From Lama guanicoe (Eukaryota), in contig MU057356.1 of the NCBI GenBank assembly GCA_013239625.1, forward strand, positions 25,090,971-25,154,970: a stretch of DNA of 64,000 nucleotides. The letters run 5' to 3'. Positions 1-64,000 of this stretch are shown in pieces. Position numbers and translations under genes: made by a program. How positions within the stretch are numbered: the first letter of the stretch is position 1; the number at the start of each line of letters is the position of its first letter. The notes under the pieces were generated by a model, which had not been told where the DNA came from, did not search any database, and saw only the letters and a list, made by a program, of their open reading frames with translations.

Positions 1-119
1 AAAACAAATGGCCAGGAAGAATTGAAAAAAAAAAAAAAAGAATGTGTCACATCAATCCTAGTCAACCACACATGCTTGTGGGGTGGGATCCAGAGGAAGT
101 TGTTTTTATATCCTCCTCG

Positions 120-180
120 CACCCTACTTAATGCCTTAAGCATGAAGCTCAATAAATATCAATTGAATAAATGAATGAGA
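120..180 (+). mobile_element. L2 LINE 3' end fragment
   Basis: 'gctcaataaatatcaattgaataaatgaatga' matches the typical L2 3' terminus. Confidence 0.6.
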
Positions 181-576
181 AAAAGCAACCTCAAAAGATT
201 AAGCTTGATTTAGTTTGAGAGGCAAGTATATTTTACTGTATCTTCCCATCCTTCACCCAGGATATATATGGTATTCTTTTAAAGTGAGAACTTGCTTTAA
301 AGATAATCCAGTCCAGAAAATAATTGAAAGAAAGCTTCAGAGTGGACTCCTGTAGCAGATGGAGCCTGAATGAAGTGGCCATTTCACTTCTACTGTCTCT
401 GGGAACCAAGGGAAAATCCTGGGCACAAACTTCTTTCTCTCTTACCAGATCTCTGTATAGCATTTCTCAAAGCAGCAAAAAGCTATTCTTTTCTTCTGTT
501 GGGAAAATCACTTTATATGCATCTCATACCAGTGTTTACATGAAAAACAGTTGTTAGCTGATTTAAAAACAAGTTA

Positions 577-1090
577 CAAGACATGGAAACAGCCAAAATG
601 TCCATCGACAGATGACTGGATAAAGAAGACATGGTATATTTATACAATGGAATACTACTGAGCCATAAAAATGACAACATAATGCCATTTGCAGCAACAT
701 GGATGTCCCTGGAGAATGTCATTCTAAGTAAAGTAAGCCAGAAAGAAAGAAAAATACCATATAAGATCGTTCATATGTGGAATCTAAAAAAAAAAAAACA
801 TAAATACAAAACAGAAACAGACTCGTAGACACAGAGTACAAACTTGTGGTTGCCAAGGGACAGACTGGGAGTTCAAAATTTGCAGACACTGATAGGCATA
901 TGCAGAATAGAATAACAAGCTTATACTGTATAGCACAGGGAAATATATACAAGATCTTGTGGTAGCTCACAGTGAAAAAAATGTGACAATGAATATATGT
1001 AAGTTCATGTATAACTGAAAAATTGTGCTCTACACTGGAATTTGACATAACATTGTAAAATGACTACAGCTCAAAAAAAACGTAAAAAAA
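577..1090 (+). mobile_element. 5'-truncated young L1 (camelid/cetartiodactyl type): end of ORF2, 3' UTR and poly-A
   Basis: L1 motifs 'atgccatttgcagcaacatggatg', 'tatgtggaatctaaaaa', 'tatactgtatagcacaggga'; A-rich tail; target-site duplication (TSD) aaaaa(t)caagtta at 565-576 and ~1088-1100. Confidence 0.9.
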
Positions 1091-1449
1091 AATCAAGTTA
1101 GAATGAGCTACAGTTATGCAATTGATGACAGTATTTTCTGTTCGGATTTTAAATGACCAGTGTTTAAAAATAGTCTTTTAATGAGACAAAACCAGCTTTA
1201 TTTGCATTCTAAATCACTCAACCACTATCAGATCTCAAAATAATTTTTTTTTAGTAAAATAAAAAGGAAAAGAGAATGCCTGGGTACATCTACCAAAAAA
1301 GTTCATTGAGTTTAAAACACATTGCACTGGTCACTTTTTACATACATACACAAGCTGTGCCATTTGGTATCTAAAAGGAAGGCTTATCTAATTAAAATGC
1401 TAAAATTGTAATATACATCCATGAATATAATCAAATAATTTTAAAAGAA

Positions 1450-1780
1450 GAAATACAAGACAGCAGACATATTGAAAACCATTTGATTCACTAATAATGG
1501 TTTTCAATTTCAAATTCAAAACAGTAAGATAACATTTTGGCTATTAAGTAAAGAATTTTTTTAAATAATAAGAAAGAAGAAATCATTGCTAATGCTGGAA
1601 AAGACTCAGTGAAACAGGAACCCTCAGACACTTCTAGTTAGAGTGCAGATTACAACTTGACATTAGCTCTCAAGAACCTTAAAATACTGATATTCTCTGA
1701 CTCACCTAATCTCACTTTGGGAAATACCCCTAATGATTCTAAATGCCTATGACACAATTTGTAAGCAAGTATTCATTTTG
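1450..1780 (+). mobile_element. Old L1 (L1ME-like) ORF2-end fragment
   Basis: Degenerate 'tgctggaaaagactcagtgaaacaggaaccctcagacact...ctctgactcacctaatctcactttgggaaatacccc'. Confidence 0.5.
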
Positions 1781-4700
1781 CCAAGCCTCTCCCTAATTAA
1801 AATTTTATAAAAGACCAAGTGTGGTTGACACTCCCCTTCTGGCCCTTTCACCTCCTCACTGTCTCCCATTCCCTCCTTTCAAGTTCTCAAGGTCTCTGTT
1901 ATTTTTATTCCTTGGCTACCCCTGCTCCCCTTACAAAGGCATAAGCTACAGGCCAGGAGAGGTACTAGACTGAGCAGGAAATAGACCTGGCTGGCTTTTC
2001 TGAAGTCATGCTCAATTCTTTAATCTCATAACAGCTACTCTGTCTACTTATCTCAAAGTGTTACTCATACTGGGCATCTCCAGGATCACATGTGCTACAT
2101 GGAAAGAAAAGAAATCACTGATGGAAAATAGGAGATATGAAAATTATTTTCAAGAAACAAGGAACAAAGCAGACTAGAGGGGCAATCGGTTATACATACA
2201 AAAAAAATCCCTGAACATAATTTCACGTGAGCATTAAAGCCATGCCTGCTGGCATTATACCTAATTGCCTTATCCATTTGTGCAGGCCATCATTTCCAAA
2301 ATTACTTTCTTGATTGAGTATATGTGTGCTGCCTTTGGCATTCTTTATCCCTACAAAGATTTGAAAAGATTGAAAAAGAGGGATGTAATCTGAGATTGGC
2401 CTTTACATTTTAACAAAAAGGAGGAGGTCCTGGGCTTTGTAGCAATTCAAGTAAAAGTAAAAATTTATTTCTATCTACAAGCAGAAGCCTAAGACTCACT
2501 ATGGGGATATATTGGTAGAAGTGAGGGTTGTGACTGAGATGGTTTGGCATTTGTCTACACAGATCCACACCTAGTATTTGCAGGGTTTAGGGCAACACTA
2601 CAGACAGAGACCCCCAGCTCACAGGACCCTCACTCTCTCATTCTCTCTTCCACTCATTACCACAAGGTGAGGGACCGCAAAAGCATACCTGGGACACACA
2701 CCCAAAAATTCAAGCCCCACCCACGTACCCCTGAAACAATTGTCCTTTGTCCTCAGATTTAGAGAAGTCTGGTAAAATGGCACACAAAATTTTATATAGT
2801 CCACCTAGAGTGTGGACTATAAGGGGAGAGTGGGTTTTAAGTGGACATATCCCCTTGGTCCCCAGTACACTCCTATCCATGTGGCGACTGAATCAATCAG
2901 AAAGAAGACTAGAGGGGTTTCTACTAAAGCACTGAGCCTAAGGCAAGAGTCAGATTGCCAAGGTCTGCAGTGGTCTTGGATCTATTATACATTCATTCAT
3001 TCTGAGTATGGAAGAAAAGGAACTAAATGTTCCTACACCCACAGTATTTTCTTCCCTTCATTTTGATGGTGATAACAATATATTGGCAAGTTACTCAATA
3101 TGATAATCAGTATCCTAACTGGGGATTGGTCTTGAAGGTTTTGTTGGATTTTCTCACAGATGAAAATAAGATGATTATCAGTCTACCTATAAATGACAGG
3201 CCAAGCTTATGACAAGAGAGAAGGACTCATTGCCCTTACCCCATGTACCAGAAAGACACTGAGAGGAGGAGCAGGGAGGAGGGGCTTTCTCAACACCATT
3301 AGTTTGTTACAGATGTCTATACTGGGAACATTACTGTTACATGGAAATCATGACCACATGTTTTTCTGGGCTCTTAGCACCCCATATGCATCATGGCACA
3401 GTCAGTGAAAACACTGATATTCACATTTAGAAAATATGCCGAGAAAGACTGAATCACATTCCTTTGATATAAGAGGCGTGTTCCATTACTCCCAGGAAAT
3501 GTGTTAAATTGCTGGACTGGGAGTCTGACAATTTGCAGATAGCCTGGATGTGTCTGATGCTGCCTAGGCCACAAATTTCTCCTGCCTCTGTTAAGAGTTT
3601 TCTCCTACAAGTAGAATTGTGCCATGATATAGACTTAAATAAGCACAGTTCATTCACTTTATATCGATGAGTCACAGACACACAGGAAACACATGGTCGT
3701 TAGACTGGACCAGTGAGTCAGACAATCTCTCTCTTGATAACCAATCTCTTACTTTATTTCTTAATAATAATCCATAATGCCTAGTCCTTTTTAAAAAATA
3801 TATTACCAGCCATGATTACTCAATCCTTAAACCTAATTTTACACTTAATGGTGTTCTGGAGACAAAGCACTTTCCTCCGGCCAGCCCAGGCCTCCTTGCC
3901 TTTAATTCATCATGTATCATTTCATTTAAATATCAAACTTGGGGCTGGATATCCAAGTACCATTCTGTTTCCACACTCAGAGCATGCAGTTATGGCTGGA
4001 TTTGCACAGCAGTCACCCAATCGCTGCAGGGACTTGTGAAATGTAATCAGGGAGTAATGTGTGTCGGCACTGTGAGGTCCCCGGGGCCAGGTGCTACATA
4101 AATACAAGGTATTAGAATATTCTGACCTGTGGGGGTGGACAGTGCTTTGATACATTCCCAATACATTGAACTGTGACAGGCCTCTGCACAAAAGCACAAG
4201 ACAATCAGCAGCTGTCTTCCTCTTGCTGCAGAAACCTCAGTGGGAGACAATCTTACCTGGATTGCAATAGAAGCCATGATTATCTCCATCTCTTATTAAT
4301 TTCCTTTTCCACAACTAAAAATACGCAGCTCCAACTGCCTCTCTTTATTAAACAGATCCTGATAAGATTCAAATGATTCGTAAATTCTCTTTCATGATTT
4401 TTCTGAATAAATGAACATTTAGGAAGAAGAAACAAACAACTGCAGCCAGATTCTTCTATAGCTGAGATCTTAGTTCAAAAGATGAGTCTTGACTGTGTTC
4501 ACTTTAAATACTGGTACATTAGGAGATTGCCTTAAGAACAGAGTATCTATGTAATCTAGCAGAAGCATCTAAGTGATCCAGCTGAGTATCATATTCCTCA
4601 CTTACATAATAGCTACATGATAGCGATCTAGGTGCAACTCCAGCCAATACTGAATCTGAAATAACAGAAACACCATAACACTATCTCCTATAAATGAAAT

Positions 4701-7699
4701 TTCAGATGATAGCGGTACACGACAGAGTTATTTTTATCTATTTATTCATCTTAAATAAAGCCTTGTGAATTTTTAAAGGGCAAAAACCCTGGCTTATTCA
4801 TGTTTGCAGAAAGTGCACTAGACTTTTAATATATGTTGACTAACAGCAACAGAGCATGCTTTAGAGCCCATCAACGTCCTCATCAAACACTTTGGAAAGG
4901 AAAGAGAAAGTGAACGCTTTACCCAGTATCCCATAATTACCCAATGTAGAGTCAGCATTGGGATCAGAATTACAATCAACCTATCAAGACCGTAGGAAAG
5001 ACAAGAACGGAATACATAGTAACATCCGTATTGCGCTCTTCCTGTACTGTTTCTGCCTCTCACACCAATGGGTGCACACACACACTTTAAAACACAGGTC
5101 AATTTTCCATCTGGAGACTAGAATGCAAGTAGAGTCTTACCTTAGACCAGAACTTTAGGAAAAATGAGTTAACACAGTCAGCTGACAGCAGAGTAACAAG
5201 CTATTCTAATTCAAAGGTCAATGTGAACATGTGAACCCAGAGAACTGTTACTCAACATCGGTAACAGGATAGTCCATCTTTCAAGAATAGGTAGAAATAT
5301 GGGAATAGGAATATACAGAGAACCTCCAGGAAAGCATTCTGGGGGCATAACATGAGATTTTAAAATGGTAGGTAGGTGATTTTTCCCTTGGAACCCTTCA
5401 GTAAACCCTGTATAAATGTGCCCTTCCAAAAGTCCCCTTAATTTAAAATGTTAGCTCCCATCAGATAGTGAAGTTTGAGTTGAAATTTAATTACCTACGC
5501 CTTTGTATAAATGAAATTTCATAATAAATGACTCCAGTTGCAGATGCAACATGACTGAAAGTCAAGCTGCATTGCGTAGAATGCTGTGCTGACTGAAAGT
5601 TCAATGTTCCTTCCTTAATCAGAAATCTGACTCACCAGATAACTGTGTTAGCTTTCAACATGACCCTCCATTGATTAAATTTTGCCCAAACTCAGGGAAT
5701 TAAATGGAAAGGAAGAATAGGATTGGTTTTATTTTGTTTTCAGCTGAAATGTCTTATTCGTCAGATTACTCTGAATAAAAATTTACCTGTTATAGTTTAG
5801 ACTTTATCTGAAATACAGAATGCTTATTTGTAGTCAAAATGGATTTTAGTTCTTGGGTTGCCAGTGGCTTACATTCATTAGAATCAGTGATTGTTATTGG
5901 CTGTGGAGTCTATCACATGATTGCTAAATCAGGTAACACTGGTGGAACAGAACTGATTATTTAATCATAGACAGTTTAAATCATTAAACAAGGGAGTTCT
6001 ATTTACATGCACACCGGAGTCTAAGAAAGCTGCATTTACCAGCAGGGCCAGTGGGAGAAAAAGACACATATTTCTAACTATTAAAACAGAACAACAGAAA
6101 TAACCCTCAATTTTAAAGTGAAGTAACCGGGCCGTTCAAAGATTAAGTGGCTTTTTTTCAGAATTATTTCACTAGTTAATAACCTACATAGGACTAGAAT
6201 GTAGTCTTCTAGGTCTTAGACTAGGTCAAAGGGGTTTATCCTTGGAATGTACACTTAACAAACATTCTTTCAATGGACGACACACAATGCCTTTTAAGTA
6301 AGTCCTTGCTCTGCCAACAGGGATTTAAATTTTAGTCTCCTAAATAGTAGGCTGAAATTATGACCTATACCAAGGAATACAGATAGACAGATTAGATAGA
6401 GAGATAAAAAGAGAGGTTCAGTGTGGGGGAGAGAGAGAATGAATGAGTGATTCCTCAACCTCTAAAGTGAGAAATTATATTATTTTTACCATGTAGGAAA
6501 AATTTTTGCTATCTGTTTGAATATTTCTAGATGTTCCGAAGCAAATACTCTGGTGCTTTGCGTTGGAATGACATATGAGTAATATTTAGCCACATGTCTA
6601 TGTAAAATGTTTCCAATTACCCAATCCTGTTTTCCTGTTGACAGTGAGTTTAAGGGGAAAACTTCTTTGTGGATCTGCTTGCTTCCTTATGGAAATTTCA
6701 GAGGCCTTTCTTCCCTTTTAGAAAAGGAAGTCATGTATCAAGGAAGGAGAATAGTAGGTCTGGTAACAGAGCCAGGCTCCTCACGCATTCAGATCACTTG
6801 TGATGAAAGAGTAAGAATAGAGACCATCCAGGCTCGGGGCTTTCCAGGCCTTCTGTGCACTTTCCTTCCTTCTTCCCATCCTTCCTTCTTCCTCACCATC
6901 TCTTTTTTCAAGCAACAGATCACATTTTAAAAGCACATGGAAACTGTAGCTACTAATCCTGAAACCCACTACCCATTGAATCAGGGGCATTCCATATCAT
7001 TAGAGGACGCCAGATACTGCTGGGTTACACAGAAGTCAATTCCTATATTTAGAGTTTTGACACTCACGGCAGTTAATAGCTCAAAAGACAGTTTTTCTAT
7101 TTCAGGAACGAGGATTTTGAAAGAAGAAAGCATCTACTGAAATGGCAGTTTTGATAAAAATAAGAGCATTAATTTTATACCTCATACAATAAGGTTAGAA
7201 AAAATGCCAGATTATGTAGAAGCCATTTTCCACTCTTAAAGAGAAAAATTTCAACCAGCTGGGAGGAAGAAAGGACAGTCAAATGGATAACAAGAGAATG
7301 AGTTGCTGGTCATGGTTGGTGGGGACAGTTGCAAAGGAAATCCAGATAGGACTGAGGGGTCTGGGAGCCAGAGAAAGGCATATCCCCTATTCAAACCCCC
7401 ATTAGGGGTGGCAGAGAGCCTTGCAGAGAAGGCTTCCTCTTCAGTGTGGGACTACAACTGTGAACAGAAATGCTGGCAGGTCAGGTGTAGGTAAAGAAGG
7501 TCTGAGGAAGCCCTACCCTCAGGTTGCACAGCCCAGAGGGGTTAGGGAGCAAATGCGAAAATTTCAGGTGACCCTCAAACGGGAACACAAGTGGACAAGG
7601 AAGGGAACCAGACTATGATTACATCTGGGGCACCCAGGAGCTGGTGGTTATGGCGCATCAGGGACAAGAGCAGCAAAGATAAAAACTGATCACTAGGGT

Positions 7700-8350
7700 T
7701 GGAAATGTATGTCCACACACAAACCTGCAAGCAGATGGATGTAGTCTTATTCATAATTACCAAAACTTAGAAGCAACCAAGGTACCCTTCAGTAAGTGAA
7801 CAGATAAATAAACTGTGGCACTTCCAATCAATGGAATAGTATCCAGTACTAAAAAGAAATGAGCTATCAAGTCATGAAAAGACATGGAGAAAACTTAAAT
7901 GCATATTACTAAGTGAAAGAAGCCAACCTCAAAAAGTTGCATACCATATGACTCTGACTATACTACATTCTAGAAAAGGCAAAACTATGGAGACAGTGAA
8001 AAGATCAGTTGTTGCCAAGGATGAGGGGAGGGGCAGGGAGGAATGACTAGGAGGAGCACAGAAAATTTTTAGGGCAGTGAAAATACTCAATATGATACTA
8101 TAATTATTACATGTCATTATGCATTTGTCCAAACCCCAAAATACACACCACCAAGAGTCAGCCCTAAGGTGAACTACAGACTTTGGGTAATTATGCTGTG
8201 TTGATGTAGGTTCATAAATTGTAACAAATATCCTACTCTGGTGGAGGATGTTGATAACAGGAGAGACTATGCATGTGCAGGGGCAGGAGGCATGTGGGAA
8301 ATATCTGTACTTTCCCCTCAATTTTGCTGTGAACTGCACTAAACAAATCT
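7700..8350 (+). mobile_element. L1MC1-like 3' end
   Basis: 'aaaagaaatgagctatcaagtcatgaaaagacatgga', 'aaaaggcaaaactatggagacagtgaaaagatcagt', 'ctactctggtggaggatgttgataac'. Confidence 0.85.
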
Positions 8351-8748
8351 TAAAATACTGTCATTTGCAGCATAGTGGATGGACCTAGGTAATATTACGC
8401 TTAGTGAAAGAAGTCAAACACTGTATGATGTTACTTATATGTGGAATCTAAAAAATAATACAAATGAATGCATATGTAAAACAGAAACAGACTCAGATAC
8501 GGAAAATAAATTTGTGGTTACCAAAGAGGAGGGGGGAAGGGGAGGTATAAGTTAGGGGTACAGGAATTAACAAGCTATTACATATAAAATAGATAAGCAA
8601 CAAGGATATACTGTATAGCACAGGGAATTTTACTCATTATCTTGTAATAACCTATAATGGAAGAAAGTCTGCAAAAATACTGAATCTATGCCATACACCT
8701 CAAACTAACACAATATTGTCAATCAACTATACTTCAAAAAAAAAAAAA
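8351..8748 (+). mobile_element. Younger cetartiodactyl-type L1 3' end inserted at the tail of the L1MC copy
   Basis: 'tatgtggaatctaaaaaataatacaaatgaa', 'caacaaggatatactgtatagcacagggaa', 'aatcaactatacttc' plus poly-A. Confidence 0.85.
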
Positions 8749-9109
8749 CTGATGGCTGAAGACTAGCAAAAACGAGTGTATGGCTGCAGACAAGAGTGTA
8801 GGATTAAATGTCAGTAAACCATACATCCACTTCCTCCCACTGGCAGATGGTTTTCAAGCCCCAGAGGTAGATTCAGAGCTGAAGAGAAGAAAGGAAAGCA
8901 GACCTTGAGGTTCCTTAGTGCAAACTGAATTGACCGAGAACCAGAGTGGAGGCATTAAAATATAATTTAAGCGCAATTAAAGAAAACAGAGGAAACAGAA
9001 GTTTGCACGTTTATTGTCTGCTACACCCAGCAAATAAAAGTAGTGATACTTTGGTGCTCGTTGGTTAGAAGCCCGCCTCACTAGCTCAGGCTCATAGAAA
9101 TCTTCCAAG

Positions 9110-9295
9110 GCAAGTTTCCTAAACCTGGGTGCTGCTGGGATTTGGGGCCACATAATTCACTGTCACAGGAGCCAGCTCGGACACTAGAGGATGTTGAGCA
9201 GCGTTTGTGGCCTCTGCCCACCTGATGCCTGTAACACACACATTCCCCAGACGGGACCAAAATGCCCTCTGGGAATGAGGGGCTGAGAACCACTG
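9110..9295 (-). mobile_element. MER20 (hAT-Charlie non-autonomous DNA transposon)
   Basis: Reverse complement starts CAGTGGTTCTCA and contains 'ggcatcaggtgggcagaggccacaaacgctgctcaacatcct' and 'gaattatgtggccccaaat'. Confidence 0.8.
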
Positions 9296-9369
9296 TGGCA
9301 GTCTCCTCCTGCAACCCTGAGAAAGAAACCCCAGACCTCCACAGAGCAGCTTATGAACAACAGATGTAG

Positions 9370-9500
9370 CCCATTGCTCATTCACAAATGCAGAGTTGAA
9401 GCCAAGGTAAGTAAATTGACTTTTATGCTGCCTCAATGTAAATTAAGGAGAGAGCCAGGATTATGACCCAGATTTCCTGACACTGAATTCTGTGCTTTTC
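9370..9500 (-). mobile_element. MIR SINE fragment
   Basis: 'gagagccaggattatgacccagatttcctgacactgaattctgtgctttt', antisense tRNA-head/core pattern. Confidence 0.6.
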
Positions 9501-9929
9501 TTTCCTAGAATTTGAAACATCTCAAAAAGCTGGTAGAAACCTGACACATAACAGCAACTTCTAATTACGTATTGAATGAATGAAGGGTTTAGCCATTTGG
9601 ACCATGCCATGTCCCTGGACATTTCAGGACCAATGGAGAACCATTACCCCAGACTTTCAGAAAGTGGCAAAGACACTTCTAGAGGTCACACTATACCTTT
9701 CAGTATTAATTCTAACACTCATCTGTACATCTATGAATCCAAAGTCACTGCAGAAAAATATCACTGGCCAATTTCGGATTCAATGCTAACAGTCATGCTA
9801 CATTCAAGGCTTTGAAGATGGTGAACGTGGAATGAACATTTTATATTTCCCAGGGCTCAGGGATGATGAAGCTGTTGAAGCAGCCATGTGTCCCCCTGAG
9901 TTAGGTCCAGCCTCCACTATGCAATACAA

Positions 9930-10135
9930 AGCTCCCTTCGTACTCATGAGCTTAACAGCACACCTTGAATTTTACTCAAATGTGCTCATGTACTGTCAGT
10001 ACCAGTGTGCTGTCATGTTTTCCCTATAAAATTATAGGTGGCTCTAAAACTGATAATGTATTTTTCTCTGCTTCTTTTATGTTTTCTATTATGTCTACCT
10101 AGCACAGTACTGGGCACCAAAGAGCAGACACTCAG
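9930..10135 (+). mobile_element. L2 3' fragment
   Basis: 'cctagcacagtactgggcacca...gacactcag' tail motif. Confidence 0.5.
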
Positions 10136-10429
10136 ATTCAAAAACTGCTAACCATAACTCTATAGTGACGTCTTTAATTTATTCAGAAACTGGGTGCCCT
10201 AAGGGCTGTAATCTGTCTGCCGCAGACAGGCCAAGAGCTCTGATTCTATTTCCTATCCTTATTTATTAATGTGTAGCTGGATGGCACATTATCTGACATC
10301 AGAAGCCAGTGGCAACTTTCCAATCTGTGTTTCTAATAGAGATAAATGTTGAACAGAGGTTGCAAACTGGCTGACAGCCCACCAAAGGCAGCCCTAGGGT
10401 AAGTTCTGCTTGGCCATTTATTAAAGGCT

Positions 10430-10650
10430 ACAAAGCTAGGCAGTGGTTGTGCTCAGTCAATACATGCGACTTGGTACCAAACCCACCTCACCAGTTACGT
10501 GACTTCGCTGTGCCTCTGATTCCTTACGTGAAAAATGGAAATAACAGAAGTTCCTATTAATGAAGTTGCTGTAAAGATTAAATTAATTAATAAATAGAGA
10601 CATCTTAGACACACCTAGCACAAATTAACCTCTCCATAAGTATTAGCCAT
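10430..10650 (+). mobile_element. MIR SINE
   Basis: Core 'ctgtgcctctgattccttacgtgaaaaatggaaataacag...gttgctgtaaagattaaat' and tail 'ataagtattagc'. Confidence 0.75.
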
Positions 10651-13569
10651 CATCTTCTTTATCATCACCACTACAAAGACCATTAGAAGAGGTCTAACCA
10701 TGAAACACTTGCCTAGCTGCCTTTTCAAGGACTAGAGTCCTTGAAACCATTTAGCAACCAAATAACCAAACACACAGGCTTAAAGTATAAATTATTTAAA
10801 AAGGTAAACTTTTATATATTAAGATAATCATAGAGCTATTCATAATTGAAATAGTAAAAAATATCTTTTAGTATTAAATGACAGTATTAAGTGATATGAA
10901 AAGCCTTTATTCTTCCTAAGACTCTTTGTTAACTCCAAGTCAAGTCTTCAAGGTCTTAGTAAACATGTTTCTATTACAAAAATACCTAAACCTAACCCCA
11001 GACTTCAGCCCCTCCTGGTGCCCCAGAGCTCCTCTGGAAGACAGAAAACAGCACGGTTTTCTTATCTATTTTTAGAAGGAGGTCATGTATACCCAGAGAC
11101 AAGACTGTAGCCATCAAAAAGTTATTAAAATATGTGTATTTCCAGCCTTTCTTTTCTCCTGCTAAAGAAAGTTCTGGCTTTGCCCATGTGGCTTCTCCCA
11201 TTCTCTGCCCTCTAAGCAGATGAGCAAGGATGGTTCTTGCAGAATCCTAGCAAGGCTAACAGGCAGAACTAGGAAAAAACCAAACGAAAGAGGATTTGCA
11301 ACAAAAATATATATTCCCAATTTTTTTTTAAAGGATTGAATGGCAACCGAACAGAAAGGGGCAGCAATATAGAAGAAAAGAAAACCTGGTGGCTCACACA
11401 TGCTGGCTTTGTTGGGCTAAATTCAGCTGGAAGATGAGATTTAACGACATAGAGGTGTGGGGTAACAGCAGCCATTCGTGCAGAGGCTACCAGAATGACC
11501 CACATCGGGAAAGATTACTAAAGTGTTTATGTTCATATTCACATAACTCTCCCTCTCCTTCCACTTCCCATCTGATGTTTTCTTAGAAGAGGAACTAAAT
11601 TCGGAAATTTTTTTCAAATGCGGTCTTCTTTCGGACCATATCTTTAAATCAACACCAAGGCCATATAAGACCTTTCACGACAGGTTACACAAAACATCAC
11701 ACAGTGATGAGGGAGGAGTCACACCTGAACTGTACAAATACCCAGGAGTACACATTTAATCAGATTTCAGAGGAGGTGGCATTGTGACTGATTTTTAAAT
11801 TGCAGAGGATGATTCTTTTGGAAAAGGCTGCTCGGTTGCTGCACTGACGCTGCTGACAAAGCACAGCAGGAACCCTTGGAACCACTACAGAAGGACTGAC
11901 ATGGCTTCAACCAAAACCCTGGAGGGAAGCAGCAGAGAATTCCCTGTGCCTGCGGTTCCACTTGTGCTTTCATAGGAGGCAGTAGCAGCAGCAACTTTAT
12001 TAGCAGATACAGCCAGGGCAGCAACGTGGGCTAGAGCCCAGCTGCTCTCTCCCTTCTCTGAAGTGCAATACAAATTAATTTGCCAAAACATCCAAGAGTC
12101 ATCTTTGTACTAAATGATGCATGATTAAAAAAAAACACACACTGGCTATGTTAGCCCTGGCCACATTCATCACCACAATTTGCTAAACATTTATGAGCCC
12201 ACCACTATTTTTGGGTGGCGACAGCTCAGTAAAAGCCAAGAGGACCCTGGAAACGCACCATGCTGCCGATTCTGGAAGGCAGAGCTTCAGATTTATTTGT
12301 TGCCATTTTCAAGCAAAATATTTCAAAGCAATCTAAAGGCTTGAGAGAGCAGGCTTCCCTAATAACCCTGTATCAATCCTAAGCCCCACAGTATGCCACG
12401 GCCTCAAGTGATTTTTTTTAAATAATACTGAAAAGCAGTAGCAAAATATCAGCCAATATGAAAAATTCTGAACAGTAGGAAAAAGAGAGAGAAAGAGAGG
12501 CTATGTAAGAGATTAGTCACGTTTACAAAACATTGATGATTTCTGGTTACTGTGCTTTACTCCTGCGAATGGGAGAAATTCATGCACAACCTACATAGTA
12601 AGGCGTCTTTAGAGTAAATGAACGCAGTTGAATTGTGCGGTTTCACTCGACTTTGAGACTCCTTTCATCTTACATAACAACCAAGCAAAGCATTGCTGCT
12701 CACACCCCTTAGGTTGACTAAGTTGTAATATGAGGCTTGTCCAGGCCCTGTGTGTCCCCGAGAAATTCTCGAGAGAGGGATTCCCCACATTTCTGCCAGT
12801 CCCCAAAAGGCTGAAGTCTGGGTAAGGATAGACATTGCCCAAGCAGCTCCTCCTGACAGAAGCATCTCAGGCTCCTATTTGGGGGAAGACTGAGGTGCCC
12901 TGGTTTTCTTTCCCACACCCTTGCCTGCTTGCTGAAAGGAGAGGCCGTAGCTGGCTTTTAGTCAGGAGGCCATGGAAGTCTCCACTATAATTAAAAAGCA
13001 CAATATCAAAGTGAGCTCTGCCTCTAGCAAGGCAGAGGCTACGTTAGTCAAAGGTCTTTGTTCCTTCCCGTACAGATCATCAAATTCCATTTTAAAAAAA
13101 TGCAAATAAGAAAAACCCCTACAAGGCAGAACAAGAACTCTGTTGAAGAAAAGTCAATAAAACAATTTGCTCTTCAAGGGAGCAGCAGAAGTAATTTCCA
13201 CTTTGATCTTCCATATCTGCATCCTGGTTTGTACCTGATTTATTCAGGTTCTTAGGAAGAATCTCCACATTCAACCTTCTGATTAAAGCTTGTTTTGTTG
13301 GTTGAGGGCAAAAGCTTTTAATTATCTCCATGAAGAATGCTCTTATTGTATTCAAAAAAAAAAAAAGCCCCAGTACCGGAAGAGTGTAAGGGTGTATTAA
13401 TTCACAGGATAACATGGAACTCCTTATAAATCACTTGAACCTGTGAGTCAGGGAGTACATTAGAAGTCAAAATGAAAACTGCACAGAAGCCAAAACACAG
13501 AGCTTTATGCAAAGCTATTCGGAGTTCTGAGCATTTTCCTTGCCAATTAAACAGCCCTATATTTACAGG

Positions 13570-13720
13570 ATTTTATAATCAATTCAACTTGCAACTTATA
13601 AAAGAGGAAACTGAGGCCCACATACATTAATTTACCCAAGATTATCCAATTTACCCAAACTCACCTCCTCAGTGGTGGAGCCAGCACTGCCTCCTAACTC
13701 CCAGCCATTCACTCATCCAC
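13570..13720 (-). mobile_element. MIR SINE fragment
   Basis: 'gaggaaactgaggccca...tttacccaa...agtggtggagccag'. Confidence 0.65.
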
Positions 13721-15100
13721 CATGAGACGGCAGTAGAGAGCTCTCTTTAAAGGCACTGCACGTTGAGGCCCCCAGCAAAATGCCAAAACATCAGGATGAT
13801 GTGATCTAATGATTTAAAAATGAAATCAATCAACTGTATGTTAAGTGGCATAATGCCAAATAACCACCTGACTAAATGTTTAAATGTTTAAAGCTTGGCT
13901 GTCGCCTAAGTCTTTATACACTGCCATGGTAGCTACAAATGAATTGCAGTTTCCTTGTATTAAATGGGGCTCCTCTTATCTTTGGGGGATTCTTTCTTCC
14001 CAATAGTTCAAGACAGATGGTATCTCCAAAAAGTGAAAAAGCACTGCCTTTTTCATGACTGATAGTAAGATTAAGTTAATTACCAACATCTTACTGGTTG
14101 AAACTAGGAAAGCACAATGACGTGTTTTAGGATTTCTTGAAGGAGGAAACTGCCGACTTGCAGTATCATATTTTACATCAGTGACCACCTCTAGGTGACT
14201 CTGTTATTCTAAATACATATGCACAATAAAAAGCATGGCTGTAGAAGAGATATGTCACGTAGAGCAGGCTGGTTGTCAGAGAGCTGAGAGAAACTCTCAG
14301 AAGCTTGCTGAGGGTGGGAGGATCACAGAGGTTTCAGAATGGACCCTAACCAGGAAAGAAACAGCATCTTGGGAAAGTGAGAAAGATTATGGTGATCACA
14401 AGCAAAAAGAAGCAAGCCATCCACCACTTAGGGCCCCCATGGTGTAGTGCTGTGACCTACCCACCATCAGCAGAGTTTATCCACCCCAGAGATTTGGGGA
14501 AACAAGCCCAAGTATCAGGGAAGTATGCCTTTGGCTGGGGGGGAAATTGAATAGAGAGGGCCCTCTCTTATTCAGCCATTGCTCACTAGATGTATGTAGT
14601 AGAAGTTCTAGAATTTGGCAGAGCATAGGAAGGAAGCTTTGCCAAATTAATTAATACTGCTTTATGTCCATTAAACTTAAGTCTGTGTTAAAAGTGCTTT
14701 TCAGATATTCCCACTGGGGGAGGGGGGCAGAGATGAGAGGAAAGTGCTGAGATGTGGATATTCATGCAGTTAATTATCTGGGGGAATCTGCAGAGGAATC
14801 CACTGACCCTGATATGACACTCATCCTTCTCGATGTGGCCGGTGTTCCGTCTTTAGATAATTCAGCCATCTATCAAGTCAGCCAACGTTTACTGAGAACC
14901 TACTTTGGCCTGAGACTTCCAAGATGCTCAGTGTAAAATGCTGAAACATTATCAAGTATGAATTCAATATGAATTTTTTTACTTTAACTATTTCAATCAA
15001 ATGAAATTTGACTGCAGCTTCCCCCAAGCTTCCTGGAGGTAGGGAGTCTGAGTTTTATGTGTAGTAAAATATGCCATGAAATTAGAAGACAAAAGAAACA

Positions 15101-16026
15101 CAGCTGACTCGAACAACAATGAGGCTTAGGAATGCCAATACCCAGTGTAGCTGAAAATCTGCCTCTAATTTTTGACTCCCCAAAACTTAACTACTAATAG
15201 CCTGCTCTTGACCAGAAGCCTTACTGATAACATAAGTAGTCAATTAACACGTATGTTTTATGTTATATGCATTATATACTGTATTCTTACAGTGAAGTAA
15301 GCTAGAGAAAAAAATGTTATTAAGAAAATCATAAGAGAAAATATATATATAGTACTGTACTTTGTTTATCGATAATGTAAGTTTATGTTATCTGTTTATA
15401 AAATGAATTGTCTATCTGTCAGTACCTACATCAACATTGTCTTATATGACACAAAACACTATAGGTGTTAAAAGAATTACTTACACTAGATGTGAAAAAT
15501 GAAAAGATAACGTTAAACAGGAATTCCTGTCTATTTACAGGTAAAATGATCCATGCACTGACAACAAAGAAACAGCAACTTGACTGTTTATAGTAGCCTA
15601 TTGTAAGTGACGTGATTGCTTCATGGTAGCTTATCCTATACACTAAGGAGTGAATCATTATAAAATTTTTATGGCATACAGCATTACAGTCATATTCATA
15701 ATACAGTACTGAAAACAATATTACTTTTTTTTTTTTTTACAAAATCACTTACCTGAGACAGGCTAATTCGCAGTTTCTCCAATTACAAAAGAGAGAAGCA
15801 CACTCTAACCTAGTATAATTCTTTGAAAGCAAAGTTATAAAACAGTAAGAAAACTAACACATCATTAACTTTATATTAAATATCACTCACCATATGCTCG
15901 TGTAAGGTTAGGCTCTCCACTTCAATACAAGTCTCACACGCGAGGTTCTTCTACATGTGTATTTTTGTATTTATTGAAAAATCCATGTAAGTGCAGTTCA
16001 AATCCATGTTGTTCAAGGGTCAACTG
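15101..16026. mobile_element. Tigger2-family (TcMar-Tigger) non-autonomous DNA transposon
   Basis: Terminal inverted repeats 'cagctgactcgaacaac' and 'gttgttcaagggtcaactg' followed by TA; internal 'ccccaaaacttaactactaatagcct...tgaccagaagccttactgataac'. Confidence 0.88.
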
Positions 16027-16199
16027 TACTATGGAAATATATATGCAGGGTATGAAAGATAAATATTACTGTTAATTTGAGTGAGCACTCATAAATCAGT
16101 AAGAAAAATAAACCCCAGTACAGTCTGGGTTGAATACTTTTCACCTTTGGACTTCTTAAGTTATTTACACATAAAAATTTGACAGAAGCAGCTTAACTC

Positions 16200-16640
16200 T
16201 CTCTACTGAAAATAAGCAATGAGATTTCCTATCTTCCTTTTTCTTAAACCATTCACTTGTAATTTTAAGTGCTTTCTCCTCCCTTTGCAATGTATCTAAC
16301 ACCTTTTGAAAGCTTTGTCATCTTGAGAACCCAAAAACACCTTTGTTAAGAACCTGGGAAGCATTTCTATGAAGTAACTTTGAGAGAAAGCAGCCTTGTT
16401 TCCAGTTTCTGTAGGAAGGCAGGGGCATAACTTTGGTAGGCACTTTGTTCCAAGTTGTCCTGAAGGTGTGAAAAGTTAGCTTTCCTTCTGGGTAAAGCTA
16501 ATGGGCTGACATAGATGGTCACCCCAATTACCAGGCAAAGTTAGGTTGAACTGTGAGTCACAAATGGTGCTGCCAAGTCCTCATATTTGAGGACTAGTTA
16601 CTGTTTTTCTTGACTATGTATGTAATAGGTGTAACTGGTA
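16200..16640 (+). mobile_element. ERV1-class solo LTR fragment (MER31/MER34-like)
   Basis: 'ccagtttctgtaggaaggcaggggcataactttggt', 'agatggtcaccccaattaccagg', 'aagtcctc...tgaggactagtta'; subfamily uncertain. Confidence 0.6.
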
Positions 16641-16729
16641 ACGGGACACAGCAAAGCAGGCAGTCTAATTACCACTGTACATCTGAACTGGGTAAGCATA
16701 CCATCCTCTCTTTAACATAACAGTAATAA

Positions 16730-16960
16730 CAATAACCCCTCACACTGATAAACCCACTAACATTTTGCAGTTGATTTTACAGCCCTCATTTCATTTGATC
16801 CTAGGAACACTTTGTATGCAGTAAGGAGGATGCATGTGATTATTCCACACCAGGGATATGGAAACCAAGGCTCTTAGGCGTTATGACTTGCACAGTGTTG
16901 GGCGTGGAAGCGGAAAAGTGCTGACACTAAGACTCTGACCTTTTGCTCTTATTCTGAAAC
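16730..16960 (-). mobile_element. MIR SINE
   Basis: 'tttcatttgatcct...ggaaaccaaggctctt...ttatgacttgc'. Confidence 0.7.
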
Positions 16961-17427
16961 CCCTGCATTTGCTCAGGTGATCTTACTATTAACAATGGAG
17001 CAAGTGGTAGCCACCAAGCCTTTCCCCAAATGATCCTATTGTTGCCCACAGTTTTAAGCAAGGGATCAACTCAACCCTATCCCTCACTTTCAGAGGCTCC
17101 TAGGCTGTGTCCTGAACTTGCTAGTCTTTACTTGCGTCTGACTGACATGAAGACGCCGTGAACTTGCCACATGGGACTCCTGATGCCTCCTCGCAGTCAG
17201 CTGCCCCCGCCCTCCCATTTGAACTCAGAGGTGTCAAAGCACCACAAGCAGACAAGCACGCCCTCCTCTGTGCTTCCAGACTAGAAAAGAGGGGAGAAAT
17301 TATGTAACAGGAGGTCTTAAAAGATACAGAAAGGTGGGCTCTAAAGAGTGTGGAAAAAAGGAGAGTTGATTTCAGTACTTCTACAAGGAGATGTGAGGGT
17401 AGTTGGAAAAACAGGATTAGGTATTGG

Positions 17428-17590
17428 TACTCATTCAATAAACATCCACTGAGCACTTTTTGGGTGCTAGGTATTGGCTGTGCAATAATGAATAGGATCT
17501 AGACCATACCTCTGGGACTTCACAGTACAGTGAGATACACAAAAAAGCAAATGAATAATTAATATAACTCCGCTCTGTAAGTGCTTCAAT
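17428..17590 (-). mobile_element. L2 3' end
   Basis: 'tcattcaataaacatccactgagcact...gtgctaggtattgg'. Confidence 0.7.
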
Positions 17591-17789
17591 CGCAGCATCA
17601 GCTATTAATAATCGCCAAATAGAGTATTCAAACAGAAATGAATAGAAAGTTTCACAAAATTCTAGAGTTGAAGAATAACAAATATATCCAATATAACCAC
17701 TTCTTAAAGTGCAAAAAGTAAATAAATAAAGCGACTTTTTATTCTGAATTTAATAGAGGGGCCTGAAACATATTGGCAGTTAAATCCTT

Positions 17790-18780
17790 TAAAGAGACCA
17801 AGTTACTACTGTAAGTCAGACCCTGGGCTGTGGTATGGATGCAAAACTGAATAAAAAGAAAGGAAGCAGACAGGTAAACACATTGTTATAGAGGGTGTTA
17901 TAAGTGCTGGGACACAGCAACCCAGACAGATAATGCTGTAAGAACAGAGAGGGGAATTTGAATAAAACAGGGAAGTCAGGAGGGATTCCCAGTATATATG
18001 ACCCTTAAACTGAGTTTAAAGGGTAAAAAGGAGTTTAGTAGTTGTCATGGACTNNNNNNNNNNNNNNNNNNNNNNNNNNNNNNNNNNNNNNNNNNNNNNN
18101 NNNNNNNNNNNNNNNNNNNNNNNNNNNNNNNNNNNNNNNNNNNNNNNNNNNNNNNNNNNNNNNNNNNNNNNNNNNNNNNNNGATGAGTGTCCTTATAAGA
18201 GGAAGAGAGGCCAGAGTTTGTTTCTCTCCTCCTCTCTCCCACCGCCTTCCTCCCTCCACGTGCACACAAAGAAGAGGTCACGTCAGCACACAGTGTGATG
18301 GCATCTGTCTGCAGCCAGGAAGGATGCTCTCACCAAGAACTGACTCTGTCGGCACCTTGATCTTGGACTGTACAGCTTTCAGAACTGTGAGAAGTAACTG
18401 TTGTTAAAGCCACTCAGTCTATGGTATTTTGTTATGACAGCCCGTGTTGACTAAGATACCAGGTTAAAATGAAGAAAAGGAACCATTTAGAAAGGAAAAA
18501 ATAGACAGTGAAGAAATCACAGATGCTTAAGATAGCATGCCAGGTTTGAGAACTGAAAGAAGGTTGTTGTGATTAAAGGGTGGGCATGCATGTGGCTTAG
18601 TGCAAGATGATGATGCTTCAGAAACAGGAAGCTCAGGGAAGCCTCAATGCTGAAGTGGGCACTTGAACTTCATGCTGAAAGCTACTGAAGGGTTTTAAGC
18701 AAAACAATCTATTCAGAATTGCAACTTAGCCGATTTTAGAGGAGGGCTACAGGAAGGGGATAAGGAAGAAATTAAGTGGT
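17790..18780 (-). mobile_element. L2 fragment interrupted by an MLT1A LTR
   Basis: L2-like 'gggaagtcaggaggg...aactgagtttaaagggtaaaaaggagtt' resumes after the LTR ('gagaactgaaagaagg', 'ctactgaagggttttaagc'). Confidence 0.65.
18043..18458 (+). mobile_element. MLT1A-type MaLR solo LTR (contains an N run)
   Basis: Start 'tgtcatggact'; 'gtccttataagagg', 'ggcaccttgatcttggact', 'cagaactgtgaga'; end 'gactaagata'. Confidence 0.88.
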
Positions 18781-19099
18781 CACATGTTCTTTGTCTTGGG
18801 GATGACTCTTCCCCTATTTTATAATCCTGGTCAGGCCGCATGGTTCCAGTGGGCTGATGGGGCCTCCCTTAGCCCTAGTAGGACAAGTGGCTTCACTATG
18901 GGCAAGTCATAATACTCTTCCACCAACATTTATGACAGGGCTCAACATACAAGATCTGCTTTAAAGTATTATTTATATGATTAGAAATAGCATTGTGGAA
19001 GTGATCCAAGGAGTTCCTGGAATTCTTGAGGTTTGGGGCTTATAGTTTATAGGACTGTAATAAGCAACACTGTAACAGGAAACGGTAAGGAGGTAGCTG

Positions 19100-19470
19100 T
19101 CGTCATTCAGTCTCCAAATTAACGTTTATTAAGTGCACTCTGTATGCCAAGTGCAAAAGGAGGTGCTGGAATAGGGTTGACAGAAACATAAATATGAATA
19201 ACATACTTAGGGACAGTTCTTGTCCTTATATATCATATATTTAACAAGGGGAAACTTTAAAGATCAAACATTTTAAATGCATAACATGGTAAAAATAAAG
19301 GAATATAGTCATCCAGAAAAAAAATAGTTAGATTGTAATTGTTGCTTCAGGGATCAGGAAAAGCTGTGAAGAAGGGATAGTTTCTGAGTTGAGCCTGGGA
19401 TGGATGAAATCTGGACAGATGGAGATGGGGACAAAATTAGTATTCAGTCAAGCCAAGGAGGATGAGATTA
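19100..19470 (-). mobile_element. L2 3' fragment
   Basis: 'aacgtttattaagtgcactctgtatgccaag', 'gggatcaggaaaagct...tctgagttgagcctgggatggatga'. Confidence 0.65.
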
Positions 19471-20769
19471 AGGGTCATTAACTTGAATCCCAAGATGGCA
19501 GAAGAGAAAAAACTGCACAAAACATTAAAATTACTTAGGGAAAGGAAACAAGTAGAGGCAGTGGGAGACAATAGTGTAATCACTTCAAGCATTCAAATTG
19601 TAAGAATCAAAATCAGCCAATGGTACAGAAGGAGCTCTAGAGACAAGGGGACTTGTACACGTAAGGAAGGAGGCAGAGTTTCTACCAAAAGAGGAAGAGG
19701 AGGAGGGAGTTACCAGATGAAGGACTGCCCCTCTACACTATGATGAGGGTCCCACAGGCCATGGCAAAAGAGGGGGTGCAGGAGAGAGTATGTGGAGGAG
19801 CCTCTGTGCTGGTCACATCAGAATCCATATAAGCCTCAGACTGGAGATGGAATGAGCAGATTGTTGGCAGAATGTGAACAAGGTCACCAGAGAGCTGGAG
19901 AGTGGAGCAAACACACTTCAACCAACAGGGCAAGTTTGACTTACAGAAAGACAGTCATTCATCTTCTCGTTAATGCTGGCTCCCTGCATCACTCTGATTG
20001 CTCAGGCCACAATTCCTCTTCTCACTGAAAAGCAATCATACACACAGTGAGGTAGGAGTTAGACTTTTCAAGCTACTTTTCTTTTACCTTGATGTTAGCT
20101 TTAATGCATTAGAATCAAGTGGAAGTTAAGCTTACTGCCAGGTTGTAATTCTTGAGAAGGTCCTTGGCAAAGTGAGTTTCTGCTGGCAGCAGCTGTCTTC
20201 CCTTGGCTTCCCCCCACTTCCTAACGCACCCTTGAGCTGCCCCACCCTCACCAACCTCATCATTCCCAGACTGAACCATTTCCATCTCCTATGAAGCACA
20301 ATGTCTGGTATTCCATTCTAAAACTCCAAGCTTAAACTCCCACCTGGCTGGTATTTTGCAACACTGATAAACACCTGCAGAATGTAAGAAATGAGACACC
20401 AAGGGAAGGAAAGTAACATTATAGTGTTCTCGCTAAGCACAATGATACACTGCTATTTCTATTTTACCTGAGTATTACCAAATGCTGTAGCAGGAATCAT
20501 GGAATAAAACTAGTGTAGGAAACATTGAGTGAGGAGAGAAATGGGGGGTATAAGGCCAAATCCAACCCTGTTTAGGAGAATGAAGTGAAAAGGAGAAGAC
20601 AGGGATGAGTCTTAAAACCCACACTCTAGGCAAGTGGTGTGTGGTACCCAAGGTATGACCTGAAATGAGCCTTATGAAGGTGTGTGGGCAGAATGATCAG
20701 GTCACTCCAAGTCATAGAGCCTCTAAGGGAGTCCCTAATGGTTCTTCTCAAAGGGCATGAGAACAGGCA

Positions 20770-20783
20770 GTTGCCTTGGTAAC
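20770..20783. promoter_or_regulatory. RFX X-box motif
   Basis: GTTGCCTTGGTAAC fits GTNRCC-N2-RGYAAC; GC box GGGCGGAGC at 20841-20849. Motif only, function not shown. Confidence 0.4.
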
Positions 20784-21479
20784 CAAAGGGGTAGCCAAAG
20801 TGGCACCAAGTGCATTTGCGTAAATGTATCAATGACCAGCGGGCGGAGCGGGCCTGAAGGAAGCAAGGAATGAAAAGCTGCGTGGCAGAGGAGGAGGAAG
20901 GCATTCTGGTGCTGCTGTTTTCTGGGTCATTTATGACTGGACACTAGACATTCTCACTCCTTTAGAAGACATACCCTGGTGACTCCCTGGATGCCGAAAG
21001 CAGTGCAAGGAGGGGCTGTGCTCCCATTACTGCCACGCTGCTGTCGTGCCAAATTCAACATGAGAAGTTCCGTCATCGTCGCTTGATGAAAGGTGGTGTC
21101 ACGACAGTAGAGGGAACCCAGTTTTCTCTAAAAGGCATGCTTATGAATTCAATCATGCTCCATTCACAGTCCCATCAAGGTATTTTAAATCTGCATGTGT
21201 TTTTGCCGTCATAGTTGACTGGTTAGCATTTTTCTTCTCAAGTTATTTCAGAATAGTCTGTGGTGGTTTTTAAAAACCTTGATGAATTTCCTCATAACTG
21301 TGCCAAAAAACGTAATTTGGGAATTATTACTAATAATCTCTACTGATTACAGGATACTGGTGAAAAGGGCAGGAGGAAAAGCTTTTATCTATTTTCCTCA
21401 CGTACAGGACAGAAACAAAAAGGAGCAGTCTGAGCCAAGCAATTGCTCAGGGAGTCAATCCAATTTCTTTTATAATTTT

Positions 21480-22540
21480 TAATTACACAAGTAATAAAAG
21501 AAATATTCTCCTCATAAAAATTTCAATAATACAAAGCAAAAGTCTCCAGTTACCACAGTATCCAATCCCACTTCCCACCTTGGAAGTATCCACTATCATT
21601 GGTAGGGTGTTCACATTCCAATACTTTTTCTACGTGCCTACACACATATGTATATGCACACACATATATAAATGTTATTTAATAAATAAACATCATATTA
21701 TATGCTTTCTTCATTTAACATACGTTTTTGAGACATGATTAAGTCAAAACCTACTAATCTACTTCCTTCTTTTTAACTGCTACATATCATTTGCACTAGG
21801 GTAACACTAGCTACTTTAGCAAATAAATCCCAAAGCATCAGTGGCTTAATGCAGTAGACGTTTATGTCTTACTCACCGACGAGGGTCCAATGAGAGTGAT
21901 GCAGGTTGACAGGCAGCTTTCCTCTAATCAGGAACCTAAGCTCATTCCACCTGGTTGCTGGCCATATTCTAGTGTCTTCTGATTATATTCATCCAGCAAG
22001 TGGAAGAGCATGGAGAGAGCACACGCACTTGTTAAAAACCATAATCTGTAAGTGGCCCACATTCCTTCACTAATATTACACCACTAACTTCAAGGGAGAT
22101 TGGGAAATTGCTAATTTAACTCTTCTGCAATTGATGGGCTATCTCTAGTTTGTGTTCTCATAAGCAATGCTGCAATGAACGTCTTTGGCCTGTCTTTCAA
22201 GTACATGGACAAGTATTTTTCTAGGGTAGAAAGTGAGATACAGAAATGATGAGTCAAGGAATGTGCACATTTCTTATCTTAATGGAAGCTGACAGACTGT
22301 TCTCCAGAAAAGACTATCCCAACGCATACTCCACCAACAATGTGTCATCTCCTTACGTGCCACTAATACTAGCTGTTATCAGTCATATACACTCCAACAA
22401 TATGACAAATACACATGATATCTAATTGCTCTAATCACATTTCCAAGATTTCTTAATTCTGTTGAGCATCTTTTAATATGTGTTGGCTATTCACATCTGT
22501 GAATTGATTAGTCATAACTTTTAGCAATATTCTCTTTGGT
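21480..22540 (-). mobile_element. Old L1 (L1ME-like) interrupted by an LTR
   Basis: 'ctacttccttctttttaactgctacat' resumes as 'ttgatgggctatctctagtttg...aatgctgcaatgaac...ttttctaggg'. Confidence 0.6.
21790..22110 (-). mobile_element. Old MaLR LTR (MLT1J/K/L-like)
   Basis: 'aaagcatcagtggcttaa...tttatgtcttactcac', 'tcaggaacctaagctcattcca', 'ctaacttcaagggagattgggaaa'. Confidence 0.7.
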
Positions 22541-25500
22541 TGTAGGTAAAACAAAATGTTCAAGGAACTAGCAGCACAGTTTCGACTGGGGCCGTAAGAC
22601 ATGGGATCAACCTCATTTACGTTACAAAGTGACTTATGAGAAAGCAAAAGCAGGACTTTTAAAATAGATGGCAGGGAAACAGTTCAGGGATTTAGCTGAA
22701 CACCCCCACCTCCAATCCACAAAAGAATTTGGAGAGGCTGAGAAAGAGTAGAAATAATAGAAGGAAGAGGAGAAAATTTTGAGGAGTGGTAAGAAAGGTG
22801 TAGCAACTGGAGATGCGTGTCTCTTGCTCAATAACAGTGAAATGGGCTTTAAAGATGTCCTTCCCTAACCTAAGACAAAACTTAATCCTTGCCTCCTGGT
22901 GCTTGGGGGCAAAGTACCCTGAAGTCTCAATCATTCCTGAGACGTCTAAAGGGAAGTTACTGTGGTTATCCAGCCATTCTGCAGGCAGGAGAGAAGGAGG
23001 TCCCTCCTCAGTTTTCTGGAACAAAGAATATATGTGATTTCCCTGAATGAAGTGGTCCATGCAAAGGGGAAAGCTGACTTGAAGCTATCTTAAATCCTGT
23101 TCCAAAGGCCACTTGGAGGGGTCAAGTGATCCTAGCAGAGAGAAGCTGGAAGTGCACAACTATGTGGCACGAGGCTGAGGAAAGACTAAGTAACCTGCCT
23201 GAAGAATTCATTTACCATCCTCAAGGTGAACTGCAGGAGAGCACATCTCAGTGATGGGGCGGAGACGTCTCCAAAAACTCCATGAGTTTGCCCTACACTG
23301 TGCTGATGCCAACACACGACAATATCAGTCAGCAAGAACGTATATACGCATCCCTTTTCCTCCCATTTTTTCCCTAATTTCAACCCTGGAGGAGCCACAA
23401 GTATCCTAGTAAGGGGAAGAAGAGGAAAGCACAGGTTGGCAGCATTGCAGTCATGGAAAAGCTTACCTGCACACTAACTCCTGCGTAGGCTCACTCAGAA
23501 ATTTCTACATCATCCAGGTTTATAACCTCAAGGACAGTGGTGAGGGGAGACCAGGAGAACAGAGAAAGAGGCTCTTCAGAATTTTCCAAATCAAGTTTAA
23601 GCACTAAATTTGTACCGAACTTTGCAGTGTTCGTGAAGGTAAGAGTGATACGAAAGAGAGGAGACACACACGTCAGTTTGTGACAGTGATGAGGGATATG
23701 AAACCGACAAAGAGCAGCCGGCTCCTTTCAAAGAAGGAGAGGACCAATTGCTGTGTGGGCTGCTCAAGGAGACTTCTCTGCTCAATCTACCCCCAAGATC
23801 TTTGGAAAAAGGAGAAAAAGAATTGACCACAAACAACCTAAGAGATATGAATTTCCAAGAAAGTACAATATTGATAATTATCTGAATTCAATGGACACAA
23901 AGTCCATTGATTAGATATCCTTTCAGCTTGATTTAGTATGCTTATAAAGGAGCTAATACATTTAAACTGCTTAGAAATGTGTCTAGGAGATAGGGAATGC
24001 TCAATAAATGATATTATCATTGTGATTAGTAAAAATGATCAGATTCTATATGAAGAAAAACTACCTGGTAAATGATTTTGTTCAATGCTTATATAGTCAC
24101 TGAAGGGAAGTACATTGTATTTCATGAAAAATTGTCATCGTTGTAGTCTCCGGGAAAAACATGTGTGTGAGTGTGTGTATAACATTTCAAATGATTACTG
24201 AGATAAACCAGATGAACCCATATCATCAAAACAGAACCTATAATTCTGCAAGGTACAGACTGTCGCATTACTATGAGAGCCAGGTGTTGATGTTAGCATT
24301 ATACCTCAAAGCCACCTATTCTTCCCCAGTAATTGTGTTTAAAATAGCCATCAAAGAGTGGATACAGAGTAAAGCAGGCTGGAAAGAGCTTCACCATGGG
24401 TAATGAGGAGCCAGGGCATAATAACCTCAGGCAAACAGGACTGATCCAAAACAAGAAGACTGTAGTGGTGCCAGAATCCACTTGGGTACAGGTGACTGAC
24501 AGCCTCCAGCTTATCAAGAGTTTTCGGCAACTGATGGCAGTAAAACCCAACTCTATTTTGAGGCAGGCACCCTTCCCCGGGGAGAAGGGTCCGGACAGAG
24601 AGGCCTCCAATGTGTGCCTGCTCCTGTGGGGCAACTTAGAACAGATGGGCAGGGCCGGGAACAAAAAGCCTGACAGACGTGCCGTCAGGGACTCGTGTGG
24701 ATTTGCTCTTCCAGTCTGTTTGCCAAAACTCGTCAGAAAAATCCCCTGGAATCCTCAAAGCCTTCCTGGTAACTGAGATCAGTTTACCTAAATGAAGGAA
24801 AAAATGGCACTGATTTATTTAGCACCGTGCACTTTAGGAAAACCAGTAATAATCAGCATCGTCACCTCTTTGGGGGCAGTTCAGTTCTAAGACGCCAGTA
24901 ACTCAAGTTCTTAGGAACAGGACTTCCTAGAAACCTGACAGACAGAAACTAAATGTCTCCCACTTATGTCTAGAAGGTAAGTATTGTGGGATACAGAGGA
25001 GGGGTTAAGGCACCAGCCGCTACTAGATTTAATGCCAGCAGACCTCACTGGTAGGCACATGGTACATAATTCCTCAATACTAATGTCTCATATGTACTAT
25101 TTGACCTGTAAAACCTATATGTTCTTAATATTTTATGTTCATCAGCATAAACTTGCTTTCAGACAATTAATAGGTGGTGGTTAATTTCTCATAGTCTGCA
25201 GATAGAGAAATTGAGTATTCCCACTGGGTGAGCACACAGGTCACTACAAGAGATCCTGAGTCTTCAAATATACAATCTCGATGGGCACAGAAAAAGATTC
25301 TCTTGCCTTCTTTATGGACTAGACTAGAATGCTGCTCAGGTAGAGGCCCAGCAAAAACAAGACTGAAGGGCAGAAGGTGCAGACAATGAAGGAAAAGGGC
25401 CTGGAGGACTTTGTGCATGGACTACAGGTGATCAGACGGGGTGGGGCACAACCTCCGTGTCCTTCCTGCAAGCTCACTGTGCTGCATGGAGTTACCGGGG

Positions 25501-25864
25501 ACAGGCAAGAGGTGTAGCATGGCAGTGCTATGCTCTCACAACATTCACCTCACAACATCCAGCAGGAGGTTTGTGAGTGTTTAACAAATATTTTTCGAAA
25601 AAGGAAGGAAGAAAGAAAGGGAAAGACGCAAGAAAAGAAGGAGGGAGGAAAGGAATTGGGGAGAAAGGAAGAAGGAAAGATAGTATTGCCTGAGAAATCG
25701 CCTAGCACCACTCTCTCACTTTGCAAATGATGATACTGAGACCCAAAGAAGAGAGCAGAGGGGTGTCCCGGGTCACTGTTGTGCAACTCTGAGCTCGCTC
25801 TCCGCTGGCTTCCGTGCTCCCTCTCTCCCCCCACCCTGCCACCACCCCCATGTTCTGACCCAGC

Positions 25865-26032
25865 AATGAGGAGGCAGCTGCCTGCAAGCCATGGAGGAAG
25901 CTCTCACTGGAACCCAGCCATGGTGACACCCTAGTTTGTACTTCTAGCTTCTAGAACTGTGAGAAAATTGATTTCTGTTGTTTAAGCCCCCATGTATGAT
26001 ATTTTTACGGCATCCAAGCTGACTAAAACACA
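25865..26032 (+). mobile_element. MLT1A-type LTR, 3' half
   Basis: 'ctgcaagccatggaggaagctctcactggaaccc...ctagaactgtgagaaaattgatttctgttgtttaagcc...gctgactaaaaca'. Confidence 0.8.
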
Positions 26033-26149
26033 TACTTATGTGGAATTCAACCCTACCCAAACCACAATAGTATTTTTTTCTTCACTTCCCATCTGGAATA
26101 CCCTTTTTTCTATTCATCCCGCTCCCTACCATGTGCCCCTAAACACACT

Positions 26150-26455
26150 TTGTTACAATTACACATTTCCTCCATGGCCCCGTTCACATTTCATCACCTC
26201 CTAAAACTTCCCAAGTCCTGTCCCAGTCAGAATGAATCCGCTGTATCTTGGCCTACCCAAAGCCCAAGGTATCAGAGAATTATTATGTCTTATTAGATCT
26301 ATAGATCTAGTTCAGAAGCATGTCTTACTATAATCCCTCTCTGGGCTATGAGCTCCCAGAAGGAAAGGGTCTGGGTCTCTTATCTTTTATTCCTTGTCCT
26401 GCCTGGCATCACGTCTGACTCCAAGCAACTTCTCAATAAATATCTGCTGAATTAA
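26150..26455 (+). mobile_element. L2 3' end
   Basis: 'ctatgagctcccagaagg', 'gcctggcatc', 'ctcaataaatatctgctgaat'. Confidence 0.7.
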
Positions 26456-28832
26456 ATAGGACTAGTGATTGAACACTTACTCAGTCACTAGATGATCCTC
26501 TTTCCAGCCAGAAAAGAGACTGGCAGATCCCAAAAGGGTTAGAAAGCAGCCTTTCCTCCTCTAAGATTTAAGAAACTGCCTGCAGATTCCACCAGCCTTC
26601 CGAGCATCAGGAAATCAATGACAACAAATGGTGTTGTCAAAGGGGTCACAGGGGAGCACACACAGTGGAGGTCACCAATGGCCAGTCCACTGGTGCAGTG
26701 GCCACAGGAACTCATCAAAGCTGCCTCCACCTGGCCCCCTGCGTGGAGCCAGGTCAGGCCGGGCAGAGGGCGGTCTGCTGATTTCTGTGCTCACTCCTAG
26801 AGTCAGTCAATAAGGGGAGGAAGGGTGAATTACCTCAGTGCTGAGCTGCAAGGCACAGAGAGGAACAAATAGCACTTGTACTCCTGCAAGATAAGGGAGA
26901 AAGAGGAATGGCAAAGCAAAGTAAGAGACTGGCAAGCCAGGGGTGCACAATGAGGTGTGCTCCAACTGTGCAAAGGAAGACGGAGAGTGACTCACTGAGT
27001 GTGGAATGCATCATTCACTTTAATTCCCAGAGGCAGGTGGAACTATCCAGTATTAAAATGTAAGGTGGGCAAAACATCACTAGCCTTGCAATATACACTT
27101 CAACATACTGGCCAAGGATTAGAACCCTGAACTGAATTATAATCTCAGAAACACTCTAATCGGTGCTTAGAGCGAGGTGCCGTGATACGTGATACAACTC
27201 TTCCCGTCAGTATGCAGCTCTGCCCTCCTATTCCTACCCCCACCTCCGAGCCCCCCTGGCCCCACCGTCCCTGTACCTTTCCCTTCTGGGAGGGCCACCA
27301 TTCCTTCCACAACAGCCAACTCAGTTAACGTAGCAAAACAGACCAAAGTCTCGAGAAAGAGGCTGAACAGGCAGAAAGACTGAATGGAAAAGGAGAGAAA
27401 AAGAAGAGAAATAAGCAAAGTTAATTTACGGTCTGAGAGAGCTACTTCAACACTCTCGTTCCTGCATTATCTTTGCCTGGCAGCTGCAGCTGTGCACCAC
27501 CTTTCATCCCTGACACAAACAGCCCGTATCTGCAATTACCAACGCCCAGGGAGCGAGCATTAGTATGCAGCATACGGCCTGGGGAAAGGTGTAATGCTGG
27601 GCCTCCTCCTGCCTCAGAAGTCCCTAGCAGACAGGCCCAGGAACAAAGGGAAATGGGATACAGAGAAGCCAAGCATCTGTTGGAGGCCAGAGCCTATGTA
27701 AGGGGTCAGATGGTTGTGGCAGAACCAAAGAGGAGGTGAAGAGAGGAGGAGACAAAATGCAGTGGGTAGCTGAGACTGAGTTTTTAAAATCTGTCTTAAC
27801 GAACTAACAACAATTAGATCTTTGTGCTAATTTTAGGGGTAAATAAAATGGTAATAATGGGAAAGGGCAACTCAGTCCAAAGCCATGCATATGGGGACAA
27901 AAAAGGGGAAAGTTGTAAACGAAAAACTATGGACTATTTTCTCTCCTTTACTCTCATATTATCTATCAGGTGATACTTTGCCATCGCTTTTGGCCTGGTT
28001 AAAATTGCATGCAAATGCACCCAGCGTAGAACAACTCAGTGTGTCCCACTCAGGATGACATCAGTCTCAATAAAATCCACCTGAGATCAGCTTCATGCAG
28101 TGACTAAGGACTGTGGGAGACTTCTAAAGTCACCCAATTAGAGAATTATATGAACGAAAATTGATAAGAAATATATCAGCACTTAAATGTCCAGCAACAG
28201 AGGGCTGGCTACATCAACTGTAAAATACACACTTACTAGCATACTATCCAACCAGTACTTTAGTTCCATAGTTTTCAGTTAGTGATATATATATTCACAA
28301 AACACAAGCTCCATAAGGAAGCTGTAATAGCATGGAAGTTGCTGAAGCTTACAAAACAAGATTTTATTTGACAGTAGGTAGAAGCATTTCAGGCCAGGAC
28401 TGGAAAAAGTCAGTCCTTGGATCCATATCACGTGTCTGCACAGACATTGGCCACTTAAAACAATTAACCTTAATTCCTCACTGAGGACCAGAGTCCTGGT
28501 TCTGATAAACTGGGGAAGTCCTACAGACATTACTAGTCTGCTCTTGGAATATCTGTTTTCCCTCTTTCCTTGCTAACTGAAATCTGATTTGTTTTACTGC
28601 AGTAATTTGTCCTGCTGGAAAAAAAATTTTTTTTTTAAAATGTCCAGTGCCTGTTCCTGTGCTATCTCTCCAGGTTTCTTGTCGTATACAAAAAAAAGAG
28701 AATAAGAGAAAATACGTTGTTTTGGTTTTCTCTGACTTGCACCCAAATCTGTTTCTAATTTTCCCAGGAGATGTCCACTAAACCCCCTCTCCCCCAACAA
28801 GAAAAGCTAAATGATAGTTTGTTGGTTGGTTA

Positions 28833-29283
28833 GCATACTGGGTTGAATATTGTCCCCCCAAAATTTGTGTCCACCCAAAACCCTCTGAACGTGACCTTAT
28901 CTGGAAATAGGGGGTTTGCAGATGTAATCAAGTTAAGATGAAGTCATACTGGATTAGGGTGAATCCTAAATTCTATTTGACTAATGTCCTTCTAAGAAGA
29001 GGGAACTCTGGACACAGAGACACATGGAAGGAGAATGCCACATGAAGACTGAAGGAGAGACTGGAATAATACACCCACAAGGCAAGACATGCCAAAGATT
29101 GCCAGTAACCACCAGAAACTAGGAGAGAGGCATGGAACAGATTTTTCCTAAGAGCCCCCAGCAGAAACCAACACGACCAACACGTTGATTTTGGGCATCT
29201 AGCCTCCAGAACTGTCAGAGAGTAAACTTCTGTTGCTTTAAGCCACACGGTCTGTGTTATGACAGCCGTAGGAAACTAACACA
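28833..29283 (+). mobile_element. MLT1C-like MaLR solo LTR, near full length
   Basis: 'gggttgaatattgtcccccc', 'gtgaccttatctggaaatagg', 'gattgccagtaaccaccagaaactaggagagaggcatggaacagat'; end 'ggaaactaacaca'. Confidence 0.92.
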
Positions 29284-30809
29284 ATTGGTTTGTCACTTGT
29301 TTGCAAAGATGCATTTTTATACACCATGTTTCTAGATTGGGAAACTGAGAAATAACAAAGAAAATTGAATTATCATCCTGATCCCTATGAGGCAGGTCAG
29401 AATCCAAGACTCCCTGGAAATCTGAACTATTTGTGGGCTTCTGTCTTACGGAGGTAACCAACAATGGGAACGCATCCCAGTTTTGCATTTGAAAGTGGAG
29501 GCACTAGAGGATTTGAAGCCAATGATCAGATAGCTCTGAATTTTTGGTGAGAAGTCAAACAAACACAGGTGTTACATAATATGAATCATCTTAATGACCA
29601 AACTATAGTACACTGCTTGCCAGATACCCCAATTACATGTCTGAATATAGATTTTTAAATGTACCAATATTTAAATGATCAATCAAAAATTTGATAAATA
29701 TGGAAACCACAATCACTGGAATACCATGATAAGTGGCATAGAAAATTATTGGGGTTAAATGATATCTATATGAAAAACCAAGCTGGTTACAAAACGGGAT
29801 TTATCTTATGTTTTCATTTGTTGTAAAGAAAAATATCATATGATAGAAACAGTAAAAAAAAAATAAAAGAAATTGATAAAAAATAAAGTACCAATAGATT
29901 TCCCATTACAGAGAAGCTTAAAATTAACCTAATTTAAATGGAACCAACTGTGAGACTTTGCTGATGTTTCCAGATCCAAGACAGAGCTTGCAACAACCCA
30001 ATAGTTTACAGAACAATAACCAAAGATCATAACCTCTAAAGAACAGGGCTGGTAAGAAAGAAAATACCCCTTTTTCAGCATGAGTTTAAGTAACATGAAC
30101 TATAAAAAATTAACGTTGGTCTTTAGACACATGTAATAAAGAAGTCCTCCAATCTCTAGTAGAACAATGGATTGAACTAGAATAGGAAGAACTATACTCA
30201 TCTTCAGTTTTGGGACTGGAGTCCCCATGAGGCCTGGGAATCTGAATGTTAAGGAACACTAAAATGTTCATCTGCCTGAAATCTGCTAGACCCAAGAAAG
30301 CACCAAGAAATGAGAGTTCTCCTTGGGTGGATGGATTTTTCTGAAGGTAGGTGGTGGGCTTGATGGCCTGATAGAGCTACAAAGAAGCTAATTAAGGTAG
30401 TCACAAGACCCTGTGGACTATACCAAGACAAGCATTATCCAAACTACCTGAGGCTGCATAGTTCAAATATGTTGAGAAGAGAGGAGTCTTACGTTATAGC
30501 TACAAAGCCAAGGAGCACAAAGTGCCCTATTACAGGGACTCGAAAGAAGAAACTTTGGTCAGTGATGGAGAAAGAGGGAAGAGGAATGAAGAATTAGGTT
30601 GCATGAGATTTTTTTTTTGGAGGAGAAGACAAGATAAGACTTGCTTGGACTACTGAGCCCGAAGAAATTCTCTGCCTCTGGGACACAGCCTCCTCCTCCA
30701 CCTTCTGATATGCATCAGGCCTTTTTGTGTGTGTGTGTTGAATTCAGCAATGTCTGCCCCAAAGTATGCAACACAACTGAGTACTGGTCTATTGTTTCTA
30801 GATAATGTT

Positions 30810-30920
30810 CTGTTCATCACCTTCATTGTATAGAGGAAAACTCTGAGGCCCAGGGAGTCAGTCGAAGACCCAGAAACAGATCCAAGCTCCCTTACATGCA
30901 GGATGATGCCCTCCGACTTG
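30810..30920 (-). mobile_element. MIR fragment
   Basis: 'cattgtatagaggaaaactctgaggcccaggga'. Confidence 0.55.
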
Positions 30921-32144
30921 TTCAGGTTGGCTGCCCTGCCTTGTACCTTTGTTTAAAGAACAGAGGCACTATCACTGGAAACTGAATTGATGCTTTCATG
31001 TGAAGGGAAGTCTACAGATGTTAGGTTTCTTACAGATAATAAAGATTGCCTCCAGAGTAATTAAAGGCTTAAGAATAAAAGTAAATTGAATGTGAAGAAA
31101 ATATAGAAAATATAACCAAGTCTAGGCAAAAAGGCTGAGGCAATAAATTCCTTTTCTCTCTCAGATTAACATATTCATTTGGCAACATAAGCATGCTTAA
31201 TGAAGACCTAGAGGCCATCTCATGTAACATGAAATATTAATGATGGTCATATGTATCACCAAAGGCTGAAAACTGAGAGGATCACAAAAAATAGAATATG
31301 GAGAAGTAATTAACATCAATAACTTGTTCTATTTCCAGATGGTCAAACAAAAGGGCTCTTTTTACAAGTCAAACTATAAACCAAGTAAATTTGCCAGTAA
31401 AACACATCACTAAAGACTGAGACTAGAGACTATATCCATTGCAAAATTTCAGATAATTCAGAAACAAGTTCTTACCTGGAAACACAGAGAACTGCAAGGA
31501 CACATCCTGACTTCCCAGGCTCAGCAACCTATGGATATAAAGGGATCAAAATTAAAGACTTTACAGAACCTTCCAATTATTTGCTCTGTACTCCCCCACA
31601 CAAGACAGGTTTCAAAGGGTTCCAGAATCTCAGTTATTTCTGCCTCAGGCTGTCTTGTGGGAGTGCGCATGGTTTTTCTTCCCAGGAGGTCTCTCTTTTG
31701 GAGCCAGCCCCAAAAAAACTACCTGAGAGCAGTGCCTGGCTGTTTACACTGCACATGATGGCACAGAGGGAGTTCTCAAGTTCATCCTCAGTTAGTGCCC
31801 ACACCCACAGCAGAAAACACTGCAAGGGCAGGAGAATTCCCTTCTCTCTCCACCTTGTGTGACTATGACAACCAGGACACAAAACAATGTATCTCACACA
31901 TCTGAGTTTCCCTCGTGAAAAGCAGTCCTTCACCCTCTGCCTGTAAACCTTTTCTCCTCTAAGTTCAGAAATAAGTAACTCAAACAAGCACAATGCTATA
32001 GTCCCCATCTTCATCCCTCCTGCAGATGCCCATGGAAACCTTCTTTGAACAGGTGCATCACCCTCACACACGTACTCAGATAACAGAGTGGGCTGTGCAT
32101 CCCCTACCAGTGCATTCCTGCGTCCTGAATTCCAGCAGGGCTCA

Positions 32145-33040
32145 GAGTTCATTCATTCTTTCAGTTAGCAAATACTTATGGAGAGTCTACCCTATGCCGC
32201 ATAGTAGAAGTGCAGTTATGAACAAAAGCAGACCTGGTTCCTACACTCAGGGAGCTTACAGTCTAGTTGAAGAAGCAAAACATTATTCAAAGAATGATAC
32301 AAATTGGTATAAATATACAACTACAGTAAGAGTAATAAATGGTGCTCTGAAAGAACACATATGGAGGAAAACCATCTACTGATAGAGAGCAAAGAAGGTT
32401 CCTGAGGAAGTAAAGCAGAGTGAACTGGGGAGGAGAGTGCGAGGAGCCCTCCAGCCCTAGGGAAGAACGATGGAGGAAAGGGTAAGGCAGTTAAGGAAGC
32501 TGGGCTCCAAATAGTACCTTCCCCATACACACTGATTCAGTTAACATTATTGACCATAAAGCACTCTTATAAGCACTGGGTAGCACTTGTATAATTATTG
32601 AAAAAGAAAAAAAAGATAAAACTTTTGATCCCAAAGAGCTTAAGGTCCAGTAGGGAAGAAAGGAAAATTAGCTTCTATGAGAGCATGATAAGTACCAGAA
32701 AGTTATGCATAAGGGACACTAATTGAGCCCTCACACTAAAGGATCAGGCAAGGCTTCTCAGTGAGAGGTCAGCGGGAAAGACAGAAAGGATGGGATTTCC
32801 AGGAAGAGCAAACAGACTTGGCAAAGGCACAGAGGCATGAAGCAGCAGAACCTACTCAGGGATCCACAGGAAGTTGAGTCTTGTTTATGAGAAGGGTGAG
32901 AGCAGGCAGTGGCCAGCAATGTGACAGGAGGTAAGGCAGGACAGGCAGAGAAACCAGAGACCCAAAAGGAGAGGCCTTGTGTGTAAAGCTAAGGCACTGA
33001 AACAATGACCACAAGGAACACGGAGATAATGGAGGATTAA
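32145..33040 (-). mobile_element. Two adjacent L2 3' fragments
   Basis: Two antisense tails, 'ttcattcattctttcagttagcaaatacttatgga' (32148) and 'gattcagttaacattattga' (32533); body 'ggcaaaggcacagaggcatga'. Confidence 0.7.
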
Positions 33041-33539
33041 AAAAAGAGACAATGGACGATTTCCTCTTTTATTTCGTTTTGCTTTTTTCTCCACTACCTC
33101 CAACAGTGAACTGTACTAAGATTTCAAAAGAAAACCAAAAACCCATAGTGACTGATCCAGACTCCACTTTTGTCATTTTCACAGGTTTATTTCTCTGCTG
33201 GATGTTAGCACGTAACATCCCCAGGTGCTTTTCAATGAATGCTACATTTCCTCCAGTTTAGTAAATCAGATTTTTTTCCTGATATATATTTGCTTTCATT
33301 ATACTGCTTTTTGTTTTGGTGGGCAGTAAGCCCAGTAAGCCATTCTGGCACTGAAGTAAAATGAGTATTTTTAGCAACTAGGTAGCCATATATGTGATAA
33401 AGATAGACAAGGGCAGCTAGGAAGCAGGTTCTTAAAGTATCATGATGTATTTGTTAAACACCAAAAATGAAATAAATATTAAAAGACAGCCTTACTCTTA
33501 AAACACACTGAACATCTTAGAATACGAATCATTTTTCTT

Positions 33540-35790
33540 TAAATTTTTACTACGTCTGACATACACAAAAGAATTTATTAACACATATTTATGTTGTAAA
33601 GCGTAATAATATACATAACGCTCTCGGTCCTACCATCCAATGCACACATTCTGAATAAATTGCACCTAGTTATGTACTTCTCTCACTTTACCCTCTCCTC
33701 GATAAACCAGAGATAAAGCACTATACTGAATTTTGTGTTTATCTTTACTTTGCTTTTTAAAAATAGCTTTATTAAATGTTTATGTCTAAAAATGTTGTTT
33801 CATGTGTGTGTTTGAGTATTATCTTAATGGTGTCATACTGTTGAGGGCTTTTTAGACTTCTTTTATTCAACACAAGATTCCTAAGATTCATTTGTGACTG
33901 AGTATAGCTGTGGATCATTTACTTCCACTGCCGTGTCAACATTCCATTGTGTTAAATATAGCACAATATATATATTCACAATATGTATGTATATATTGTA
34001 CACATATATATATAGTCATTCTCTTAATAATGGATTTTTTAAATTCCAGTTCTCAGTTACTACAAGCTGTTTGCTAGGAGCATGTCTCCTGGGCACATGT
34101 ACAAAAATTCCTCTGGGGTATATTATATATTAGGTATGGCTTACTCAGTTATAGGGTGTTTCCATGTTCAGATTTCTAAGACAATCACAACTTGTTTTCC
34201 AAATTGATTTTCTAATTTACCTTTTCAAGACCATTATATAAGAATTCCCATTGATCCAAATTCTCTCCATTACTTTGTGAACCAAAGCAATGACAGTGGG
34301 AGTGAAAAGGCAAAAAAAAACAGATTTAGGTTGTATTCAGGAGATAAAACATATAAAGATGTTGTACATAAGAAGGTGAAGTCGGGACTCAAAATTTGCT
34401 TATTAATATGCACCAATATAGTAAGTATAATGCTTCAGTTTGATTATAATTTTTTATTTCTCTGATTGTGAAGAAATTAAGCACCTGTCTATGGTTATTG
34501 GCCATACATTTACATGTCATTGCCCATTTTTCTATTTTGCTTCCATGTGTATATTTTTCTTATAAGTTGATAAAAGTTATTTTTTACATTCTGTGTATTA
34601 AACTTTTGTTGGTTACATGTGTGATACACATGCTACTTTGTTGTCTTTTCATTTCCTTGATGGTATTTTTTGGTAAACAGAAGTTATTAGTTTCATATAT
34701 TAAAATTAATCAATCATTTCTTTTATGGTTAGCATTTTTGTACTTTAACAAAATCTTCCCTACCCCAAAACTAGAAAAAATATTCTTCTATATTTTCTCC
34801 CTAAAGTTTTTCTTTTCACAAAAGTCCTTATCTCTTTAAGTTGACTCTTGTGTATTGCATGAGGCAGGAACTCAATTTCAGTTTGGGGGATGGATATCCA
34901 GTTGTCCCAGCACTATTTATCGACCAGTTCTTCTTTTCTCCATTGATCTTCAATGTTCCCCAAGCTAGATGTTTTCTGTGGCCTGTGGCACCCATTGATT
35001 TCCCCTTCTTGCTCTCCCCTATATCACAAGAGCTAGAAACCTAGGGATTAAATTTTCCCAACTTCTTTGCCAGCAAGGTTTGAGATGTAGCTTAGCTGCT
35101 GTCAGAAAAAGACACTTAGCAAATTTGGAAAACAGTAGGGAGACAGAAACAATTCATTCTCAGCAACGATGGCAGGGGAAATACAGACCTGGGTAGATAG
35201 GAAGCTTTTTAGGAGTCAGAGAGACTCAGAATTCCTGTGCTAGTCACCTGTCTAGGGGTTGCAATCTGGAGATGCTATGACCTTAGTAGGAGTGTCCCTA
35301 AGTTTGCTGACCTCTGGGTAGCAGCCAAACATTTCTGACTCTCTGGGTGGTTGTAGCAATGAATTATAAAGTTAATGCACCCTGGTGTCACAAACTTTGT
35401 ACTTCCAGTGCTTCAATAATTTATACAACTCTGTTTTTCCTGTTTTAAATTCCTCCTACTTAAAATACTGAGTAGTTTGTTTTCCGTATTTTGCCCTAAG
35501 AGTTAACCCTCTGTTCAAAGTTCCATTTACAGTGGGTCTTCCTGGGTTTTCTACTATGGATCACTGGGTTATTTTTCTACTTGTGAGACAACAACACACT
35601 GCCTTTATGATGGCTTCCAAATAAATATGGTATCCGTAAAGAATTTCCATCCTATCTTCACAAATGTCTTGGTTGTTCTTAGCTCTTTGCTATTCTTTAT
35701 GTTAGAATCACCTTTTCAAATCTATTTTTTAAAAAAGTCATGATTTTTATTGGACTTGCATCAAATCTATAGATAAGTTTTGATAAAATA
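33540..35790 (-). mobile_element. Old L1 (L1M/L1ME) 3' region, fragmented by an L2 piece and an LTR33
   Basis: 'ctaagattcatttg...gtatagctgtggatcattt', 'ggatatccagttgtcccagcactatttat', 'gatttttattggacttgcatcaaatctatagataa'. Confidence 0.7.
34968..35505 (+). mobile_element. LTR33-like ERVL solo LTR
   Basis: 'gctagaaacct...attttcccaacttctttgccagcaagg'; 3' end 'taaattcctcctacttaaaatact...gtttgttttcc'. Confidence 0.65.
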
Positions 35791-35799
35791 AACATGGAT

Positions 35800-36568
35800 C
35801 CACATTTTAGAAACATCATTCTAGTAATAGTAAGTCTATTAGGTTTGGCAGGGTCAAACTGAAGAAAGAAAAGGCTAGTTAGAAAGCTATGTAAGCAATT
35901 AGGTGAAATAAAGCAATGACAATGAGAATGAAGAGATTTATGCTACATTCAGGAGAAAAAACTTGCAAAGATGTAGTGGCTAAGAAGGAAAATTCAGGAA
36001 TGACAGGTTTTCTTCTGGGCCTCTGGGCACTATTTTTTAAGTACAGAAGCAGCTTGCTCAGGAACAAGGACAATGAGACAAGTTGGGGCATACTGAGTTC
36101 TTGTGGTAAGAGATATTCAAGTGAATGTGAGACTGAAACTCTGCAGAGAGGAATGAGCTTTATATTTAGAGTTATGAGTCATCCATACTAGTGGTTGTGG
36201 AAGTCAGTGTGGAAAAACATACCCATATTTAGGAAGAAAACTTTGGGAACCCTGTCATTTTTAGAGGGATCAGAAGAAAAGAAGCCAGTGAGGGAGACTG
36301 AGAGGGGTGTCCAGAGATGTAATAGGAAAACCAAAAAGAAAGTTGTTATTTATGAAAGTCAAAAGAAGAGAGGTTTAAGAAAGAGGAAGTTGTTAACACT
36401 ATGAAATAATTAAAGAAGAAATATATCCACTGGATTTAATAACCTGAAGTTAATTGGTGGAAATGATTTCACTGCTGTTTTGGGGACAAAAGACAAATTG
36501 TTGTTAGAGAAGCAGTAAATAGCCAATGAGGAAGGGAAATGGGGAATGTAAAAGGCTCTTCAAGAAGT
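35800..36568 (-). mobile_element. L2 body fragment (continues after the L1 at ~37110)
   Basis: 'ttttagaaacatcattctag', 'gaagccagtgagggagactgag', 'tccactggattta', 'ctcttcaagaagt|ttggctgc'. Confidence 0.7.
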
Positions 36569-37110
36569 GNNNNNNNNNNNNNNNNNNNNNNNNNNNNNNN
36601 NNNNNNNNNNNNNNNNNNNNNNNNNNNNNNNNNNNNNNNNNNNNNNNNNNNNNNNNNNNNNNNNNNNNNNNNNNNNNNNNNNNNNNNNNNNNNNNNNNNN
36701 NNNNNNNNNNNNNNNNNNNNNNNNNNNNNNNNNGATCGTCATTCTAAGTGAAGTAAGCCAGAAAAAGAAAGAAAAACACCATATGGTATCACTTATATGT
36801 GGAATCTAAAAAAAAAGGACACTATGAACTCATCTAAAAGACAGAAACGGACCCACAGACATAGTAAACAATCTATGGTTACCAGGGAAAGGAGGTGGGA
36901 AGGGATAAATTTGGGAGTTTGAGATTTGCAAATGTTAGCCACTGTATATAAAAAATAGATTTTTTCAAAAGTTTCTTTTGTATAGCACAGGGAACTATGT
37001 TCAGTATCTTATAATAATGTTTAATGAAAAATATGAAAACACATATATGTATGAATATGCATGACTGGGACATTGTAAATGCCTGTACTTCAATTTGAAG
37101 AAAAAAAAAA
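36569..37110 (+). mobile_element. Young camelid-type L1 3' end inserted into L2 (5' part is N)
   Basis: 'gtcattctaagtgaagtaagccag', 'tcacttatatgtggaatct', 'tatgcatgactgggaca', poly-A; probable TSD aagaagt. Confidence 0.9.
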
Positions 37111-39029
37111 GAAGTTTGGCTGCAAAGGAAAAGAGATATACAATAGTAGCTAGAGAGTCAGAGGATTTTTTTTTAAAAGAACACGTTTGTATTTGAAGGG
37201 AGTAAACAGAATATAAAGTAAGCTAGGTGGCTGATAGCCTAAGGTCTCTTTCAAGTCAGAAGACAAACTCCAATGCAGGTAGTTGGGTAAATGAATTAGA
37301 CTTTGGCGGTGGGAAATAGGAAAGACTATGAAAGCACGGGTCCTGGTGGAAAGACATTTTATAGGAGATTTTGGGTTGTGGGGTGAGTTATTTCTTGTTT
37401 TTCTGAATGGATAAGAAGGCATACGTTCTGAGGATGAGAGAAGATAGGGTAGAGGAAGGAATTTGAAGAGAGTAATGAAAGTCTGGAACAGTTGTGCAGA
37501 CAAAAGGGAGGAACAGTTGACGAGCTTCATGGAGAATGACTTCAGGTAGCTCTGAGACTCCAGCCAAGGTCGAATGGTTTGTGCAAACTGCTGGATGATT
37601 TTCCTCAGTAGAGCACAGTAATTTGAGAACAGCCTGCTTCGTTTTATCACAAACCTTGTGTACAGGATTCTCCATGTTAGAGTGAAATTTAATATATATC
37701 ATGTGATCTGACTTGAATTTAATTGCAAATTGGTATAAGCTAAGTGGTACCTAAGACTGCCACAATTCAGCCCACAGGAAGAAACAAGAGAGACTGAACA
37801 ATAGTATGGAGCAGGCTGAAAAAAACAGAAGAATATGTGTGTAGGAAGATGTTCTTTTCCTTTGGCTCCTTTGGGCTACACCAAAAGGCATTGATATGTG
37901 GCCAGGAGCAACAGTTACTCTTTAAATAAGGTTGACAAGTTAGACAACACTATTACTAATGTCAATTGAAAAACATGTGGGACAAACCACCATCCAAAGA
38001 TGGATTCATACGGGGTGGTAATTAACCAACTCCAGCTAACAGATCAGATATCCAGCTCTTTAAGAAACTTAATAAAACTGTAGGACTTATTGATTTTGCT
38101 CTTCCTCTAGGCAGAAATATGCCAAGAATATACACAGAGAAAATAAATAATCTCGAGCTTCTGTAAGAGAGCTGAAGTAAAATGTGGAGTTACAGACTCA
38201 AAGTGAACCCAGGGATAGGATGCTTCAGCATGCAGCTAATATGATAAAGATTCATCACCAGGTGCTTGTCTTAACAAAGATAAAACACCTATCATATGAC
38301 CTGGAGATTTTTTTCTTCTAAAATGTACCCAGGAGAATGGAGACAGAAAAGCAAGTTATTACTTGATGTACTGATAAACCATCTGTGAAGTAGAGATCCA
38401 TCAGATGTCCCATGAGAGGCAATTCTAGAAAGTTCCAGGGGAATGGTTTGCTACTTTGTTAATCTCTGAGACTCCAATAGCACAGCTGTTACCAGAAAAT
38501 GTGAGGGGTTGGTACAGAAAATTCCAGAGATGAGCTGTGAAGCACTTGGGCTTATCCTGTTGCCCTGGATGTGAGGTCAGTGGGTGTCTGCTGCAGTGGC
38601 CCATGGGACAGTACTGTCTGAGCTGGTCACCAGTTAACCACACAGCAAAGTTAAAGTGATTTCCCAGCTAAAACGGACAGTGAAATGGCTAGAAGAGTGA
38701 TTCTCTCTATTCATTTTATTGGGGGCACACATGAATTATCATCTACAGAAGAAATTATGGAGAAAAAAGATACAAAAAAATGTTGAGAGGAGTCAGACCA
38801 GTTGAGATGCTGATGGTCAGAGAAATGTGACTCAGGAGAGAAACAGAGAAAAAAATCCCTTTGTCTATCCCTATTTGATCCTCTTTCCTCTTTTCTTCCA
38901 CTTTTTTGTTACCAGCAAATTCCCAGTTCCTGTATGTGCCACTGGCCAGGAGGGAGCCATATTGGAATAACATTTCCAGAGCTTGTTGGCAACTTTCATC
39001 TGCTCCTCCCAGAAGAAGAGGGGGTGATT

Positions 39030-41100
39030 TATCTACCTAGTAGATATTCTACTCTTAGCAAGCTAGGAATAGAAGGGAATATCTTTAATCTGATTACAGA
39101 TGATGAGAAACTTCTATAATAAATGTCATATTTAATAGGAGGTTTCTAGAGTGACTTACTAAAAACTTTATTTCTGACTAACATCAAGAACAAAACAAGA
39201 ATGTCAGTTATTCGTGACTTTTTATCATTTCCTGGAGGTGATAGGCAGGGCAATAGGAAATAAAAATAAAATATGTAAGTCTTGTAAAGTTTCTTACTCT
39301 TTTTTGGCTGCTACAACAGAGTACCATAGATTGGGTGCCTTAGAAACAACAAAAATTAATTTCTCTGGAGGCTCAAAGTCCAAGATCAAGGCACAGGCAA
39401 ACTGATGTCTGGTGAGGGCCCACATCCCGGTCCTCTCATGTCAGGACAGGGAGGAGAGCTCTCTGGGGTATCTTTTATAGGGGCACTAATCCCATCCCTG
39501 AAAGCCTACCCTCGTGACCCAATCACCCCCAAAGGCTCCTCTTCCTAATACCATCACATAAGGGGTTAAGTTTCAATGTATGAATTTGGAGGGGAAGACA
39601 CAAATATTCAGTCTATGGCAGAAAGGAAGAAAATTGTTCTCATTCACAGATGATATAATTATGTGTACTGTAAACTTCGTAAACTACAGTAAACAAATGA
39701 ATAAAGAAGTTTAATATTTCTCAATATAAAGTCAATATTAAGAATCAGTAAATTTTATATAGATAGTACAGCATATAATTAGGATTTTTAAAAAATCAGA
39801 CCTTATACAACAGCATAAAAATCTACACATGCTGAGAAATAAAAGAAAAATGTGTAAAACCTCAATATAGAAAAGTAAAAAATAGTGACAGATATTTAAG
39901 AACACTTAAATATACAGAAGGATATTTCATATTTATGGATTAGAATATTCATTATTATAAAACTTCATTTCTTCCCAAACTGATTCGATACAATCCCAAT
40001 TAAAATTCCAGCTTTATTTGTGGAAATGGTAAGAAACAAGAATGGGAAAGACTGTCCTGAAGAAGAACAACAAAATAAGAAGACTTATAGTACCAGTTAT
40101 TAAGACATCATGAATTTTCAGTAATTAAGGAAGTATTGTTTGGGTGCATGGACAGACAATTAGACACCAGTGAATCAGAATGAAAATCCTAGAATTAGAA
40201 TCACACTTACATGATCTCCTGACACTTGACAAAAGCACTACCATGACACAGTAGGGAAAAGAGTCTTTTCAAGAATCAGCACCAGATCAAATGCACATGG
40301 GGGAAAAAAATGCAACTTCACCCCATGACACATCATACAGAAAAATCGATTCCAGATAGACTGTAGACCTACATGTGAAAGATAAAACAAGAATTCTTGA
40401 AGAGTATATAAAGAATATGTTCATGATCCTGGGGCAAGCAAAGATTTACTAAAAAAAAGACACAAGGAAATTACTAGCTATAATAAAAGATACTGAAAAA
40501 TTTGGTTGGTTTGAAACTCATGTGGCAGTAACTAGTAAAGCTGGATATATGCATACTATATCCTATGGGCCAGAAATTCCTCTCCTAGGGGTACACCCAA
40601 GAGAAATGTGCACATATGCACACCAAAAATATGCATGAAATGTTCTTAAAAACATTATTCATAATAGACATAAGCTAGAAATAACCAAAATGTTCATGGA
40701 CTAGAGAATAAATAAATAAGTGTGGTATATTTCTACAATGGCATATTATAAAATAATAAATAAAATTACTACTACATGCTGTGACTTGGGAGAATCTCAC
40801 AGACATAATGTTGAGGAAAAAAGCCAGACACAAAAGAGTATGTATTATGTGATCTCATTTTTATAAAACTCAAAAACATGTTAAACTGATTTATTTGTAT
40901 AGAAGACAGAATAGTGGTCAATTTACAGGTGGTATAACCACGAAGAGCCGACATGAGGAAGACTGTGAAGGAGCTTGCAGTACTTTAGTTCTTGATTACG
41001 AGTATGTCCATTTTGTAAAAACTCATCAAGCTATATACACTTAAGATTTATACTTCATTAAATGTGGTTTATATATGAGTAAAAATATGCAAAATAAAAA
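39030..41100 (+). mobile_element. Degenerate old L1 (L1ME/MD-like) ORF2 and 3' UTR
   Basis: 'actcttagcaagctaggaatagaagggaa', 'tggattagaatattc', 'tgacaaaagcac', 'aattcctctcctaggggtacacccaagagaaatg', 'aaagccagacacaaaagagta'. Confidence 0.85.
39290..39620 (-). mobile_element. MLT1A-type LTR nested in L1
   Basis: 'ggctgctacaacagagtaccatagattgggtg', 'aagtccaagatcaagg', 'gggcactaatcccat'; end 'attcagtctatggca'. Confidence 0.88.
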
Positions 41101-41479
41101 TTATAAATATAAGTTAGATTCCTACCTTTCTCCCTAAGACTTCAAGTGCCTTCTCACAATGAAGCAAATTGCTTTTATAGAATTAGGAAGATTTGAAAAC
41201 CCCATTTGCATTGTTGATCAGTGTAGTGGGTGTAATGGAAACTGAAACGTCTGTCCCAATACTTGAAATCTCATCTACCAACTTCACAACCTTGAGAAAC
41301 TTTTTATTTTGTTAACCTCAGTTTCTTCATCTACAAAACAATGGTACTGCTACTCCAACTTCAATGTCCTCCCTCAACCAGTGTGAAAAACATTTTTCTT
41401 TTCACATCTTACCCTAAATTCTTGTGTTTTTTGTTTGTTTGTTTGTTTTTAATATTTTCCTGTTTCTCCAAGCAGACTT

Positions 41480-41680
41480 AATCCTTCCTGGCTTCGCCCA
41501 CTATCTACACTTCGTACATACTTACTTTACAGTATTAGGTTTTGTTAGTTTCCACATGAAGGGACCATCTAGAAGTTTCTAGAAGACAAGGATAGTGCTT
41601 TTTCATATTTTGTATCCCAATGTCTGACACATCAGTTCAATTAATATATGAATAAGTGAAAGAATTAATGAATGAATGTC
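41480..41680 (+). mobile_element. L2 3' end
   Basis: 'tttgtatcccaatgtctgacaca...ttcaattaatat...aatgaatgaatg'. Confidence 0.6.
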
Positions 41681-42447
41681 TGCTTTACCTTCTAATCAAG
41701 TGACTGTAACCTGTGAATTGATATGCACTAAAGGAAAATGCTATACAGATGCGAATTATTGTATCCCAACGCACAGGAGTAAGTCACAGAATTGGGTCCA
41801 GTTTGTCTTATTTACTCATAAAGGAATATAGAACATGTTACTTGATTTTTGAAGAGCTATTTTAACTGAAGGGTTTAAAAAATATTCACAGATCCTTCAC
41901 TGAAACTTATGAACTCTGCAAAGACAGACACCTGACTGAACAAAAGAGGAATCCAGACAGAAGTGACAATAAAACACTTGTCATGGAGACAGAAGCAATG
42001 TTTAAGACAAGCAGCCCTCAAGTTTGAAATGCAGTCTCACTGTCTGCTCCAAAACCCAGCGGAAGGGTAAATAATGTCAAAGAAAACCAGCATGTCCTAC
42101 CAACTACAAATGGGGCGATTAGACTATCTGTTGAACACACATTTATGAACAGCACTGCTGACAAGCCTCTTTAGAAAAATTTATCTGTTTCTTCCATAGA
42201 GAAATGTATAATGAAACTGTCCTCTCTTTGTGTAGATCGTGGCCTACCTTTTTGTTTTTGGTTTGTGGTATACAGGCTAATTTACACTTTTAATTTTAGT
42301 AAAATACAAGAACTCTAGGCAAACTACATCACGTCAATATTGCTATCAATGCCAACAGTAGCAATAACATCGTATTTTCCCTCAGGACCATTTAACATCA
42401 CTTTTCAGAACCTTGCACAACAGAAAATATATGAGGAAAATGCTTAA

Positions 42448-42685
42448 TTGACTCTACGGATTGGATCCGGGCTGTAGAACACTTCGCCTCAAAGTCAGGA
42501 GTTCAAATCCAGCCTGGAGTAAAGAAGATAAAAACATTTCCAGGTGTTGTGTGCTTAAATCGAGTTTAAGCCTTGATGCAGCTCCCTGAGGCAAGGGATC
42601 AGCAGTATATTTTAGCATCTTGTTCACAGCCCTGAAGCAAGAACAAGGTCTGGAGACCCAGGAGACTGAACCAGCTCTTTATCCA
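42448..42685 (+). mobile_element. Probable LF-SINE (LFSINE_Vert) relic
   Basis: tRNA-like head 'ggattggatccgggctgtagaacacttcgcctcaaagtcaggagttcaaatccagcc' (B box at 42501) and downstream block 'gcatcttgttcacag...caaggtctgga...ggagactgaaccagctct'; both are colinear with the LF-SINE consensus as I recall it. Confidence 0.72.
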
Positions 42686-43384
42686 ACATCCAGCAGCATC
42701 ATTTAGGCCACACTCGGTGCCCTATAGACCCCTCCAGAGGTGCCAAGAAGATTTTCACTTTACATGGCTTCCAAACACTTAAACCATTACCTCCCACCCC
42801 TGGGGTGCTGGAAAACAAAGCTGAGAATTTATAAAGAAAAAGCTATTCAGTGTTTTCATTCTCAAAGAGCAAGATGATTCAGAAAAAAATTAATGAACTT
42901 GAAAAGGGAAGAAATTTAAATTTGGAATTACAAACTTTCATATGCATGGCCATGAATATGTAATTTCCCTGGTAAACTTTAAAATGTTGGCCAGGGAAAA
43001 TATTCACCCTATTATGAATATAACGGAGTTCCTGTAAATACGATGCACGACCTCCTAACTTGCATACCGAATTAGATGCTGGAGACACTGCTGCATCATA
43101 CACGCCAGTTTCTTAATTTCTGTAAATACATACATGCCCTATTGAATCCAAGTGATCACCAGCAGTAGTAAATAATATCAAATCCAAGTCGGATATACCT
43201 TATGGATAAAGTCACCAAGGAAACTGAAATCTTGATATACTACCACTGTTAAAATTTGCCAGACACAATTACATAGACCCTTATATTTCCAATATCACTT
43301 CACTCAAATCCTAACGTTTTATTCAGTTCCATTTTCTGAGGTGACCTTGTCACTTGACCCAACTGGTCTAAAGGAGTGGTCTGG

Positions 43385-43600
43385 CTATGGTTTGATCAAA
43401 GGGAAAAGTCCCTAGGCTTCAAATCAGCAACTGCTCAGAGCCCCAAGCCTGACTCTGCCATCACTACATTGCATAAACTTGAGTAAGAAATATCAGGTAT
43501 CTGTTCTCTTTCTTCATCTGCAGAACAAAGGTGGGAAAGGGGGATAATGAGTCATTCTGGAAGGTTCGTTCCAGTTCTACATTCTACAAACTGTGAAAAG
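43385..43600 (+). mobile_element. MIR/MIR3 SINE
   Basis: 'aagcctgactctgccatcact...cttgagtaag...tcttcatctg...aaggttcgttccagttctacattcta'. Confidence 0.7.
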
Positions 43601-43919
43601 GCTTTTAAAAGCTTCCTTTAAAAAATAATTTAGTTATTGTAAATTAGCTCTTTAAGGCTTTCTTAAGAAATATTAAAAATGCTATTTCTATGCATGAAGT
43701 TTTCATTTTAAGAGTGAATATATATTAATTTCCAAATGAGGTCTAGGAACATCTTTTACTTCAATTTACAAACCTACCTTTATTCCAGTTATAATACTAA
43801 AAATTAAAATTTGCAGGAGTCCAAGAATGTCACTTAGTCACAATCTCAACAAAAACATTAATAATCTAAACAAAACCATTAACCCTTGCCCCAACTTGGC
43901 AGATCACCTGATTCACATT

Positions 43920-44070
43920 TTTTAATTCCGTCATTTACTCAGCAAGCCAACCAGTGTTCATTCAGCGCCCAGTATGTGCTATGCACCCTGTCAGATGTCA
44001 CAGTTACAAAGAAAAACAAGCTGCTGTCCCAAGGAGCTTACGATCTCCTGAACGGTTTGACATAAAACAG
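43920..44070 (-). mobile_element. L2 3' end
   Basis: 'ttcattcagcgcccagtatgtgctatgcaccctg', 'caaggagcttacgatct'. Confidence 0.65.
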
Positions 44071-46479
44071 AAAATAATCTGTCTACTTAGTCATCTCTGA
44101 GGAGGACCAGCCTACACAACTCAATTCAGTAAATCAGGAAGTGATGGTAATTATACAGAAGTTTTTTCTAAGCCAATTATCATTTTTTCTGTGCTAACTT
44201 GGTGTCAGGAATCACAGACACAAGTACTGTCTACCTTTCATAGCGTGTGGTATATCCATAGCATGTGTCTTTGGGCTTATTCTGAAGTCACTCTGTGTTT
44301 ACCTCTGTTTTTATTTCGTATCCCACTTTAATACACGTTATTTTGGGGGTATTTCATGTATCATTTTAGTCTGCTTCAAGTCATTTCTAGAAAAAGACAG
44401 TGTATGAATAAATAAACCCCGACACTGCCAAATTTATACAAATGTTTAATTCCAAGAGGCTTTCCACAACTGGAATTTTTCATAAGTCAAAAAAAAAGTC
44501 TTCCTTTCTTTTAAATTTTAATTTTCTATTTTAAATCAGCCTTCTTATGCCAAGGAACTGTTCCTGCACTCTGAATGCACTTGGTCCTTTCTCTGTCATG
44601 ATTAAAATAAGAAAAAAGGGAAAAAGTAATTATCCAGATAAAACTGTGTTGTCATGAGCTAATTCCGAAAGAGTCTGCACTGAAACTGAATGAAACAAGA
44701 GGAGACTTGAAGCAAAGGCCAAAGAAGTTGCTGCCAACTTTATGCATTCACTTGGAGACAGTCCTCATAGTTGTGTTTCCAAACATAAACCAAAATTTTC
44801 TCGTCTCTTTAAAATGCTATAATGTCCTTTATAACCCAGAGAGGTGTTGTCAAGAGCTCTCAGATCCTTGCCATACATGACCTCATTTTACATTCCCATG
44901 ACCTGGGCTCACACAAGGATGACTCTACGTTCCTTGGGTAGAGTATAAGCAATGAGATCCTGTGGCAAGGAATGAGCTTATATGCTTTGTAACTTTCCCA
45001 AACTGAGGACAGTGCCTGGCGTACAGTCAATGCTTGATTGATGCTCGGGATTCAGAAACAATACTGGATCCAGACGACAGTTCAATCAATCAGAAGGCTC
45101 CAACAAGTTCAGGAATCTATGAGGGCACAAGGAATTCTGATTCAATGTTTTATGATGTGTAGATGGGGTGTTTTCCTGATAAACTGTTTGTCTGAAAGTG
45201 TATTTTCTTAGACTGAAAAGATTCTAACTTCTCAGAGCAGGTTTAATAAATGCCACAAAGATGATGAAGCTATCATAAATTGGTTCCAGACCTCACCCTT
45301 TCTATACAGTTATTAATACTAAAATAAGCTTGGATAGGGAAGAAGGGGCACGGGGTAGTGATAAAAAGGAAGGTTTCCTATTTCTGTAAATCGTCATACC
45401 ATCCAAGTAAATTGTTAAAATGCTTATCCTTAATTTATCAAAACATCATTTCCTATGTAAACTTTCAAAGGATAACTTTCTGTTAAAAAATGTCATTTGA
45501 TTCAGTGTGACCACCATCTGTGGAGATTTAAGGCTATGAACAGACTACGCATTCATACTACTATGACTAGCTTCAAAAACATTTTAGAAGCTAAAACATT
45601 GATAAAATAATTTAAAATGCTTTAGAATGCAAAAAACTTAATGGTCCAAAATAAAATTGCATTAATAATGAAAAGCTCTGATGGAGCTAACAGTATGCAG
45701 CAAAGGCTTAAGGAAGCATCAAGGTTAAATCAAGAGTAAAATGAATCCTTTTGCAGCTAGGATGACCATTATCCAGCCAAAGGGAAGTCCAGGCATCTGG
45801 CCTGGTTCCATGGGATGAAGAGAGAGCTATTGTAGAAGAGGTCCAAGTAAAGCCACTAGGCTGGCAGACCCTAATGTCAGACTTTTAACGCCTGGTGCCT
45901 GCCTGCTCGTGGCCTGCGAGTTGATGCATAGAATTTACTGCAGTTTGACTAGCTCGTATTCTGGACATCATAGGGGTCTGGAGTCATGATAATCAAATCA
46001 AGGGAACTAAGAATTTTTTGCTCAGTCTAAGCTTCACTGTCAGGTCAGTTAAAACTTCTGGACCATTCTATCCAGAACTAACTAACTATCCTCGAGATTG
46101 GCGGAAGGAGGGGTGACAAGGCTATAAGATTAGTGTTTCCAGCATGGACCAATTTAAAGGACAAATGTGAAGCCAAAGCCTGTTCTTGAAATACTGTACC
46201 GTTAGGCTCTCAGTGATGGTCTTAGAAGTAGCTACTAGGAAGCACCATGAGCAATCACGAGGCCTCTTAATGTCATACTTAAAAGAAAATGGAGCCTATT
46301 TTGAGCTAATTGCATTGAAAATGACAGTATCGTTTTTAATTTGTTAGATTTGCTCACCCTTTTCTTGCTCTTTAACTCTCGCACATAAATGACCCAGAAT
46401 CCTATGTGTACACTTTTTTTGTTAAAGGAAACAGAAGAAAGGCTTTTTACCAAAAGTTTTATATGAACATTTGATCCTG

Positions 46480-46900
46480 TCACAGGCAAGTGTTTGTCCA
46501 ATATACATTTATTGCCTATTACGTGCCAAGTCCAGTGCTGACAGCTGCAAAGAAGAAAAAGGAAAAATATACATGAAGCCTGCCTTCATGAAGCTTGTAT
46601 TCTAATGATGAAGAAAAATAATGAAAAAATAACTATAAATATATGAGGGTCAAAAGATGGACAGACTATTAAGGGCATAGGTAACAAGGGAACCAACCTC
46701 TTCTGTGGTCCAGGAGAAGACATGAAGTTTAAGTTAACATTTGAAAGTGAGCAGAAGTTTATCAGATGAAGAGTGGGGCAAAAGAGTTTCCAGGACTCCA
46801 GGTGCTGAAAGATGGGTTGGGTAACTACAATGCAAGAACAAAGAAGAGGCCAAGAGTTCGGCAGTGCCCAGTGCAAAAGTCCCAGTAAACTACGGTAAAG
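46480..46900 (-). mobile_element. L2 3' fragment
   Basis: 'catttattgcctattacgtgccaag', 'cctgccttcatgaagcttgtattctaatg'. Confidence 0.7.
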
Positions 46901-47102
46901 TATTCCAGATTTTATCATTAAGTGCCTCAGAAGCTACCAATTGAGAAAGATGGCTTATTGGTGCCTATTATCATTTCTAGAGGAAAGGTAATTACTACTG
47001 ATGGTACCCTGTGTCTTAAGACATGTTTCAAATACAAAGTTTCATTTAAAATTTTGCAACACATTCACATTTTGGGGAAAAATAAAAACAAAGGGAGCTT
47101 TA

Positions 47103-47213
47103 TTTGGTGGGGGATAGGTAATTAGGTTTATTTATTTATTCATTTTTGGAGGAGGTGCTGGGGATTGAACCCAGGACCTTCCTTTGTGGGGAGTGGAGCC
47201 ATATCCACTCCCC
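47103..47213 (-). mobile_element. Camelid tRNA-derived SINE (vic-1 type), internally rearranged
   Basis: 'ggtaattaggtttatttattta...tggaggaggtgctggggattgaacccaggacct'; TSD acaaagggagcttta (47088-47102) / acaaaggaaacttta (47214-47228). Confidence 0.85.
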
Positions 47214-47222
47214 ACAAAGGAA
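47179..47222. repeat. Perfect inverted repeat, 19-bp arms, 6-nt loop
   Basis: ttcctttgtggggagtgga-gccata-tccactccccacaaaggaa. Confidence 0.97.
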
Positions 47223-49454
47223 ACTTTAAATGAACGGTTTTATATAAATTAAATTCAAGTGCAAATGTTCCCACAGTTTGCTTTTCCTCTTTAATGCCAT
47301 AACTTATAACAGAAGCCTTAATTAGGAAACTATGACAATGGGTAGAAATGAACATACCAATAGAATCAGATGTATCTTAGTATGGGTATTGTGAAATGGG
47401 ACTGGAGTATTATTTAGAATCGTTATTGTTAGCTTCTTTCATGCTTCAGGGGCAAATCAGGAAGTGAAGAGAGATTTAATCCAATCAGCCAGAACAACTC
47501 TTCCCTCAGGATAGTAGTTAAGTCAGGTGCAAAGTGAGGTGTTTTAGCTCCTAATCCCAAGAGCTCCCCTTACAACACCGGAGCAGTCACCTGGAAATCC
47601 CAACTCTCTCCAGCTCTGTTTATCATGCATGTTATTTGTTCTTCTAGGTCTCTTCCCCAGGAAAAAGATTCCCAACACAAACAGTTCCCTCATCCTGCTC
47701 AAAGAGGGGACAAAAAAAAAAAAAAAATTCATCCCATAGACAAAGCTTGAGAGACAAAAGCTCCCCGAAGAGGTAAGAGTTCTAGCTCAAACTTTGCAAG
47801 GAGACTTCTCTACAAGCTTTCCCAGATTCCTTAAAGATTTCTCTTTACTCTGAAATTCCTCCTTTATAGAATCTTTTTCATGAGCAGGAAGAGATTGCAA
47901 ATAGGGGGAAGAGGGATTCAAGGTCACTAAGCATCTTGGAGTTGGGAAGAGGAGACAGAAATGTTTGTCTGGAGCCTGGCTGAGGAGGGACTCCTGACTT
48001 TCCAGAGGTAGCCCTCTAAGCAAACCACTGGTTTGGTTATTTCTAAGAATAGCCTCCAAAAGAACAAGAAATACCCAGACTAGGGGTTTTTCACCTACAT
48101 GGCAAAATTTCTGCCAAGACTATTATGGTCATTGAAAGGGGAACAAAGACATAAAATAATGTCTGGCCAGGAAATCAAAGCAAGAGAACCACCCCCCCAC
48201 AAAACTGCATCACTGTAAGTAGGTGTTTGGCTTCATTCTATTTCAAAGTGAGGTTTCCAATACAGTTTTGTTCTCTTCTTGAAAGGGCTAACTATAGTGG
48301 TATTTCCAGAGAAACATGTGGTTGTTACCGTGGTTTTATTACTACGTTTTCCAAAGAGCTAGTGTGACTTAAAAGCAAGACCAGTTTTCAAATATTTGGT
48401 TGTTTTATCTTCAAACTCTTGAAAGTAACAGCATTCATATTTATAGATTCCTGTATACACAGAGATGTGCAGAGAAGCAGTCAATGTCTGCCTTTGGCTT
48501 TACTTTCAAGGAAACGAAGACAAACTTACAAAAATATGAAGATTTCAAGTGGTATCAGTGTGCAAATGTATGTATTTATTTAGCTGTTTATTTGATTTGT
48601 GAAATCATGGTTTTTTTTTTTTGGTGATACAGACTCTTGAGGGAGTCAATGCAAAATAATGTTTAATTTAAATAGATCACAAACAACATTGGCTGCCACA
48701 TATTAGCATCAGAAACTCACCATAATAAAAAGAAGCTCCCCTCGTCCCGCTGCTGGGGCTTTGCAATCAGGTCAGGCAGAGAAAATTCTACAAATGAGAT
48801 CCCTTCAAGGGAAGTCCTCTTTCCCTGAAGACTGAATTTCTAAACTGTAGCTGGAGTGCTTCAAGTCATTTTAATTATGATGAGGGCACAAGGGGAGAGG
48901 TGCAATTTCCAAGACTGGGGCTAAGTTATTTTGGGACTTAGAGGCCAGTGTCTTATCTAGAATTATACTTGGAAGGGAAAAGGCAGCCTACGCACACTGG
49001 GGCCTAGTACCCCCATAGCCTGCAGCACTTATCAAGCACTCATGGCAGAAATGCTGTATTCCCAGAGGATATCAAAGGTACGTCACTCAAACTCAAATTA
49101 TAACTAAATACTGATAGGGAAAATTGCTGGCAATGTAAAATCACCTAAAATGTTATGTACATATCTTCCCGGTCCATTTTGAAGTTTGGATACTCATTTA
49201 GAAAAGTACCCTCCTAATAATCTCAATTGTTGGTTGAAAGGAAAGAACAAGAAATCAGCAGAGTTGTGGGCAGGAAAGACCTGGCAGCCAAAGGGAGCAA
49301 AGGATGAAGGTGAGTTAGATTTAACCAGCAGTGAACTATTTGATAATATAAACCTAAATGTCCTGGTTCTTTTAAATTATAGGACTGTTTACTCTGAGGT
49401 GTTTAGTTCTTTTGAGGTTAAGTCAGTTTGGGGAAATAAGGAGGACTTCTGCTG

Positions 49455-49862
49455 TTTTGGTCTCCCCAATAACCAATCCTTCCTCTTTGCTCAGTTTTCT
49501 TTTGGGAGCAACCTCTCTCGCACTCAGTGTAAGATGTGCTGAGGACTAGCCCACTCCACAGCTCCAGGATGGGCACTGATCCATTTCTCACCAGTCACAG
49601 CATTTTATCCCCTTGGCTACAACAATTCAAAATATGCACACACGCCAAACACTGGACCAGCAAGAACTGAGAGTGAGTCAGATTTCTGCCACAATTAGGA
49701 GGAATGATCTTTCCCTGGGAAGGTGGTAGGAGATGCTAAGCTAAGGAGATATGAGTTAGCAGATCTGGACACAGGAGTGATCAAATTAGACAAATTCTTA
49801 TTCTGTTTAAGCCAGTTTGAATAATGTTCTGTCACTTGTGACCTACAGAGTAATGACTAACA
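49455..49862 (+). mobile_element. LTR16-like ERVL solo LTR
   Basis: 'gctccaggatgggcac', 'cattttatccccttggctaca'; 3' end 'tttaagccagtttga...ttctgtcacttg...tgactaaca'. Confidence 0.6.
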
Positions 49863-50099
49863 AAGGAAGGGAACTAGGGTGTCCAAACCTGATAAGGTTG
49901 TGGGGTGGCAGAACAGAGGACTCTGCTGAGAGTCAGGGGCCTCAAGATCTCTTTCTCACTCTACTACTGACTGCGTGATTATGAGTCATGGACTCTCCAT
50001 TTATGAAATTATGGAAAGAACTGGAAAGTGTAAATCCTAAACTTTAAAAAAAACTCCATTCTCAAATTTTACCCCAAGTCCCATTATCTGAAATAAGTC

Positions 50100-50360
50100 A
50101 TGGTAACAACAGCAACAATAGGAGTGCTCACTGAGCATGTGCTCTCTGCAGACGTCTTGGTTCTAGATGCTTCATCATGCTTCACTCATCTTAATCCTCA
50201 CAAAATCCTAAATGCAAGTCTGGTTATAAATTTCATTTTACAGGGAAAGAAACTAAAGAACAGAAAGATGAAGAAACTTCTCCAAGGTCACACAGCCATA
50301 CAGAGTGGGCCTGGGATAGGATCCAGCTCCAGGGTCTGTGCTCTCAAGCACTCCTCTCCT
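50100..50360 (-). mobile_element. MIR SINE, near full length
   Basis: 'cactgagcat...catcttaatcctcacaaaatccta...cattttacagggaaagaaact...ccaaggtcacacagc'. Confidence 0.85.
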
Positions 50361-52362
50361 AACCAAAGCTTCTCTAGTTGAAGTGACGTGGGCAGGCTAG
50401 AAGCCCATCCCTGAAGCTCCACTTGGTAACCAAAAGGCTCTAAAGAGTGTGATAACCATAAAATTCTATGACAGCTAAAATTTATTCCAACTCCAAATGT
50501 TTGCGTATATATATACTCAAGCATATTGTGCCAAATATGTTGTAACAAACCAGTCCTAAAACTATCTGAACAGCGCTCTACAAAGCCCCAAAGGGATAAT
50601 CCCAGCAGCTCAGCCTCTAATCCCATTTGGGGGCTTCTCCCAGCCACTTACTAGGAAAACCACACAACGGAGAATGTTTGACCTCTATCATTACTGCACC
50701 TTCTTCCTTCTAACATCATTTTACCTGCAGGTAGCATATCTGAAGCTACAGACAACTTTAGAAGACTGGAAACCAAAACAAGTATTTAGCCATCATTTTT
50801 GTAGACCATCTTCTCTGCCAGATCCAGGCACTTGGAGCTGTGCTCACTGCAGTTAAGAACTCAGGGTGGAGGAATCTAGTCAACAGCTGGAATTACAGGA
50901 CCAGAGATAAAGAAACAGAAAGCTACAGATACTCATTTGGCAATAGGTTATTGACGCCCTAGGTGTGGTGAAATGCTTACCAAGCAACAAAAGAGTCAAT
51001 TAGAGTGTCAATATTTAAGTGCTAGTAAGAAGAAAAGGAACCAGGGCAGAAATCTAGGAATGTCTGGTCAGAGAGGTACAATAAATACGTTTTATTTCAA
51101 TGTGCAGAGTTGAATTCCCCTCTTTCTCATTTTTTCACCTTTTTCCTAAACCCCTATTCTTTTATGCATCTACTGCCCAACAGGTAGCCACTTAATATAC
51201 TTGATATATATTCTTATATATCCTTATATTCTTATAAAATATATTGTTTTGCTTTATGAATATGTGAGCTTTTAGTTTACATACATATTTTTGTGTTGAA
51301 AGCTTTTTCATTTCCTACTTTTGCCACTTAATTTTTTTTTTTTTGGTAAGAAATTGGTGGCTTCCTACTTTTACATGGCATTCTGCAGTTACACCTACCA
51401 CACTTAAATTTCCCATGCCCATCATGTTGTATACCCAGGTTCCCTGTAAGAGCAGACATGCTTGTTCCTGCTTCACATTACAGTAGCTTCTCCTATCTCC
51501 TTAAAGGTGATTGCTATGGGTATTTTAAATTCTTGATCTCTCTGTTCCATTCATTCTGCTTCCATAAAGGCTGTTTCGTCTTTTCTCTTGGCTGTGCTAT
51601 TCACTATTTGATTGCTTAGCCTGTGACTTGTTCTTCCCCTGGGGGCATCAGTTATCTTGACTGGTAATGTGTTCACAGTCTGGGTTTGATCACCCCTCAC
51701 TGTTCTCTGCTTATCAAGCGATGCTATGCCTGAAGAGATCCCTCCATTTCTCAGGCCCAGGCACTCCTTTCTTGGAAAGCTTTTATCTTTCAGCTACAAC
51801 TGCCTAGAGGGGAAAGTATGAGGGGTTAAAGAAGGGAGTGCCTGACTGTGGGCCAGACATCCTGCATCTGTGCTTATCTGCCCATGACCCCACCCTTCTC
51901 CTAGGCTAATGCTGCCCCTCAGTCCCCTTCACCAACAAACTGGGGCTGGTGTTGAGATGTGCTCCTGCCCCACTGTGGAGGGGAACAAGCACCCACTAGC
52001 CATCCCAGGCAACGTGATAGAGAAGTGTCCAACAAGAGTCTTCCTCGCTGTGGCGCCTGGCCTTTCTCTACCTCTGCTTGTCATTTCCTATCCTTTCTGT
52101 CACAGTCACTCTCCCACTTCCAGGGTTTCTCGCGGTCTTTTGCTTTCATCCTCGGGAATCTCCAGGATTGGGCTGTGGAGTCATCCAGAAGGTTGTATTA
52201 AGTCTCCGTCTTGTCAGTTCCAAGACACAATCCAGGACTGGGTTTGTCTCCCCACTAGGCTCCAAGTCTCCTTGAAGGTAGGCACTGAGTAATGGTACAC
52301 CTGAACTACCAATCCCTAGATCGGCATCAGTGAATTACAGAAACCAAAGCGAGTTTGTTGAA

Positions 52363-52775
52363 TGTTACGGGTTCAACTGAGTCACCCCTAAAGAAGATAT
52401 GCTACAGTCTTACCTGCCGGTACAGCAGAATGGGACCGTATGCGGATATGGGGTCTTTACAGAGGTAATCAAGTTAAAAAGTGGTCTTTAGGGTGGGCCC
52501 TATTCCAATATGACTGATGTCCTTATAAAAAGGGGAAATTTTGACACAGAGAAAGAAATGCATAGAGAGAAAACAATGTGAATGACACAAAGTAAAAATG
52601 GTTGCCTGTAAGCCAAAGAGAACAGATTCTTCCCTCACAGCCCTCAGAAGGGACCATCCCCAGCCCAGGACACTTTAAGACTTCCAGCCTTCAGAGCTGT
52701 GAGATAATAAATTTCTGTGGCTTAAGCCACCCAGTTTGCAATACTTTATTATGGCAGTTCCAGAAAACTAACACA
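52363..52775 (+). mobile_element. MLT1B-like MaLR solo LTR inserted in an L2 tail
   Basis: TG start; 'ggtctttacagaggtaatcaagttaaa', 'gaacagattcttccctcacagccctcagaagg'; end 'aaactaacaca'; 5-bp TSD ttgaa/tagaa. Confidence 0.9.
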
Positions 52776-52799
52776 TAGAATGAAAAAATATATGAATGT

Positions 52800-53220
52800 T
52801 TTGAACAAGAGAAGAAGGAAGAGGGTACTACAACAGCACCTGACGCAGGAGGGAGTTTCAAGGAGGAGGATACAATCCTCGGAGCCAAATGCTGCCGATG
52901 GTTCAGTAGCATGAGGTATAATACTGTCCTTTGGATGTGATAGCTGACAATTTTATAGTGCTTTATTTCTTTATGTTCTCAGTGAAATCATTCTCAGTGG
53001 GATGGTGAAGATAGAAACTCAGTTATAGGGGGGAACAGAAGTCCAAGGAAAAGTAAGAAAGTGGGAGAAGGATACAAATCCTTGGCAAGTTTGAAAAATT
53101 ACTGAAAAAGGAAATAAATTGATAGCTTGACAAAGGGGTTTTCTGCAGGATGGAGAACTGGGTCTGTTTGTGGGATGAAAAGAAATGCCAGATCAAGGAA
53201 ATGTTGACAATACAGTAATA
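52800..53220 (-). mobile_element. L2 body fragment
   Basis: 'gtttcaaggaggagga...aaatgctgcc', 'tgtcctttggat', 'ttctcagtgggatggtga'. Confidence 0.55.
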
Positions 53221-53735
53221 CATAGTTCAACTGCCTTTACAGAAACTGTCTCTCTGCTTAGGCATAAATCACAGCCCTAATGACAGATTCCACTTTCCTC
53301 ACTGCAAGGCAGGTGACCAACTTCCTGACACATCTACAGAATTTGTCTATTTCTGTCAGTCCTCAGAATACCCCTGCAACTACCTGTGTCAACAGACAAG
53401 TTAACAGGGGAGAAGGGAGCCTCCTGTAGAGCACACTTTACCCTGCTCCTTGCACTCCCTTCACCTCTACTTCCTCTTGCCCAAGAAGGCGAGTCTAACT
53501 GGATTCCATCCCTTCAGCGTTGGTTCAAAAGTTAATCCCCGCTGAAATGGTGGCTAGCTGGCTGGCAATGGCTAAGGCATGATCATCTCTAATATAAATG
53601 CACACACGAACACACAGGCACGTGAGAATATGAACTTTTGGAATCCAAAGCCTCCTGGCCCCAAAGAATATAATCCTCAGTGATTTCTTGGGAAGATAAA
53701 GAGTTCGGGGCTGGTGATATTTTAGGATGGGATGT

Positions 53736-54111
53736 TGTTTTTGTCAGCTTAGGCTGCTAAAACAAAACACCATAGACTAGGTGGCTTAAATAACAGACTT
53801 TTATGTCTCACAGTTATTAAGGTTGGGATGCCTAAGATCAAGGAGCTAGCAGATTCAGACTTTGGTGCGGGCTTGCTTCCTGGCTTGCAGACAGATGCCT
53901 TCTCCCTGTGTCCTCACATCGANNNNNNNNNNNNNNNNNNNNNNNNNNNNNNNNNNNNNNNNNNNNNNNNNNNNNNNNNNNNNNNNNNNNNNNNNNNNNN
54001 NNNNNNNNNNNNNNNNNNNNNNNNNNNNNNNNNNNNNNNNNNNNNNNNNNNNNNNNAACTAGGAATTTAACATATGAGTTTGGGGGAGACACAAATATTT
54101 ATTCCATAACA
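53736..54111 (-). mobile_element. MLT1A-type LTR (contains an N run)
   Basis: 'ggctgctaaaacaaaacaccatagactaggtggcttaaataacaga'; end 'gggggagacacaaatatttattccataaca'. Confidence 0.88.
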
Positions 54112-54269
54112 GGCACTTGTATAACCTCGTCTAAATAATATTCCACACCTCTTTTGCCTGATGTACAGTCATTCTTTGTATTTACTGGGAACTCACTCTT
54201 TTTCAGAGGTAGTATTCCGACCTGTCTGAGATCTCAAAGACAAGCATGAAAGGAGTTAGTTAGCAGCCA

Positions 54270-54510
54270 ACTTGAGAAGACTTTTGGAGTCAGCAACTCC
54301 TGGGTCAAATTTCTAGTTCCACCACTTATTGATCAAATAAACTGGGAAGAATCACCTAGCACTGCAGAGCCTCAGTGTCCTCACCTGTAAAATTGTATAG
54401 TAATAACACCTACATCTAAGCTCTGTTATTATGTTTACTACATGAGATGATACATGGAAATCATTAGTTCTTGTCTGGCTTGGAATTAAGTCTTCTGTAA
54501 GTGTTAGCAT
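54270..54510 (+). mobile_element. MIR SINE
   Basis: 'ttggagtcag...cctgggtcaaatttctagttccaccactta...gagcctcagtgtcctcacctgtaaaat'. Confidence 0.85.
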
Positions 54511-55319
54511 TCATTTGCCCAACATAAACCCCACTTTTAGAAAATCAACCCATAAGCTAGTTGGCTCCACAGAACTTAAAATTCTGTTAATGAAGAAAAA
54601 TATTTTTTTCCCTACAATTCAAGAAAAACTTCTTAAAATACAAACACACTCCTGGTAAATTTAGCTGAATTCATGGTAGCATGAGTGACTGATGTAGTAT
54701 TTTGAGGAGCACATTTTGATGAGGGAGGAAATACAGGCAGAGCGGGGCCTCTGCAACTATGTGGAATGAAGGTATTGGAAGACAAGACATCAGCTGCAAA
54801 AGGTGAATTCACCTGCTTGCTGATACTACCTGGCCTCTCTGTGAATAAGGCCAACACTGAGAAGAGACTTTAATTTCTGAGCCAAGTGCAGTGGGACACA
54901 GCTCACTCGGCCACAGCTATTGAGGGGACAGAAACAGATAAATGTCCCAGAAACGTTGAATGTCCCAAACTCCATTGACCAGGAAGATCACTCCCCTCAA
55001 AAGGACAATAGTGCCCTTTAACACTCAATCCTTCCTCTTAACACTGGCTCCAACTCAATCTTCTGCAAATCAAGCCACCATGGCAAAGTTTGTTGTAAGG
55101 AGTTTTTAAAAAATCCAGATTCTATGGCATCTACACACACACATATTTACACTTTTCCTGACTTGCAGAGCACACAAGAGACGTCAGATTCATGTTTATA
55201 ATGCAAATCATCTTTTTTCAGTATGAAAAGAAGAAATAATATTGTCTGGGGAATTTACTGATGACGTTCAATGTTAGATTGCATTTGGAGCCAAACTCTC
55301 AAATGAGGTCAAATTTTAA

Positions 55320-55530
55320 ATAGTGCTGCCAAGTAGAAAGCTTGAGTTTTAGAATATGATTCCCAGTTTTATCACTTATCAACTGTATAATGCTGTGTAA
55401 GTTCAATTATTTCAACCAATATTTGTCATCTGCCTAATATTCTACTTGATCTCTCAGAGCCTCAGTATCCCCAGCTGAAAATAGGGGTAATAATTCATAC
55501 TCCTAAGTTTGTTAAGAGTTCAATTATAAA
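55320..55530 (+). mobile_element. MIR SINE fragment
   Basis: 'ctctcagagcctcagtatccccagctgaaaataggggtaataat'. Confidence 0.7.
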
Positions 55531-56259
55531 ACGCATATATGACTGGATAACTTTTTGAGATAGTAACTTTGGTTGTCGACCACCTCATTCTAGGGGTTTG
55601 GTAGCTGCCTGTGTAGTATCACTTAAAAGAAGCCAAGTGAGGGCCTAACCTACCCTAAAATATTTAGTCGTCCCCCAAACAAGAAGCAGACTCTATACAT
55701 GCTGCCTAGGAGGAAATACATAATGTGGCCAAAAAAATTTTTTGTAAAATACTTGCCTTCATGGCTTTTGTTTTTACAATCTTAAGTCCCAGAGTTGAAG
55801 GTAAGAGAAAGAAAGATTTGAGGGGGTGGGACACACAATGAAGGGAAAAAGATTTCCCACAGGCTAGATTCCCTTGGGATTCAGGAAAACTAGAGAGATG
55901 CTAAGGAAGTGAGGAAGGTGGACCTGGACCCACCACACACTAGGGTCATAGCAGAACAAAGCAATACATGGCTGCTTGATGGCCCTATGCAGATGGAACC
56001 CTAAGGCATCTCACAAAAGGTTTCTGAGTCCACGGTGGGTAGAGATTACTGTGTACATGTATTGGCCATGTGTATCAAGCTGCTGGATGCCTTAGCAGCG
56101 GATAAATCAGGGACCAGACAACTTAGTTTCTGACCCCCAACATCCAGGTCTTCTAGGATCTTGTTGTGACCTCAGGTAGAAAACAACAAAAATTACTGAG
56201 TTTAAGCCTGGCAATTTGGAAACTTACAACAGAAAATAAGTTGACTTGTAGATAATAAG

Positions 56260-57090
56260 AAACGGAAAATAACCACAATGAGAAACCAGATTTCACACCC
56301 ACTAGAATGGTTATAATATAAANNNNNNNNNNNNNNNNNNNNNNNNNNNNNNNNNNNNNNNNNNNNNNNNNNNNNNNNNNNNNNNNNNNNNNNNNNNNNN
56401 NNNNNNNNNNNNNNNNNNNNNNNNNNNNNNNNNNNNNNNNNNNNNNNNNNNNNNNNNGGAAATTCCATTTCACCCAAGAGAAATGAAAACAAATGTACAT
56501 GAATGTTCAAAAAGNNNNNNNNNNNNNNNNNNNNNNNNNNNNNNNNNNNNNNNNNNNNNNNNNNNNNNNNNNNNNNNNNNNNNNNNNNNNNNNNNNNNNN
56601 NNNNNNNNNNNNNNNNNNNNNNNNNNNNNNNNNNNNNNNNNNNNNNNNNNNNNNNNNNNNNNNNNNNNNNNNNNNGATGAACATTATGCTAACTGAAAGA
56701 AGCCAGACACAAAAGTTCATACATTGATGTATATGCATGACTGGGACAATGCACTGTACACCAGAGACTGACACACTGTACTTCAATTTAAAAAAATTTG
56801 AAAAACGTTTTTAAAAGTTCATATGTTGTATAATTAATTTATATCAAATGCATAAAATAGGCCAATTTCCAGAGACAGAAATTCGAACAGCAGACTCCAG
56901 GCTCTGGGGAGAAAGAGAAATAGCGGGTGACTATTAATGGGCATGGGATTTCTTCTTGGGGTGATGAAACTCTCTGGAATTAAGCATTGGTAATGGTTGC
57001 ACAACTTTGTGAATATACTAAAAACCACCAAATTGTACACTTTAAAAGGGTGAATTCTGTGGTATGTGAATTGCATCTCAGTGAAAAAAG
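56260..57090 (+). mobile_element. L1MB7/8-like ORF2 end and 3' UTR (two N runs, nested younger L1 tail)
   Basis: 'accacaatgaga...ttcacacccactagaatgg', 'ggttgcacaactttgtgaatatactaaaaaccac...tgtacactttaaaagggtgaat'. Confidence 0.9.
56727..56812 (+). mobile_element. Very short (~85 bp) camelid-type L1 3' tail insertion
   Basis: 'atgtatatgcatgactgggaca...tgtacttcaattt' matches the tail of the 36.6-37.1 kb L1; 16-bp TSD at 56711-56726 and 56813-56828. Confidence 0.85.
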
Positions 57091-58128
57091 AAGTATGTTC
57101 TATTTGCATATTTGAGTTACAGACTCAAATTCACAACTGCCATGTATATAAAGCACTCTGACATAGACCTGGATCATAGTAGGAATTCAACAAGTGTGAG
57201 CTATTATTAAACTAACTCAAGGCAGGATCTGATCATTACAAAACTGTCAACATGGCAATTTTCCACTAGGCACAAACTGTTAGCCCTCTTGAGACAAATT
57301 ACAATTCTCTTGGTTTCTACTCCTTAAAGCTGAAAAATTATATTTCATCTGATGTGGGCTTCTGATCTGAGGAAACAAGGTGCTTTTCCCCACCCCCAGT
57401 GCTTTAAGAGCCAACTCAAACAGCAGTGGTAAGGAAAATTTAATCTAACTCATCCTAACTTTATACATTATCATGACTGACACCCTTTCTGTGCTGATAC
57501 CCGAAGACTGTCCTAGAAAGGAAAATATTTCCACTTCAAAGTTTCCTGATACTATCACATGGGCAGAAGAGTGGGAGGCTTGGAACAGCATTGTGTGATT
57601 TAAAGGACAGATGTTTTAAAGGGACTAAGAGCAAGAGTGGACAAATGAAAGCAATAAACTACGAGTCAGAATAGCATGGCTGACATAGGCAGGTCATGCA
57701 GGGATTAGGGAGAAAAGAAAATGTCCTTGAAAATGCCCTTCCCAGTTCAAAAACAAGCTTCAGTTTTCCTAAATAGAGGGAAAGACTTTAAATAAAAAAT
57801 GTAGCACAACTCTGAGATGAGGTAGGGGTCGTTTTCTTTTGACTGTTAAATGTACAGTCCCCTTATGGCGGGAATAATGTTATTACCCTGGAGGGGGTTC
57901 CATTATGATGCATACTGGCTCGTACTTTAGAGCAAACGTTCTTAAGAATATGACTTATTTCTGAAAAAATAAAAAGGATTTTGTGAAAAATAGAAGTAGT
58001 CAACATTATTATGGGGCACTGACACAGCAATTTGCTTGCAAATGATTTTTAAAACTACTGCTAATAATATACCTTATTGTATATAGTACTCTCAACAAAA
58101 AGCCACCTTGGGTAATCAAATTAATACA

Positions 58129-58163
58129 GGGCGAGGGAAAGGGAAAGGGAAAGGGAATGGGGG
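58129..58163 (+). repeat. (GGGAAA)n-like repeat with a canonical G-quadruplex motif
   Basis: GGGcgaGGGaaaGGGaaaGGGaaaGGGaatGGGGG: six G-tracts with 3-nt loops. Confidence 0.7.
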
Positions 58164-61059
58164 AACCTATAGCATTACCAGCAATGACTACAATTAATCC
58201 AAGTACATAAAATAATCCAGTGAGACCACCAGATAGCCCTGGGCAATGAAACAGTCAATTAGTTATTTAGCATGTTGTGTAGTAGAGCAATGCAGTGGAG
58301 AATAGTGTGACTACGAAAAGAAAGACACAAAGGTTGAAAACTCAACAATGGATGTATGTATATCTGTGCGTTCGGCTAGGGAGTAATATTCTTTTCTTTA
58401 CCTCCGATCAAATCACAGCACAGTCACTCGCAGACCTCATGTTTAGAATGACTACTCAATGTAACACAAAAATCACTTTTGTCTAAGCTACTGCAAATGT
58501 TACCTGAATGAGGAAGTCAAGTTATTGCTATCAAAGAACACAAAAATAACACGGAAAAAATGCTGGCAATAAGTTGCAAAAAAATCATGACACACACACA
58601 GAAATACATCTGTCAGTTTAAATGCTGCCACAGATAAAGGGTGAAGCAATTAGATCCACCGTACACTTCCACTCAGTGGATGCTAGTTCCTACCATTGGG
58701 CTGGAGGCCAGATTTTATTTATCTATGGAATTGATTGAATAGGGCCCCCACCCCTGTTATATGCTTTGAGAAACCAAGAACATAAGGAAGTGTTGCAGAA
58801 CAGAACAGAACACCACAATGAGCCCAATTAGCCCCTTAATCCAGTCCCTCCAGTTTTCCCACCACCACCCAGGTCACTGAAGGAGGATAACCTTCCCTAG
58901 TGAGTCTCCTCAATTCACACAGCACCCTCCATCGAGTGCTGAAGGAGAGAACCCTCTGAGCTAGTAGTATCTATCACACACTATCTGAAACTTACCCTTA
59001 ACCTGATCCTCAGCCTCTCCTGGTTGTCTTTTAAATAGTATATAGATCCATGTTCAGCCCATTCAACCAGGAGTAGAGAACGAGATTAGGCAGTGACAGT
59101 TTTTGACGCCCTATCTCACCACTGCTTGGAGGTGTTGAAAGGGTAGGGGCTAAAGGACTTATTTGGGAACAAGTCTTATTTTAAGAAGGCACTAGACCAT
59201 ATCAAGGAATTCCACCGGGAAAACATAAGGTAGAGCCATTCAAACTCTGCTTGTGACACAGTCTCATAAAAGCTATGTGGCTGATCCATCTATGGTCTTA
59301 AAACCAGACTGACTCACCCATCTATCATGTCTCTGCCAGCTCACAAGGGCCATCCTCAAACTCCTGGCAATAAACAAGCTAATACTCAGGATTATCTCCC
59401 TCAATCCCATATCCCATACTCAATTCTAACTGCTTTTTGTTTAATAGTATTCCCAGCTCTAAATTATTGGCTCCATAATTCCAGTTACCATCCTGCCTTT
59501 ACATCCTCCAGATTTGGCATTTACCTTAGTTGGTGATCTTCCAGAGCCTGCACCATCCAACTCCCAGTGAGCCATGAATACAGTCAACCTCTTTCATCTT
59601 GTCCTGGCTACTTCATCAGTGTTCATCTCAGTCATTGCATATTCCTTCATGAAGTCAGGAAAGATTCAGGAACTACAAAAAAATGGAAGGAAAATTTTCT
59701 AAGAGAAAGTGAACAGTAGTGAAATGAGAGTAAACAGCAACCATGATGGTTGCTGGTTACTGGCTTTGTGAATGGTTACAGGCCATGAGTCCACACACAG
59801 TGCTGAAAGGGGATGATGGACTCAGGATAGGCAAGGAGTTCATGGTAGTGCAGACTCTAGATTCAGAATGACTAAGTGAAAGGGGAAGAAATGAAAGAAC
59901 AGGAATTGCCACCAGAGATAAATGGAGGCAAATATGATTGGCATTTTGCTGGTGAAAGGGCTATGAAGCCAAGGTGATAAAAAGTTCCGTGGAGAAATAA
60001 AAACCTTTAATGCTGATGCCAGAGGGCAAAAGGGAGAGAGGAAGATCAAAAGGCTGATACTGAGGAAGAGAGGAAACACTCCCCATGAACCCAGCACCTA
60101 GCTTCAATAATTATCAACATTTTGTCAATTTAGTAGAGATCTTTAATCCCTAGCCTCAATATGATACGAAGCTTTTGTCAGAGTTAGAGGGAAAATAATA
60201 AAAGAGGAAAACATTCAATAGCCCTAAAGTCAACTATATAATCAAGAACACACTGTTGATAGAGTTCTGTGAGTAACAATGTTATTCTTCTAATTGATAC
60301 AGCTGAGCAGTTATGAGTACACAGTGTGGCAATGTGCAGTGATAGGTCCTTAGTGATCCAGAAAAACTCAGGCTATCATTTTACATCTTTATCTGCTCTT
60401 TCTCTTCTTCAGTGTTTGAGGAAATAGGTAAATGCTATCTGGATGACTAATTCAATTTATTTAATAGTATGTTTGTTTTTGAAGATGGCAGGTTAACTAC
60501 AGTGTGTCATATCAAATAGAAAAGATATGCAAACCAGATTTTATTTTAAGTTCAATATTACTGTGATTTAGAGAGTACAATTGGCAATTCTGAAGCATGA
60601 CAAAAACATTCACCAAGGATTTTAAAAATTATTTCTAAATTCCTCTGTTATTTATTCCATCTGTTCTCCGGGCTGTACATGTATATTTTTAATATGGTTC
60701 TAGTTTTGTCAATTCTTTGATAGTTTTCTCAGGGAAATATTTAATGTGTTCGATCAATATCCATTCTACTGCTAACAACTGGCCTTTTATAGAAAAGTTT
60801 TGACTGCCATTCACTGGAGAAAGGAATCTTCTTTGTACATTCTTTAATATTAAGAGGCAAGAAATCACTATTAAGGAATTTGATCTTTATATTATATAAA
60901 ACTTACTACATTTTTAAATCAAATTTGGAATACATTCCAAGTATCCTTGGAGAATATAACAGAACGTAACAGAATAACAGAATTCCTTTCCCCAATTCAA
61001 GGAAAACTTAATTCTTAACTTTTAATTATATTGACTAATGCTTTTGCTTCCATTCATAA

Positions 61060-61600
61060 CAGGCAAACTGACATCAGACCTCCCTCTCTCCATAAACAAC
61101 TAGGAAACTGAGCAAAACATATGCAGTAATTATATGCAGACATAGAACAACAGATAGCCTCAGACTGTGATCCTTGAAAGAGGGGAAACAAAATGAGGTA
61201 AGCTTTGCAATGTTACTACCTTTCTTCCTAAAGGCACTTTTCAATTGGGTGAGACTTCAATGGGTAACCAAAAGCTGAGTAAAGAACAACTTTAGTTTGA
61301 CAAGTCTCAGAATCTAGATCTGAGAGATATTTGAAATTTGGCCAATTAAAGAGAAGAGACCTGGTTGACCACCCAGGACATTCAGGAGAAATCCCAGGTT
61401 TGTCACTCCTTAGATGTAATCTTAAAGAAGCACTAAAATAAAAGTTTTTCTAGATACACTCTCTGAAAGCTTAGGAACAATCCTCATAATCAGGATTACC
61501 TAGAACCTCACTTGCCTGTCAAACTCTTCAAAGCAAGACAAAAAACACTATACATTAATGAACATAACATTTCCATCATACAAACAAAACTTGATAGGTA
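61060..61600 (+). mobile_element. Old L1 5'-region fragment (L1M4/L1MC-like)
   Basis: 'taaacaactaggaaactgagcaaaacatatg', 'gactgtgatccttgaaagaggggaaacaaaatgaggt'. Confidence 0.55.
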
Positions 61601-61659
61601 AAGAAACAGAAAAATATGATCTTCAGTATTTTCTTAAGATAGTAGTCCTTAAATAGTCC

Positions 61660-62838
61660 TTTTTGTCTAGTTTCACTGAGATATAATTGATATACAGCAT
61701 TGTATAAGTTTAAAGTATAACAGCATAATGATTTGACTAACATATGTCCAGAAATGAGTATCATGATATGTTTAGTGAGTATCCATCATCTCATGTAGAT
61801 ACATCAAAAAAAATATTTTTTCCTTGTGATGAGAACTCATGATTTAATCTCTTAACAACTTTCATACATAACATTCAAGTTTTAATTATATTTATCATGT
61901 TGTACATTACAGCCCTAGTATTTATTTTTATTATAACTGGAACTCTATAACTTTTGACTGCCTTCACCCAGTTCCGCCTCCCCTACCTGAATCCCTAAAC
62001 CACAAATTTAATCTCTTTTTCTGAGTTTGCTTGTTTTTGAAGTATAATTGACCTACAACACTATGTTCCTGTTACACAACATGTGATTTAATATTTCTAT
62101 GTATTTCAAAATGATCACCACAAGTCTATATAAGATCTATCACCATGCAAGGATTACATAGTTATTGACTATATTCCCCACACTGTGCATTTCATACCTA
62201 TGCCTTATTGATTTTGAAACTGGAAGTTTGTACCTTTTATCCTCCCTCACCCATTTCTTTCCACTCCTCACTCCTTCCCCCTATGGCAACCACCTGTTTG
62301 TTTTCTGTATCTATAACTGTTTTTGTTTTGCTATGTTTGTTCATTTGTTGTTTTTTAGATTTCACATGTAATGGAAATCATATAGTATTTGTCTTTCTTA
62401 GTCTGACTTATTTCAGTTAGTATAACTCTACGTCCATCCATNNNNNNNNNNNNNNNNNNNNNNNNNNNNNNNNNNNNNNNNNNNNNNNNNNNNNNNNNNN
62501 NNNNNNNNNNNNNNNNNNNNNNNNNNNNNNNNNNNNNNNNNNNNNNNNNNNNNNNNNNNNNNNNNNNNNNNNNNNNNNNNNNNNNNNNNNNNNNNNNNNN
62601 NNNNNNNNNNNNNNNNNNNNNNNNNNNNNNNNNNNNNNNNNNNNNNNNNNNNNNNTCTTTTCTAATTAGTGTTTTCATTTTCTTCAGATAAATACCTAGG
62701 AGTGGAACTTCTGGATCATATGGTAATTCTGGGTTGTTTTGGGTTTTTTGAAGATTGTCTATACTGTTTTCCATAATGGCTGCACCAATTTATATTCCTA
62801 CCAGCAGTGTACTAGGGTCCCCTGCTCTCCACATCCTC
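61660..62838 (-). mobile_element. Laurasiatherian L1 (L1MA9-like) 3' UTR and ORF2 end; one copy with a duplicated 3' UTR, or two tandem copies
   Basis: 'tgagatataattga...ttgtataagtttaaagt', 'tttccttgtgatgagaact', second block 'gaagtataattgacctacaacact', 'tgttttccataatggctgcaccaattta'; ORF 62355-62774 reads [14 protein letters not shown], the L1 ORF2 C-terminal motif. Confidence 0.88.
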
Positions 62839-64000
62839 NNNNNNNNNNNNNNNNNNNNNNNNNNNNNNNNNNNNNNNNNNNNNNNNNNNNNNNNNNNNNN
62901 NNNNNNNNNNNNNNNNNNNNNNNNNNNNNNNNNNNNNNNNNNNNNNNNNNNNNNNNNNNNNNNNNNNNNNNNNNAAGGGAATCATTTCTGCAACATTAGG
63001 AGAGCGAGGTTTATCAAGGATGTAACAGCCAAGAAAAATAATCACTAGATAACTTGTCTCTATGCCTTCAGTCCACAGTCAGCTTCATTCCAGGCATTAA
63101 AAAAAAATCATATCTGAGGGTAAAGACAAGGCAGATGAATTCTCATGTGCAAACAGGGAGGAGTTATTCAAACTAGAGGAGAAAATTTTGCTTAAAATAC
63201 TGCAATAGATAAGGAAAGGGCTATGACATCTCTGTAGTGTACATCTGTTTGAGTGAAATATATTGTTTTTATATTGACATTTATTTTTATTATTTAATTT
63301 ATTATAATGGCCAGAACTGGATTCTCTTTTCCAGCTATGGCAGGTGAGCTGAAAATGGTCCTATATTCTTCTTAAAAAAAGAAGATACCAGAAAAGGGGG
63401 AAAAGTATAGATCAAAATTTAGAGCAATAAAAATAGAATTAGCACAGGATTATAAACTATTACAAATTATAAGCCACCACCATCCCACAGAAAGGGAACT
63501 GGAATCTATCAGAGAAGTAATACACCTAGGTCTCTGTTTTGTTCACTCGTAGCAAGAAAATATCCTGATGAATCTAAGTAGGTCTGACTTGTGGGCAATA
63601 TGATTACTGTTAGTTACATGGTTACTAAGTTACTAGTATTACTAAAGTTACATGGTCTTCCTTTCCAAAATAAACTCATGGGAATGCTTTATAAAATGCT
63701 TTTTTAAATTATAATCATATCATCAAGCTACAAAGAAAAGAAAATAAAGAAGAAAACAAAGATGATACAGAAAGAGAGGAAAGGATGGAAGGAGGGAGAG
63801 AATGCTTAGAACATTTTTGGCAATAAATTTGAAAACTTGAAATAATTTTATAGAAGAATATACGTTACAATACTGAGATCTAAAAAAAGTTTCTCTTAAA
63901 AATCTATGTTATCTTATAACAATTTTAAAAATTAAATTGGAAATTTCAAACATCTACCCACAAATTAGGCACCAGATCCAGAGAGATCTAAGTTGTTATC

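Follow-up and report, generated by a model that had tools for sequence, protein, structure and literature searches.

The segment at positions 42448-42685 of the 64,000-nucleotide stretch of Lama guanicoe DNA analyzed here (the whole stretch is referred to as the window) is best read as the worn front part (5′ two-thirds) of an LF-SINE copy, which would have been inserted in a pre-mammalian ancestor and would have decayed at or near the neutral rate since then, with no demonstrated function; we assign this reading a probability of roughly 0.6. The original description of LF-SINE is reportedly that of Bejerano et al. in 2006. In the available portions of five later sources (PMC3649676, PMC9148063, PMC2315648, PMC5063351, PMC5753468), the family, also called LFSINE_Vert, is a 481-bp tRNA-derived SINE of Latimeria. 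The features of the element and its immediate context are as follows.

41226..41349, plus strand: MIR fragment in the left context, outside the element (MIR profile, E 9.2e-9)
42449..42459, plus strand: A-box position, decayed (two mismatches against the standard Pol III A-box consensus)
42454..42515, plus strand: probable tRNA-derived head of the LF-SINE copy (head profile; the pairwise alignment starts at 42454)
42501-42510, plus strand: B box GTTCAAATCC, core intact (from the letters; the same in the family consensus)
42516..42640, plus strand: middle of the element, decayed and a net ~43 bases short (the full profile runs through it collinearly)
42641..42684, plus strand: second conserved block, the last detectable part of the copy (model ~230-274)
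43340..43533, plus strand: MIR fragment in the right context, outside the element (MIR profile, E 2.7e-13)

The preliminary description had reported a B box and a second block about 150 bp downstream, and both are present, at 42501-42510 and 42661-42671; the latter position is occupied by GGAGACTGAAC, which lies within the second block, 150 bp from the B box GTTCAAATCC. The limits proposed there, 42448-42685, agree with the profile envelope (42458-42694). Relative to the consensus of the 33 reference copies described below, the head is identical at 36 of 55 positions without a gap (42458-42512), and the second block, which occurs in the same order as in the family, shows 23 ungapped identities in 45 positions (42640-42684). 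The spacing of the two blocks is 160 here vs. 203 in the consensus, corresponding to a net loss of about 43 bases. The B-box and second-block 10-mers each occur three times in the surrounding 664 kb, both strands counted.

The reference was composed of LF-SINE-type copies gathered from the same genome (2.05 Gb), starting from Rfam uc_338, the search for which gave 25 matches; 23 with E < 0.1 were kept, and two (L025 and L026, E > 1) were left out. Three motif searches composed from the kept copies added 2, 2, and 6 new copies out of 4, 4, and 8 matches, respectively, and the reversed-pattern controls of these searches gave none. The resulting set comprises 33 copies, many of which are partial, and the 42448-42685 element was excluded from every profile. 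Two of the reference copies (L002 and L003) are located in coding exons of known LF-SINE type, one of which is that of SMARCA4/BRG1. When read antisense, L002, the best copy, matches residues 1262-1298 of BRG1 (E 1.7e-4) and UNC79 (E 0.04) among PDB sequences, and L003 adjoins a SMARCA4 exon; the LF-SINE-derived exon peptide (L002:1463-1678, L003:1497-1682) is visible in PDB in the 1647-residue BRG1 isoform and in UNC79. We take uc.338, the SMARCA4 alternative exon, and UNC79/KIAA1409 to be LF-SINE-derived exons, and L002 is presumably the PCBP2 exon copy, as judged by its peptides. The reference profile thus assembled appears, from these peptide and exon matches, to represent the LF-SINE family. 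In L003, a stretch of at least 300 bases that contains a helicase-domain exon of SMARCA4 occurs twice (L003:1802-2101 and 2224-2523), 100% identical and 422 bases apart, which is likely an assembly artefact or else a very recent tandem exon duplication.

The final profile, based on the 33 copies, matches 42473-42683 collinearly over model positions 21-274 (21.4 bits, E 1.1e-6 in the window); the genome-scaled E of this match is 0.037, which is good for a targeted test and borderline for a blind one. Across the surrounding 664 kb, the runner-up reaches 3.8 bits and the reversed-sequence control at most 2.2 bits. This profile was the fifth of five builds; of these, one found the head alone and two, in their final form, did not detect the element. 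The first (23 copies centred on uc_338, with a badly aligned 5′ half) did not detect the element at E <= 10; the second matched only the head (E 1.5e-4); the third, which was misaligned through the internal similarity of the element, gave E 0.29 and lost the element in its final form; and the fourth (28 copies), for which the left and right halves were aligned apart and the seeds were trimmed by eye, matched 42474-42684 with 17.3 bits. The fifth is a realignment of the fourth on 33 copies.

Most of the family signal sits in the head. The head-only profile (9 copies) gives 17.4 bits (E 1.7e-4 in the window, with a runner-up of 4.9 bits), and the pairwise head score was equalled by none of 3000 nulls. 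The profile of the second block alone gives 5.6 bits, a score equalled by 4 of 2000 random 250-mers and corresponding to E 1.1 over the whole window, and 35 of 3000 nulls equalled the pairwise body score; the p value contributed by the second block is ~0.002-0.012. The middle-only and whole-body profiles did not detect the element. The front part scores 197.5, and none of 5000 random 261-mers from the surrounding 664 kb reaches this value (null maximum, 161). Pairwise comparisons with single family copies are weak, with a best z of 5.5 (L015). On the 3′ side, the continuation (model 275-430) is undetectable, as 968 of 3000 nulls score equally high in the tail test, and an extension of the copy to 42780, seen in one pairwise alignment, failed this same test and was discarded; loss or decay of the 3′ third or tail is usual in old copies. 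A 25-base stretch at 42787-42811 resembles family sequence downstream of the second block (2.4 bits, E 0.64, with the misaligned profile), and could be a continuation displaced by an insertion or a chance resemblance.

A BLAST search of the element against its own genome, as well as a search of the same genome for the 33-base head with up to three mismatches, returned only the element itself, indicating that no young family is involved. A pattern scan of metagenome contigs for both blocks at the found spacing gave no matches, and at least half of the words of 41700-43400 were present in 15 of 24 sequencing runs (shares 0.95-1.00; close relatives), five of which may come from the source itself. 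Another five runs, with shares of 0.08-0.22, carry no weight as evidence. The assignment to LF-SINE made in the preliminary description is borne out: the family that includes uc.338 and the SMARCA4 alternative exon fits the element better than do 38 tRNA sequences of 16 isotypes, a MIR profile, or the lineage SINE, and 42448-42685 is very probably an LF-SINE copy.

Between the element and the family, 118 of 211 aligned bases are identical (56%, Jukes-Cantor 0.66), a value obtained with a consensus that derives from decayed copies and with profile alignments, which inflate identity. This is the lowest value among 34 copies, the other 33 of which show 63-86% identity in leave-one-out comparisons (84-86% for the two exonised copies), although the last rank is partly built in because the comparison copies were chosen as best scorers or by motif match. 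MIRs in the same 664 kb (80 copies with at least 80 aligned bases) show a median identity of 64.6% (quartiles 61-69%, Jukes-Cantor ~0.48), so that the ratio of the element distance to the MIR distance is about 1.4. The insertion ages considered here are about 200 My and more than 300 My. The ratio would fit neutral decay if the insertion is about 200 My old and mild constraint if it is much older, since an insertion more than 300 My old with only 1.4 times the MIR distance would mean some constraint. According to de Souza et al. (PMC3649676), repeats usually can no longer be recognised once they are more than about 200 My old.

It had been proposed that a copy still recognisable at this locus is probably under purifying selection as an enhancer or exon. 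This proposal is unsupported: the element is the most diverged of the 34 copies and falls below the local MIRs, no usable donor is present, the part exonised elsewhere is undetectable, and no developmental regulator is adjacent. The accompanying statement that few mammalian copies survive does not hold either, as 122,727 bp of the mouse genome are attributed to LFSINE_Vert in PMC10257727, and relics are therefore common. Given LF-SINE identity, the copy is probably near-neutral or weakly constrained, as judged from its divergence, and weak or partial constraint may act on the head and the second block. Near-neutral decay, which is fairly probable on the evidence as a whole, appears likelier than exaptation, which is rather unlikely. 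Two other LF-SINE copies on the same contig, L010 (9.41 Mb) and L062 (29.44 Mb), located 15.7 and 4.3 Mb off, show 72-73% identity and are better exaptation candidates than the 42448-42685 copy.

The best surviving alternative, which we consider possible but unlikely, is that the LF-SINE copy was exapted as a distal enhancer or other cis-element under moderate purifying selection, with MAN2A1, TMEM232, or a farther gene as its target. Precedents exist: PMC3649676 lists the Isl1 enhancer and more than 200 conserved human LF-SINE instances, and enrichment in open chromatin is documented for old SINE subfamilies, LFSINE_Vert included (PMC6904449). In the portions of PMC10257727 consulted, LFSINE_Vert is enriched in Lhx2 peaks of mouse brain, a result that derives from three motif-bearing ATAC peaks, but neither Man2a1 nor Tmem232 is mentioned in the four supplements of that paper that were checked. 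The copy is also detectable despite its great age, its similarity is gathered in two blocks, and the CpG observed/expected ratio is 0.27-0.42 around the element vs. 0.19 in the window (5-7 CpGs per piece). Besides the decay described above, the family word TAATTG (near model position 195) lies in the portion of this copy that is deleted or degenerate, neither flanking gene is a developmental regulator, and the element is about 285 kb from one of their promoters and > 440 kb from the other. It is distinctly improbable that the element acts in the TMEM232-MAN2A1 gap as a long-range, tissue-specific enhancer under constraint, with its function carried by the tRNA-derived head and the GGAGACTGAAC block and not by the 3′ half that the known exonised copies use; if so, a regulatory role would extend even to very worn, truncated LF-SINE heads.

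The window is CpG-depleted, with a GC content of about 38%. The element is intergenic: TMEM232 and a Golgi alpha-mannosidase II gene converge towards it with their 3′ ends, leaving some 400 kb between them, and the closest coding ends lie at distances of about 124 kb and 276 kb. The mannosidase gene, which we take by synteny to be MAN2A1, is on the minus strand (Pfam GH38; PDB match, E 9e-19); measured from the window start, its last coding exon is at about +166 kb and a CpG island at 327-329 kb. Nine matches place TMEM232 exons at 24.69-24.75 Mb (plus strand), and two later exons, the first of which lacks a Pfam match, are presumably located near -236 and -233 kb, as suggested by peptide words. 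A heuristic scan of 664 kb, from which small or non-coding exons would escape, identified no convincing coding exon over the element or between the flanking genes. A literature search for enhancers together with MAN2A1 and TMEM232 gave nothing relevant, no chromatin or reporter data for the locus were found, and PMC3428314 makes no mention of LF-SINE.

The region of ~41.7-43.4 kb had been called repeat-poor, which holds as far as MIR is concerned, the one family checked: no MIR-profile match lies between 41226-41349 and 43340-43533. A 2-kb gap between repeats is not in itself unusual. Several further observations were made in the region. Two adjacent imperfect palindromes with arms of about 20 bases are located at 42933-43002, 250 bases downstream of the element, and account for a chance Rfam match. 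A short lineage-specific tRNA-SINE copy, which presumably resembles the camelid Vic-1, occupies 47098-47180. The segment 24300-27750 has a GC content of 0.45-0.47, is richer in CpG, and contains exon-like open frames, including 26566-26752 (plus strand) and 27244-27379 (minus strand), with no Pfam match; it could be a regulatory region or contain non-coding exons. A CpG island 7 kb to the left of the window is the 5′ end of an L1, with a CpG-rich UTR and a broken ORF1 (L041:3130-5470, 5-7 kb left of the window).

There is little probability that the element is instead a tRNA pseudogene or the head of another old tRNA-derived SINE, with the second block present by chance. Such an origin would accord with the concentration of 17.4 of the 21.4 bits in the head, with the failure of the middle-only and body-only profiles, and with the genome-scaled E of 0.037. 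The head, however, scores 120 against the LF-SINE head consensus, compared with 89 for the best tRNA (Cys), 74 for the MIR consensus, and 64 for the lineage SINE, the tRNA set here comprising 38 distinct sequences of 16 isotypes, with His and several others absent. A better match to MIR or to one of these tRNAs, which would have told against LF-SINE, was thus looked for and not found, and the second block follows the head in the family order and orientation, as noted above. Rfam gave nothing on the element at E <= 10, with tRNA and SRP included, and nothing in the window at the gathering score; ARAGORN predicted no tRNA gene at the element; and folding of the head gave no cloverleaf and was no better than that of shuffled sequences (z -0.95). 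A tRNA gene or pseudogene was rejected on these three grounds, and the head as an Alu/7SL B-box region was dropped for lack of an SRP match in Rfam. MIR, judged on its CORE domain and profile, was likewise rejected, as the MIR profile (102 copies), which did not grow when seeded on the neighbouring copy alone and was rebuilt from the core motif, is silent on the element at E <= 10. Among the 16 isotypes sampled, which do not include His, the LF-SINE family head consensus is closest to tRNA-Cys; LFSINE_Vert is labelled tRNA-His-derived in the part of PMC5063351 available.

The weakest alternative, which is very improbable, is that the copy serves as an alternative exon, like those of PCBP2 and SMARCA4, in a transcript that is either coding or long non-coding. 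LF-SINE has supplied 19 coding exons, PCBP2 among them (PMC9148063), and rough matrices place acceptor-like sites in the element, on the minus strand only, at 42631, 42585, and 42513. The candidate, judged by an antisense acceptor and donor near model 275-375 within a host gene, was rejected, as the same matrices return no donor for either strand of the element, the part of the model that L002 and L003 use as an exon (~275-375) falls in the undetectable tail, the 74-codon antisense frame has no Pfam match above the cut-off, and the element lies outside both flanking genes.

As a near-neutrally decaying LF-SINE relic, the element would have originated by retrotransposition of a Pol III transcript with LINE enzymes in a pre-mammalian ancestor, would later have lost the 3′ third, about 43 internal bases, and the A box, and would remain visible mostly through 55 bases of the head. 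Given these losses, Pol III transcription and mobility of the copy are both predicted to be absent. By its profile match, 42448-42685 would be a new instance and an ordinary member of the known family, one more worn relic of a family with many catalogued mammalian copies and with 33 others in the same genome, and it serves as a caution that the recognisability of an old repeat is no proof of selection. If it were a conserved enhancer, it would add one more LF-SINE exaptation and a candidate regulator of MAN2A1/TMEM232, and no new principle.

Among known systems, MIR and other CORE-SINEs are likewise old tRNA-derived SINEs, and MIR copies lie on either side of the element, at distances of about 1 kb and 0.7 kb, but the element is distinguished from them by the silence of the 102-copy profile. 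The exonised copies (PCBP2 uc.338 and SMARCA4) belong to the same family and both occur in the same genome, whereas in them identity remains at 84-86% and the exon is formed by the antisense 3′ half, which is not detectable in the intergenic, donor-less copy described here. The ISL1 LF-SINE enhancer resembles the element in being intergenic and distant from promoters; however, the conservation of that enhancer extends from mammals to frog, and it shows activity in transgenic mice (PMC9148063), while the neighbours of 42448-42685 are not developmental transcription factors. In comparison with LF-SINE itself, the 3′ third is undetectable here, about 43 internal bases are gone, and the identity is 56%, measured against the in-genome profile and not the published consensus; even so, the element is collinear with the family over model 21-274, with a tRNA-like head carrying the B box followed by the block around GGAGACTGAAC, and, like other copies, it is a single, dispersed, non-coding copy.
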